Shown here: piece by piece, positions 1 through 42,753 of the stretch | Layout: every line of letters begins with the position of its first letter | How positions within the stretch are numbered: position 1 is the first letter of the stretch | Source: a virus | Lineage: Duplodnaviria > Heunggongvirae > Uroviricota > Caudoviricetes | Strand: one strand, 5' to 3' | DNA: 42,753 bases | Virus record (IMG/VR): IMGVR_UViG_2663763477_000009 | Notes under the pieces: generated by a model | Told to the model about the DNA's origin: nothing | Seen by the model: the letters and a program-made list of their open reading frames with translations, nothing else | The model's database searches: none | Made by a program: the position numbers and the translations under genes

Positions 1-90
1 GATGGCATCGATCACACTCAGCAGCTGCGTGGACTTCAGGTTGTCCTTCGCTTCGCGCGGGGTATGCCCCTTACTGCTGCCTTTACCCAT
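1..90 (-). CDS. J: Tail tip / host-specificity protein (lambda gpJ-like), first 30 codons only; gene runs off the left edge
   Basis: Reverse complement of 1-90 starts with ATG and reads MGKGSSKGHTPREAKDNLKSTQLLSVIDAI, which I recognise as the N-terminus of lambda-type J proteins; lies downstream of I in the tail operon. Confidence 0.7.
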   Translation of the reverse strand, partial: MGKGSSKGHTPREAKDNLKSTQLLSVIDAI

Positions 91-105
91 TCCTCACGCT
101 CCATA

Positions 106-133
106 AACGACAAAACCGCCCGCAGGCGGTTTC
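106..133 (-). terminator. Stem-loop between I and J (possible attenuator or weak intrinsic terminator)
   Basis: 8-bp stem (aaccgcc/ggcggtt plus one A-T pair) with 4-nt loop; on the minus strand it is followed by UUUUGUCGUUUAU. Confidence 0.3.
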
Positions 134-150
134 TCATAAAACATTTTGCA

Positions 151-798
151 TCAGCGACCAATCACCACAACCTGACCACCGTCCCCTTCGTCTGCCGTGC
201 TGATCTCCTGAGAAACCACACGTGACCCCACGCGCATTTCCCCGTACAGAACAGGCAGAACATTACCCTGGGCAACCATGTTATCCAGTGACGAGAAATA
301 CGTGTTCTGTTTGCCGTTATCTGTACTGGCTGCCGTGGGCGTCCTGGCTTTCGGTGCCAGCATCTGCGCCACACCACCCAGGATCATACTGGCCCCTGCT
401 GCATACATACCCGATACAGCCGCGGCCCCCAGCCAGCCCACAGGGTTCCACCATGCCACCGCAATCAGCGCCGCACCCAGCACCGCCTGAAACACACCGC
501 CACTTTTGGCACCCGCCAGACGCGGAACGATGTGGATCACGGCACCATTTGCCAGCGGTTCATTAAGACGGGCAGATAATTCATTTTCGCCTGCATCACG
601 CCCGGCAATGCGCACCTGATACCAGCCGTCGCTCAGTTTCTGACGAAATGCCGGGAGCTGTGTGGCCAGTGCCCGGATGGCTTCGGCCCCCGTTTTCACA
701 CGAAGGTCGATGCGGCGGCCAAATCGTTGCAAATCCCCGTAAAGGCAGATGCGTGCCATGCCCGGTGACGCCAGAGGGAGTGTGTGCGTCGCTGCCAT
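151..798 (-). CDS. I: Tail assembly protein (lambda gpI-like)
   Basis: 215-aa ORF, Gly/Ala-rich hydrophobic C-terminal half; follows K in conserved lambda tail order. The true start may be an internal Met because the 5' end overlaps K. Confidence 0.75.
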   Translation of the reverse strand: MAATHTLPLASPGMARICLYGDLQRFGRRIDLRVKTGAEAIRALATQLPAFRQKLSDGWYQVRIAGRDAGENELSARLNEPLANGAVIHIVPRLAGAKSGGVFQAVLGAALIAVAWWNPVGWLGAAAVSGMYAAGASMILGGVAQMLAPKARTPTAASTDNGKQNTYFSSLDNMVAQGNVLPVLYGEMRVGSRVVSQEISTADEGDGGQVVVIGR

Positions 799-1439
799 TT
801 GTCGGTGTACCTCTCTCGTTTACTCAGTTGTTCAGGAATATGGTGCAGCAGCTCGCCGTCACCACAGTAAATGGCGGCATGATTCGGCACCGATGAACCA
901 AAACAGCACAGCAGCACATCGCCCGGCTGCGCCGCTGACAACGGCACCTGATACAGCCCTGTGGCCTCCAGATTATCCAGATAGAGATTCTGACCATTAC
1001 GCCACCAGTCGTCCTCACGATGAAAATCTGGCATCTCAATTCCCGCCAGATGGTAAGCGTCCCGGAACAGCGTGTAACAGTCCGTCACCCCGTGCTCAAA
1101 GCGCCGCCCGGTGAGATGCGGCACACAGCGGAACTTGTGAATCGCCCCGCGGCAGACCAGCCACCACGACAAATCACTCTGCACCTGCAGCCGCCGGTCG
1201 GCCTCACTCAGCCAGGGCAGACCACCGGGGTGGCTGTGGACCAGTGCCACAATCTCACCCTGCATCTCTGCCTGCAGCCAGTCCTCCGGAGCCATCCGGA
1301 AATACTCCTCCGGCTCACCGGAAATATTCACGCAGGGAAAATATCTTTCCCCCTCCGGTGTTCTCACCACGAAGCCGCACGACTCCGCTGGCGCACATCG
1401 CCGGGCGTGCGCCAGAATCGCTGATTCTGTCTCTGTCAT
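696..1439 (-). CDS. K: Tail assembly protein K (JAMM/MPN plus NlpC/P60-type domains, lambda gpK-like)
   Basis: HSHPGG JAMM-type metal-binding motif, Cys-containing hydrolase region, conserved position between L and I. Confidence 0.85.
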   Translation of the reverse strand: MTETESAILAHARRCAPAESCGFVVRTPEGERYFPCVNISGEPEEYFRMAPEDWLQAEMQGEIVALVHSHPGGLPWLSEADRRLQVQSDLSWWLVCRGAIHKFRCVPHLTGRRFEHGVTDCYTLFRDAYHLAGIEMPDFHREDDWWRNGQNLYLDNLEATGLYQVPLSAAQPGDVLLCCFGSSVPNHAAIYCGDGELLHHIPEQLSKRERYTDKWQRRTHSLWRHRAWHASAFTGICNDLAAASTFV

Positions 1440-1444
1440 GGGAT

Positions 1445-2143
1445 TTACTGCGAAAGTTTGTTAATGGAAAGGAAGCCGCCAAAGTTGCCGACGTTATTGC
1501 GAAACTTACAGCCACTCAGGCATTTGCTGCATTTATCCTTCGTGATGTCGGACGTTGGCTGGTCATATTCATCCGCGACAGCCGGACCGTGATAACCGCA
1601 CTCATCACCGCGATAGGTCCAGGTGCAGGTATTAGCAAGCATGATGCGCCCCGGAAAAACAGCGCCGTCCGTTTCCGTCGGCGTGGACAGTACAAAGGAG
1701 GCACTGACCGCGCTCAGTTCGCTGCACTGCTCAATACGCCAGCGGCTGATCACCTCCTGCTCCGGATCGGCGTCACTGTTTCCGTTGACGAAGTTCACCG
1801 CATCCAGAAAACGGGCGTAAACCTTACGCCTGACCACCGTTCCGCCGACCAGACTCTGCAGGTCTTCCGCCATCCCGGTGACCATGCCGTGCAGATTAGA
1901 GACTTTCAGCGTTGGCCTTGCACTGGCACCTTTGCCGTTCATCTCAAATCCACTCCCCTGAATGGGATAGGCCTGATACTGCCGACTCTGCCAGGTGACA
2001 GACTCTCCTTTCTCGTTCTGCTCATTGCAGAAAAAGTAGCGATCCCCGCCTACCTCGGTCAGGTCGATTTCCCAGAGCACCACGCTGGCCGACTGCTCCG
2101 CACGAATGCATTCATTCAGCGTTTCCTGTTGTATGTCCTGCAT
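1445..2143 (-). CDS. L: Minor tail protein L (lambda gpL-like)
   Basis: 232 aa, same length as lambda L; Cys cluster near the C-terminus; order M-L-K-I. Confidence 0.85.
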   Translation of the reverse strand: MQDIQQETLNECIRAEQSASVVLWEIDLTEVGGDRYFFCNEQNEKGESVTWQSRQYQAYPIQGSGFEMNGKGASARPTLKVSNLHGMVTGMAEDLQSLVGGTVVRRKVYARFLDAVNFVNGNSDADPEQEVISRWRIEQCSELSAVSASFVLSTPTETDGAVFPGRIMLANTCTWTYRGDECGYHGPAVADEYDQPTSDITKDKCSKCLSGCKFRNNVGNFGGFLSINKLSQ

Positions 2144-2481
2144 CAGATCACCACTTCGTCAAACTGACACGAAAAATCGGTATAGGTGATATGTTCTGTC
2201 GCTGACCACGTTCGACACACCACTCTGATTTTTCTGTTAATACCCGGCGGGCGCCAAAAAAAAGATTTATAGCCTTCATGCCGGGCTAAAAATTTTTCAA
2301 ATGAATCACGTTCATTCGCCTCAACTTTGAAATCACAGGTGAAAACGCGCAGAGAATGATTAAGTCCATTTGGACTTCGTTGCTCATAACCATCACCAAA
2401 TCTTACAGTTTTTATCGATGGTTTATTTTCTGTTTTCATTCCATCCTCTGGTAACCAGTGAAATTCTTCCGTATTAGCCAC
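2143..2481 (-). CDS. M: Minor tail protein M (lambda gpM-like)
   Basis: 112 aa containing a VRFGDGY motif that matches lambda M; lies immediately downstream of the tape measure gene. Confidence 0.85.
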
Positions 2482-5400
2482 TTAACATTCCCCCATCACG
2501 TCGCATATTTAACAGATTGCCCTGCACCCGCTGATCAACCATCCCCATAAGTGCTTTTATTGCCTGAGGGCCAATCTCTCCATTCTGGCCGTCATTTTGA
2601 ATAGTGATTTGGTATACAGGGGCATAGGTAATATCTCCGCCTCCATTACCACTTTTACTATTAATAGCTCTGACACCAAGAGAACCATCGGAAGTTCGTG
2701 TTAATGGCATAATGGCTTCCGGTCCAGCCTCACCAAAAACACCAGCCCCTTTTGCAAAAGCAAAAAATTGCGGGGAATCATAAATACCGTTCGAATACGT
2801 GCTCAATGACGGAGACTCATAAACACCGCCCTTTGCATTCGGAATAAATTTACTAATAGCACTCCCGATAGTTCCTAAAATCCCCCCAGAAGAACTGTTA
2901 CTAATGCTGTCGAAAATCCCAGTAATTGAAGCCTTTAATGCTATTCGACTAAGATCCGAAATCACGGAAGTAGCGAAAGAACGAAAATTTGCCTTGCCTG
3001 TCGTGACAAAATCACCCAGCGCATCGGTCATCCCATCAAACATCTGAGTCGTGGTTGATTTTATCTGCTCACTGATATCCTTAGTGTCATCCAGCCAGTT
3101 ATTGAATCCCTGGGAGGCACCACTAACCCAGTCTCCTGCCTGAATATCGAGCTGCTCGTTTTTCTGTCTGACAATTTCTTTTTCCCGTTCCAGAGCATCA
3201 TTCAGAGCCTGCATTTTCTCTTGAAAAACATGATCTGACATTCCACGGGATTTATCTGCATAGTCACGTTCAAGTTGCAGACGCTGATTGTTATATCCAT
3301 GTTCAATCCGCAGTAATTCCTGCTGGCGTTGCTGATTTTTATCGCCAACCCCATAACCAGCAATCTGAATATCATACCCCTGCTGACGATTATCAATCGA
3401 AGCCTGCAATGAATCACGCCATGCTGTTATTTCGGCGGATTCCTTGATTAGCCTGTTATTTTTTTCAATCGCAACATTTTTCTCCATCAACGTGGTTATT
3501 TCTTCCCGGTGTAAGAGAAGCGATTTCTGATCCTGGGTTAATTTCGATGATGGTCGTGACTCTAGGTCGGCAATCCGCTGACGCCACTTAACCAGTTCCT
3601 GTTCAGAGGAACTTAATTTAACGGTCAACTCAGCTTGTGAACTTAGTAACGCATTCTGTTGATTCAGATGATCAATCATTCGTTGGGCTGCATCATCAGA
3701 ATAACCTTTCGCCTTTGGTTGCTTTGGATCTTTATAACGCTCATTTATTTGAGCGATAAGATTATTATATTCTTCCTTTGAATACTGATTCTTTAGCTTT
3801 TCCAGTTTTGCAAGTTCACTAGCTCTCTGCTGCTCCCGGGTCTGATATTGTTTTGAAAAGGCATCTGCTCTCTGTCTGAGTTCAATTCCTTCCTGTTGTC
3901 GCTTGTTGTAATCGTTTATTGATGAATTTAGTACGTCCTGAGCAATTTTTTCTGCTTGAAGTACGCCCAATTGCTGCTTTAATCGTGCCAGCCTTTTATT
4001 TTGAGCTCCGCCATCTCCAATGCCACCTAACCCGAAAACTCCGGGTCGGGTATTTTTTTCTATTTCATCAATTTGACGGAGAACATCTGAGATTTTTTGA
4101 TCAAGGGAGGCCTCACGGCCAATATCCAGCATGGAATCCCATGCCCATTTTGCGGAGTCTGCGACAGCTTTCCATGCAGTCTCAAGATAACCAAGATTTT
4201 CTTTAATCTGGTTGGTGCGCTGGATCATTGAGGATGAGTATTCTTCTGTCGCAATGCGGGCGGCCTCCTGCTGGTTCCCTTCATCCTGTAGCGCCTTAAT
4301 CTGGTTATAAGTCGCAAGTGTCAGAAAATGGTACTGATCATTAAGTTTTGATATGGCACTGACAGGATCCTTTGCAATTTCATTGAAGTCATTAACCAGT
4401 TGTTCGGTTGATATTCCTGTTACTTCGCTCGTTTTTACTATCGCTGTCGTCACTTGCTCCAGCGAACTGCTCGCTACCTTTCCCGAACGCACAAGCTGAT
4501 TTAATACTGCCGCCGCAGCACCAGTTGTCGAATCAGCCGCATTCCCGGCACGTTGAGCTATATCGCCCAATTGCCCGCTGGTTGTCCCCAACTGATTTCC
4601 GGTAAGAATAAGAGATTTATTAAATTCGTCCTGCTCCTGAGAGCCTTTATAGTAAGCCAGTCCTAAGACCCCAACGGCTGCTGCGGCCAGGGTAAAAGGA
4701 TTAATTAATCCCAGCACATAAGAACCTACACCTTTGATCGCCGGGCCAATCCCACCGAACATATCTTTTAGCTGGCCGCCCTGCTGCATTAACACCATAA
4801 ATGGCGACTGACCAGTGGACAACCCAACAACAATATCCGTCATTTGTACAGGCAACATGCGCATAGCAAAAGCCGTTTGTTTTGCCGACATTCCGGTTTT
4901 GCTTAATTGTGATTGAGTAACCTCAAGCTCACTCCGCATAGCACGAAGTTTTCCAGAAAGCTCCTCATACATTTCAGGAGAAAGCATCCCCTTAGCTTTT
5001 GCTTCATTGAGCTGTTTCTGTTGTTCTACCAGACGATTAAAAGCAGTTCCGACAGGATCAAGTTGAGCAATCAGACGTTGCAAAGCAACAACCTGTTCAT
5101 CATGCGCTTTTGCTGCTTCTCGCTCTGCCTGAGCCTCTCCGGTAAGCTCTCGCCGTGTTTCCTGTATTTTTCGGCTATAATTCTCAAACTGAGAACCATT
5201 TATTTTCCCGGATGCAAACGCAGCATTAAGTTCATCATGCTGTTGTTCAAGATTTCTTAGCGCCGCAGCCAGAGGGTCGATCTTGTCCAGCATTCTTTGA
5301 AAGGCCTGAGCCTGCGCTTCCTGCTGGGCGGCAGCAAGTTTTCCGGCCTTCTCGGCTTCTCTCTGCGCTTGCGCAACCCCGCTCAATTCCTCTGTGGTTT

Positions 5401-5707
5401 CATTAAGTTTACGGACAAGAAATTCATATTCTTCTTTATCAATAAGCCCTTTATCGAAAAATTTCTTTAATTCAGAATAGCGTCGACCGACAGTATCAAT
5501 TGCGGCACCAACTGGATCAATAGCTGCTTTTAATTTTGCGAGCGCGTTCTTCTCATCTTCTGTTGCCTTAGTCACTTTCCCTGCGCTATTTGCAGCAGTT
5601 TCCCCAGCCTGCGTCATTTTGACTAATGAGGAGGTCAGATTGTCAGCATTATTTTTCGCTCCAGTGCTATCAATAATTATTGCGAGACGCGAGGTTTGCT
5701 CTGCCAT
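2474..5707 (-). CDS. H: Tail length tape measure protein
   Basis: 1077 aa, long Ala/Gln/Glu-rich coiled-coil N-terminal region and Gly-rich hydrophobic segments, located between the G/T chaperone and M; AGGAG RBS upstream of the ATG. Confidence 0.9.
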
Positions 5708-5724
5708 TTATTAAAACTCCTGAC

Positions 5725-5752
5725 AACAAAAAACCCACCGCGAAGTGGGTTT
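5725..5752 (-). terminator. Stem-loop between the chaperone genes and the tape measure gene
   Basis: 8-bp stem aaacccac/gtgggttt with a 6-nt loop; on the minus strand it is followed by UUUUGUUGUC running into the AGGAG RBS of the tape measure gene. Confidence 0.35.
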
Positions 5753-5872
5753 CAGGCGACATAATAGTAGATATAGCGATTACGAGGCCACGCAATGCTT
5801 TTCTCCAGGAGCATCATCGATTTAATTAAAGACACCATCACATCTCTGTAACAGAGTGTACGTAATTAACAA

Positions 5873-6106
5873 CTACACACACTGCTCCTGAAAATACTGG
5901 TCATCCAGTGCAAAGATCACTGCTTCAAATTCATCGCGCTCAATCAATACCGGATGAGTGGCTAAATATTCATTTATCTCTGTCAGAGATAAAGGCAAAG
6001 GCACCCCAGCCATTCCAGCATAACGTCGGGCACGGGATATTACCGAATAGGCGTACAACAACTCCTTAAGCACCGGGTCTATTTCTGGTTCCGGTATCGG
6101 TGGCAA
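5873..6106 (-). CDS. T: T-like C-terminal segment of the tail assembly chaperone, expected to be made as a G-T fusion by -1 programmed frameshift
   Basis: ORF in the -1 frame relative to G, lying between G and the tape measure gene as in lambda G/G-T; the track start is a TTG and the frame stays open upstream to within about 30 nt of the G stop. Confidence 0.5.
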   Translation of the reverse strand: MPPIPEPEIDPVLKELLYAYSVISRARRYAGMAGVPLPLSLTEINEYLATHPVLIERDEFEAVIFALDDQYFQEQCV

Positions 6107-6189
6107 CCTGAGTTTTTCTCGCTTCCATCTTGCCTTTTCCCCCCTTTCTCCCCCGAACTCCGATAACCACCGCTGGGCAGCTATGGCTT

Positions 6190-6642
6190 TTATATCGTAT
6201 CCTGCTTCTGCTGCTCTTTACCCTGGGCGATGCTGGCTGCTTCTGCAAGGATCTGCCAGTACAACTCTGGATTCTGCTTAAGCAGCGCGATCCCTCGTTC
6301 TGCCGTATATTCCAGTGCAACCTCAACACCATTAACCAGTTCACCAACCCCTTTCCAGTCTTTCAGCAGATAACGAGCGGCATTATCAATGAGTAAATCA
6401 TCAACAGAATCCACCTCGGAAACCTTTGAAATATCAAACTCCTTCGTTCCGACGTGCAAACTGGCATCCATTTTCTCAATGTGGCGACGGATTAATGCAT
6501 TACGGGAGCGATACTGATCGTTATCGCTGCTTGCCACCAACAGTTTTAACCCGTCTACAGGTTTTAAGTCCTTCATTGGCGTAAACCAGCGTTCTCCACC
6601 AATGATAATTTTCTGATTAAGAATAAACATCCATAACCTCAT
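6190..6642 (-). CDS. G: Tail assembly chaperone (lambda gpG-like)
   Basis: 150-aa acidic protein directly downstream of the major tail gene and upstream of the T frame. Confidence 0.75.
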   Translation of the reverse strand: MRLWMFILNQKIIIGGERWFTPMKDLKPVDGLKLLVASSDNDQYRSRNALIRRHIEKMDASLHVGTKEFDISKVSEVDSVDDLLIDNAARYLLKDWKGVGELVNGVEVALEYTAERGIALLKQNPELYWQILAEAASIAQGKEQQKQDTI

Positions 6643-6690
6643 TCAATGCGTCCCCCTGTAGGGCAGTACCACAGGAGGAATAACGGAAAA

Positions 6691-7653
6691 TCAACTAATC
6701 GCCTCAGCACTGGCTTTTGCGATCACGGCAGCCGGGGAATTTTTTTTTCTGGTTATCGTAGGTGCTTCATCTGCTGCGGTAATGCTCAATTGAACCTGGA
6801 TAATGTCGCTATTACCCCCATCAGGCCATTCACCTGACACCTGAACCTTCGGGAAACTGAAAGTGTATGCCCCCTCTCCATTCGAAAGCGTGAAGCTGAA
6901 CGGAACTGTTTCTCCAGTCAGTGTTTTACTCCAGATTTCCCACGCGGCTTTAGACCATGAAAGCGTCACCGTACCGGACGGTGTAAAAGTAGTCGGAATA
7001 TTTGCTCCTGCATAAGGCGAGCCAGTCCCGATACAACGCTGTGTCTGGAGTTTGTTATCGAACTGAATATCAAAACTGTCGATACAAAAACCGTTACCTC
7101 CGGCAACACCATTCAGGCTTACTGCTGAAACCTCCTTAAACGAATAACGTAGCTTTCCTGCACTATCCACAGGTTCGCCTTTGATAAAATTCGTATCATC
7201 GGCCTTTGATTCCCAGTCCAGTCCGGCAAAGGTTACGGTCGCTGTAATATCGCCGTCGTTAGGGATCTGCATTTTCCATGAGCCAACCTGCGCTCCTCTG
7301 ACGACAGAGGCAATTCCGACATCGGACGCATAGGTCGCCAGAGAAAATGTTATTCGCTCATTCCCCATTGTCAGAGAATCGCCTGACCATTCCGCGCCGA
7401 AACAGGATGCAAGAAAATCATCATGTTGACCCCAGCGAAATTTGGTACCAACATCACCGCCGACATCCACAGTGCCAGGCGTCGCCCCCTGAGCCATCCG
7501 GGAGCCACCAATCTCATTATTTTCGCCTTTATTCTGGGTGGGTTTTACTCCCCAGCTTGTGCGTTTTAATAAACTCCAGTCACCACTTGCTGGCGTAGTG
7601 CCTGCAACCGTCTCCCGGATAAATGCCGAGATAACCTTTGCACCTGAACTCAC
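6691..7653 (-). CDS. V: Major tail protein (gpV-like), apparently with a C-terminal Ig-like extension
   Basis: 320 aa with a Thr/Ser/Gly-rich beta-type composition; GTG start preceded by AGGAGG; position upstream of G/T. Confidence 0.75.
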   Translation of the reverse strand: MSSGAKVISAFIRETVAGTTPASGDWSLLKRTSWGVKPTQNKGENNEIGGSRMAQGATPGTVDVGGDVGTKFRWGQHDDFLASCFGAEWSGDSLTMGNERITFSLATYASDVGIASVVRGAQVGSWKMQIPNDGDITATVTFAGLDWESKADDTNFIKGEPVDSAGKLRYSFKEVSAVSLNGVAGGNGFCIDSFDIQFDNKLQTQRCIGTGSPYAGANIPTTFTPSGTVTLSWSKAAWEIWSKTLTGETVPFSFTLSNGEGAYTFSFPKVQVSGEWPDGGNSDIIQVQLSITAADEAPTITRKKNSPAAVIAKASAEAIS

Positions 7654-7679
7654 AGGAGCCTCCTATGTCATTAATTGCG

Positions 7680-8072
7680 CTAGAGCGCGCGATATGGAAT
7701 TTGAAGATTAAGCTGGAACCAGCCATTCTTTTCGCCAACGGCTATTGAGGAAACAGCCTGGTAACTGAGACGATCGTCATCCTGAAACTCAAACAGTTCC
7801 CGCAATTTATCGGCTGTCTCAGTAATGAGTTTTGAACCAGAACCTGCGGGGACAAATAACTGAATAATGATTATCCCCGTGCGATAAACAACCGGCCCCG
7901 CGCCAATTTCATTAACTCCAGCCTGCCCGGGAATATTACTTAACCGCGCCCAGATTAACTTACCGGAAGGATCGAACGTTGGCCCGTTCGGATACAATAC
8001 GTCTTTTCCATCAATAATCGTCTGTGCCGTCATTCTGGAAATAACCGTATTTCTGATTTCAGTAAACTTCAT
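7680..8072 (-). CDS. Tail terminator / tail-tube-proximal neck protein (putative)
   Basis: 130-aa ORF immediately upstream of the major tail gene; assigned by position in an HK97/lambda-like neck module. Confidence 0.45.
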   Translation of the reverse strand: MKFTEIRNTVISRMTAQTIIDGKDVLYPNGPTFDPSGKLIWARLSNIPGQAGVNEIGAGPVVYRTGIIIIQLFVPAGSGSKLITETADKLRELFEFQDDDRLSYQAVSSIAVGEKNGWFQLNLQIPYRAL

Positions 8073-8449
8073 TTGTAAGCCTGTAAAACACCATGAAAAG
8101 CGTTGGCATACACGCCAGTTGGCGCTTGTTGTGAATGACCGTTTTCAAGAGCCTCTGCATAAGGAAGGTTATTCTGGATATAAATAACCCCGTAATTTGC
8201 AGCTTTCGAAATAACCCCGATCCCACGCTGAACAGCAATCGTACCGTTCGGATCCACGTTATCAGATATACCAAAATCGGGATGCTGTAACGACACCAGG
8301 TTGTTATTTCTGAAACGTCCGGTATCAACCGGAGCAGCAATATCAATAGCAGTAAGAATCTGCATAGCGATGTAGCGAATCTTCAGCCCTACATCTTCCT
8401 CAATCATCCCGGCAAATATTGACGGTTCTATATCCCATGCCTTTGCCAT
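8069..8449 (-). CDS. HK97 gp10-like tail completion / neck protein (putative)
   Basis: 126 aa, overlapping stop/start with neighbours; assigned by position. Confidence 0.45.
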   Translation of the reverse strand: MAKAWDIEPSIFAGMIEEDVGLKIRYIAMQILTAIDIAAPVDTGRFRNNNLVSLQHPDFGISDNVDPNGTIAVQRGIGVISKAANYGVIYIQNNLPYAEALENGHSQQAPTGVYANAFHGVLQAYK

Positions 8450-8833
8450 TTACGCTCTCCTTAACTGGATAGAGTAAACTGATGCGGAAGGATCTACACT
8501 TGCTGTAATTACCTCGTATCGTTGTAACTGCCTTGATACAGGATCATAAATCTCAATAATATGGTCGACAGCTGGTTTATCCGTAACCTCGCATACCAGA
8601 GCGGTTAATTTAAGGTCACCATGCAAAATATTAATCCCATCAATTCTGCCCAGCTTATAACGTGTCAACACGCCTCGCCCGGTATAGATTGCGGTGGATT
8701 CGCCGCCAGTTTCCGTCACAGGATCCCAGTGCCGGTGCGTAACGTAAGAACCAGAAAAATCACTCACGGCGTCCGCTAAATCCTCATCAAAAGCAGCGGC
8801 AACCTCTGACTGAATCTCTTCACGAAGCCCCAT
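8450..8833 (-). CDS. Head-tail adaptor / head closure protein (putative)
   Basis: 127 aa, translationally coupled to neighbours; assigned by position. Confidence 0.45.
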   Translation of the reverse strand: MGLREEIQSEVAAAFDEDLADAVSDFSGSYVTHRHWDPVTETGGESTAIYTGRGVLTRYKLGRIDGINILHGDLKLTALVCEVTDKPAVDHIIEIYDPVSRQLQRYEVITASVDPSASVYSIQLRRA

Positions 8834-9228
8834 TATCCCCCCCTCACAACCCTGACTTGTGAGCGACTAAGTCCGTACGGTTTCAGCAGTGCTATCGCAA
8901 GCTGTAAATCGGGTTCAAGCAATGCAGTGCTGTTTGCTGGCAACTCAGAAAATGATTTCGATACACTGACCCCGTCAGCCGACACGGCTTTACTGATAAC
9001 AACGCCAGAATCATTTTTCTGCTGAAACAACTTACCGAATGAGGCAATTCTGGCTGCATATGCTCCCGCAAGTTTTACCTCTTCCGGAATACGGGATGGG
9101 TTAATTTTCAGGTTGAAGCCATTAAGCCAGGCATTAGCCATTAAAACAGCTTTATTTTTAGCGTTCTCACTCGTCCAGGCGTTCCCAAACGCATTATCAA
9201 CGTCATCACAGGTCACGTAAGTGATCAT
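8833..9228 (-). CDS. Head-tail connector protein (gp6-like, putative)
   Basis: 131 aa, AGGAG RBS, first gene of the neck module after the capsid gene. Confidence 0.45.
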   Translation of the reverse strand: MITYVTCDDVDNAFGNAWTSENAKNKAVLMANAWLNGFNLKINPSRIPEEVKLAGAYAARIASFGKLFQQKNDSGVVISKAVSADGVSVSKSFSELPANSTALLEPDLQLAIALLKPYGLSRSQVRVVRGG

Positions 9229-9231
9229 GTG

Positions 9232-9408
9232 TTACTCCTGAGTTTTCCAGCCCATAGCCTTCCAGTTGTCAACTTCATCAGGATGAACATTAGCGATAGT
9301 TGGTGCGCCGGGAAACATCTGATAATCGGTCACCATAACCACTAACTCAATTTGCGTTTTTTGTGCGGCTTCACGCTGTGCTCTTTGCTCTTTAGTTAAT
9401 CCGGCCAT
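9232..9408 (-). CDS. Small hypothetical protein (58 aa) between the capsid and connector genes
   Basis: ATG preceded by a G6 run; reads MAGLTKEQRAQREAAQKTQIELVVMVTDYQMFPGAPTIANVHPDEVDNWKAMGWKTQE; below the ORF-track length cutoff. Confidence 0.3.
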   Translation of the reverse strand: MAGLTKEQRAQREAAQKTQIELVVMVTDYQMFPGAPTIANVHPDEVDNWKAMGWKTQE

Positions 9409-9417
9409 ATGCCCCCC

Positions 9418-9440
9418 ATTAAAAATGGGGCCGAAGCCCC
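9418..9440 (-). terminator. Intrinsic terminator just downstream of the major capsid gene
   Basis: On the minus strand GGGGC-UUCG-GCCCC (GC stem with UUCG tetraloop) followed by AUUUUUAA; begins about 10 nt after the capsid stop. Confidence 0.55.
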
Positions 9441-9450
9441 GTTTGAATGT

Positions 9451-10590
9451 TTAACCAAGAATCAGACAACCATGTGCCGGCTTCACTGATGAAACACCCC
9501 ATGCCAGTCCAACTTCATAGCGCACCTGGCGATACTGACGATACAGTGCAATCTGGAACGTAATCCCTGAAATCGGGTCCGTAACATTCATTACATCATC
9601 AGCATTATCGCCACCTTCCGGCATTGCCGGAGTACGGGATGCCAGCAGAAACGCGTTGCGATCAAACGCCATATTTGCAGTAAAGGCCCCAACAACTGTG
9701 ATGGCAGTATCATCGGCCAGATCCTGACGCAGTCCGGGCGCTGCAAGAGTAATCAGATTGCTGGTCGCTGCTGCCACAACATACTGATTCGGATCACCAG
9801 CGAACGTAACAATCTGACCTGCAGAAATACTCCCCGAACCAGTATCAATGGAAATAAGAACATCGCCTTCTTTTTTCTCTCCATTCACGAGATAACCAGT
9901 TGCAGCAACCTTTGGCGCTCGTTTCACACCTGCCGAACTGTGAATATTGAATCCCTCCAGACGCCCCAACACGCCCTCACGCAGTAGCTGTTCAGTGCCG
10001 GATTCATTCACTTTAAACAATACAGACTGTTTTCCGCGCAAATTAGCAATGGCAGTGGAGCCAAGCACCATCTGCAGATCGGTTGTCGGTGCGCCGTTAT
10101 CCTCCAGAACCTGACGAGCCAGAGCAGCATCAGAAAGATCATCTTTAACACCAAACGGCGTTGTCCCTGCGGTTCCCACGGCGCGGGAAGCACCGAAATA
10201 CAACGCACCAAGATCAGCCTCAACCTCGTTTGCAAGGGCGCGAAAAGCCTGCTTGAACTGATCAGCCAGAATGGTGTTGTAAGTCCCTGAAGGGCCAAGA
10301 GCCAGTTGTTCTTCACCATTCCATTTAACCGGTGCCATTTTGGATTTAGTAATTTTTACATCAACAGTGCCAATATTTTGATCACCGGTATTCGGAGCTG
10401 ACGGCCCCGGTACGATATCTTCGGTTTTCGCCTCAGGCGCAACTGGCGCGGTTACCGTCTGATCTTTTGCTGCGGCGTCAGCTTTTGCGTTTTTTGCTAC
10501 CGCAGGGATAAAACCTACCTGCTCACGGGATACAACATCCAGGGCGGTATAAATAGTCGGGATCAACCCGGTCAGGGTATTTCCAGCCAT
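9451..10590 (-). CDS. Major capsid protein
   Basis: About 380 aa from the internal ATG (MAGNTLTG...); large Ala/Gly/Thr-rich protein downstream of the scaffold gene in a portal-F-scaffold-capsid module. The track start at 10683 is probably an upstream alternative start. Confidence 0.8.
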   Translation of the reverse strand: MAGNTLTGLIPTIYTALDVVSREQVGFIPAVAKNAKADAAAKDQTVTAPVAPEAKTEDIVPGPSAPNTGDQNIGTVDVKITKSKMAPVKWNGEEQLALGPSGTYNTILADQFKQAFRALANEVEADLGALYFGASRAVGTAGTTPFGVKDDLSDAALARQVLEDNGAPTTDLQMVLGSTAIANLRGKQSVLFKVNESGTEQLLREGVLGRLEGFNIHSSAGVKRAPKVAATGYLVNGEKKEGDVLISIDTGSGSISAGQIVTFAGDPNQYVVAAATSNLITLAAPGLRQDLADDTAITVVGAFTANMAFDRNAFLLASRTPAMPEGGDNADDVMNVTDPISGITFQIALYRQYRQVRYEVGLAWGVSSVKPAHGCLILG

Positions 10591-10688
10591 AATTAAATAT
10601 TCCTTAAAAATTTGCGTAATTGTGAATAGATGGAGTAATGAGCTATCCAGCCCTGACACCAGCTCCCATCCGGAAGCTGACAAATGTG

Positions 10689-11453
10689 TTAATCAACGAT
10701 TGTGATACCGTCTTTCAATGCGTTTTGCTTACCTGCAACATCCAGTGCATCAAAAGCAGAGCGTTTCATCGTTTTCTGACCAATATCATGCTGTGTCGGA
10801 CGGGAGCCGCCGCCATTGTTGCCACTGGCTTTCAGGATGTAGTCTTTCTGAGGGTAATTTTCGACAAGGAACTCCAGCGCCTCATCAAACTGCGCCAGTT
10901 CGCCAGGCTTCGCGCGGGAATAAATTTTGTTGCCGGAAGCGTCATAAGCAACGATCCTCCCTTCTTCCACTTTGAATGCCTGCCCGAAGCGGGCTTGTAA
11001 TAAATCTGCCGGGATCGCAATTTTATCGGCAATATATTTTGAACCCGCAAAACTACCGCCAATCATAGAATCGTAAAGCTGCTTCTCCAGCATCTGAGAG
11101 CGTTGCTTTTCTTCATCTAATTGCTGCTGAAAATTTTTCGTAATTTCTGCCTTAACCTGGTCAACCTGTCCCGCATCGAGCAGCTTTTTCTGGTCGATTT
11201 TTGACAGCATTTCCAGTGCCTCGATCGCCTTCTTCGGGTCTTCGATAGCGGCAAACTTAGCCAGTTTTTCCTCTGCAGCTTCTTTAGCCAGGCGATGATT
11301 TTTTGCCTCGCCATTAAGCTCTGTAATTTTTTTTGTCGCCAGCGGTGCATCGAAGCCAATTTCTTTACCATCGTCGTGCACATAAACTGGCAGGCCAGCA
11401 GTATCAATTTCTGCGTATTGTTTTCCGTTAATCTCGACCGTTTTCAGTTTCAT
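10689..11453 (-). CDS. Head scaffolding protein (putative)
   Basis: Highly charged, Lys/Glu/Ala-rich alpha-helical protein between the head morphogenesis and capsid genes; likely start MKLKTVEING. Confidence 0.55.
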   Translation of the reverse strand: MKLKTVEINGKQYAEIDTAGLPVYVHDDGKEIGFDAPLATKKITELNGEAKNHRLAKEAAEEKLAKFAAIEDPKKAIEALEMLSKIDQKKLLDAGQVDQVKAEITKNFQQQLDEEKQRSQMLEKQLYDSMIGGSFAGSKYIADKIAIPADLLQARFGQAFKVEEGRIVAYDASGNKIYSRAKPGELAQFDEALEFLVENYPQKDYILKASGNNGGGSRPTQHDIGQKTMKRSAFDALDVAGKQNALKDGITIVD

Positions 11454-11557
11454 ATTAGTACCTGGTTTAAGTCTTCCGACAGTTACGCTGCTCACCATCC
11501 GGATCGCAGCAATAAAAAAGGCCACCCGAAGGTAGCCTGTTGTAATAAATGATTTAT

Positions 11558-12673
11558 TTAAATCCCTGCTTTTCTGAATACCTGTGCATCACGCTCACGG
11601 AGCTGCTTCAGCGTCAGCCATTCGCCTTTATCGGTGTAAAATTCATCTGGCGACATACCACCATCCCGAATCAGCTTTGCTCGGCTTTCCCCCACAATCT
11701 GTTTTTGTCTGGTGTAAGGCTGACGCAAAAACCATTCCCTGTAGGTTGTATCTCCGGCCACCACGCCATCCATGCTGGCCCGCTCAGCCGGGGAAATATC
11801 GCGAACATCAATACCCAGTTCCTTCGCTGATTTCAGAATGAACGTTTCCGTTGAGCGGCAGCAGAAATGAATTTTTCCCGGCCCCTGCAAATAAGGCACG
11901 CTGTGACCTACAGGTTTATTATTCAGCGTATATTTGAGGCGATCCCTGATTCGACATTGTGGCGTAGTACGATTATCAAGCGTTGATAACCATTGCTTAC
12001 CCTTAATCAAATCATTATTCGCGCTGGCAAAACTCTCACGGGCAGTAGCAGCAAGATGTCCAACCGCTGTTTTTGCAATGCTGGCCGCATTAGCCCGGCT
12101 CATCTGCAATGCACCATCCTGAAATCCCTTACTGACATGTCCCCGAATTTTTCTTGCGATCTGCTCATTGGTATCCCCCAGCAAAAAACCCTGACGCACT
12201 GTATTTGTTATGCGTCTGAGCCGATCCGCCTCAAGATCTGAGGCCCACTCACTGAGCAGTCGTCCCTGGAATGGTCGCGCCATTGCAGCGGCATAAAGTG
12301 CATCAGGAGAGATACCAACCAGAGGGTGAACATCAGCAACAAAATCAGGTAGCATAGAATCAAACAGACTTAACTGATAACCAGCCTCATAAATTGCCAG
12401 CTCGTTCAGCTCTCCGGAGAGACTGGTAAACATGCTGTTAATAGCAGTGCGGTTAACCTCTCTGACGCTCGCCAGAAGTGACTCCAGGCGCTTAACGGTA
12501 AAACTACCTGGATCGAGGCTGTCCAGTGCTATCAGCAGGCGAGCAGTAAGTTCCGCATCGCTGTCATTCAGTATTTTCACCATTCTGGCAGCCACGCCAG
12601 TGCTATAGCGGGATATCCAGACTGCATGAGCAATTGATTCATCACGCAGCCGTTCATTCACGGTTTGCATCAT
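11558..12673 (-). CDS. Head morphogenesis protein (Mu gpF / SPP1 gp7-like minor capsid protein)
   Basis: 371 aa directly downstream of and overlapping the portal gene, as F-like genes typically are. Confidence 0.75.
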   Translation of the reverse strand: MMQTVNERLRDESIAHAVWISRYSTGVAARMVKILNDSDAELTARLLIALDSLDPGSFTVKRLESLLASVREVNRTAINSMFTSLSGELNELAIYEAGYQLSLFDSMLPDFVADVHPLVGISPDALYAAAMARPFQGRLLSEWASDLEADRLRRITNTVRQGFLLGDTNEQIARKIRGHVSKGFQDGALQMSRANAASIAKTAVGHLAATARESFASANNDLIKGKQWLSTLDNRTTPQCRIRDRLKYTLNNKPVGHSVPYLQGPGKIHFCCRSTETFILKSAKELGIDVRDISPAERASMDGVVAGDTTYREWFLRQPYTRQKQIVGESRAKLIRDGGMSPDEFYTDKGEWLTLKQLRERDAQVFRKAGI

Positions 12674-14060
12674 TGATTTCCATCAGCATTACACTCTGAT
12701 TTTTTAATTCATCGATCACTTCCTCTGGACGGGAATCCTGATCGATAAATTTCAACGCCTGCAACACCCGAACCGCATCAATCTGACGTATATCACCGCC
12801 CTGACGCAATGACTGAACAGCCAGCGCGGAGGATGAGTCAAACACCTGGGCAGATACATCCAGTTCAGTGCGCACATCCACATTGCCACCGCAACTCTCT
12901 CCGATCCATTCCGCCATTATCTGGAGAATATTATCGAGGGCATCTTCGAGGGAGTTCGCCATTGTATAAAGCGGCGAGTTTTCCTGCATTCGCTCTTCAT
13001 TAGTCTGATCAACAGATTTGGTGGATGTATTTTCAGCACGCAGAAGTTTAGCGCCGGCATGACGCATCTGATTTTCCAGCTTCTCAAGTGATGTTTCGCC
13101 AGATTCTATCGCTGCGCCACTATGTTCAACATATTCGAGGCCATTTTTTGTTCTGTCCTCAAAAATCGTAGCGGTGGATGCACCAACCGTCAGTTCTTCA
13201 TTCCTGTCCAGCCCGTAGGCCACCAGCAATGGAACGCGGGCAACATGAAGAATATTGTCCTGCTCGCTCTGGCTTTGCCAGTGCTTGATATTCAGCAAGC
13301 CAAGATTAAGCAATGGCGGTGTACCACGCATAAATCCTGTTTTCTTCGTGTACAGTGTTACCAGAGGAATATCATCACGGCTGGTATTCCATGACTCATG
13401 AAGCGTCCAGACAGATTCGCCATTAGTGCCTTCGCTACGTCGATAAATTTCAACTCGACGGGGCATAATATGGCGGATCTGCTCCACCTTCTTCTGCCCG
13501 AAATCATCACCATCAATAATGATGACCTCTTTTATACGCAAATCAGTGAGAACAACTTTCCCTTTTTCAACTTTCGATTTCCATCCAATAACCTGGCGTG
13601 GATTCAGCATCGTAACGTACGGACGACCACCGGTCGCGTTTTCATCGGCTTTTGTCCGAATCTCTTTCATATCCGTTCGTGGATAGTCCACCAGCGCATG
13701 TGCCACACCATACTGAAATGCGAGGCTGAAAAATTGCTGCGCCCACACATCCAGTCGGCTCCCCTCCATGTCGATATTTTCTGCATATTCCCTGATTTTT
13801 GCCGGCGTTTCCTCACTCAATACTGTCGGCTCTGCAAATATGCGCCCAATATTTTGCTTGATGCTTTCTTCATACACAGGAAGTAGCGTAGCCACAGACA
13901 GGCGTTTTTTATAAGCGTCTTCATCTTCGTTAGGCCATTTTGGGAGATAATTTTCCCCCTGCCTGCGCATTTCAAGCGTACCGCCCATCAGTGCGTCGTT
14001 AATATCCCACGCCTCCAGCATATCGTTATAGTCGAGGTTGGGTGTTGATATATCAGCCAT
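12654..14060 (-). CDS. Portal protein
   Basis: 468-aa acidic protein immediately downstream of the large terminase gene. Confidence 0.85.
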   Translation of the reverse strand: MADISTPNLDYNDMLEAWDINDALMGGTLEMRRQGENYLPKWPNEDEDAYKKRLSVATLLPVYEESIKQNIGRIFAEPTVLSEETPAKIREYAENIDMEGSRLDVWAQQFFSLAFQYGVAHALVDYPRTDMKEIRTKADENATGGRPYVTMLNPRQVIGWKSKVEKGKVVLTDLRIKEVIIIDGDDFGQKKVEQIRHIMPRRVEIYRRSEGTNGESVWTLHESWNTSRDDIPLVTLYTKKTGFMRGTPPLLNLGLLNIKHWQSQSEQDNILHVARVPLLVAYGLDRNEELTVGASTATIFEDRTKNGLEYVEHSGAAIESGETSLEKLENQMRHAGAKLLRAENTSTKSVDQTNEERMQENSPLYTMANSLEDALDNILQIMAEWIGESCGGNVDVRTELDVSAQVFDSSSALAVQSLRQGGDIRQIDAVRVLQALKFIDQDSRPEEVIDELKNQSVMLMEINDANRE

Positions 14061-14062
14061 AA

Positions 14063-15373
14063 TTAAATCCGAAGTGATGTGACTCTTCCGGTCGGTTTGA
14101 CAATAGGGAATTGCTTAACGATGAAATAACCTCCGGCATCATTCGGGTGATCATTGCCAGATTTTTTATCAGGCTCCCCCTTCTCATCCCAGACCTGTTG
14201 CTCCAGAGATTCGGCATATAACGGGCAACGCTTCACATTAACTTTATAGCGACGCTCACCATTGGCATTGCAGAACATTGCATTCATTGAGTTAACGCGA
14301 TCTTTTACTGGCGGGTTCGAGCTGTTCACCACAACGTTAAAACCAGCCTGCTTAAGCTGGGCTATATCCGTCGTACTTGCGTTACTTGATTTTCTGGAAT
14401 CCCCGGAAGCATCTGGATAAATATAAATTTCCCTCACTTTCCGGTAATCATTCCCATCATACAGCCAGAAGCGTTCTTTAATGATGCGGATCATATCCGG
14501 CGTATCGTAGGCATTGATGATTTCAGTTACCGCACATGGAAGCCCCAAACGCAGCACATGGACGATTCCCGCCATCTTTCCAACGTTAAAATCCATCCCA
14601 ATATAAATCGGCTCCCCTGGCTGCTCCACTTCTTCGCAATTATTCAGTTTCCGGTCAAACTGATGGTAAACAGTACCACTTGTCAGGTTAGTAAACTGTC
14701 CTCGAAGATAGGCTTTAATCAGCTCTGGAGGGTATGATTCAAGAAGCGAAGGAATGTAATCTGCTGGCAGGTTCTTTTCATTATCGAAAGTAGATGCCTG
14801 CACCAGACCATACAGTGAGGCCAGCTCTGTTTTTTCACGCACGGCTTTAACAAACTGCTCGTAGACAAATTTGAATCCTTCCGGCGTGGTTGTAACGTCA
14901 ATACCGTTGCGAAGTCCATCAATCTTATAACGCATACGTGCAATTATCTTGCGCCACGCCGTTCTGGCTTTTTCCTTCGGCAAAATGTCCAGTTCATCCA
15001 CCAACGCATTACCAATTTTGAAACCGACGATCGTTTGTGGCTTCTCCATCGATCTGCAGATAGTGGTTCCCCGATACTGGCGTCCGTAATAAAAGTGAAC
15101 CTCTTTATTTCCCTCATTAATTTTTACGTTCAATCCCCAGTCAGCAGCAACTTCTTCCACTGTAGGGTAAAAAATATCGCGAATTTGGGGATACGTTGGC
15201 GCAAAATATCCCTGATTTATACCTGGATGCTCCCAAATCCCCTTGCATATGCCGCCACACCCAACCCATGTTTTGCCCGAGCCAAAACCAGCAATATAGG
15301 CTTTAAATTTATGGGGCATTGAAAGAAATCGCGCCTGAGGCACATTAAGCGTCGGAGAGATCATCTTCATCAC
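14063..15373 (-). CDS. Terminase large subunit
   Basis: Walker A-like GFGSGKT near the N-terminus, acidic nuclease-type C-terminal half, lies upstream of the portal gene. Confidence 0.9.
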   Translation of the reverse strand: MMKMISPTLNVPQARFLSMPHKFKAYIAGFGSGKTWVGCGGICKGIWEHPGINQGYFAPTYPQIRDIFYPTVEEVAADWGLNVKINEGNKEVHFYYGRQYRGTTICRSMEKPQTIVGFKIGNALVDELDILPKEKARTAWRKIIARMRYKIDGLRNGIDVTTTPEGFKFVYEQFVKAVREKTELASLYGLVQASTFDNEKNLPADYIPSLLESYPPELIKAYLRGQFTNLTSGTVYHQFDRKLNNCEEVEQPGEPIYIGMDFNVGKMAGIVHVLRLGLPCAVTEIINAYDTPDMIRIIKERFWLYDGNDYRKVREIYIYPDASGDSRKSSNASTTDIAQLKQAGFNVVVNSSNPPVKDRVNSMNAMFCNANGERRYKVNVKRCPLYAESLEQQVWDEKGEPDKKSGNDHPNDAGGYFIVKQFPIVKPTGRVTSLRI

Positions 15374-16439
15374 TCCTTACTCTGGCATCAACCACATTAA
15401 TATTGATCGCCACAGGCTGGGGATGTTCATTATCTTCCACCGTTTCGATCTCTTTGCGCAGCTTCTGGTTTTCCATTCTGCGCCGTTCAATTTCCAGTTC
15501 CCGTAGCCGCTTATCTGCACATAAAGCCCCGCCAGCAGAAAACAAACGCAACAATTCACGCCGGGCGGCAGCCTTATCCTCCAGCAGGATCTCAACGCCG
15601 AATTTTCCGAATTTTGCCCCTGCATATAATTGCCGCGCATCCCCATCAAGCAGAGTGGTATCAGCCATATAAAGCTGTCCCGTTCCCTCACCGCAGCACT
15701 TCGGGCAGTCCGGATTGGGTATGGCGTTATCAACAAAGCCGAGGCCTCCATATTCCGGTTCGGGTTTGCCATCTCTGGAAGCCTGCGCCGCTGCCTTGTC
15801 GAATTCTGCTATATCGCGCCACTGGTAGAGATGATTCTCGACCCAGCAATAACGGCAGTTAACACGGCGAAATTGTGCAAGCTGATTGGGGTCGGCCAGG
15901 ACAATAGCCATCAACTGACTCACTAGTAAATCCAGGTCTGCGGTATAGCGTTTCTGGTACTGATTGCGGAAGTAGCTGATAGCGCGAAAAACCCTGGCAT
16001 TTCTAAGCATACGACTGGCGTTGCTGTTAGCTGTCGCACCTTGCCCCTCATAACCGGCTAGTCGGTACGCCTCTGTCGGCTTTTTACCCTGAGCAACAAG
16101 CATCGCAAACTTAGCCTGCTGGTCAGAAATGCCGAATTCATCGGGACAGAACGAAAATTCCTCCGCGTCGCCCTCATTCAGGCCCGCATCGAATACTGGC
16201 TTTTTTTCCTGAGATTTTTCGTTCCGCTTTTGTGCAGTCTGCGCAGATTTTTTCTGCGCACTTTTTTGCGCAGTTTTGCACATTTCTGTCTGCGCATTTT
16301 TCGGAGTTTTTTTGATGTAACGACGGGCTGTTGCGTAATTCAGTCCCCTTGCTTCACACCATGCCACCGGAGATATACCGGAGCGGGTGTATTCAGCAAT
16401 ATACTCCTGCTGCAACGCCCCCCAGTCCGGTCTGCTCAT
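15345..16439 (-). CDS. Terminase small subunit (putative, N-terminal HTH)
   Basis: 364 aa, overlaps the start of the large terminase gene; N-terminal DNA-binding-like region and Cys-containing C-terminal region. Confidence 0.55.
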   Translation of the reverse strand: MSRPDWGALQQEYIAEYTRSGISPVAWCEARGLNYATARRYIKKTPKNAQTEMCKTAQKSAQKKSAQTAQKRNEKSQEKKPVFDAGLNEGDAEEFSFCPDEFGISDQQAKFAMLVAQGKKPTEAYRLAGYEGQGATANSNASRMLRNARVFRAISYFRNQYQKRYTADLDLLVSQLMAIVLADPNQLAQFRRVNCRYCWVENHLYQWRDIAEFDKAAAQASRDGKPEPEYGGLGFVDNAIPNPDCPKCCGEGTGQLYMADTTLLDGDARQLYAGAKFGKFGVEILLEDKAAARRELLRLFSAGGALCADKRLRELEIERRRMENQKLRKEIETVEDNEHPQPVAININVVDARVRSDEDDLSDA

Positions 16440-16442
16440 CAG

Positions 16443-16694
16443 TTAGTCCTGATTTTTATCCACCCTGAGTAGTTCGCGCAGAGCAAAGGCATCCCCTTTT
16501 CTGGCAAGCTTAAACAATGCCGCTCGTAACTCGGCTTCACCTTTCGCTCTGCCCTTACGGATGGCCGCATAAAAATCTGTCATTGCTTCCCGATTTTCTT
16601 TCAGTCGGTTCAGATCAACATCCAGAACGTCAGCGATTTGTTGTGCAGTCATCCGGCACGCTGCCAGAGACTCGACTTTCGAATACGGAATCAT
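16443..16694 (-). CDS. Small hypothetical protein, possibly DNA-binding
   Basis: 83-aa basic helical ORF immediately upstream of the terminase genes. Confidence 0.4.
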   Translation of the reverse strand: MIPYSKVESLAACRMTAQQIADVLDVDLNRLKENREAMTDFYAAIRKGRAKGEAELRAALFKLARKGDAFALRELLRVDKNQD

Positions 16695-17580
16695 TTGTCA
16701 CCCCCATTGATATGCAGGGTGTCTTCTTCCTGTATTTTTCGTGAAGGATTTTTACTGCAGCGTTGTTCCAGGTGACCTGATGGTGAATGCGTTTATGACT
16801 GGCACCCATAAGTGAGATTTTTACGCACGACGGCGCATACATGACGGAGTAAAAACTTTTAACGTAGGTTCCGGAATCCAGATACAGCTCGGTCATTCCG
16901 CCGCTGTTTTTCTGCGTCTGTTTCTGCCCTAACTGGACAGCACCGATCGTCATAAACAATTCACCACAGCGACCGAGATTCGTGTACGTATTCACATCCT
17001 CGTTAATGCGCCCCATGAATGAGAACGGTCGATCAACCGAACAGATAAAGCTGTTCATTGCCTTGCGTTTCACCCACGAAGCATGGCCGCCATTGTCACC
17101 AAGAAAATCCCCGCCCTGCGACATAGCGATGGAAAGAGCAGGTATTGATTCGTAGTACGCAAGCATTTCAGAAAGGATCTCATCCAGTTTCCTTATCGGG
17201 AAATAGGCCTGGTCATAGTTGCGATCCACCCGAAACTGGAACTCGTGATAATCATCATCGAGCTGAATGAAGTATTTACACCCGACCAGTTTTGCCTGGT
17301 CGAAACAGGCATTACGGGCGTAAAAAATTGAGCGGCGGTCACTAAAATTATCGGCTTCGTCAAAACGACTAGCAATATCGGCTTTGGAAAATACCAGCAC
17401 CTGTTCACCAAATTCAGCCATGTACTGATGCCGTGTCTTATCTTCATCATCAACAACGATAAAAATTTTCCCGGTATAGCCAGCACGACGCAACGTCCGG
17501 TAAGTCAGAACTTTGTCCGGTCGCCCGTGAGTCAGAATAAAGGCGCAAAAATCATCACGCATATTCCTCCTCCCCGCCAT
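16630..17580 (-). CDS. Hypothetical protein with GT-A-like features (possible nucleotide-sugar transferase)
   Basis: 316 aa with an N-terminal ILTHGRP...IFIVVDDED segment and a downstream QLDDDY (DxD-like) motif; functional call is tentative. Confidence 0.35.
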   Translation of the reverse strand: MAGRRNMRDDFCAFILTHGRPDKVLTYRTLRRAGYTGKIFIVVDDEDKTRHQYMAEFGEQVLVFSKADIASRFDEADNFSDRRSIFYARNACFDQAKLVGCKYFIQLDDDYHEFQFRVDRNYDQAYFPIRKLDEILSEMLAYYESIPALSIAMSQGGDFLGDNGGHASWVKRKAMNSFICSVDRPFSFMGRINEDVNTYTNLGRCGELFMTIGAVQLGQKQTQKNSGGMTELYLDSGTYVKSFYSVMYAPSCVKISLMGASHKRIHHQVTWNNAAVKILHEKYRKKTPCISMGVTNDSVFESRVSGSVPDDCTTNR

Positions 17581-18343
17581 GCATGATCTCCACCATGCGC
17601 TGCGTCATTCGGACAAATCCATTTTCAATAGCCTGCTGATAATCAATGATCACCAGCGCCGACTCCTCGAAAAGGCACTGAATTTCAGCGGGGGCATGAG
17701 CGTAATAGTCCGCAATTCTGCTGAAATTAAACACCGTGTGACGTTCTGCTGCACACAGGAGGAATTTCTCAATATCAGGATCAAGGGACGCCGAACGTAT
17801 CCGGCTGATCAGCTCCTGAGTTTTCGTATCGTCGTACAGTTCACTGATATCCGGTTTACCGCCTGACGGCTCATAAACAGGCGTATCAATTTTCGTCGTA
17901 TACGGCTCCTCCTCATTTCCTGTACCGGGCAAAACATCCGTCAACAGTTCATCAATTTCTGCCGGGATGAAGCCTGTCAGGGAGACATCAAAATCAGCAT
18001 TGATTAGGTCCGACAGCTCCATCCGCAACAGATCTTCATCCCAGCCAGCATTCATCGGCAGGCGATTATCTGCCAGGCGGTACGCCTTTTTCTGCTCATC
18101 CGTCAGGCCAGACAGAACAATGACCGGAACAGAATCCATTTTGAGCATTTCAGCCGCCATAACACGACCGTGACCCGCAATAATTTCGCCCTTTTCGTCA
18201 ATCAGCACCGGATTAGTCCAGCCGAATTGCTTAATACTTTCTACCAGTTGTGCCACCTGCTCAGTACTGTGCGTCCTGGCGTTGTGCGCATACGGTGACA
18301 ATTCTTGTAATGGGCGATAGACTATCTTTAATTTCTCGCTCAT
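17555..18343 (-). CDS. ParB/Srx-like nuclease domain protein
   Basis: N-terminal region IVYRPLQELSPYAHNARTHS...IIAGHGR typical of the ParB N-terminal fold; acidic C-terminus. Confidence 0.75.
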   Translation of the reverse strand: MSEKLKIVYRPLQELSPYAHNARTHSTEQVAQLVESIKQFGWTNPVLIDEKGEIIAGHGRVMAAEMLKMDSVPVIVLSGLTDEQKKAYRLADNRLPMNAGWDEDLLRMELSDLINADFDVSLTGFIPAEIDELLTDVLPGTGNEEEPYTTKIDTPVYEPSGGKPDISELYDDTKTQELISRIRSASLDPDIEKFLLCAAERHTVFNFSRIADYYAHAPAEIQCLFEESALVIIDYQQAIENGFVRMTQRMVEIMHGGEEEYA

Positions 18344-18480
18344 ACAGCCTTGCTTTATGAATAAAACGCACCCCAGCAGCCAGTGCTACTGGGGGCGGAG
18401 GTGTTGCTGGTAAAGTTAGGTATTGGATCAATGAGTGAGTCAACATAATATTAAACTCACAATTATAAATCAGCCATATA

Positions 18481-19956
18481 TTAGGAGCGCCAAAAAAAAC
18501 CTGAAAACAATATAATAACAGGATAAATTTCAAGGCGACCAAGAATCATAGCTATGCACATTAAATATTTTGCAATGTCATTAAGCACTCCGAATGACGA
18601 TGCAGTAGCCCCAAAACCTAATCCCATATTATTAATACATGCAGCCACTGTTGCAAATGATGTAAGAAAATCATATCCCATACCATTTAACACCAGTATA
18701 AAAAACACCGTGAAGAGAGTATAAAGAAAAAAGAAACTCCATACAGACCTCATTACACGATCTGTAACTATCTTCCCTCCTACATTTACACTCAACAACG
18801 CTCTGGGATGAGAAAGCTGATTTATCTCGTGTTTGCTTTGTTTGAAAAGTATAAGAAATCGAAGTGACTTAATTCCACCACAGGTTGAACCTATACATCC
18901 CCCAAAGAAACTTGACAACAGCAAAAACACTATCGTGTGCGTGGGCCAGTTTGCATAATCCTGCGTAGCTAAACCATTATCAGTGAGCATGGAGCTGGCA
19001 AGAAAAAACGAATGAATAAAACTTCCATGCAAGTCATACATACCTATATGCCAGACCTGGAAAGAGGTAACAATGATCACCCCTAAGGCTATTAACAGAA
19101 AGAAACGAAGTTCAATATCTCTGATTAAAGGTTTTATCGTTTTTCTGCTAATAACAATATACCAAAGAGTGAAGTTGAAAGCCGATAGCAGGGAAAAAGA
19201 ACCAGCCACCAGCTCAACCAAATAGTTATTAAAATATCCGATACTCTCGCTATGAGTTGAGAAACCACCAAGCGAAACTGTGGAAATCCCGTGACAAATA
19301 GCATCAAACAAAGGCATTCCTGCAAGTCTATAACAGACAATACAAGCAATACCTAATAAAGAATAAGTTATCCACAGTGTCCGTGACGTATCGGCCAGGC
19401 GGGGAGTGAGTTTGTCATCCTTAAATGGCCCCGGCATTTCTGACTGATAAAGCTTTGCACCACCAATACCCAATAATGGCAATACTGCAACCGCCAGAAC
19501 AATAACTCCTAAACCACCTATAAAATTTAACTGTGACCGATAGTACAAATATGCCCGAGGTAATGAACTAACATCATCAATTACAGTTGCTCCTGTTGTT
19601 GTTATTCCAGAAACCCCTTCAAACAGAGCATCAATGAACGTTAAATTAAGTTCTGAGTCAATCCATAAAGGGAATGCACTAATAACAGAAAACAAAATCC
19701 AAAACATTACAATTATAATAAACCCATCACGGGTACGTAATTGAATGCCAGATTTCTTAGTTGTATACCACGCTCCGCCACCAATGCAAAAAAATATAAC
19801 GAAAGTTATAAAGAAAACGAACAGGCTTTTTTCTTTATAAAACAATGCTACAACCATTGGTGGCAACATTGAAAGACTATAGAGCCAAACCAGGAACCCA
19901 CACATATGAGTAACAACTCTTACATGAGATGTATTCATATCTAAATATTCTTTCAA
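18481..19956 (-). CDS. trkG: Trk-family potassium uptake membrane protein TrkG (copy 1, full length)
   Basis: 491-aa polytopic membrane protein that I recognise as the prophage-borne TrkH paralogue TrkG. Confidence 0.9.
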   Translation of the reverse strand: MKEYLDMNTSHVRVVTHMCGFLVWLYSLSMLPPMVVALFYKEKSLFVFFITFVIFFCIGGGAWYTTKKSGIQLRTRDGFIIIVMFWILFSVISAFPLWIDSELNLTFIDALFEGVSGITTTGATVIDDVSSLPRAYLYYRSQLNFIGGLGVIVLAVAVLPLLGIGGAKLYQSEMPGPFKDDKLTPRLADTSRTLWITYSLLGIACIVCYRLAGMPLFDAICHGISTVSLGGFSTHSESIGYFNNYLVELVAGSFSLLSAFNFTLWYIVISRKTIKPLIRDIELRFFLLIALGVIIVTSFQVWHIGMYDLHGSFIHSFFLASSMLTDNGLATQDYANWPTHTIVFLLLSSFFGGCIGSTCGGIKSLRFLILFKQSKHEINQLSHPRALLSVNVGGKIVTDRVMRSVWSFFFLYTLFTVFFILVLNGMGYDFLTSFATVAACINNMGLGFGATASSFGVLNDIAKYLMCIAMILGRLEIYPVIILFSGFFWRS

Positions 19957-20075
19957 TTATAACCACCTTGCTGCAATATTATGATTATACTGTATAAAAT
20001 TTAACTCCTCTTAGATCTTACTTCACTGTTCCTTATGAAACAATCATCAAAATGAATCATATTGTAGTTAAGATT

Positions 20076-20552
20076 TTACTTTAAACACTGCTCGGTTATG
20101 TATTGCTGAGCACCTTCAAGTTGGGCCTGCATCATTACCAGTCGTTCCCGGAGGGTGAAATAATCCCGTTCAGCGGTGTCTGCCAGTCGGGGGCTGGTTG
20201 CATTATCCACGCCGGAGGCGGTGGTGGCTTCACGCACTGACTGACAGACTGCTTTGATGTGCAACCGACGACGACCAGCGGCAACATCATCACGCAGAGC
20301 ATCATTTTCAGCTTTCGCATCAGCTAACTCCTTCGTGTATTTTGCATCGAGCGCAGCAACATCACGCTGACGCATCTGCATGTCAGTAATTGCCGCGTTC
20401 GCCAGCTTCAGTTCTCTGGCATTTTTGTCGCGCTGGGCTTTGTAGGTAATGGCGTTATCACGGTAATGATTAACAGCCCATGACAGGCAGACGATGATGC
20501 AGATAACCAGAGCGGAGATAATCGCGGTGACTCTGCTCATTGCTGCCCCCAC
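20076..20552 (-). CDS. rzpR: Spanin inner-membrane subunit Rz (copy 1; without an adjacent holin/endolysin)
   Basis: 158 aa with an N-terminal TM segment and coiled-coil periplasmic domain; Rz1 is embedded in the +1 frame. Confidence 0.85.
20135..20320 (-). CDS. rzoR: Spanin outer-membrane lipoprotein Rz1 (copy 1), embedded in Rz
   Basis: 61 aa with lipobox VVGC and a Pro-rich tail ([14 protein letters not shown]), entirely inside the Rz frame. Confidence 0.8.
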
Positions 20553-20583
20553 AAACAGACTTCACGCTCAATCTCACGACGAG

Positions 20584-22053
20584 TCATGAGACCTTTCCAT
20601 TGCTTACCGCCAGCATATGTCCAGCGACGTAGCTGACAAGAATCATAGCTATGCACATTAAATATTTTGCAATGTCATTAAGCACTCCGAATGACGATGC
20701 AGTAGCCCCAAAACCTAATCCCATATTATTAATACATGCAGCCACTGTTGCAAATGATGTAAGAAAATCATATCCCATACCATTTAACACCAGTATAAAA
20801 AACACCGTGAAGAGAGTATAAAGAAAAAAGAAACTCCATACAGACCTCATTACACGATCTGTAACTATCTTCCCTCCTACATTTACACTCAACAACGCTC
20901 TGGGATGAGAAAGCTGATTTATCTCGTGTTTGCTTTGTTTGAAAAGTATAAGAAATCGAAGTGACTTAATTCCACCACAGGTTGAACCTATACATCCCCC
21001 AAAGAAACTTGACAACAGCAAAAACACTATCGTGTGCGTGGGCCAGTTTGCATAATCCTGCGTAGCTAAACCATTATCAGTGAGCATGGAGCTGGCAAGA
21101 AAAAACGAATGAATAAAACTTCCATGCAAGTCATACATACCTATATGCCAGACCTGGAAAGAGGTAACAATGATCACCCCTAAGGCTATTAACAGAAAGA
21201 AACGAAGTTCAATATCTCTGATTAAAGGTTTTATCGTTTTTCTGCTAATAACAATATACCAAAGAGTGAAGTTGAAAGCCGATAGCAGGGAAAAAGAACC
21301 AGCCACCAGCTCAACCAAATAGTTATTAAAATATCCGATACTCTCGCTATGAGTTGAGAAACCACCAAGCGAAACTGTGGAAATCCCGTGACAAATAGCA
21401 TCAAACAAAGGCATTCCTGCAAGTCTATAACAGACAATACAAGCAATACCTAATAAAGAATAAGTTATCCACAGTGTCCGTGACGTATCGGCCAGGCGGG
21501 GAGTGAGTTTGTCATCCTTAAATGGCCCCGGCATTTCTGACTGATAAAGCTTTGCACCACCAATACCCAATAATGGCAATACTGCAACCGCCAGAACAAT
21601 AACTCCTAAACCACCTATAAAATTTAACTGTGACCGATAGTACAAATATGCCCGAGGTAATGAACTAACATCATCAATTACAGTTGCTCCTGTTGTTGTT
21701 ATTCCAGAAACCCCTTCAAACAGAGCATCAATGAACGTTAAATTAAGTTCTGAGTCAATCCATAAAGGGAATGCACTAATAACAGAAAACAAAATCCAAA
21801 ACATTACAATTATAATAAACCCATCACGGGTACGTAATTGAATGCCAGATTTCTTAGTTGTATACCACGCTCCGCCACCAATGCAAAAAAATATAACGAA
21901 AGTTATAAAGAAAACGAACAGGCTTTTTTCTTTATAAAACAATGCTACAACCATTGGTGGCAACATTGAAAGACTATAGAGCCAAACCAGGAACCCACAC
22001 ATATGAGTAACAACTCTTACATGAGATGTATTCATATCTAAATATTCTTTCAA
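20584..22053 (-). CDS. trkG: TrkG copy 2 with a replaced C-terminus (last 19 aa exchanged for 17 unrelated aa at the duplication junction)
   Basis: Identical to copy 1 until ...CIAMIL, then diverges where the unit joins the endolysin 3' fragment. Confidence 0.8.
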
Positions 22054-22172
22054 TTATAACCACCTTGCTGCAATATTATGATTATACTGTATAAAATTTA
22101 ACTCCTCTTAGATCTTACTTCACTGTTCCTTATGAAACAATCATCAAAATGAATCATATTGTAGTTAAGATT

Positions 22173-22649
22173 TTACTTTAAACACTGCTCGGTTATGTAT
22201 TGCTGAGCACCTTCAAGTTGGGCCTGCATCATTACCAGTCGTTCCCGGAGGGTGAAATAATCCCGTTCAGCGGTGTCTGCCAGTCGGGGGGAGGCTGCAT
22301 TATCCACGCCGGAGGCGGTGGTGGCTTCACGCACTGACTGACAGACTGCTTTGATGTGCAACCGACGACGACCAGCGGCAACATCATCACGCAGAGCATC
22401 ATTTTCAGCTTTCGCATCAGCTAACTCCTTCGTGTATTTTGCATCGAGCGCAGCAACATCACGCTGACGCATCTGCATGTCAGTAATTGCCGCGTTCGCC
22501 AGCTTCAGTTCTCTGGCATTTTTGTCGCGCTGGGCTTTGTAGGTAATGGCGTTATCACGGTAATGATTAACAGCCCATGACAGGCAGACGATGATGCAGA
22601 TAACCAGAGCGGAGATAATCGCGGTTACTCTGTTCATTGCTGACCCCAC
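22173..22649 (-). CDS. Spanin inner-membrane subunit Rz (copy 2, part of the lysis cassette)
   Basis: 158 aa; differs from copy 1 at three residues; its start overlaps the endolysin stop. Confidence 0.85.
22232..22417 (-). CDS. Spanin outer-membrane lipoprotein Rz1 (copy 2), embedded in Rz
   Basis: 61-aa lipoprotein; one Ala-to-Pro difference from copy 1. Confidence 0.8.
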
Positions 22650-23131
22650 AAACAGATTTCACGCTCAATCTCACGACGAGTCATGAGACCTTTCCATTGC
22701 TTACCGCCAGCATATGTCCAGCGACGTAGCTGATCACATGCGCCTTTGATATCGCCCTGGTTTATTTTGCGAAGAAGCGTCGATGTTCTGAAATTGCCAG
22801 CACCCACGTTGTAAACGAATGAGTAAAGAGCGCCGCGCGTTGTTTCCGGTATATCGACTTTGATGTACGGGTTAATTTGTCTGGCGACAGTGGCAAGGTC
22901 TTTATTCAAGAGTGTTTTGCATTCTGCTTTGGTATACGTTTTACCGAGCATGATGTCTTTTCCTGTATGCCCGTGACATACAGTCCATACACCAACAATA
23001 TCTTTGTATGGTATGTAGCTGACACCTTCCAGACCATCGTTACCACTTGGGCCAGTGATTAACACTGATGCTATAGCAATTGCTCCGCCACCAATAGCAG
23101 CAGCAACGACTTTTCGTAATGATGGAGGCAT
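22634..23131 (-). CDS. SAR endolysin (phage-21 R-type lysozyme)
   Basis: 165 aa with an N-terminal Gly/Ala-rich signal-anchor-release segment ([18 protein letters not shown]) followed by a lysozyme domain. Confidence 0.85.
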
Positions 23132-23346
23132 TATTCACCTCTCGCAGCCTTGCGCTTATCTTCTTTAATCTTGAAATAAAGGTTTGTCAGGTACGTCAGC
23201 AGGCCAAATACCAGACTACCCAGCACACCGATTGCAGCCCACTGTGACGGAGTTACTCTATCGAGCAACTGTAAAAACCAGTAGCCAGCACTGCCTGCGG
23301 AGGTGCCGTAGGCAATGCCTGTTGAAATTTTGTCCATGGATTTCAT
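23131..23346 (-). CDS. Pinholin (phage-21 S-type) with a dual-start motif
   Basis: Reads [14 protein letters not shown]... with two TM segments; Met1 and Met4 give the antiholin/holin pair; the track ORF extends a further 19 codons upstream. Confidence 0.8.
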
Positions 23347-23445
23347 AGCCTCACCTCCGCACGGAACGGATGGCATAGTTATTATGTGTAGGCTTTCAGA
23401 CACATCAATCAGAGCCTTAATTGATATATATGCTGGAGACGATGC

Positions 23446-23472
23446 AATATAAAAAGCTCGCCGTAGCGAGCT
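23446..23472 (-). terminator. Intrinsic terminator between the lipoprotein morons and the holin gene
   Basis: Perfect 7-bp stem agctcgc/gcgagct with loop cgta, followed on the minus strand by UUUUAUAUU. Confidence 0.5.
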
Positions 23473-23597
23473 AATAAAATGTATTTCTCTGATATTATGT
23501 TTATTTGTATTAGCTCAGACTTGACATCACAGGTTTCGTATATAGAACATCATCAAATCTGTCAGTTTGCTATGAATGAGATATAGTAATTGAAGAG

Positions 23598-23993
23598 CTA
23601 ACCTCGCATGTCAAAGCCAGATTTCTGAAAATCTCTGTAGACTTCCGGATTGTTGAAGGCCGGAAATTTGGCTTTATGAGCTGCGGACTTTATCGCTTCG
23701 CAATAGGCTTTATCACCGTTACTGGTAGATATTTTTAACGCCGTGCCATCCTGAGAGAATTCCATATGCAACCTGCATTTTTTCCCTTTCCAGTTATGCG
23801 GCTCATCAAGTTTGGCATTAATTGCAGCTCTGATTCCCCGCGCTTGCGCCCCCCATTCATCCTGATCATCCCAGCGTCCTGAACTGCAACTACCTGTAGC
23901 AGTAGTTTTGTGGCAATCTGAAGGGTGTAAAGGTGTGCATCCCGCAACAAAACCGACCCAAAAAGTCAACATAACGATTTTCTTTAATCCCAC
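23598..23993 (-). CDS. Outer-membrane lipoprotein with a TolA domain-III-like C-terminal domain (divergent paralogue)
   Basis: GTG start with GAGGAG RBS; signal peptide plus lipobox VAGC; C-terminal domain aligns with the pattern of the downstream paralogue (KxCxLxM...G...L...CEAIKSAAHKAKFPAF...EVYRDFQ). Confidence 0.7.
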   Translation of the reverse strand: MGLKKIVMLTFWVGFVAGCTPLHPSDCHKTTATGSCSSGRWDDQDEWGAQARGIRAAINAKLDEPHNWKGKKCRLHMEFSQDGTALKISTSNGDKAYCEAIKSAAHKAKFPAFNNPEVYRDFQKSGFDMRG

Positions 23994-24143
23994 TTCTTGC
24001 TCCTCAATCCATTAAAATCTCAGCAATAGTAGTTGTTACGTCCGCCACTGGCTCAGAGCTGACTATCCGCTAAATTTAGCTCAGTGCCGTAGCTGTGTCA
24101 GAACAAACCTAAGCCGAAACCGTTTATTACAAAACAATAAATA

Positions 24144-24572
24144 TCAGGGTTTAAAATCCAGCACCCCATTTTGAAATACTTTATATACTTCCGGCGAAGG
24201 GGGGGCAGGTATATCAGCATTCTTTATCGCATTCATCGCTTCACGACATAAATCGAGGTCTCCACTTTCTCTTTTAACCTCCAGTAGAAGGCCATTCGGG
24301 GCCATATGCATTCTCAGTGTACACTCTTTTCCTGAATACTTACTCGCATCCCCGAACTGTTTTTCGATGGCGCTCTTGATTTGATGGGCATACAGACGGA
24401 TATCCTCACTAACATCAGAAGTACGTTCAGATGAACTCACATACTGTGTCTCTATTGCTTTATCGGAGTAATATGATGTACGGTCATGATAATTTGTCGA
24501 TACAGCATCAGTGCACCCGATAATAATCCCACTAATAATCAACGTAAGAATTGATGCGCTACGAAAACCCAT
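24144..24572 (-). CDS. Outer-membrane lipoprotein with a TolA domain-III homologue
   Basis: Signal peptide plus lipobox IIGC; the C-terminal 85 aa (YAHQIKSAIEKQFGDASKYSGKECTLRMHMAPNGLLLEVK...PSPEVYKVFQNGVLDFKP) closely parallel my recollection of the C-terminus of E. coli TolA. Confidence 0.75.
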   Translation of the reverse strand: MGFRSASILTLIISGIIIGCTDAVSTNYHDRTSYYSDKAIETQYVSSSERTSDVSEDIRLYAHQIKSAIEKQFGDASKYSGKECTLRMHMAPNGLLLEVKRESGDLDLCREAMNAIKNADIPAPPSPEVYKVFQNGVLDFKP

Positions 24573-25508
24573 TTTTCCTCACATATGTCATATAGTAAAG
24601 GATTATATATACCGTTGTTTTGGACGCTCAAACAGCGAATCAGATCAAATAAAACGCACATTTGTTAACATTTACACAAAGTCTGCGTGGGATATTCTGA
24701 AAGAATATCCATAATGTGGAGAGAATCTATTGAAGTGCATGGTGCCGGGTGCCTCCCGGTGAACAAAATGTTCGTGATACCTGTCGGCGACAGAAAAGGT
24801 TAATGGTATCACCCCACCGCACAGGGGGATTCACCATGCAGGAGTTTTCTTAGCAAACTCACTGCGCGCCCGGCAACTCCCAACCACATAAAATGCGGAG
24901 TTTGTGGCATTTATGCATATAACTCGCAGGAATTATCTTAAAAAACTGATGTCGATCCGGATTAAAAAGAAGCAGGTCATCATCAGATGACTGGAAAAAA
25001 GGAAAACAAAAAATACTCATCATACAGTTTTGATTGCAGGGATGAGCCTGCTATGCACAATATGCAGAATATAAGCAAGATAAAAATATGCAGGCATATT
25101 ATTTCGGATCTTGTTATTAACACAACCTTTTTAATAATCATTTGGCATACAATAAACCAGCCCAAAAAGAACCGCCTAAACAGGCGGTTGGTCAATACAA
25201 AGGATGCTTCGTCTTTATTATAGTAATCTGAGGCGTCGGGTGTCTTGTATCAGACAACATATTGTCCCGCTAAACAGCGAATTACAAACCACCCTGCAAT
25301 GATCTCTCATCTCATTTTATATGAGTTGACGACATCAGGATAACGCATCATCAGCCCCTGCCAAGAAATATCAAAACTCCCGCCAGCAATGTGTTATCAC
25401 AATATTGTAAAAAAAACACAGCACCGAAACTATAACTGGTCTCTGTTATAATTTGGAGCAGAAAGACCAGTTGCCCAACTAGCAGCATTCTCCCCTGCTT
25501 TCCTGACG

Positions 25509-25537
25509 TAAAAAAACCGCATTAAGCGGTTTTTTTA
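25509..25537. terminator. Bidirectional intrinsic terminator hairpin (candidate tR' of the late operon)
   Basis: A7-accgc-attaa-gcggt-T7: a GC stem flanked by an A-run and a T-run, about 80 nt downstream of the Q-like gene. Confidence 0.55.
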
Positions 25538-25616
25538 CGATGTCCATGTCTGCAATCCGCCTCGCGATACAGCTTTGCGAAGCATAGCAAAATTGAAGCA
25601 GTTTATACGTAAGAAA

Positions 25617-26159
25617 TCAAGCCATTTTCTCAGCAAATGATTCACGCATGGGAATATATAGGGCATACTCAGCAACAGCTAACCAATTAGCAATCCGTTT
25701 TTCGCATGTGCTAAAACACCACTCTGGGTGTGCATCATTTAGCAATTCAGCCATTTTGCGCTTAGTCATCCCCCGCCCTTCATAGCGTTGCCGGAGAATG
25801 CAAATCAATCCTGGATGCTCTGCCAGCACCTCACTTATGACTCGATCAATACATAACGCCTCTGCATCAGTACAATGCGCCAGCCAGCTCTTTTGCTTGC
25901 CGTTGATCATCTCTCGCAAAAACGCTTCCAGCTCAGCTTTCTCTATTCCCGCTTTTTTCATTCTGCGCAGGGCTTCATTAATGGCTGTTTTCGTCAGTTT
26001 TTTGGATGCCAACAACTGATTGAACATATTCCCTGACCTGCCACCGCCAATATACGACCAGCGCCCCCACATACGTAGTTTTCCCTGAATCCAGACACTT
26101 TCCAGCGTGGTGAGGCGAAGGTGTTCTCCGCTTTTTCCTGTATTCGTTGGGTAAATCAT
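25617..26159 (-). CDS. Late-gene antiterminator Q-like protein (putative)
   Basis: 180 aa, Cys pairs, located at the end of the nin region directly upstream of the late/lysis region; assigned mainly by position. Confidence 0.5.
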   Translation of the reverse strand: MIYPTNTGKSGEHLRLTTLESVWIQGKLRMWGRWSYIGGGRSGNMFNQLLASKKLTKTAINEALRRMKKAGIEKAELEAFLREMINGKQKSWLAHCTDAEALCIDRVISEVLAEHPGLICILRQRYEGRGMTKRKMAELLNDAHPEWCFSTCEKRIANWLAVAEYALYIPMRESFAEKMA

Positions 26160-26446
26160 AAATGACCTTTCTTTCTCCAGATTTCTTGTGTGCGAAAAAC
26201 CCCTTCAGCATGCATCAGGCGCAATTCTTCTTTGGTGTAATCGCTGGTTTTTACCCGCCCGTCGATTAGATCGTGGCATGAGCTACAGGCTATCGCCGCC
26301 TGCATATCATGTGGTTTTGTCGCTGTTCCGCACGTCCCCGCCAGCCTGTAATGCGCCAGCACAGAGGTTTCGGGATTGTGATTGCAGTAGCCAGGGATTC
26401 TGATCTGGCACATCTGGCCTTTAGCCGCTTTACGTAAATTCACCAT
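26156..26446 (-). CDS. YbcO-like nin-region protein (DUF1364, zinc-binding)
   Basis: 96 aa with the pattern CQIRIPGYCNHNPETSVLAH...CGT..KP...AIACSSCHD that I recognise from the DLP12 ybcO family. Confidence 0.65.
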   Translation of the reverse strand: MVNLRKAAKGQMCQIRIPGYCNHNPETSVLAHYRLAGTCGTATKPHDMQAAIACSSCHDLIDGRVKTSDYTKEELRLMHAEGVFRTQEIWRKKGHL

Positions 26447-27045
26447 TACGCAAACTCCAGTAGTTGTGCGGCCACATTTTCAACTTCCTCCTGAGAGGAG
26501 AATTTACGGAACAGAATCCAGTTCCACAGCACATTCAGTACAGATTTATAAACCTGCTGAAACTCGACTTCGTCCATATTCGCAAAAGCGATGGATTTTG
26601 CCCGACGCCCACGGCTACCGTCCGGATAAATATGCTCGGTGTAAAATCCGGCCTGAATGGTTACCCACTCGCGGAAAGCCTCAAACGACTTTAGCAACGC
26701 CGTATCCCGGGTTCTACGAGTCGCAACGGTGTTAAGGTATTGCTCTGCGGCATCACTCAGGGCTGGCGTGTGTTCCCGACCAACTGATTCGCACAGGTAA
26801 TCAACGAAACCAGACAGCAGTTCTCGTTCGCGAGGCGTGATCGCCCCACCGACCGGAGTCCAGTAATCGAAACCCAGTTGCAGGAGTTTGAAAAAACGCT
26901 TGTGGAATGCGTAGTTACACACACGCTTAAAGTCTGCGTGTATCCACTCACCTATTTTGATTTGATGCAGAAAATCGCAACTCTCCGGCGTCGCCGGGAG
27001 AAGTAATCCGGAAGAGGTTTGTTTGACCAGTTGTATATGCGCCAT
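26446..27045 (-). CDS. nin-region hypothetical protein (DUF1367-like)
   Basis: 199-aa ORF translationally coupled to the ybcO-like gene. Confidence 0.5.
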   Translation of the reverse strand: MAHIQLVKQTSSGLLLPATPESCDFLHQIKIGEWIHADFKRVCNYAFHKRFFKLLQLGFDYWTPVGGAITPRERELLSGFVDYLCESVGREHTPALSDAAEQYLNTVATRRTRDTALLKSFEAFREWVTIQAGFYTEHIYPDGSRGRRAKSIAFANMDEVEFQQVYKSVLNVLWNWILFRKFSSQEEVENVAAQLLEFA

Positions 27046-27325
27046 TTCTCAATCTCTCGATGGCGCAGCGCAGCAGATGCCAGTTGTTCAGGCTGACGAA
27101 TAAAGTATAAATAAACTGGCTATGGTGTAAAGCCCCACATAGCATGAACAAACACTACATATCAAATAGCTGGTACAAGGATAGAAATACGACACTTATT
27201 ATTAAAAACGATTAGATAAATTACATTTTAATGTTATGCAAAAGTTCTTTTTTATCATAACATTTCAATAAAAGCATTACAGATGCAATCATCCCGTCAT
27301 CATCAATTATTTAAGGTGGTTAAAC

Positions 27326-27412
27326 ATGGAAAATAACAAGTTCGCACATCTCGCTCCTTTTTTATCCGTAATCCTTTTCGCTTGTTGTTTTATATGGGCA
27401 TTATTTTTATAA
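27326..27412 (+). CDS. Small hydrophobic peptide (28 aa), candidate membrane peptide or type-I-toxin-like
   Basis: ATG preceded by AAGGTGG at about 6 nt; reads MENNKFAHLAPFLSVILFACCFIWALFL (one predicted TM helix); sits in an AT-rich intergenic region. Confidence 0.35.
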   Translation: MENNKFAHLAPFLSVILFACCFIWALFL

Positions 27413-27820
27413 AGTAGCCACATGATAAGTTGCTGGAATCATATTTCCCACTCAAGTCATTAACATTTGATAAGATATATCTAAAAGGACGCCTTTACAT
27501 TATTTATGCGTATATAATTTATTTATATACACAGTAAAGGTATCCTGGGAAAATATTTATCGTTAAAAAATACATCATAAATAATTAAGCTGAAATTTCA
27601 GAACACAACTAATACACACAATAAGGTTCAGTAACAGTAATCTATGTGGACTACATCGAGATTTTTTGATTAAACTTTAATAACTTATTCCTAACACACA
27701 GAATGCATAAACTAAAAGTAAAACAAATAGTTATACGAAAAACAACCATATTTATTCTATCTTCTCCTCTAATCAACATATCAATTATGTGTTTCATAAC
27801 AGCTTGACATAACCCTCCAA

Positions 27821-27843
27821 AAGATGCATTTTTAATGCATGTT
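27821..27843 (+). promoter_or_regulatory. NsrR-type operator (11-1-11 inverted repeat) upstream of the yeaR-like gene
   Basis: AAGATGCATTT-T-TAATGCATGTT, close to the NsrR consensus as I recall it; a TTGACA hexamer lies just upstream at about 27804-27809. Confidence 0.5.
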
Positions 27844-27858
27844 TTGGAGGAGGTGGTT

Positions 27859-28197
27859 ATGACACACAAGAGAATTCCTAAAGATTGGGTAATCAAACGC
27901 TCAACTCCGTTCTTCACAAAAGAGAACGTACCTTCAGCGTTATTAACACATCATAATACAGCAGCAGGTGTTTTTGGGCAGTTGTGCGTAATGGAAGGCA
28001 CTGTAACATATTATGGTTTTACTGATGAGAATGCTACTGAACCGGAGATAAAAGTAGTCATTAATGCTGGCGCTTTTGCAACAAGCCCACCACAATACTG
28101 GCACCGTGTTGAACTAAGCGATGATGCTCAGTTTAATATTAACTTTTGGGTCGCTCCAGACTTTTCGGGCGAAAAAGTCTATAGCACCAAAAAATAG
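27859..28197 (+). CDS. YeaR-like protein (DUF1971 family)
   Basis: 112 aa from the ATG after a GGAGGAGG RBS; RSTPFFTKENVP...GQLCVMEGTVTYYGF...FNINFWVAPDF parallels the chromosomal YeaR sequence as I recall it. Confidence 0.75.
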   Translation: MTHKRIPKDWVIKRSTPFFTKENVPSALLTHHNTAAGVFGQLCVMEGTVTYYGFTDENATEPEIKVVINAGAFATSPPQYWHRVELSDDAQFNINFWVAPDFSGEKVYSTKK

Positions 28198-28226
28198 ATG
28201 ATCATATTAAAAATGCTTTAACAGTC

Positions 28227-28263
28227 AGACCCGGCAGGGCTATCCCCGACGGGTCTCATTTTT
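28227..28263 (+). terminator. Terminator-like hairpin after the yeaR-like gene
   Basis: Stem agacccg/cgggtct around a structured loop, followed by TCATTTTTG. Confidence 0.4.
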
Positions 28264-28817
28264 GTAAATATATTGGTTCTACATTGACAGGAGACTTCAA
28301 CCATAAGAAGTAATCTGAATACTTGAGCAATAAATTTACTTAAGATTAATGAGCGCACCTTGCCGGACAAAGATAAACCAAGGTAACACCTTTTTTCTAG
28401 CCAGTATGTAATCAATCAGAAAGCCGCTCCATAAGAACAACAGCAAGACAATAAATTGCCATTACAGCCGCAATAGCCAGCGCACATTTGAGAACCAGCA
28501 CGACAACCCCCTGTATTAGACGCACACCAGTCCTGATAAATATGAGGCTGTCTCGTCAGTGATTCAATACAACTATTGGGTATAGTTTCTGTGATTTTAT
28601 TCTGTAGAAATGGAACACAACAACCAGTCACCACCAGCACTTCCTTAAATGCTCTAAGTCAGAAACAAGCCAACATTTTAGTCCGCTTTGAGCGATCTGC
28701 AGACATTGCTAGCAGCCTTCTGTGTGAATTCTCAGGGAGCAGGTCGGCATAGCATCACGTTGAGGCTCTTACCCTACTTGTTCACACCAACCCTAACTCC
28801 ACAGACTGATTCATAAA

Positions 28818-29819
28818 TTAGTAATCTGCGTGTTTCGCACTTTTCAGAAATGCTTTCATATTTTCATTAGGTCGCTCAATTTCGAAGTTACTTCCATATA
28901 ACTCTTGTAATTTTGGCCATAACTTACTTAATAACCCTCTCCTGCGATAAAATGGATGTATCCAAACGGTAGATAGGTACGGAGAATTTGCATTTGAATT
29001 GTTTATTGTGACCAGCCCAACTAAACATTGTCGATAACCACTATTATCCATTGATTGTATTTCTTCGACGAATGGATACGCGATTACATCAGTCCAACCA
29101 TGATCGGTTGTATCCCATTGCATTCCGTCATGACATTCCTTCGACTGATAGCGGCGTAAAGCTACACACGCGAGCTTTTGCCAATCTGGAGAATTAATTG
29201 TGATCTCTTCATCGTATGACGCGCCTATTGGAGCGGGTATTGGTCTGATTAATCCAGCATGGCATTCATCATAGAACTTCATGTTTCCCTCAGAAACGTT
29301 GTGTACGTTGGGTTGCTCCATGTGTGCGCCATTCAAAAATAGCTCTGATAGTAGTGTATCTACACTGTAATCTTTATTGATTATTGTCGGCTTAGAGTTT
29401 TTCTTATTAAGGCCGCGAGTAACGATTTTTTGATCAATGTTAACAACATGGAATAATCCGTCGGGGAGGCTAGCGAACCACGATGGGGCATCGGACCAGA
29501 ATAGCATGCCTTTTGTACTTCTTAAGAGTTTAATTAAGTTAATACAAGCTTCTTCACTAGTCTTGCCGTTGATGCGAAGTATGTTAGGACTAAAGTAATA
29601 TTCATCCATATCAGGGAATGCAGCTTCGCAAAACTCCTGTACATAATTTAGCACCTGGATTCTACAGAGATCATCATAGCTGGTAATAACTAAGGGGGTA
29701 TCTTCATTACTATTATGATTATCAATAATGCAATCTATAGCGAGACTTACTGCTTTGCGTATCACTTCAGTTGAATCTAACGACTCTAAAAATTTTGTCT
29801 TTCGTGTGCGAATATCCAT
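28818..29819 (-). CDS. Cargo gene B: hypothetical protein with a GNAT-like C-terminal region
   Basis: 333 aa in an AT-rich block; C-terminus VWIHPFYRRRGLLSKLWPKLQELYG resembles the GNAT acetyl-CoA-binding motif; start lies 15 nt after the stop of gene A. Confidence 0.6.
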   Translation of the reverse strand: MDIRTRKTKFLESLDSTEVIRKAVSLAIDCIIDNHNSNEDTPLVITSYDDLCRIQVLNYVQEFCEAAFPDMDEYYFSPNILRINGKTSEEACINLIKLLRSTKGMLFWSDAPSWFASLPDGLFHVVNIDQKIVTRGLNKKNSKPTIINKDYSVDTLLSELFLNGAHMEQPNVHNVSEGNMKFYDECHAGLIRPIPAPIGASYDEEITINSPDWQKLACVALRRYQSKECHDGMQWDTTDHGWTDVIAYPFVEEIQSMDNSGYRQCLVGLVTINNSNANSPYLSTVWIHPFYRRRGLLSKLWPKLQELYGSNFEIERPNENMKAFLKSAKHADY

Positions 29820-29834
29820 GTATGACCTGCGCTA

Positions 29835-30857
29835 TTAAAATTCATGAATGAACGGTTTGTCATCTGGTTGCAAAATGGTGGTTTTATTCGTTGCTACATT
29901 TAAACTGTTGTAGAGCATAATTGCCAGGTTCGATGCATTTTCAATCAGCGTTTCAAGATCCTGGTCTGTAATCACTACGAGGTTCCCTTCTTTATCCTTT
30001 CCACCACGATGCACTAAGTGATTTCGATTGAGGGTTGCCAATTCAATAGCTTCTATCGGACAGTCTTTTTGTACTTTTATATCGAATGTAGCTTCATAGC
30101 GGTCGATTACCTTTTTAGTGCTATGCCAGCTTGCACTGATCAAGTGTTCCTTGATTGACCTGATTAGCTCTCCCCTAATTTTCTCGATGGGTTCACCCTT
30201 GAAAGGCAACGCAGCAATATCTTTGCTTACTTTAAATTCAGTCTTACCTTTTTCTATACAATTGGCTATGTAGACATCATCTTTCTCTATAGAATTAATG
30301 AATAGCTCAACATAAAGCGTTTCCAAAGCTGTAATAACATTCGTGTAGAGCAAACTAAGCAAGTGGTTTTTTTGCTGTTGTTCAGTTTTATCTTTTGCAA
30401 GTTTTTTTATTTTATCGATATTATCAATGAATTTTAAATACGGATTACCGGAAGACGTTACAGCGTCGTAGATATCATCATCGTACCAATCATCTATATT
30501 ATTTGAGTTTCCAGACCAGTCAAAACATTGTGTTTGTAATTCATCTACTAATTCCTCAATATACTCAGATTTAACATATTGACCGAAGATGGATTGTAGT
30601 TCTTCGCTCGCATCATACGGCCCGCCATATATGTAAGCATAGCCACCTTCTCTACTTTCATACGGACAAGCATTTGCCGGATCTTCAAAGTTTTCAAAGA
30701 ACCAGTTTTTCATTACTTCGAGTTGATCTTTTTTGCTTATGTATTTTAAAGATTTTAGTGGAACTTTCTTTCCATTAACCTCGAAAACAATTTTCACGAT
30801 GTAACGCTCCCTTGTATCAATTGCGCAACTATTATACCACAGCGAAATACAGGGCAT
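29835..30857 (-). CDS. Cargo gene A: hypothetical protein with a HEPN-like R-N-x3-H motif near the C-terminus
   Basis: 340 aa from the ATG preceded by AGGAGG; motif LATLNRNHLVHRGG in a helical C-terminal region; AT-rich codon usage unlike the flanking prophage genes. Confidence 0.6.
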   Translation of the reverse strand: MPCISLWYNSCAIDTRERYIVKIVFEVNGKKVPLKSLKYISKKDQLEVMKNWFFENFEDPANACPYESREGGYAYIYGGPYDASEELQSIFGQYVKSEYIEELVDELQTQCFDWSGNSNNIDDWYDDDIYDAVTSSGNPYLKFIDNIDKIKKLAKDKTEQQQKNHLLSLLYTNVITALETLYVELFINSIEKDDVYIANCIEKGKTEFKVSKDIAALPFKGEPIEKIRGELIRSIKEHLISASWHSTKKVIDRYEATFDIKVQKDCPIEAIELATLNRNHLVHRGGKDKEGNLVVITDQDLETLIENASNLAIMLYNSLNVATNKTTILQPDDKPFIHEF

Positions 30858-30995
30858 AACCTGCCTCCTTAAACTAACATACCATGAGCCAGCAATGTCC
30901 GCTATTGGCACAAAGCGGACAACCACGCTAGCTCTCCCCTGTGCCAGAAAAATGTCAATTTACATATGAACTAATGCTCTTTGATCTAGTAACGT

Positions 30996-31412
30996 CTATA
31001 AATACCGAAGATTTCCTTGATAAAATGCCAGTACACGTTTCATAACTTCACTCTTCCGGCACTCGCGACAGATTATGTTCTGACGCCTGTCATAGCGGCG
31101 TATTTCTCCGTCTGGTAATGACCAGATAAGGTCAGGATCAACCACAACCGTTTTTTTCACCTTTGCCCTGGATAGTTTTTTGCGGGCGTTTTTCCAATCC
31201 TTACGAGCCTGTTCAGACGGGAATAACCCATAGCCAGAGTTGTATACATCGCCACTGGCAACCAACTCTCTGGCAAGAATGCTCATCAGATATCTTGTCG
31301 CACCTGTCTTGGCCTCCAGTTGCCTTAACGTCTCGCGCCCACTCTGGCGTACCAACTCAACAACCTGCTCCTTAATTTTTTCACGCTCTTCCTGTGTAAA
31401 AACTTTTGCCAT
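30996..31412 (-). CDS. Hypothetical protein (basic, C-terminal Cys pair)
   Basis: GGAGG RBS before the ATG (MAKVFTQEE...); backbone-like composition; immediately upstream of the AT-rich cargo genes. Confidence 0.45.
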   Translation of the reverse strand: MAKVFTQEEREKIKEQVVELVRQSGRETLRQLEAKTGATRYLMSILARELVASGDVYNSGYGLFPSEQARKDWKNARKKLSRAKVKKTVVVDPDLIWSLPDGEIRRYDRRQNIICRECRKSEVMKRVLAFYQGNLRYL

Positions 31413-31427
31413 AAGCGCCTCCGGCAA

Positions 31428-32189
31428 TCACTTTTCCGACACAATACGACCGGAGGAATCGACAATCTGTCGAACAATATCCCGGTGCTTGTTCAGCTCC
31501 CGCAGCGCGGCGCAGACTCGCTCCCACTTCTGGACATGATTTTTCGCCCGACGCAGTTCGCGGTTTGCCATATGCAGCGATGGTAAAACTAGGTCATCCG
31601 CTTGCGTTTCAGTAAACGATGGCAGCGACTGCACAATGTCCGCCACAGTTTCTGTTTTAATATCTTCCTGTGTTGCCGCTTCCTGTACTGGTAACGCAAC
31701 ACCGGCTGGCTGAGGAAAGGCTTTACCATCAGTTTCCGCTACCGATGCAGCTTTCGGCTCTGCTGGTAAATTATCGCCCGGCATGCAGTAACGAAATTTA
31801 CTGTTCTGGTTTACGCGAATCAGGCGTCCTTTGCTGATTGCCATTGCCAGCGTTGAAGCAACTTTGCGGGATGTTGTACCGAACAGCGTAGCCAGTTCAT
31901 CCGCCGTTTGTGGTCCGCGTTGTTCAATCGTCGCGGTTAAATCGCACTCTGAGATTTTCACTACAGTTGCCGTGGTGGTTTCTTCCGGCAGTTCTGCCTG
32001 CATTGGCTGTTCCTGCTGAACGTTGTTATCAGCCACACGCCAGGTGTACGCGCTTTTATCAACGAAACCAGCTTTTTTCAGTTCCCATAGTTCGTTCAGC
32101 ACTTCTTCACGACTGATATCAAGTCGCGCAGCAAGTTCTATGGATGTGGCTTTTCCCATTGCTTTCAGTGCGTCAAAAACAGTCTCCAT
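31428..32189 (-). CDS. Hypothetical winged-helix-like DNA-binding protein, downstream of the DnaC-like gene
   Basis: GGGAGG RBS before the ATG ([13 protein letters not shown]...); N-terminal HTH-like segment, acidic middle region. Confidence 0.45.
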
Positions 32190-32211
32190 AAAAATTTCCT
32201 CCCGGTAAAAA

Positions 32212-32952
32212 TTACTTCTCAATTCCTGGCTGGACGACATTCGGACGCCAGCTCTCCCAGTTAAAATTCACCCAGCGCCCGCCGTTCATGGTCATGCGAT
32301 CCATAATCCGCTCGCCGAGCAATGTTTTCATGGCCTCATAGTTCAGGTTTGTCAGCATCCCCACGCTGCGCATCGACGCTGTCCGGCGATCAACAATCTG
32401 GTGCAGCACCACCTGCTCGTTTTTCGTCTCGCGCTGAATGCCAATTTCATCAAGAACCAGCAGATCCACTTCGCATAGTTCCCGCAAAAATTTTTCGCCT
32501 GACTGCCCATCGTCATAGCTGGCGTGCAGGGCACTCATAACATCAGCCACGGTAACCACAATCACTGTCTGACCGTCTTTCAGCAGGCGATTCCCGATAG
32601 CTGCCGCTAAGTGGTTCTTCCCGGTACCAGGTTTTCCGCTGAACGCAAAATTTGTACACCCGGTCATCAGTTCATCAGCGATGGATTTCGCCTGACTCAA
32701 CGCGTATCGCTGCGCTTCGTTCTGCACCTGGTAATTCGAAAACGAGCATTTGCGGTGCAATGGCTGGATGCCTGAGCGATTCAGAATTTTTTCCACCCGC
32801 AACTGACGATTCTGACGGTTGATCTCCTCACAACGTTTCTGGCCTTCGGAAAGTTGCCACTCGCGCCACTCCGCTACCGTCTTGAATGGCGCGGTTACAT
32901 GTGACGGGGCCAGTCTGCGGATACGTTCAAGAACGTCGCCTGTCGCAATATT
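32212..32952 (-). CDS. ydaV: DnaC-like helicase loader (lambda P functional analogue), YdaV-like
   Basis: Walker [10 protein letters not shown] and Walker B LLVLDEIG; an internal ATG (MKNIATG...) preceded by AGGGGGGAA; C-terminal 246 codons of a continuous 536-codon ORF. Confidence 0.8.
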
Positions 32953-33771
32953 TTTCATGGTCCGTTCCCCCCTGAAGCCTGGCGGGATCGCACTGTCCGG
33001 CAACGAGACGGTGTTAACCTGTCGGAGCAACGTCTCAGGTCGAACACCTTTCGGCGCGAACAAGCCCTGGTATTCATTGGCGATGCTGTGTCGAATCACC
33101 TGCTCAGGTGAAAAACCCTGCTGGCGGAATTTTTCCAGCTCCCGTATCGCCCCGTTAGCGCCCTGCTCCGTTCGAATCGGTTTTCGCAATGCCTGGCGAA
33201 ATTCAACCCACTCACGCCAAAGCGAGACAGAAATCCAGTTCGGCAAAGCAATATCCAGAGGGTCAAACTTTTTGACACCTCGATTCCCCCGGGGGGGATT
33301 TAGGGGGGGATCTGTTTTTAGATCTTTATCTGTATCTTTATTAGTTGCCTTTGTGTTGACATCATGTTCAAACACCACTTCAACATCTGTTTGAACACCT
33401 GTTAAATTTCTCTCTTGTTTTGTTTGAACATCTGCTTCCTTTCTGCTTCTTCTGGCCTGAACAGATGCTTTTCCTGCGGCTGATTTTTTGGTTAATTTTT
33501 CCCTGACTGATGCCAGATCTTCCTCAATCCGAAGATGCACCCATTCCTCGCCGTTATCGCAAAAAAACTCCTGCAAGGATGGTTCAACATCAGCCCATCG
33601 CTCGTTAGTCAGACGGGCAATTTTTGCCAGCCTGTTTTTAGGTATTGGCTTTCCTGTTTGCCAGTAATTGAACATCAGCAACAAATACGCACCATGCTCC
33701 TCTGCTGACAAATGCATGGTGTCAGCCAGGTAATCAGCTATGTACAGTTGCATGTATGGTAATGCGGCCAT
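32953..33771 (-). CDS. ydaU: Replication initiation protein (O-like), YdaU-like; reads through into ydaV without a stop in this window
   Basis: N-terminal segment MAALPYMQLYIADYLADTMHLSAEEHGAYLLLM; iteron-like repeats inside its coding region. Confidence 0.7.
33285..33470. repeat. Putative replication origin inside the O-like gene: iteron-like repeats plus C/G homopolymer tracts
   Basis: Three or more copies of TGTTTGAACA and its complement, repeated ATCTG elements, and the tract cccccggggggg-atttag-ggggggg. Confidence 0.45.
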
Positions 33772-33834
33772 AATTGCCCCGTATGATGCTGCCCGGTGGC
33801 TTAGAATAAGCACAAACAGCATGGAAACTTTTGC

Positions 33835-34257
33835 TTAATGAACAATGACAGAATCGTCGGAAGACCCGCCGCCGCTGAAATGCGCTTTCCGGTAAACGGC
33901 TTGGACTGCATCATCATGCGCATCAATTGCCGTACTTAACGCTTCCTGCGCCGCCAGTAATGCACGGCGTTCCAGGGTATCGAAGATGCAGAGTCGGTGA
34001 CGCAGCTCGCGCGGAAGGATTGCCAGAATTGCTGGGATCAGCTTCTGAATTTTTTCTCTTTGCGTTTTCGTTTCACCTTTCAACCAACGGTGATAGATAT
34101 TCTGCTGATTATTCCAGTCCTTGCCTGGTACCAGGGGCAATTCGCCGCCCCCCTGGCGCAGATATTCTTCAGTAATGGCATTGGCTACCCATGCCTGCCC
34201 TTTTTCGGCTGCCAGGGCTAACAACACTGACTCGATGTGCTCATGCTTGATTTTCAT
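33835..34257 (-). CDS. ydaT: YdaT (cII-position protein of the Rac immunity region)
   Basis: 140 aa, matching the remembered YdaT length; directly downstream of ydaS. Confidence 0.75.
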   Translation of the reverse strand: MKIKHEHIESVLLALAAEKGQAWVANAITEEYLRQGGGELPLVPGKDWNNQQNIYHRWLKGETKTQREKIQKLIPAILAILPRELRHRLCIFDTLERRALLAAQEALSTAIDAHDDAVQAVYRKAHFSGGGSSDDSVIVH

Positions 34258-34508
34258 GAATCAACTCCCATCAGCTTTTTCGTAGTAGTTTTATTTCTGC
34301 CAATAGTTAAAATTACATCAGCAGAAAATAATCCGTTTGATGCATGAGCGATTTTTTCAGCGTAATTTGTTTCGCCGGTATATTCTGTGCGAGGCAATTT
34401 TCCGTTATCCATCCATTTGTAGATTGCTCTTTGGCTGACACCACAAACGTCGGCCACAACAGAAACGCGAACAGTTTTGATTACATCTTCAAGTGTTTTC
34501 TGGTTCAT
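34254..34508 (-). CDS. ydaS: YdaS (Cro-like HTH protein)
   Basis: HTH segment VCGVSQRAIYKWMDNG; divergent from racR; start taken as MNQKTLED (the track ORF extends further upstream). Confidence 0.7.
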   Translation of the reverse strand: MNQKTLEDVIKTVRVSVVADVCGVSQRAIYKWMDNGKLPRTEYTGETNYAEKIAHASNGLFSADVILTIGRNKTTTKKLMGVDS

Positions 34509-34569
34509 ATCACCCTCACAATGTGAACTTTGAGTACATGCTATAACAGAACTGACAGTACATTCAAGA
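34509..34569. promoter_or_regulatory. Divergent racR/ydaS promoter-operator region (OR-like)
   Basis: Two direct AGTACAT repeats about 24 bp apart (around 34534 and 34558) in the 60-80 bp between divergent repressor-like and Cro-like genes. Confidence 0.4.
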
Positions 34570-35007
34570 GTGAATATCATTGAACTTATGGTTCATGAAG
34601 ATAAAGCGCGTAAAGAGTTCGCCAGTAGGCTTGCGCTAGCCTGTGAAAACGCTGGTTATGAACAACATGGAAGGCAGGCAGAAATTGCCCGTCGAATGAA
34701 ATTAACACCAAAAGCGGTTAGCAAATGGTTTAATGGCGAAACAATTCCTCGCCGAGAGAAATTAAGGGAATTAGCAACACTCATTGGAACAACACCAACC
34801 TATCTTTTGGGAGAGGATACAGAAGAAAGTGGACAGGTACGTTTCTATCAGGAGTTAAATCCAAGACAAAAAATCATCATTGACCTTCTGGACGAGCTCC
34901 CTGACAGTGAGACAGATGAACTTTTAAAAACTCTTGAGGAGAAAAAACAGAAGTACAATGCAATTTACGAAGAGCTAGCACGAAAGAAAAAACAAAAAGC
35001 CTCTTAA
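34570..35007 (+). CDS. racR: Prophage repressor RacR (cI-like, HTH)
   Basis: HTH segment RQAEIARRMKLTPKAVSKWFNG; divergent from ydaS; the track start is a GTG and the first ATG is 18 nt further in. Confidence 0.75.
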   Translation: MNIIELMVHEDKARKEFASRLALACENAGYEQHGRQAEIARRMKLTPKAVSKWFNGETIPRREKLRELATLIGTTPTYLLGEDTEESGQVRFYQELNPRQKIIIDLLDELPDSETDELLKTLEEKKQKYNAIYEELARKKKQKAS

Positions 35008-35068
35008 ACCAGCATAAATCCGGTAGCGTCCCCCTCCGGGTTTGTGCTTCACTTTATCCCATCTCATT

Positions 35069-35125
35069 TTTTTACACACAAAATGTACTTATAGTACTTT
35101 ACATCAATGAACACAAAGTACATTA
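35069..35125 (+). promoter_or_regulatory. Early-left promoter/operator candidate (OL/PL-like)
   Basis: Cluster of GTAC-centred inverted repeats (AAATGTACTT / AGTACTTTACAT / AAAGTACATT) with TTTACA and TATAGT hexamers, between racR and the rightward early genes. Confidence 0.35.
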
Positions 35126-35297
35126 TATACCTACCAACCCACCCCGCCCCACAGAACGCAGGGCAATACTTCGAGTTACCAGGCAGTGGTCAGGGGTTAA
35201 GTAGCCAGCCCGAGGCGTATGAACATGACGGCAGGGTTCAGATTTTGCAGTGCAGCAGGTTTCAGTTCCGCCACCCGGCGTTAAGGGGAGAGATAAG

Positions 35298-35432
35298 ATG
35301 GTGCATTACGAAGTAGTTCAGTATTTGATGGATTGTTGCGGTATCACTTACAACCAGGCTGTGCAGGCTTTACGCAGCAACGACTGGGATCTCTGGCAGG
35401 CAGAAGTCGCTATACACAGCAACAAGATGTGA
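35298..35432 (+). CDS. Small Rac early protein (YdaF/YdaG family, 44 aa)
   Basis: GGGGAG RBS before the ATG; reads MVHYEVVQYLMDCCGITYNQAVQALRSNDWDLWQAEVAIHSNKM. Confidence 0.5.
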   Translation: MVHYEVVQYLMDCCGITYNQAVQALRSNDWDLWQAEVAIHSNKM

Positions 35433-35442
35433 GATTCGCAAA

Positions 35443-35598
35443 ATGCAAAAAATCGACCTCGGCAACAACGAATCCCTGGTGTGCGGCGTGTTCCCCAACC
35501 AGGATGGAACGTTCACTGCCATGACGTATACCAAAAGCAAAACATTTAAAACCGAAACTGGTGCGCGCCGATGGTTGGAGAAGCACACAGTAAGCTAA
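35443..35598 (+). CDS. Small Rac early protein (YdaF/YdaG family, 51 aa)
   Basis: Reads MQKIDLGNNESLVCGVFPNQDGTFTAMTYTKSKTFKTETGARRWLEKHTVS; below the track cutoff; convergent with sieB. Confidence 0.45.
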   Translation: MQKIDLGNNESLVCGVFPNQDGTFTAMTYTKSKTFKTETGARRWLEKHTVS

Positions 35599-36083
35599 CG
35601 ATTAAAACGTCTACTCCTGCTGTTCCAGAATAACTTCATAAAATGGGAGTATTTTTCGGTGACGAGATAATAAGAACAGTTTGCGCTATCACTCTGATGT
35701 TGAATGATGCCCTTCCGTTCTAATTTTTTCATAACCGGGTTACGGCAAGGAGAAGTGATAATAAGATTTCCTGTTTTAAGGAAATCTTTAAATACAGCGA
35801 TTTCTTTCTCAGATAAACGAAGCAATACTCGTTGCTCTGGTAGTAATGAATAATGCTTTTGAATATGTGCTCGCAATCTTGAGAAGGAAATGGCGACCAC
35901 GAAAGAAAAGGCAAAAACGATAATCTGAAAGAGCCAAGGTATTTCAGTATAAGCATTGAATGCGACAGTAAACTCTTTCGGTATCAGCCAGAGAGTGAGA
36001 CCAAAAATGATAATCGTATACATAAGTATTTCGAGTGGCTCGTTAGCAAAAAGTTTCAACAATGGAGTAAATACATCCAACAT
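35595..36083 (-). CDS. sieB: Superinfection exclusion protein B
   Basis: 162 aa from the internal Met (MLDVFTPLL...), with hydrophobic TM segments; same size and position as Rac SieB. Confidence 0.8.
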   Translation of the reverse strand: MLDVFTPLLKLFANEPLEILMYTIIIFGLTLWLIPKEFTVAFNAYTEIPWLFQIIVFAFSFVVAISFSRLRAHIQKHYSLLPEQRVLLRLSEKEIAVFKDFLKTGNLIITSPCRNPVMKKLERKGIIQHQSDSANCSYYLVTEKYSHFMKLFWNSRSRRFNR

Positions 36084-36524
36084 ATCAATAACTCTCAACT
36101 GTAAGGGTATTGAAATGTTAACACAAGCTCTCGCTGTAGGGGTATAGCCGAGACCACCGAAGCCCGGAGGTGGTGAAATAAAACCGGGCACAACACGAAG
36201 GCGCATTTCCGATATCCATAAAGAGTCGGTCTTGTCTGTTAAATTTAAATGGTGGGAGTGCGCCTCCGGTTGTAAATAACGACATTGCTGTGTGTAGTCC
36301 TGGCGGCATCAGTTTTTTTCTTGAAGTTCGGCTGATGTCCGCCCTTTTTAAAGTGAATTTTGTGATGCGGTGAATGCGGCTAAGCGCACGTGGCACAGTT
36401 AAAAGTCATGTTAGTCCTTATTGGTTTGGGTGGGAAAGCCGACTGTAATTGTTAACTGGTTGCAGTCACCTGGAGGCACCAGGCACCGCATCAACAAAGT
36501 TCATTTGTAAAAATGGAGATAATT

Positions 36525-36746
36525 ATGATTGCACATCACTTCGGAACTGATGAAATACCACGTCAGTGTGTGACTCCTGGCGATTATGTTCTTCATGAAG
36601 GCCGGACATATATTGCCTCGGCAAACAATATTAAAAAGCGAAAACTATATATTCGTAACCTGACCACAAAAACATGCATTACTGACCGCATGATTAAAGT
36701 CTTCCTCGGTCGTGATGGTTTACCTGTAAAGGCGGAGTCATGGTGA
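36525..36746 (+). CDS. kilR: Cell-division inhibitor KilR
   Basis: 73 aa reading [46 protein letters not shown]..., recognised as KilR; its TGA stop overlaps the ydaE ATG. Confidence 0.85.
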
Positions 36747-36916
36747 TGACTAAGAAAATAAAATGTGCTTACCACCTTTGCAAAAAAGACGTTGAAGAAA
36801 GCAAAGCTATTGAAAGAATGCTTCACTTCATGCACGGGATTTTATCAAAAGACGAACCGAGAAAATATTGCAGTGAAGCTTGTGCCGAAAAAGACCAGAT
36901 GGCACATGAACTTTAA
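36746..36916 (+). CDS. ydaE: YdaE (small zinc-binding protein)
   Basis: 56 aa reading [56 protein letters not shown]; below the track cutoff. Confidence 0.7.
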   Translation: MTKKIKCAYHLCKKDVEESKAIERMLHFMHGILSKDEPRKYCSEACAEKDQMAHEL

Positions 36917-36990
36917 TTAATTGACTATTCGAAACTGAATTTATGCCAGAAATGGCAGGTATTCGCTCAACCTTAATTAAGGAGAAAAAC

Positions 36991-37266
36991 ATGATTACCA
37001 ATTATGAAGCCACTGTTGTAACTACCGATGACATTGTTCACGAGGTGAATCTGGAAGGAAAGCGCATTGGCTACGTAATTAAAACAGAAAATAAAGAAAC
37101 CCCATTCACTGTGGTTGATATCGATGGTCCATCAGGCAACGTAAAAACACTTGATGAAGGTGTCAAAAAAATGTGCCTGGTGCATATCGGAAAGAATCTG
37201 CCCGCAGAAAAAAAAGCCGAATTTCTGGCAACTCTAATTGCAATGAAATTAAAAGGTGAAATCTGA
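36991..37266 (+). CDS. racC: RacC
   Basis: 91 aa from the ATG after a GGAGAAAA RBS (MITNYEATVVTTDDIVHEV...); directly upstream of recE. Confidence 0.8.
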   Translation: MITNYEATVVTTDDIVHEVNLEGKRIGYVIKTENKETPFTVVDIDGPSGNVKTLDEGVKKMCLVHIGKNLPAEKKAEFLATLIAMKLKGEI

Positions 37267-37367
37267 AAGAAATAGCCTGCGTATGGCGCAGGCTATGAAC
37301 AGTGTGTATCCGGCAAGATCATTCACTGAACAAAACGAATTTTAATCTGAGTTGAGGTTAAAAAACA

Positions 37368-39968
37368 ATGAGCACAAAACCACTCTTCCTGTTACGGAAA
37401 GCGAAAAAATCATCCGGTGAACCTGACGTCGTCCTGTGGGCAAGCAACGATTTTGAATCGACCTGTGCCACTCTGGACTACCTGATCGTTAAGTCAGGTA
37501 AAAAACTGAGCAGCTATTTTAAAGCTGTTGCCACGAATTTTCCTGTCGTTAATGACCTGCCCGCTGAAGGTGAGATCGATTTTACCTGGAGTGAACGCTA
37601 TCAACTCAGCAAAGACTCCATGACATGGGAACTAAAACCGGGAGCAGCACCAGACAACGCTCACTATCAAGGCAATACCAACGTCAACGGCGAAGACATG
37701 ACTGAGATTGAGGAGAATATGCTACTCCCAATTTCTGGCCAGGAACTGCCCATTCGTTGGCTTGCTCAACACGGCAGCGAAAAACCGGTAACGCACGTTT
37801 CACGCGACGGACTCCAGGCATTACACATTGCTCGGGCTGAAGAACTACCGGCTGTTACTGCCCTGGCTGTTTCCCACAAAACCAGCCTGCTCGACCCGCT
37901 GGAAATTCGCGAACTCCACAAACTGGTTCGTGACACTGACAAAGTTTTCCCTAATCCTGGTAATTCAAACCTGGGACTGATAACTGCTTTTTTCGAAGCA
38001 TACCTGAACGCTGACTACACCGATCGAGGACTGCTGACAAAAGAGTGGATGAAGGGTAATCGTGTTTCACACATCACTCGCACGGCTTCCGGTGCTAATG
38101 CTGGCGGCGGAAACCTCACCGATCGCGGCGAAGGTTTCGTACACGATCTGACGTCACTGGCGCGGGACGTAGCCACTGGCGTACTGGCCCGTTCAATGGA
38201 TCTGGACATCTATAACCTTCATCCGGCACACGCTAAACGCATTGAGGAAATTATCGCTGAAAATAAACCGCCCTTTTCTGTTTTCCGCGACAAATTCATC
38301 ACCATGCCTGGCGGGCTGGATTATTCCCGCGCCATCGTGGTTGCGTCCGTAAAAGAAGCACCAATTGGGATCGAGGTCATCCCCGCGCACGTCACTGAAT
38401 ATCTGAACAAAGTACTGACTGAAACCGATCATGCCAACCCTGATCCGGAAATCGTGGATATTGCCTGCGGTCGCTCCTCTGCCCCGATGCCGCAGCGAGT
38501 AACAGAAGAAGGAAAACAGGATGATGAAGAAAAACCGCAACCATCTGGAACAACGGCAGTTGAACAGGGAGAGGCTGAAACAATGGAACCGGACGCAACT
38601 GAACATCATCAGGACACGCAGCCGCTGGATGCTCAGTCACAGGTAAATTCTGTTGATGCGAAATATCAGGAACTGCGGGCAGAACTCCATGAAGCCCGGA
38701 AAAACATTCCATCAAAAAATCCTGTCGATGCCGATAAATTGCTTGCTGCATCACGTGGTGAATTTGTTGACGGAATTAGCGACCCGAACGATCCGAAATG
38801 GGTAAAGGGGATCCAGACTCGCGATTGTGTGTACCAGAACCAGCCAGAAACGGAAAAAACCAGCCCGGATATGAATCAACCTGAGCCAGTAGTGCAACAG
38901 GAACCGGAAATAGCCTGCAATGCCTGCGGCCAGACTGGCGGGGATAACTGCCCTGACTGTGGTGCGGTGATGGGCGACGCAACATACCAGGAAACATTCG
39001 ATGAAGAGAGTCAGGTTGAAGCTAAGGAAAATGATCCGGAGGAAATGGAAGGCGCTGAACATCCGCACAATGAGAATGCTGGCAGCGATCCGCATCGCGA
39101 TTGCAGTGATGAAACTGGCGAAGTCGCAGATCCCGTAATCGTAGAAGACATAGAGCCAGGTATTTATTACGGAATTTCGAATGAGAATTACCACGCGGGT
39201 CCCGGTGTCAGTAAGTCTCAGCTCGATGACATTGCTGATACTCCGGCACTGTATTTGTGGCGTAAAAATGCCCCCGTGGACACCACAAAGACAAAAACGC
39301 TCGATTTAGGAACCGCTTTCCACTGCCGGGTACTTGAGCCGGAAGAATTCAGTAACCGCTTTATCGTAGCACCTGAATTTAACCGCCGGACAAACTCCGG
39401 AAAAGAAGAAGAGAAAGCGTTTCTGAGGGAATGCGCAAGCACAGGAAAAACGGTTATCACTGCCGAAGAAGGCCGGAAAATTGAACTCATGTATCAGAGC
39501 GTTATGGCTTTGCCGCTGGGGCAATGGCTTGTTGAAAGCGCCGGACACGCTGAATCATCAATTTACTGGGAAGATCCTGAAACAGCAATTTTGTGTCGGT
39601 GCCGTCCGGACAAAATTATCCCTGAATTTCACTGGATCATGGACGTGAAAACTACGGCGGATATTCAACGATTCAAAACCGCTTATTACGACTACCGCTA
39701 TCACGTTCAGGATGCATTCTACAGTGACGGTTATGAAGCACAGTTTGGAGTGCAGCCAACTTTCGTTTTTCTGGTTGCCAGCACAACTATTGAATGCGGA
39801 CGTTATCCGGTTGAAATTTTCATGATGGGCGAAGAAGCAAAACTGGCAGGTCAGCTGGAATATCACCGCAATCTGCGAACCCTGGCTGACTGCCTCAATA
39901 CCGATGAATGGCCAGCTATTAAGACGTTATCACTGCCCCGCTGGGCTAAGGAATATGCAAATGACTAA
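37368..39968 (+). CDS. recE: Exodeoxyribonuclease VIII (RecE), full length
   Basis: 866 aa with an acidic/Pro-rich linker and a C-terminal nuclease domain; its stop overlaps the recT start. Confidence 0.9.
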
Positions 39969-40770
39969 GCAACCACCAATCGCAAAAGCCGATCTGCAAA
40001 AAACTCAGGGAAACCGTGCACCAGCAGCAATTAAAAATAACGACGTGATTAGTTTTATTAACCAGCCATCAATGAAAGAGCAACTGGCAGCAGCTCTTCC
40101 ACGCCATATGACGGCTGAACGTATGATCCGTATCGCCACCACAGAAATTCGTAAAGTTCCGGCGTTAGGAAACTGTGACACTATGAGTTTTGTCAGTGCA
40201 ATCGTACAGTGTTCACAGCTCGGACTTGAGCCCGGTAGCGCCCTCGGTCATGCATATTTACTGCCTTTTGGTAATAAAAACGAAAAGAGCGGTAAAAAAA
40301 ACGTTCAGCTAATCATTGGCTATCGCGGCATGATTGATCTGGCTCGCCGTTCAGGTCAAATCGCCAGCCTGTCAGCCCGTGTTGTCCGTGAAGGTGACGA
40401 GTTTAATTTCGAATTTGGCCTTGATGAAAAGTTAATACACCGCCCAGGAGAAAACGAAGATGCCCCTGTTACCCACGTCTATGCTGTCGCAAGACTGAAA
40501 GACGGAGGTACTCAGTTTGAAGTTATGACGCGCAAACAGATTGAGCTGGTGCGCAGCCAGAGTAAAGCTGGTAATAACGGGCCGTGGGTAACTCACTGGG
40601 AAGAAATGGCAAAGAAAACGGCTATTCGTCGCCTGTTCAAATATCTGCCCGTATCAATTGAGATCCAGCGTGCAGTATCAATGGATGAAAAGGAACCACT
40701 GACAATCGATCCTGCAGATTCCTCTGTATTAACCGGGGAATACAGTGTAATCGATAATTCAGAGGAATAA
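39961..40770 (+). CDS. recT: Single-strand annealing protein RecT
   Basis: 269 aa from [14 protein letters not shown]...; recognised as RecT; the track ORF begins at an upstream alternative start. Confidence 0.9.
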
Positions 40771-40825
40771 TTCAGCCTGGCGGTGTAATGCACCGCCAAC
40801 TTGAAATATTTTTATGAGAAAAATT

Positions 40826-40975
40826 ATGAGATATGACAATGTTAAACCATGTCCATTTTGTGGTTGTCCATCAGTAACGGTGAAAGCCATTTCAGGATAT
40901 TACCGAGCGAAGTGTAACGGATGCGAATCCCGAACCGGTTATGGTGGAAGTGAAAAAGAAGCACTCGAACGATGA
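40826..40975 (+). CDS. ralR: Restriction-alleviation protein RalR/Lar-like, apparently ending at a premature TGA
   Basis: Reads MRYDNVKPCPFCGCPSVTVKAISGYYRAKCNGCESRTGYGGSEKEALER then TGA; reading through that codon gives 14 more codons (NKRTTGNNNGGVHV) to a TAA, i.e. a 64-codon frame. Confidence 0.5.
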   Translation: MRYDNVKPCPFCGCPSVTVKAISGYYRAKCNGCESRTGYGGSEKEALER

Positions 40976-41012
40976 AATAAACGAACCACTGGAAATAATA
41001 ATGGAGGTGTTC

Positions 41013-41201
41013 ATGTATAAAATTACCGCCACTATTGAAAAGGAAGGTGGCACTCCTACTAACTGGACAAGATATTCAAAATCTAAACTAACGAAATCAG
41101 AATGCGAAAAAATGCTCTCAGGTAAAAAAGAAGCAGGCGTTTCCAGAGAGCAGAAAGTAAAACTGATAAATTTTAATTGCGAGAAACTTCAGTCCTCGTG
41201 A
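41013..41201 (+). CDS. ydaC: YdaC-like small protein
   Basis: GGAGG RBS 5 nt before the ATG (MYKITATIEKEGGTPTNWTRYSK...); lies between ralR and xisR. Confidence 0.6.
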   Translation: MYKITATIEKEGGTPTNWTRYSKSKLTKSECEKMLSGKKEAGVSREQKVKLINFNCEKLQSS

Positions 41202-41300
41202 ATTGCATTGTATTCAAATTAAAACTTCATAGCTGATTATTAATAATCAACATCGGGCGTCAATTTAAGTCTAACATTGGCGCCTGCCAGAGGTGATGCG

Positions 41301-41516
41301 ATGGCACAAGTAATCTTTAATGAAGAGTGGATGGTTGAATACGGCCTGATGCTTCGCACTGGTCTGGGGGCCAGACAAATTGAAGCATACCGCCAGAACT
41401 GTTGGGTGGAAGGCTTCCACTTCAAACGAGTATCTCCTTTAGGGAAGCCAGACAGTAAGCGAGGGATTATCTGGTATAACTATCCAAAGATAAATCAGTT
41501 TATCAAAGACTCATGA
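41301..41516 (+). CDS. xisR: Excisionase XisR (YdaQ)
   Basis: 71 aa from the ATG after a GAGGTGA RBS; directly upstream of, and almost abutting, the integrase gene. Confidence 0.75.
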
Positions 41517-41517
41517 T

Positions 41518-42753
41518 ATGTCTAAATTACCAACAGGTGTCGAGATTCGAGGTAAATACATTCGCATCTGGTTCATGTTTCGAGGAAAACGATGTCGGGA
41601 AACATTGAAAGGCTGGGAGGTTACTAACAGTAACATTAAAAAAGCCGGGAATTTAAGAGCGTTGATAGTTCATGAAATCAATTCCGGTGAGTTTGAGTAT
41701 TTAAGACGTTTTCCCCAGTCCAGCACTGGGGCAAAAATGGTGACAACGAGGGTCATAAAAACGTTCGGGGAGCTTTGTGATATCTGGACAAAAATTAAAG
41801 AAACAGAGTTAACAACAAACACAATGAAGAAAACGAAATCACAATTAAAAACACTCAGGATAATAATTTGTGAGAGTACTCCGATATCGCATATTCGTTA
41901 TAGCGATATCTTAAACTACCGGAATGAACTGCTGCATGGAGAAACGCTTTACCTGGATAATCCAAGATCCAACAAAAAAGGAAGAACCGTGCGCACAGTT
42001 GATAACTATATCGCCCTGCTCTGTTCGTTGTTACGTTTTGCGTATCAGTCGGGATTTATATCAACCAAACCATTTGAAGGAGTAAAGAAATTACAGAGAA
42101 ACAGAATAAAGCCTGACCCGTTATCTAAAACAGAATTCAATGCATTAATGGAAAGTGAAAAAGGACAGAGCCAGAACTTGTGGAAATTTGCCGTATACTC
42201 CGGGCTTCGTCACGGGGAACTGGCTGCTCTGGCGTGGGAGGATGTGGATTTCGAGAAGGGAGTTGTGAATGTCAGAAGAAACCTGACGATACTGGATATG
42301 TTCGGTCCCCCAAAAACAAATGCGGGGATCCGGACGGTAACACTACTGCAGCCTGCTCTTGAAGCACTGAAGGAGCAATACAAACTGACCGGGCATCATC
42401 GCAAAAGCGAAATCACTTTTTATCATCGGGAGTACGGCAGAACCGAAAAGCAAAAACTGCATTTTGTTTTCATGCCCAGAGTGTGTAACGGAAAACAGAA
42501 ACCTTATTACTCGGTAAGCAGTTTGGGTGCGAGATGGAATGCAGCAGTAAAACGTGCTGGTATTCGCCGCCGTAATCCGTACCATACGCGGCATACTTTT
42601 GCCTGCTGGCTGTTGACGGCAGGAGCGAACCCGGCGTTTATAGCCAGCCAGATGGGGCATGAAACTGCGCAGATGGTGTATGAAATTTACGGTATGTGGA
42701 TTGATGACATGAACGACGAACAGGTAGCCATGTTGAATGCGCGGTTATCGTAG
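41518..42753 (+). CDS. intR: Tyrosine integrase IntR
   Basis: 411 aa; C-terminal catalytic region with ...HTRHTFACWLL... and an H-x-x-R/Y-containing tail; terminal gene of the prophage arm. Confidence 0.9.
   Translation: MSKLPTGVEIRGKYIRIWFMFRGKRCRETLKGWEVTNSNIKKAGNLRALIVHEINSGEFEYLRRFPQSSTGAKMVTTRVIKTFGELCDIWTKIKETELTTNTMKKTKSQLKTLRIIICESTPISHIRYSDILNYRNELLHGETLYLDNPRSNKKGRTVRTVDNYIALLCSLLRFAYQSGFISTKPFEGVKKLQRNRIKPDPLSKTEFNALMESEKGQSQNLWKFAVYSGLRHGELAALAWEDVDFEKGVVNVRRNLTILDMFGPPKTNAGIRTVTLLQPALEALKEQYKLTGHHRKSEITFYHREYGRTEKQKLHFVFMPRVCNGKQKPYYSVSSLGARWNAAVKRAGIRRRNPYHTRHTFACWLLTAGANPAFIASQMGHETAQMVYEIYGMWIDDMNDEQVAMLNARLS

Follow-up and report, generated by a model that had tools for sequence, protein, structure and literature searches.

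In phage lambda the initiator O assembles an O-some on iterons, and its C-terminus binds P. The origin of lambdoid phages comprises these iterons and an AT-rich tract, both located in the middle of O (PMC7466680). Among the cryptic prophages of E. coli K-12 none is better known than Rac, and recent papers still call the extent of its replication defect unclear. The origin of Rac, oriJ, was reportedly defined by cloning in 1979, and oriJ plasmids are said to be the subject of Potrykus et al. 2000. An active origin, oriJ, has been reported for Rac (PMC3945230), and PMC11014345 cites Potrykus 2000 on oriJ. The literature accessible to us gave no base-level map of oriJ, and no origin feature is annotated at the ydaU stretch in the K-12 RefSeq record (NC_000913.3).

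Here we consider a 42,753-nt stretch of DNA (the window, to which all coordinates refer). The DNA around the repeats described below belongs to an E. coli lambdoid prophage of the Rac type: positions 32212–33822 are 99.2% identical to ydaV–ydaU of K-12 Rac and 99.6% identical to the same genes of strain 2013C-4538. The site that we propose for oriJ is inside Rac DNA, in a prophage of the same type as that of K-12, and across 33285–33470 there is not a single base difference between the two. We think it likely that positions 33286–33430 are the replication origin of this Rac-type prophage – probably oriJ – and that the origin lies inside its own initiator gene, ydaU. An origin in an O-like gene is what a specialist in lambdoid phages expects; what is added here is a map at the level of bases, a layout common to a protein family, and a likely function for DUF1376. 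The map – units at 33353–33430, an unwinding stretch at 33308–33347 and a G/C boundary at 33286–33309 – is a prediction that can be tested directly.

The genes run in the order divergent repressor (cI), cro-like, ydaT (a cII analogue), ydaU (O-like) and ydaV (DnaC-like). In the related prophage CP-933P, YdaS and YdaT are analogues of Cro and CII, and the replication genes come next (PMC8630535). This order places ydaU where lambda has O and ydaV where lambda has P. The ydaU-like initiator gene (32965..33822, minus strand) shares 99.2–99.6% identity with the annotated ydaU of K-12 and 2013C-4538; the Met at 33771 (MAALPYMQ), where relatives start too, is the probable real start. Its product matches PHROGs families named 'primosomal protein' and 'replication initiation O-like'. 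The next gene, ydaV (32212..32958, minus strand), encodes a DnaC-like AAA+ helicase loader, with matches to Pfam IstB_IS21 (E 1.7e-20) and Bac_DnaA and to PHROG 50, 'DnaC-like helicase loader' (E 4e-85). A literature search gave nothing usable on the function of ydaU or ydaV.

Along the direction of transcription the parts of ydaU are the DUF1376 coding region, a set of TGTT-core units some 11–12 bp apart, the least stable 40-mer, a C/G tract, and the region encoding the C-terminal domain; the repeats occupy codons about 118–179, between DUF1376 (residues 22–104 according to Pfam) and the C-terminal domain. The first-pass annotation had described, within the ydaU-like gene, a short repeat that together with its complement occurred at least three times, accompanied by ATCTG repeats, and had proposed an origin of the lambda type. 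The repeats are as described: TGTTTGAACA is present exactly at 33388–33397 and 33421–33430 on the plus strand, its reverse complement is at 33365–33374, and there is no further exact copy on either strand of the 42.7-kb window, while ATCTG occurs five times within 33285–33470 against 0.57 expected. In addition, ATCTTTAT is present in two copies 12 nt apart. The window contains three matches to the dyad pattern TGTTNNAACA, each of them within 33365–33430, against an expectation of 0.01 per 186 nt (Poisson P ~4e-7).

Read on the coding (minus) strand, the series starts with an outlier, GCAGATGTTCAAACA, and continues after 33 nt with four units, TGTTCAAACA, TGTTGAAGTG, TGTTTGAACA and TGTCAACACA, spaced 11–12 bp apart. 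The outlier is unit 1 (TGTTCAAACA, 33421..33430), 33 bp upstream of the array and variable (CAAACA to CAAAAA) in 7 of 80 close relatives as well as in Rac-SA53. Unit 2 (TGTTCAAACA, 33388..33397) and unit 3 (TGTTTGAACA, 33365..33374) are the left and right arms of a perfect inverted repeat with a 13-nt spacer, and unit 2 is constant in the close relatives aligned, even in those with divergent flanks (L084, Rac-SA53). A degenerate unit, GATGTTGAAG, follows unit 2 by 11 bp (33378..33387), and degenerate unit 4, TGTCAACACA, which aligns with a CAACG unit of relatives, follows unit 3 by 12 bp (33353..33362). The candidate initiator-binding array, with three exact TGTTNNAACA sites plus two degenerate ones, has shorter and fewer members than lambda with its four 19-bp iterons. 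Variation among close relatives is too sparse for a test of site-specific constraint. The linker peptide encoded here (N-D-R-S-T ... T-N-K-D-T-D-T-D-L-K) is itself conserved, which could explain part of the conservation of the DNA.

Beyond the units the coding strand reads AACTAATAAAGATACAGATAAAGATCTAAAAACAGATC, purine-rich, with GAT every 6 nt (GATACAGATAAAGATCTAAAAACAGATC) and two GATC sites (33309 and 33321), and then C7-TAAAT-C7-G5. The AT-rich stretch at 33308..33347 is a predicted DNA-unwinding element. It is the least stable 40-mer of 31428–35007, the immunity–replication module; in a 30-nt window just 98 of the 42724 positions of the whole window have a weaker duplex; and GC content is 36–37% at 33300–33500 versus ~52–58% in the flanks. 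The stretch is a degenerate counterpart of a (GATACA)n tract found in relatives. DnaA boxes are absent from 31401–35070, their count across the window being at chance level, known RNA families have no match in the region, and a promoter and terminator scan of 32900–34700 gave nothing over shuffled background. The resemblance of GATCTGTTTTTAG (33309–33321) to the oriC 13-mer consensus was discarded: this consensus has 28 matches at ≤2 mismatches where 22 are expected, which is not significant.

How might such an element work? By analogy with lambda (PMC7466680), we infer that YdaU binds the units, opens the adjacent DNA and recruits the loader. The N-terminal DUF1376 domain, a predicted winged helix, would bind the units with the core TGTT(C/G)AA. 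Because the TGTTCAAACA-N13-TGTTTGAACA pair, the degenerate units and the outlier lie about one helical turn apart, bound protein would come to rest on one face of the DNA. YdaU on these phased units would form an O-some-like complex, which would strain and open 33308–33347, with the G/C tract at 33286–33309 limiting the opening; the C-terminal domain of YdaU would then recruit YdaV together with the host helicase DnaB. Transcription from an early rightward-type promoter through ydaS–ydaT–ydaU would probably assist, as in lambda.

The two ends of YdaU bear on this proposal in different ways. DUF1376, encoded at 33511..33759 (minus strand), is predicted to be a winged-helix DNA-binding domain: among the winged-helix domains that its structural model (pLDDT 85.6) matches are those of ORC/Cdc6 and a plasmid initiator. 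A Pfam search of YdaU returned DUF1376 as the sole match, and the lambda O family, Phage_rep_O, was not found; the element would thus work like ori-lambda without being a relative in sequence. The C-terminal domain, with its tail IPPGFRG (32968..33267, minus strand), shares 92–98% DNA identity with prophages that have a different N-terminal module, and is presumed to be the contact with the helicase loader. The type of tail and the type of loader agree in 18 of 18 loci – IPPGFRG with a DnaC-like loader in 12/12, an acidic tail with a P-like loader in 6/6. Physical linkage could contribute to this association. Judged from these comparisons, YdaU has a division of labour like that of lambda O, its N-terminus going with the origin and its C-terminus with the loader.

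The likeness to ori-lambda (lambda, Stx phages) is one of arrangement. As in lambda, the proposed origin lies in the initiator gene, between the coding regions of the predicted DNA-binding domain and the presumed loader-binding domain; along transcription the repeats come before the AT-rich tract; the module follows genes of the cI/cro/cII type; and the repeats vary with the N-terminal module, whereas the C-terminal end fits the type of loader. The components are nonetheless different: YdaU, a DUF1376 protein, is unrelated in sequence to O, the loader YdaV is DnaC-like and not P, the units of ydaU are 10 bp long at a spacing of 11–12 bp in place of four 19-bp iterons, and in relatives of ydaU (GATACA)n or another short-period repeat forms the AT-rich part. 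Iteron origins of theta plasmids (for example that of the RepA_N initiator, 4pta) are similar in having a winged-helix initiator, helix-phased sites and an adjoining AT-rich unwinding element; in ydaU, however, the candidate sites are within the coding sequence of the initiator, and DUF1376 is nearly absent from plasmids (12 of 72,556 records, almost all of them very large replicons). Plasmids with DUF1376 as their replicon, which would have hinted independently at function, were rejected on account of those 12 records. A further comparison is with DnaT (primosomal protein I) and restart of the PriA type. The C-terminus of YdaU weakly resembles the DnaT C-terminal domain (2ru8, E 0.0027), the database name 'primosomal protein' points the same way, and Rac-SA53 and many relatives have a clear DnaT domain after DUF1376; DnaT, in contrast, has neither DUF1376 nor cognate repeats, and the similarity is confined to the exchangeable C-terminal module.

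DUF1376 is a large and little-studied family, listed as of unknown function, for which our analysis suggests a likely role as an origin-binding initiator; the literature searched on DUF1376 gave no link to an origin. At E ≤ 0.001 it comprises 13,029 cluster representatives, of which nearly all start with MAALPYMQ. Among sequenced phages, 29 records contain the domain: its gene has a helicase-loader gene as neighbour in Rac-SA53 and UFJF_PfDIW6, and some Acinetobacter phages have the gene matched by DUF1376 annotated as a replicative helicase. An initial protein search yielded only near-identical copies of YdaU, and distant relatives were reached with cluster representatives and an alignment-based genome scan. 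Scanning one genome per species with the domain alignment gave 80 loci, ranging from 100% down to 39% identity.

The layout seen in ydaU recurs across these loci, from Enterobacteriaceae to Alphaproteobacteria. In 36 of the 79 domain loci used for position tests the densest short-repeat cluster of the locus falls directly after the domain, where 7.2 are expected and none of 200,000 simulations reaches 36, although the loci are mutually related and their independence is overstated. The density of GTTSAA sites is 5.9 per kb after the domain versus 1.19 per kb in other parts; the distances between sites have maxima at 11 (16 cases), 22 (8) and 33 (5), and the sites are distributed over all three reading frames (28, 40 and 16 sites). 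An exact tandem repeat of period 4–8, mostly (GATACA)n, comes next in 25 of 78 loci against 2.0 expected. At the level of DNA the pattern after the domain is ...AACGACCGTTCAACG-GnCGTTGA...CCGTTTGAACAG...CAACG...AATAAAGATACAGATACAGATCTAAAAGA, after which the sequences diverge into several C-terminal modules; this CGTTGA/CAACG pattern is present in Citrobacter, Enterobacter, Kluyvera, Pantoea, Serratia, Rahnella, Klebsiella, Pseudomonas, Propionivibrio and Azotobacter.

The motifs themselves are specific to lineages – CGTTSAACG, GCAATGC, CAAGCATTG, CGAACGTA and others – and this change of motif between lineages argues against the simple inheritance of a single sequence. Distant lineages carry GCAATGC, CAAGCATTG, CGAACGTA or CGTCCGCT at the equivalent place, followed by the short-period tracts CAGGAA, TCAGAA and CAGAA. 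The Pseudomonas phage UFJF_PfDIW6 has an inverted pair, CGTTCAACG/CGTTGAACG, with a 13-nt spacer as between units 2 and 3, and 4/4 of its palindromic CGTTSAAC sites are in the DUF1376 gene, with 0.34 expected in the whole locus. The layout after the domain thereby offers a simple rule by which to locate the origins of DUF1376 phages.

Mosaic relatives show which part of the gene the repeats travel with. Many E. coli prophages match the window only up to 33326 or 33219–33222: these keep ydaV and the C-terminal half of ydaU and have an unrelated N-terminal module (MASNWIKLEV...). In the 6.1-kb locus of this alternative module, seven of eight exact copies of GCGTTAC are in or just upstream of the gene, and the sites include three GTAACGC-N5-GCGTTAC palindromes; after these repeats come a purine-rich run, GAGGAAGAGGAAGAGGAAGATC, and then CCCCCTAAATCCCCC. 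Rac-SA53 presents the reciprocal arrangement, retaining the DUF1376 module and units 2 and 3 with a DnaT-type C-terminus and a lambda-P-like loader. In these relatives, then, the repeats switch along with the N-terminal module. The layout is kept family-wide, the motifs are those of each lineage, and units 2–3 persist in Rac-SA53. As far as computation and comparison allow, the reading of the element as a lambda-type origin is well supported: position, phasing, low duplex stability, a motif independent of reading frame, fixed synonymous sites, and repeats that change with N-terminal module and lineage all point to the kind of origin that the first-pass annotation had proposed.

Several observations count against an origin. 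K-12 Rac has been described as replication-defective (PMC11014345); the units are short (10 bp as against 19 bp in lambda) and just three of them are exact; and the 'oriJ' qPCR primers of one paper amplify 32547–32701, which is inside ydaV and 600–900 bp away. The lack of DnaA boxes and the conserved linker peptide, both noted above, count on the same side. The position of those primers would suit a different explanation, namely that the units are regulatory sites – for autoregulation of ydaU–ydaV by YdaU, or as an operator of YdaT or another protein – with the origin elsewhere, for instance in ydaV. An inverted pair with a 13-nt spacer does resemble an operator, and the sites of the alternative module extend upstream of its gene. 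We nevertheless regard this explanation as very improbable: the sites in ydaU are in the middle of the gene, 350–450 nt from its start, a short-period tract of weak duplex stability directly follows the sites in many relatives, and ydaV showed no comparable repeat cluster. A role for the units as YdaT operator in particular was rejected, given that YdaT of CP-933P acts at the promoter between ydaS and ydaT (PMC8630535). It might also be argued that the repeats have no function at the level of DNA, and simply follow from a charged linker peptide of low complexity or from chance in AT-rich coding DNA. The region does encode a charged linker, KEADVQTKQERNLTGVQTDVEVVFEHDVNTKATNKDTDKDLKTDPPLNPP, parts of which (NxRST, TNKDTD) are conserved in relatives. 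Yet one and the same DNA motif is read in differing frames (DVQT/GVQT versus VFEH in Rac, DRST versus TVQR in Rahnella), spacings come in multiples of 11, and several relatives have tandem repeats whose period, 5, is not divisible by three. Moreover, the synonymous positions of the repeat codons are fixed: the third base is the same in TCA 21/21, ACG 20/22 and GTT 23/23, whereas the most frequent third base reaches on average 0.51 at the domain's conserved four-fold codons (n=29). A mere by-product therefore seems to us very improbable, and ydaU, read as carrying an origin, would clearly illustrate how a DNA element can shape the coding sequence that it overlaps.

A separate issue is the nature of the C/G tract, C5-G7-ATTTA-G7, at 33286..33309 (C5 33286–33290, G7 33291–33297, ATTTA 33298–33302, G7 33303–33309). 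The tract was noticed at first pass, with one G too many in the count. It encodes PPLNPPRG, forms a GC-rich boundary beside the AT-rich stretch and marks the junction with the exchangeable C-terminal module; runs of at least seven G or C number four in the window, and two are in this tract. Two G7 runs and one C5 within 24 nt had also suggested sites of slippage, and hence a ydaU that is phase-variable through slipped-strand mispairing. Among 77 close relatives, 73 are C7/C7/G5 exactly, so that the tract is not hypervariable; the rest comprise one C6, which is a frameshift, one in-frame 12-bp duplication (TAAATCCCCCCC) and two substitutions. The 1-nt loss and the duplication argue weakly for slippage; the former is a single case that may be a sequencing error in the assembly, and the remaining variants, NCTC9112 with coding-strand C8G4 among them, differ by base substitution. 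A phase-variable locus was accordingly rejected, and we hold it to be extremely improbable. A stronger competitor, which we still judge unlikely, is that the tract and its flanks are mainly a conserved recombination junction for the exchange of lambdoid modules, together with a proline hinge, and have no part in the working of the origin. Other prophages have their homology breakpoints at 33316–33326, two unrelated N-terminal modules are joined to an identical GATCTAAA...CCCCCTAAATCCCCC, and other C-terminal modules begin directly past ...ACAGATC; since a C5 version also follows the alternative N-terminal module, the tract belongs to the start of the C-terminal module. A junction is, however, compatible with an origin, the lambda origin being at a domain boundary as well, and a GC-rich stretch recurs after the AT-rich tract in distant relatives with other C-terminal modules, as C-runs or GCGCGC directly after it.

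The tract invites a more speculative interpretation. On the plus strand, 33291–33309 fits the pattern of a G-quadruplex (four G runs of at least 3, loops of 1–7 nt), one of two such matches in the window, and a three-layer quadruplex is part of the fold predicted for the single strand (-17.8 kcal/mol with it, -7.1 without). G7-ATTTA-G7 might then be a working part of the origin: with the AT-rich stretch opened, a G-quadruplex would form on the G-rich strand, or an i-motif on the C-rich one, and the structure would keep the bubble open or mark the site of helicase loading. In a broader version the linker peptide (RST..., TDTDTD, PPLNPP) would be set, across the initiator family, by the needs of origin DNA and not by those of the protein. 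We attach a very low probability to this idea. G-rich elements occur at animal origins, and the quadruplex tract, were the idea correct, would be their counterpart in a bacterial virus.

Some minor observations concern the rest of the gene. The sequence GATGTTSAA occurs five times in the window, and four of the five are in ydaU, all on the minus strand; shuffled sequences have a mean of 1.2, and none of 100 reaches five. Two of the four ydaU sites fall in conserved peptide motifs (D-V-E and M-F-N), and may be incidental. One, an outlying GATGTTGAA at 33583..33591 (minus strand, codons D-V-E of the DUF1376 coding region), includes a Val codon, GTT, that is kept in 21 of 23 relatives and is the most conserved four-fold site of the domain, and UFJF_PfDIW6 has two copies of CGTTCAACG at the matching place; the site may be a simple consequence of conserved protein sequence. 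The other, GATGTTCAA at 33668..33676 (minus strand, codons M-F-N of the same region), is probably a by-product of the conserved peptide LMFNYWQ. Finally, at 32965–32967 (minus strand) the TAA stop codon of ydaU is replaced by GAA, which gives an in-frame YdaU–YdaV reading frame of 536 aa; TAA is present at this junction in 81/81 matched junctions of close relatives and in three reference genomes.

Almost every cluster representative listed, and likewise almost every genome locus, has MAALPYMQ (33771) as its first residues, so the annotated start of the initiator gene ydaU has probably been set too far upstream: the stretch concerned (MLFVLILSHRAASYGAIM..., 33771-33822) adds 17 residues that are absent from relatives.

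A change in the ydaU stop codon (window 32963-33028, especially 32967), where GAA stands instead of TAA, leaves ydaU and the loader gene ydaV joined in one reading frame of 536 aa. TAA is found at this junction in each of the 81 matched junctions among the close relatives examined (81/81), and likewise in the three reference genomes. In 32275-33028 the sequence departs seven times from all three references, mostly by A/T to G/C changes; the altered stop codon is among these. The joined frame could be a genuine initiator–loader fusion or a sequence error. A tandem duplication at 18540-22733 comprises two copies, approximately 99.7% identical, of a 2,097-bp unit; it may be genuine or an assembly artefact. 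Each copy carries one trkG-like potassium transporter gene (ORFs at 18481-19956 and 20584-22053) and one Rz-type lysis gene (ORFs at 20076-20552 and 22173-22649).

Many E. coli prophages share the ydaU C-terminal half and ydaV but have the alternative N-terminal initiator module (MASNWIKLEV..., PHROG 2509), which is present at 3632-4072 of L003 (E. coli 2012C-4227) and also in loci L004 and L006. This module has no Pfam match. With it come three GTAACGC-N5-GCGTTAC palindromes approximately 200 bp apart, whereas the DUF1376 array is compact. Of these palindromes, the linker and the domain's coding sequence hold one each, and the third lies upstream of the gene.

In one relative, L008 (IMG/VR UViG_2537561944_000017), ydaU homology stops within the AT-rich stretch, at the equivalent of window ~33330; the break falls directly after ...AAAGATAC and is followed by unrelated sequence (TGAACCGCCCCGGGTTTCC...) that resembles an insertion-sequence end. 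L129, a distant alphaproteobacterial relative (Thalassobaculaceae MAG), has a C7-TA-C6-GA-G6 tract ~230-260 nt past the domain, directly after its own repeats and a (TTAGA)n-like, AT-rich stretch; it echoes the Rac C7-TAAAT-C7-G5 tract, although the C-terminal module is unrelated. Some relatives, from Pseudomonas, Kosakonia and Phytobacter (L110, L113-L115, L117), have an additional domain of ~100 residues (...GYVYFI...IGYSKNPWARLSELR...GEWF...) between DUF1376 and the TDTD tract, and its coding DNA holds repeats of its own, CCGTAG/CTACGG (AGCTACG).

Two small RNAs in the window scored above the Rfam gathering score, both on the minus strand: the RalA antitoxin sRNA (41019-41197), adjoining ralR, and STnc100 (24683-24869).

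Follow-up and report, generated by a model that had tools for sequence, protein, structure and literature searches.

The immunity region of phage HK022 (GenBank X16093; Oberto et al. 1989) and that of phage HK75, whose record annotates it as equivalent, are the closest described systems to the locus analyzed here. The CI repressor of HK022 is reported to bind OR and OL cooperatively and to form a loop between them, at least in the summary of Carlson & Little (1993) given in PMC8053113. More distant systems are informative as well. In the Stx phage 933W, the repressor residues K42 and K46 are required for specific recognition of the half-site nG(A/T)ACT (PMC3317979), and experiments on the Rac-like prophage CP-933P have shown that a short repressor controls three promoters, PR, PRM and a distal PL, via shared repeats (PMC8630535). 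The Rac prophage of K-12 is controlled by RacR, whose operators, (T/A)TAGGC-n3-GCCTA(T/A), were footprinted in the racR-ydaS intergenic region (PMC9638921) and whose repeats were first noted in PMC5700373.

The window, i.e., the whole stretch of 42,753 nucleotides that was analyzed, contains a Rac-like prophage in reversed orientation compared with K-12. On one flank of the region of interest are ydaV/ydaU, ydaT (33835-34257, minus strand) and a gene for an 84-aa HTH protein (34254-34508, minus strand), while the other flank consists of a gene for a 139-aa HTH protein (34588-35007, plus strand), a 44-aa ORF, ydaF, sieB (minus strand), kilR, ydaE, racC and recE. The divergent start codons at 34508 and 34588, taken from the RefSeq annotation of the 99.8%-identical genome of strain 1428, leave an intergenic region of 79 bp. 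Aligned to the Rac prophage of K-12 MG1655, the window is near-identical as far as 34264, a point just within ydaT, and becomes so again at 35135; the DNA between these points is unalignable. This exchangeable immunity module (34264-35135) comprises the cro-like gene, OR, the repressor gene, a probable terminator, and OL with PL. Judging from its sequence, the module is very probably a relative of the HK022 immunity region and not of K-12 racR-ydaS, with its AGTACAT/GTAC repeats being the half-sites of five 15-bp dyad operators, through which we propose that the repressor controls PR and PL.

A preliminary description of this DNA had named the two divergent genes racR and ydaS. Their positions invite this naming, as they sit at the racR/ydaS places of a Rac-like backbone, flanked by ydaT, ydaU and ydaV to one side and by ydaF, sieB, kilR, racC and recE to the other. 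However, the names do not hold at the sequence level. Besides being unalignable with K-12 as DNA, the module encodes a repressor whose similarity to K-12 RacR is confined to a short HTH stretch (12/33 residues, E=1e-4), and the comparison of its 84-aa partner with K-12 YdaS gave nothing significant (6/18, E=0.028). Moreover, RacR-type operators as described (PMC9638921; PMC5700373) are absent from the window when up to 2 mismatches are allowed, compared with 5 in the K-12 locus. An EMSA with purified K-12 RacR should accordingly show no shift of these fragments, and it is extremely improbable that the repeats are operators of K-12 RacR with ydaS as the divergent gene. The naming has practical value, as about one fifth of complete E. 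coli genomes carry the module at the Rac position (1038 of 5426 have a DNA match to 34200-35450 with at least 80% of the region covered). A racR/ydaS label would wrongly transfer results obtained in K-12 to these genomes, among them the operators of RacR, a lethal cross-talk with C proteins and labels such as "toxin".

All strings quoted in the preliminary description are present, including the two plus-strand AGTACAT copies in the divergent gap (34533-34539 and 34557-34563). On the other side of the repressor gene, the inverted copy ATGTACT is found at 35083-35089, AGTACTTTACAT at 35094-35105, and AGTACAT at 35117-35123. The number of copies is not significant by itself, since the 5 matches in the window compare with 3.7 expected and at least 5 were found in 31 of 100 shuffles. 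Four of the five are nevertheless located in two short non-coding stretches on either side of a single gene, that of the repressor. The 7-mer was dropped as the unit because of this lack of window-wide enrichment, and the 15-bp dyad TGWAC-N5-GTWCA was used instead. Each 7-mer copy forms the outer part of such a dyad, i.e., the copies first noticed are real but represent fragments of the operators, and one of the operators, OR3 (34581-34595), had been missed.

All three perfect dyads in the window are found here, at 34524-34538 (OR1), 34581-34595 (OR3) and 35108-35122 (OL1), whereas arithmetic from the information content of the pattern gives about 0.16 expected in the window. With up to one mismatch there are nine matches, five of which are found here; the one-mismatch pair is 34548-34562 (OR2) and 35084-35098 (OL2), and the other four are scattered elsewhere. 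A symmetric weight matrix derived exclusively from operators of other phages (13 in total, from HK75, Klebsiella phage Kp4856-1 and one Salmonella phage) ranks the five sites first to fifth in the whole window, with 20.5 bits for OR3, 16.6 for OL2, 16.3 for OR1, 15.9 for OR2 and 12.3 for OL1, followed by the next match at 10.2. The score of OL1 is marginal, as mononucleotide-shuffled versions of the window contain a mean of 0.79 sites scoring at least as high.

The modest 7-mer count, together with OL1 being by itself only marginally above shuffles, could be taken to mean that the repeats are a product of chance or composition, with GTAC occurring accidentally in AT-rich promoter DNA and no dedicated binding protein. 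Such an origin is hard to reconcile with the clustering, the perfect dyads and the top five ranks from an independently built matrix. In addition, the geometry of the sites is identical in the HK022, HK75, Klebsiella and Salmonella relatives even though their flanking sequences have diverged, and half-sites are conserved relative to spacers, as described below. We therefore regard a chance origin as most improbable.

The OR sites of the window are positioned exactly as in the annotated HK022-type regions. Their centers are at 34531, 34555 and 34588 in the window, at 2438, 2462 and 2495 in HK75, and at 437, 461 and 494 in X16093, which corresponds to spacings of 24 and 33 bp in all three. OR1 (TGAACTTTGAGTACA) takes the oR1 position of HK022 and HK75, where HK75 has TGAACTTATGGTTCA, and the site is 16 bp away from the cro ATG in both HK75 and the window. 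The first AGTACAT forms the right half of OR1, which covers the predicted start region of PR. OR2 (AGAACTGACAGTACA, compared with GGAACTGATAGTACA in HK75) follows 24 bp further on, as in HK022; the second AGTACAT is its right half. Another 33 bp further, OR3 has the sequence TGAACTTATGGTTCA, which is identical in HK022, HK75 and the window, and like its counterparts it overlaps the start codon of the repressor gene (ATG at 34588-34590).

The predicted leftward PR (34540-34567, minus strand) consists of the -35 hexamer TTGAAT (34567-34562), a 16-bp spacer and the -10 hexamer TATAGC (34545-34540), the latter preceded by TGT. These hexamers were placed by eye and by homology to the annotated pR -35 and -10 of HK022, from which they keep the same offsets relative to oR2 and oR1, and a simple promoter scan made no call at this position. 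In HK022 as in the window, oR1 and oR2 flank the pR -10, and the final base of oR2 is also the first of the -35, placing OR2 between the two hexamers. The -10 of PR is poor, without the conserved final T, and polymorphisms fall within this hexamer; PR may therefore be weak. In the opposite direction, the promoter scan identified a PRM-like promoter, CTGACA-17-TATCAT (34552-34580, plus strand, 10/12 matches), with its -35 inside OR2, so that the repressor may either activate PRM or act on it by repression alone. An alignment of six immunity regions shows no variation at T1, A2 and T6 of its -10. Since this promoter ends 7 nt before the repressor ATG, a leaderless repressor mRNA is predicted, with its start at 34587-34588. 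This agrees with previous reports of leaderless repressor transcripts for K-12 racR (PMC9638921) and paaR2 (PMC8630535).

Downstream of the repressor gene, the preliminary description had counted three GTAC-centered copies. The strings are there, but they resolve into two operators, OL2 and OL1, 24 bp apart, as AGTACTTTACAT combines the right half of OL2 with the adjoining -35 hexamer TTTACA (35098-35103). OL2 (TGTACTTATAGTACT) contains AAATGTACTT and the first part of AGTACTTTACAT, and corresponds to TGTACTACTGGTACT in HK75 and TGTACTATTGGTACT in HK022 (X16093). OL1 (TGAACACAAAGTACA) contains AAAGTACATT and corresponds to TGAACTTTAGGTACA and TGAACTTTAAGTACA, respectively. The promoter-like hexamers that had been noted in this region correspond to a predicted early-left promoter, TTTACA-17-CATTAT (35098-35126, plus strand, 9/12 matches in the promoter scan), directed towards ydaF, kilR, racC and recE, with a predicted transcript start at about 35133 and with both hexamers at the positions of the annotated HK022 pL, which reads TTTACA ... 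CATCAT in HK022 and HK75. This TTTACA is unchanged in all six relatives compared. In HK022 and the window alike, the final base of the distal OL site doubles as the first base of the pL -35, and the -10 runs into the end of the proximal site, so that OL1 sits in the PL spacer. The spacing of 24 bp between the two oL sites is also shared with the HK022-type regions. The HK75 record annotates a third oL site and X16093 marks two; a search of 35040-35083 for a counterpart of HK75 oL3 gave nothing dyad-like. As judged from the K-12 Rac alignment, the right limit of the module is about 9 bp past the PL -10, which makes OL and PL part of the exchangeable immunity unit; this is where immunity-specific DNA would be expected to stop.

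A hairpin after the repressor stop codon (35011-35048, plus strand) has a folding energy of -19.4 kcal/mol (z=-5.2), and none of 200 shuffles was as stable. Common polymorphisms at 35029-35032 are located in its loop. A simple scan called no intrinsic terminator here and the T-run after the hairpin is poor, but the structure is probably the terminator of the repressor transcript, ahead of PL.

Taken together, this arrangement suggests how the switch would operate. Repressor dimers at OR1 and OR2 would block leftward PR, and with it the cro-like gene, ydaT and the replication genes, while repressor at OL2 and OL1 would block rightward PL and thereby ydaF, kilR, racC and recE. OR3 covers both the transcription start and the translation start of the predicted leaderless PRM mRNA, and its occupation might therefore give negative autoregulation. 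The repressor transcript would end at the hairpin before reaching PL, and we expect these sites to serve the 84-aa Cro homologue as well. Binding itself, the order in which the sites are filled and the activity of the promoters are what we infer from positional homology to HK022. The predicted coordinates of OR1-3, OL1-2, PR, PRM and PL are precise, and these elements would control kilR, recE/recT and ydaT.

The conservation of the sites was assessed in 80 IMG/VR contigs whose repressors share at least 99% identity with that of the window, together with phage Tritos, which gave 15 OR and 37 OL haplotypes. Among non-coding positions, 5 of 45 half-site positions vary, all as rare variants, compared with 9 of 22 spacer positions (Fisher p=0.009) and 28 of 107 other non-coding positions (Fisher p=0.025), where the p-values are indicative only as the haplotypes are not independent. 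More distant relatives, from Salmonella and Klebsiella, show the same pattern of steady half-sites and variable spacers. Salmonella enterica has short-form repressors with 62-65% identity, and in these loci (about 4.4 kb) a search allowing up to one mismatch finds nothing beyond three OR sites, again spaced 24 and 33 bp, and an OL pair accompanied by TTTACA. The Salmonella OL pair is found about 900 bp beyond the repressor gene, past an inserted cassette that carries a HigB-like and an HTH gene, and the flanks are otherwise unrelated. This displacement, with TTTACA still in place, indicates that OL tracks PL and not the repressor gene, which would be expected of an operator. The motif is thus conserved in related immunity regions, with half-sites steadier than spacers. 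The central idea of the preliminary description, that a shared motif marks cI-type operator sets at the divergent and early-left promoters, is supported by the positional homology to HK022, the matrix scan and this conservation, although the gene identities attached to it were wrong.

The immunity repressor (34588-35007, plus strand, with the RefSeq start of strain 1428) is a 139-aa protein with an XRE-type HTH and a short helical C-terminal tail. In tblastn searches of phage genomes, the "CI repressor" of Escherichia phage Tritos matched it at 100% identity. Lower identities were found to a Klebsiella phage CI (62%), a Salmonella phage CI (60%) and the cI of 933W-type Stx phages (51%), where these partial matches cover the N-terminal part alone (the first ~73 to ~102 residues). 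HK75 CI, which is annotated as HK022 cI-like, shares 46% identity over residues 4-102. The recognition helix is TPKAVSKWFNGE, which differs by one conservative residue from TPKAISKWFNGE in HK75 CI, compared with SSKGVSKWFNAE in the 933W type. The residues K42 and K46 are conserved in the 139-aa repressor, as is the half-site nG(A/T)ACT in its operators. The neighboring cro-like gene (34254-34508, minus strand, RefSeq CDS in strain 1428), at the ydaS position, encodes 84 aa that are 58% identical to HK75 Cro (E=1e-32), itself annotated as similar to HK022 cro. From these sequences, the switch is of HK022 type and its DNA specificity is different from that of K-12 RacR.

The C-terminal part of the repressor is different. 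Pfam detects HTH_3 only and no S24 domain, whereas HK75 CI has HTH_3 and Peptidase_S24 (E=2.7e-19), and the homology to HK75 CI stops approximately at the Ala-Gly cleavage region. An AlphaFold2 model (pLDDT 81.6) consists of a five-helix HTH domain (2-73), a disordered linker (79-87) and a helical hairpin (92-138). Sequence and fold searches of the PDB returned generic XRE HTH matches alone for the tail, and its comparison with SinR-type or Salmonella-phage-repressor-type architectures produced alignments at high rmsd only. As the protein lacks the S24 self-cleavage domain, RecA-stimulated autocleavage is unlikely. Nor can the cooperativity and looping of HK022 CI be assumed for it, since the C-terminal part differs. 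In the literature we found no study of the 139-aa repressor or of phage Tritos.

One tentative reading, which we rate as somewhat short of probable, is that a natural domain swap in an HK022-type CI gave rise to the 139-aa repressor, in which the operator specificity was kept and the S24 domain was replaced, from the cleavage site on, by a short helical oligomerization tail. This would make the host constitutively HK022-immune and SOS-insensitive. If so, induction would need another route, e.g., an antirepressor. The functional phage Tritos uses the same repressor. The combination of a CI-type DNA-binding domain with a tail unable to self-cleave raises questions about prophage induction and protection against HK022-like phages.

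The loss of the canonical CI C-terminal domain can also be read as a sign of decay. Rac-like elements are often defective, and the predicted PR has a poor and polymorphic -10; the operators might then be an inactive relic, or might chiefly serve the Cro-like protein or superinfecting HK022-type phages instead of the resident repressor. The distribution and constraint of the module speak against this. Its repressor ORF is intact and at least 99% identical in the 80 viral contigs, the module recurs in complete E. coli genomes at the frequency given above, the sequenced phage Tritos carries the same module with an identical repressor, and the half-sites are under constraint. Furthermore, K-12 does not survive losing the analogous repressor, and the entire early-left operon is then derepressed (bioRxiv 10.64898/2026.09.06.749655; PMC5700373). 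We consider the relic explanation improbable and retain a resident repressor acting through its own operators as the preferred reading.

Compared with the K-12 Rac prophage, the window has the same backbone and gene positions, and both have a short repressor without S24 and a leaderless repressor mRNA, the latter predicted in the window. The intergenic region of K-12 contains three 6-n3-6 dyads with the third over the repressor ATG, which parallels the OR of the window. They differ in intergenic length (123 bp in K-12, 79 bp in the window) and in operator sequence (TTAGGC-n3-GCCTAA in K-12, TGWAC-N5-GTWCA in the window).

In the K-12 Rac sequence itself (L002), we also observed two RacR-type dyads downstream of racR, at 3074-3088 and 3099-3113. 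Their arrangement around TTGACA-17-TATAGT (3088-3116), a promoter close to consensus, has the geometry of the HK022 oL sites. The RacR literature that we found describes the intergenic operators and none downstream of racR. Silencing of racR derepresses kilR, racC, recE, recT and neighboring genes (bioRxiv 10.64898/2026.09.06.749655), which is consistent with a RacR-controlled PL in K-12. On the basis of these predicted sites, K-12 follows the same logic of OR plus a downstream promoter, in a different sequence.

The 933W/Stx cI system (PMC3317979) resembles the window in its set of operators, three at OR and two at OL, and in the location of oR3 on the cI ATG. However, its operators have C/G at the outer positions (CGTAC...GTACG), its repressor has an S24 domain, and its recognition helix carries Ser at position 41, where the window repressor has Pro. 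In the Rac-like prophage CP-933P, the PaaR2-YdaS-YdaT system has a toxin-antitoxin pair between repressor and PL (PMC8630535), similar to the Salmonella relatives. The operators of CP-933P are 18-bp palindromes of the GTTTAGTAA type, so that both operator sequence and repressor differ from those of the window.

The backbone of the window is Rac-like (ydaT, ydaU/V, recE), unlike that of HK022. Downstream of pL, HK022 has a put RNA site and the nun gene, while the window has neither, but instead a Rac-type leader shared with K-12, followed by ydaF, sieB and kilR; a search of the conserved leader (35133-35300) for put-like or structured RNA gave no Rfam match and a fold no better than shuffles (z=+1.36). 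Within the module, the half-sites TGAAC/TGTAC ... GTWCA are common to HK022 and the window. The operator family and layout are already known, since the HK022 immunity region was sequenced (X16093) and its repressor studied (Carlson & Little 1993, as cited in PMC8053113). The one unusual trait relative to HK022-type regions is the missing S24 domain. Where an HK022-type CI has the LexA-like self-cleavage and oligomerization domain, the repressor of the window has a helical tail of about 40 residues from the cleavage region on.

Downstream of racR, the repressor gene of the K-12 Rac prophage, the MG1655 locus carries a pair of RacR-type dyads, TTAGGCATAGCCTAT and TTAGGCATTACCTAT (L002, 3074-3116), the counterpart of window 35084-35126. 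The two dyads flank a near-consensus promoter (TTGACA-17-TATAGT) 3' of racR, and judging from the sequence, the dyad pair and promoter look like an OL/PL-like set. In the RacR literature that we found, the described operators are only those in the racR-ydaS intergenic region.

In the window, a strong hairpin (35011-35048; -19.4 kcal/mol, z=-5.2) is located 3' of the repressor stop codon, and common polymorphisms fall in its loop. This hairpin is probably a terminator which shields the early-left genes from transcription of the repressor gene. Directly 3' of PL, the early-left leader of about 160 bp (35135-35298) is kept across differing immunity types, and many complete E. coli genomes contain an unannotated match limited to 35132-35289. 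The leader has no match in Rfam, and its fold is no more stable than that of shuffled sequences (z=+1.36). Within the leader lies a short ORF (ATG at 35229), the length of which differs among relatives.

The homology of the window's repressor (34588-35007) to HK022-type CI ends at about the Ala-Gly self-cleavage region. While HK022-type CI has an S24 domain, the window's repressor has a predicted helical hairpin in its place (residues about 100-139). Since the sequenced Escherichia phage Tritos carries the same short form, prophages with this repressor may be induced by a route other than RecA-stimulated cleavage.

A single 536-aa ORF in the window (32212-33822, minus strand) is an in-frame fusion of ydaU and ydaV. 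Compared with K-12 and strain 1428, whose genome is 99.8% identical, the fusion point (32961-32967) has two substitutions, which abolish both the stop codon of ydaU (TAA to GAA) and a nearby TGA.

Just 5' of kilR, two Rfam matches below the gathering threshold were detected: DicF (36289-36344) at 39.1 bits against a threshold of 48, and STnc100 (36346-36532) at 35.5 bits against 47. At the corresponding position, Tritos has annotated DicF and dicB. The Salmonella enterica loci that encode relatives of the short repressor carry an insertion between the repressor gene and OL/PL (L088, 2553-3220; L089, 2588-3255), with one gene similar to the HigB toxin and one HTH gene. This arrangement is similar to the paaR2-paaA2-parE2 order of the Rac-like prophage CP-933P.

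What the first reader, a model, noticed from the sequence alone, without database searches (positions are those of the whole stretch)
40814..41020. ralR appears to be truncated by an in-frame TGA
The Lar/RalR-like frame (zinc-ribbon-like CPFCGC...CNGC) reaches TGA after codon 49, but the same frame continues for exactly 14 more codons to a TAA. The combined 64-codon frame is the size I recall for K-12 RalR, consistent with a TGG-to-TGA nonsense change that removes the C-terminal 15 residues. RalR is both a restriction-alleviation factor and the toxin of a type I toxin-antitoxin pair, so truncation could reflect selection against toxin activity. An in-frame ATG 12 nt upstream (40814) is an alternative start.
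Basis: partly seen in the sequence, partly recalled or inferred. Interest (0 to 1): 0.45.

Follow-up and report, generated by a model that had tools for sequence, protein, structure and literature searches.

The report
Common nonsense allele of ralR toxin
The Rac-prophage toxin gene ralR in this window is cut short by a real, inherited TGG-to-TGA stop mutation that is shared by about 310 sequenced E. coli genomes and most likely inactivates the toxin, while its antitoxin RNA stays intact. This is an ordinary gene-decay polymorphism in a known system.

Summary
ralR (ATG 40826) reaches TGA at 40973-40975 after 49 codons, and the frame runs 14 more codons to TAA at 41018-41020. K-12 has TGG (Trp50) at that codon. 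Within ralR the only other difference from K-12 is a synonymous CGA/AGA at Arg49.

It is not a sequencing error. The exact CGA-TGA allele occurs in 310 of 5426 complete E. coli genomes, including O157:H7, O55:H7 and O111:H8. TGG alleles occur in about 1,600 genomes, and AGA-TGA occurs in none. In five sampled carriers the surrounding Rac haplotype was nearly clonal. This fits a single origin.

The truncation removes W50, N51 and R53. These residues are invariant in 76 of 76 diverse Lar-family proteins, none of which ends before position 55. Published mutagenesis shows that changes at residues 49, 51 and 52 reduce toxicity, and that a K52 mutant has no DNase activity. The 49-residue product is therefore most likely inactive. 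That step is inferred, not assayed.

The RalA antitoxin sRNA (41197-41019, minus strand) and its 16-nt target in ralR (40948-40963) are intact.

RefSeq annotates the short ORF as an ordinary RalR (WP_001443846.1) because it still passes the NCBIfam cutoff.

There is no evidence that the truncation was selected for rather than hitch-hiking on the haplotype. Interest is low.

The parts
40826..40975 (+). Truncated ralR ORF: 49 codons plus the premature TGA. It encodes the CxxC...CxxC zinc ribbon and the first 7 residues of the C-terminal helix.
   Evidence: Pfam PF14354 scores 39 bits, covering profile positions 2-52 of 58. NCBIfam NF007260 (RalR) scores 126.9 bits, covering positions 1-49 of 64. 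Identical ORFs are annotated as WP_001443846.1.
40973..40975 (+). Premature stop TGA, where K-12 and all other alleles have TGG (Trp50). The single-base difference is at 40975 (A versus G). The next base is A.
40976..41020 (+). The stranded 3' end of ralR: 14 codons (NKRTTGNNNGGVHV) plus TAA, identical to K-12. It contains the GGAGG ribosome-binding site (41002-41006) and the ATG (41014) of the downstream DUF1187 gene.
40814..40816 (+). Upstream in-frame ATG, a possible alternative start that would add MRKI.
   Evidence: It is conserved in frame in K-12, in the L003/L004 alleles (whose annotated start is TTG) and in the L005/L006 copies in a different prophage background.
40948..40963 (+). The 16-nt site in ralR mRNA that pairs with RalA (AAGTGAAAAAGAAGCA). 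It is intact and lies 10 nt upstream of the premature stop.
   Evidence: One search finds 14 of 16 matches, including an 11-nt exact run, as a direct repeat with 41120-41135. The mechanism comes from PMC4041452.
41019..41197 (-). RalA antitoxin sRNA gene, full length and identical to K-12.
   Evidence: Rfam RF02694 scores 225.1 bits against a gathering score of 170, covering model positions 1-179 of 179. There are no differences from K-12 in this range.
41120..41135 (-). The 16-nt segment of RalA that is complementary to ralR mRNA.
   Evidence: PMC4041452.
41014..41201 (+). ydaC/rcbA-type DUF1187 ORF (62 aa), antisense to RalA. Its stop, TGA at 41199-41201, is AGA in K-12, which extends the K-12 protein to 69 aa.
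   Evidence: Pfam PF06688 scores 132 bits. The SNP is shown. The 62-aa form is WP_001302840.1.

Best explanation
This is a natural nonsense allele of the Rac-prophage gene ralR (also called lar). A single G-to-A change turned Trp50 (TGG) into TGA.

Translation therefore stops inside the C-terminal helix. The product is a 49-residue zinc-ribbon fragment that lacks the family-invariant W-N-x-R motif and residues 51-52, which are needed for toxicity and DNase activity. The toxin and restriction-alleviation function is therefore most probably lost.

The RalA antitoxin sRNA gene and its 16-nt target remain intact, so the locus is now an antitoxin with a dead toxin.

The mutation arose once, on a CGA(Arg49) background. 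It is carried on a nearly clonal recE-recT-ralR-xis-int Rac haplotype that has spread into several E. coli lineages, including O157:H7, O55:H7 and O111:H8.

Shown here:
- the mutation;
- its reality and frequency;
- the loss of invariant residues;
- the integrity of RalA.

Inferred, not shown:
- loss of activity of the 49-residue product;
- neutral decay or hitch-hiking, rather than selection, as the reason for its frequency.
For: The mutation and its distribution:
- The alignment with K-12 shows TGA versus TGG as the only non-synonymous difference.
- Six further alleles keep TGG.
- Allele-specific 33-nt searches of 5426 complete genomes found CGA-TGA in 310, CGA-TGG in 126, AGA-TGG in 1509 and AGA-TGA in 0.
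- Five sampled TGA carriers from different serotypes differ from the window at only 1-5 of 2433 positions. K-12 differs by 2.3%.

Loss of conserved and functionally needed residues:
- Pfam Lar_restr_allev drops from 53.5 bits (profile positions 2-58 of 58) to 39 bits (2-52 of 58).
- Among 76 single-domain family representatives, W50, N51 and R53 are present in 76 of 76, as conserved as the four cysteines. None ends before position 55.
- The AlphaFold model has strands at 17-22, 25-30 and 36-39 and a helix at 43-58, so the stop falls inside the helix.
- Guo et al. 2014 (PMC4041452) report that changes at residues 14, 37, 39, 49, 51 and 52 reduce toxicity and that a purified K52 mutant does not cut DNA.

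Antitoxin intact:
- RalA is full length at 225 bits and the 16-nt pairing site is present.
Against: - The activity of the 49-residue fragment has never been assayed. It keeps the complete zinc ribbon and could retain some binding function.
- The stop is UGA followed by A. From my own knowledge, normal tRNA-Trp can misread this context at a low rate, which would rebuild exactly the wild-type protein. Some full-length RalR may therefore still be made.
- RefSeq treats the ORF as an intact gene.
- The structure model has only moderate confidence (mean pLDDT 70, five-sequence alignment).
- In my samples I did not find the immediate TGG parent on the same recET haplotype. The three CGA-TGG loci I fetched carry a different recombinase module.
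Confidence: 0.85

Rival explanations
1. Sequencing or assembly error: the true base at 40975 is G and the gene is intact.
For: None specific. It is a single-base difference.
Against: The identical 33-nt context with TGA occurs in 310 independently assembled complete genomes. It also occurs in three prophage records deposited as phage genomes.
Confidence: 0.01
2. Leaky stop: UGA-A is occasionally read by tRNA-Trp, so the allele makes mostly the 49-residue fragment plus a small amount of authentic full-length RalR. This would be a throttled toxin rather than a dead one.
For: - The stop is UGA with A at the next position.
- Near-cognate decoding by tRNA-Trp would restore the ancestral residue (established knowledge of UGA read-through in E. 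coli, from memory).
- The 14 downstream codons and the RalA antitoxin are intact.
Against: - There is no stimulatory or SECIS-like structure downstream. The 71-nt region folds worse than shuffled controls (-4 kcal/mol, z = +1.8).
- Intact downstream codons are uninformative, because the whole haplotype differs by 0.2% or less among carriers. That stretch is also constrained by the ribosome-binding site and start codon of the next gene.
- Basal read-through is normally about 1% or less.
Confidence: 0.07
3. The 49-residue form is a functional short isoform. For example, it might still alleviate restriction or act as a dominant-negative partner, and be kept by selection because it is non-toxic.
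For: - The allele is frequent, at about 16% of ralR-bearing complete genomes.
- It keeps the whole zinc ribbon.
- It still passes the NCBIfam RalR and Lar cutoffs (126.9 versus 113 bits; 40.3 versus 39.6 bits).
Against: - No family member among 76 diverse representatives ends before position 55, and W50, N51 and R53 are invariant.
- Single substitutions at residues 51 and 52 already reduce toxicity, and the purified K52 mutant lacks DNase activity.
- The frequency is explained by one nearly clonal haplotype shared across lineages, not by recurrent origin. AGA-TGA occurs in no genome.
Confidence: 0.05

Closest known systems
RalR/RalA type I toxin-antitoxin system of the E. coli K-12 Rac prophage (Guo et al. 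2014, PMC4041452). The same gene was earlier named lar (King and Murray 1995, as cited there).
   Same: - It has the same locus and gene order: recE-recT-ralR-ydaC/ralA-xisR-intR.
- The first 49 codons encode the same protein as K-12.
- The RalA sRNA sequence and the 16-nt pairing site are identical to K-12.
   Different: - Codon 50 is TGA instead of TGG, so residues 50-64 are not translated.
- Arg49 is CGA rather than AGA.
- The T-run in the 5' leader has five T rather than six.
- The overlapping DUF1187 ORF stops 7 codons earlier than K-12 rcbA.
Lar family restriction alleviation proteins (Pfam PF14354, TIGR03655)
   Same: It has the CPFCG...C..C zinc-ribbon core, and its scores are above both gathering cutoffs.
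   Different: It lacks the last six profile positions, including the invariant W-N-x-R motif.
Other disrupted ralR alleles in E. coli
   Same: They show the same gene decaying in other genomes:
- a frameshifted ralR flagged as a pseudogene in O169:H41;
- a frameshifted tail, P0005;
- RalR-DUF1187 fusions, P0012 and P0015.
   Different: Those are indels, or deletions between the 16-nt repeats, and they appear to be rare. This one is a point nonsense mutation at high frequency, and annotation does not flag it.

Membership tests
RalR equivalog (NCBIfam NF007260) | Whole-protein score above the curated cutoff of 113 bits | tested here: met
   The score is 126.9 bits, but the match covers only profile positions 1-49 of 64. 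The repaired 64-residue sequence scores 166 bits.
RalR equivalog (NCBIfam NF007260) | Full-length 64-residue product | tested here: not met
   TGA at codon 50.
Lar family (Pfam PF14354 / TIGR03655) | Four-cysteine zinc ribbon (CPFCG ... CxxC) | tested here: met
   C9, C12, C30 and C33 are present. Each is invariant in 76 of 76 family representatives.
Lar family (Pfam PF14354 / TIGR03655) | C-terminal W-N-x-R motif on the helix after the ribbon | tested here: not met
   W50, N51 and R53 are invariant in 76 of 76 representatives. In the window they lie beyond the stop codon. The Pfam match ends at profile position 52 of 58.
RalR/RalA type I toxin-antitoxin system | RalA sRNA gene antisense to ydaC | tested here: met
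   Rfam RF02694 at 41197-41019 on the minus strand scores 225.1 bits against a gathering score of 170, full length.
RalR/RalA type I toxin-antitoxin system | 16-nt complementarity between RalA and the ralR coding region | tested here: met
   40948-40963 matches 41120-41135 at 14 of 16 positions with an 11-nt exact run. This agrees with the description in PMC4041452.
RalR/RalA type I toxin-antitoxin system | Toxic protein with DNase activity; residues 51 and 52 are required | tested here: not met
   Residues 51 and 52 are not encoded before the stop. Their requirement is reported in PMC4041452. The activity of the fragment itself cannot be tested with these tools.

The most novel reading that the evidence does not exclude
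The UGA-A stop may be a leaky valve rather than a null mutation. Rare decoding by tRNA-Trp would rebuild authentic RalR at a few per cent or less of normal output. This widespread Rac haplotype would then keep a heavily attenuated toxin or anti-restriction function together with an intact RalA antitoxin. Alternatively, the retained RalA may now serve another regulatory role on its own.
Probability: 0.07. Interest if true: 0.4.

Novelty: already known. Interest (0 to 1): 0.1.

Why it matters
The finding matters mainly for annotation and for interpreting strains.

- **Annotation.** Hundreds of RefSeq genomes, including the O157:H7 and O55:H7 genomes sampled here, list a 49-residue "RalR toxin" (WP_001443846.1). 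It lacks residues that the family and published mutagenesis indicate are essential. It should probably be treated as a pseudogene, or at least not counted as an active type I toxin or as a Lar anti-restriction function.
- **Toxin-antitoxin decay.** The locus is a clean natural example of the toxin being lost first while the RNA antitoxin persists.
- **New biology.** It does not open any new biology.

Tried and rejected
- **Inverted repeat for the RalA pairing site.** I looked for the 16-nt ralR/RalA complementarity as an inverted repeat and found none. It is a direct repeat on the plus strand, because RalA is transcribed from the minus strand.
- **Effect of the SNPs on RalA pairing.** I checked whether either ralR SNP falls inside the RalA pairing site. 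Neither does: the SNPs are at 40970 and 40975, and the site is 40948-40963.
- **Selenocysteine or structured read-through.** Rejected. There is no hairpin downstream of the UGA.
- **Solved structures.** There is no relative by sequence and no significant fold match. The best Foldseek E-value is 0.2; Elf1/ELOF1-type zinc ribbons reach TM about 0.6. The structural argument therefore rests on a moderate-confidence model only.
- **Literature.** I found no paper discussing this truncation. The King and Murray 1995 lar paper is not in the held library.
- **Immediate TGG parent haplotype.** The three CGA-TGG loci I fetched sit in Rac variants with a different recombinase gene, so the direct ancestor was not identified.
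- **Phage records.** The three phage records carrying the allele come from a study of prophages found in clinical isolates. They do not prove that the element is an active phage.
- **First Pfam call.** It failed because of wrong frame coordinates. I repeated it with explicit sequences.

Full report
**The observation**

The window's last 5 kb is the integrase end of a Rac-type prophage. The gene order on the plus strand is:
- recE (37368-39968, 866 aa);
- recT (39961-40770, the 810-nt gene as annotated in relatives; the mechanical ORF listed starts earlier, at 39904);
- a short Lar/RalR ORF;
- a DUF1187 ORF;
- xisR;
- intR (41518-42753).

The ralR frame starts at ATG 40826 and encodes MRYDNVKPCPFCGCPSVTVKAISGYYRAKCNGCESRTGYGGSEKEALER. 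It stops at TGA 40973-40975. The same frame continues as NKRTTGNNNGGVHV to TAA at 41018-41020. An in-frame ATG lies at 40814.

**Comparison with K-12 and other alleles**

A nucleotide alignment with a K-12 derivative shows the two 195-nt genes differ at only two positions. One is 40970 (CGA versus AGA, both arginine). The other is 40975 (TGA versus TGG).

Outside the gene there are two more differences. The window has five T rather than six in the leader. The overlapping DUF1187 gene ends at TGA 41199-41201, where K-12 has AGA; this extends K-12 rcbA from 62 to 69 residues.

All other alleles I extracted keep TGG at codon 50 and the 64-codon length. They were two 92%-identical Rac alleles and two copies in a prophage with a different recombinase. 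One of the Rac alleles, from O169:H41, carries an unrelated frameshift. Homologues from Salmonella and Citrobacter all contain R-W-N-(K/R)-R.

**Is the TGA real, and how common is it?**

I used 33-nt queries centred on the SNP. The 28-nt exact word that megablast requires must then include both variable positions, which makes the searches allele-specific. In 5426 complete E. coli genomes the counts were:

| Allele (codons 49-50) | Genomes |
|---|---|
| CGA-TGA | 310 |
| CGA-TGG | 126 |
| AGA-TGG | 1509 |
| AGA-TGA | 0 |

In all, 1915 genomes have a ralR-like sequence. The TGA allele is therefore a genuine polymorphism in about 16% of carriers.

Hosts include O157:H7, O55:H7 and O111:H8, plus assorted clinical and environmental isolates. 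Five sampled carriers differ from the window at only 1-5 of 2433 positions across recT-ralR-xis-int. K-12 differs by 2.3%. A sixth sampled carrier has a frameshifted recT, so position-by-position comparison with it was not valid.

The mutation therefore arose once and travels on one nearly clonal Rac haplotype found in distant lineages. I did not find the immediate TGG parent. The three CGA-TGG loci I sampled carry a different recombinase module.

The window itself is closest to Rac prophages of non-O157 strains such as NCTC10444 (99.9% identity).

**What the truncation removes**

- Pfam Lar_restr_allev matches the repaired protein over profile positions 2-58 of 58 (53.5 bits). It matches the window's product only over 2-52 (39 bits).
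- A profile search of 1.84 billion representative proteins returned 3968 family members. I aligned the 75 single-domain members of 75 residues or fewer, taken from the best 150, together with a 64-residue E. coli RalR as reference. W50, N51 and R53 are present in 76 of 76, as invariant as the four zinc-binding cysteines. No sequence ends before reference position 55.
- An AlphaFold model (mean pLDDT 70) predicts three strands followed by a helix at residues 43-58. The stop therefore cuts the helix after seven residues.
- Guo et al. 2014 (PMC4041452) found by random mutagenesis that changes at residues 14, 37, 39, 49, 51 and 52 reduce RalR toxicity. They also found that a purified mutant at residue 52 does not cleave DNA. 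Replacing residues 43-46 also abolished toxicity.

Taken together, the 49-residue fragment is most likely inactive as a toxin and, by extension, as a Lar-type anti-restriction protein. This last step is inference. No assay of the fragment exists.

**The antitoxin half**

Rfam finds a full-length RalA sRNA on the minus strand at 41197-41019 (225 bits against a gathering score of 170). Its sequence is identical to K-12.

The 16-nt pairing site in ralR mRNA is at 40948-40963. It matches 41120-41135 at 14 of 16 positions with an 11-nt exact run, as described in the paper. The site lies just upstream of the premature stop, and the SNPs do not touch it. The locus is therefore an intact antitoxin next to a truncated toxin.

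**Alternatives considered**

- Sequencing error is excluded by the 310 genomes.
- Selenocysteine or structure-driven read-through is unlikely. The RNA downstream of the UGA is unstructured (z = +1.8 against shuffles).
- Low-level misreading of UGA-A by tRNA-Trp would regenerate the wild-type protein. This cannot be excluded, but nothing here supports it.
- A functional short isoform is hard to reconcile with the invariant W-N-x-R motif and the mutagenesis.
- Whether the allele's frequency reflects selection against the toxin cannot be decided from these data. The single origin and clonal haplotype are what hitch-hiking would produce. Other rare disruptions of ralR exist: a frameshift, a frameshifted tail, and RalR-DUF1187 fusions. 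They show that the gene decays repeatedly, but I could not quantify this against neighbouring genes.

**Annotation status and novelty**

RefSeq annotates the short ORF as a normal [quoted passage not shown] (WP_001443846.1). The reason is that it still scores 126.9 bits against the 113-bit cutoff of NF007260.

The allele is thus already in public databases many times over, in a well-described system, although it is not flagged as truncated. I found no paper that discusses it. It is an ordinary loss-of-function polymorphism, useful as an annotation caveat and of low scientific surprise.

Noticed in passing
window 18540-22733: There is a tandem duplication with a 2097-nt period and 7 mismatches between the copies. 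Each copy holds a trkG-like ORF (491 and 489 aa, with different C-terminal ends at the junction) and a 158-aa Rz-like ORF, all on the minus strand. The closest genomes span about 2.1 kb less over this stretch, so they appear to have a single copy.
   Followed up: partly
window 41199-41201: The DUF1187 (ydaC/rcbA) ORF stops at TGA, where K-12 has AGA; this gives 62 versus 69 residues. The 62-residue form (WP_001302840.1) is the one annotated in most non-K-12 loci I sampled. The SNP at 41199 lies 2 nt upstream of the RalA 5' end (41197) and just downstream of a TACAAT -10-like hexamer on the minus strand (41212-41207). It could therefore affect RalA initiation as well.
   Followed up: partly
window 40814-40828: The upstream in-frame ATG is conserved in every ralR allele group examined. 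This includes alleles whose annotated start is TTG (L003, L004) and the copy in a different prophage background, where it lies 15 nt upstream and still in frame (L005, L006). The true start may be this upstream ATG. Neither candidate has a strong Shine-Dalgarno sequence.
   Followed up: partly
window 40779-40797: A 7-bp GC-rich stem (GGCGGTG ... CACCGCC) sits between recT and ralR. It is conserved, with a different loop, in the ralR copies that follow an unrelated RecT-family gene (L005, L006), although the flanking sequence differs. The pattern scan did not call it a terminator, because the T-run is about 10 nt away. Its function is unknown.
   Followed up: no
proteins P0012 and P0015 (other genomes); corresponding to window 40948-40963 and 41120-41135: Some database proteins are RalR-DUF1187 fusions. 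The P0012 junction lies exactly at the 16-nt direct repeat that mediates RalA pairing. This suggests that the repeat also promotes deletions that remove the end of ralR and most of ralA.
   Followed up: no
L005 (O157:H7 strain 7.1_Anguil); records H1 and H6: Some genomes carry more than one ralR-like place. H1 and H6 each have two, and each carries the TGA allele at one of them. An intact 64-codon ralR (CGA-TGG) occurs in O157:H7 strain 7.1_Anguil next to a different RecT-family recombinase (L005). A truncated Rac copy therefore does not necessarily mean that a cell lacks RalR.
   Followed up: partly
phage records ON470614.1, ON470616.1 and ON470590.1 (L014): Three roughly 38-kb records deposited as Escherichia phages contain the identical 451 nt, including the TGA allele. 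They derive from a survey of prophages in carbapenemase-producing clinical isolates, not from demonstrated induction.
   Followed up: partly
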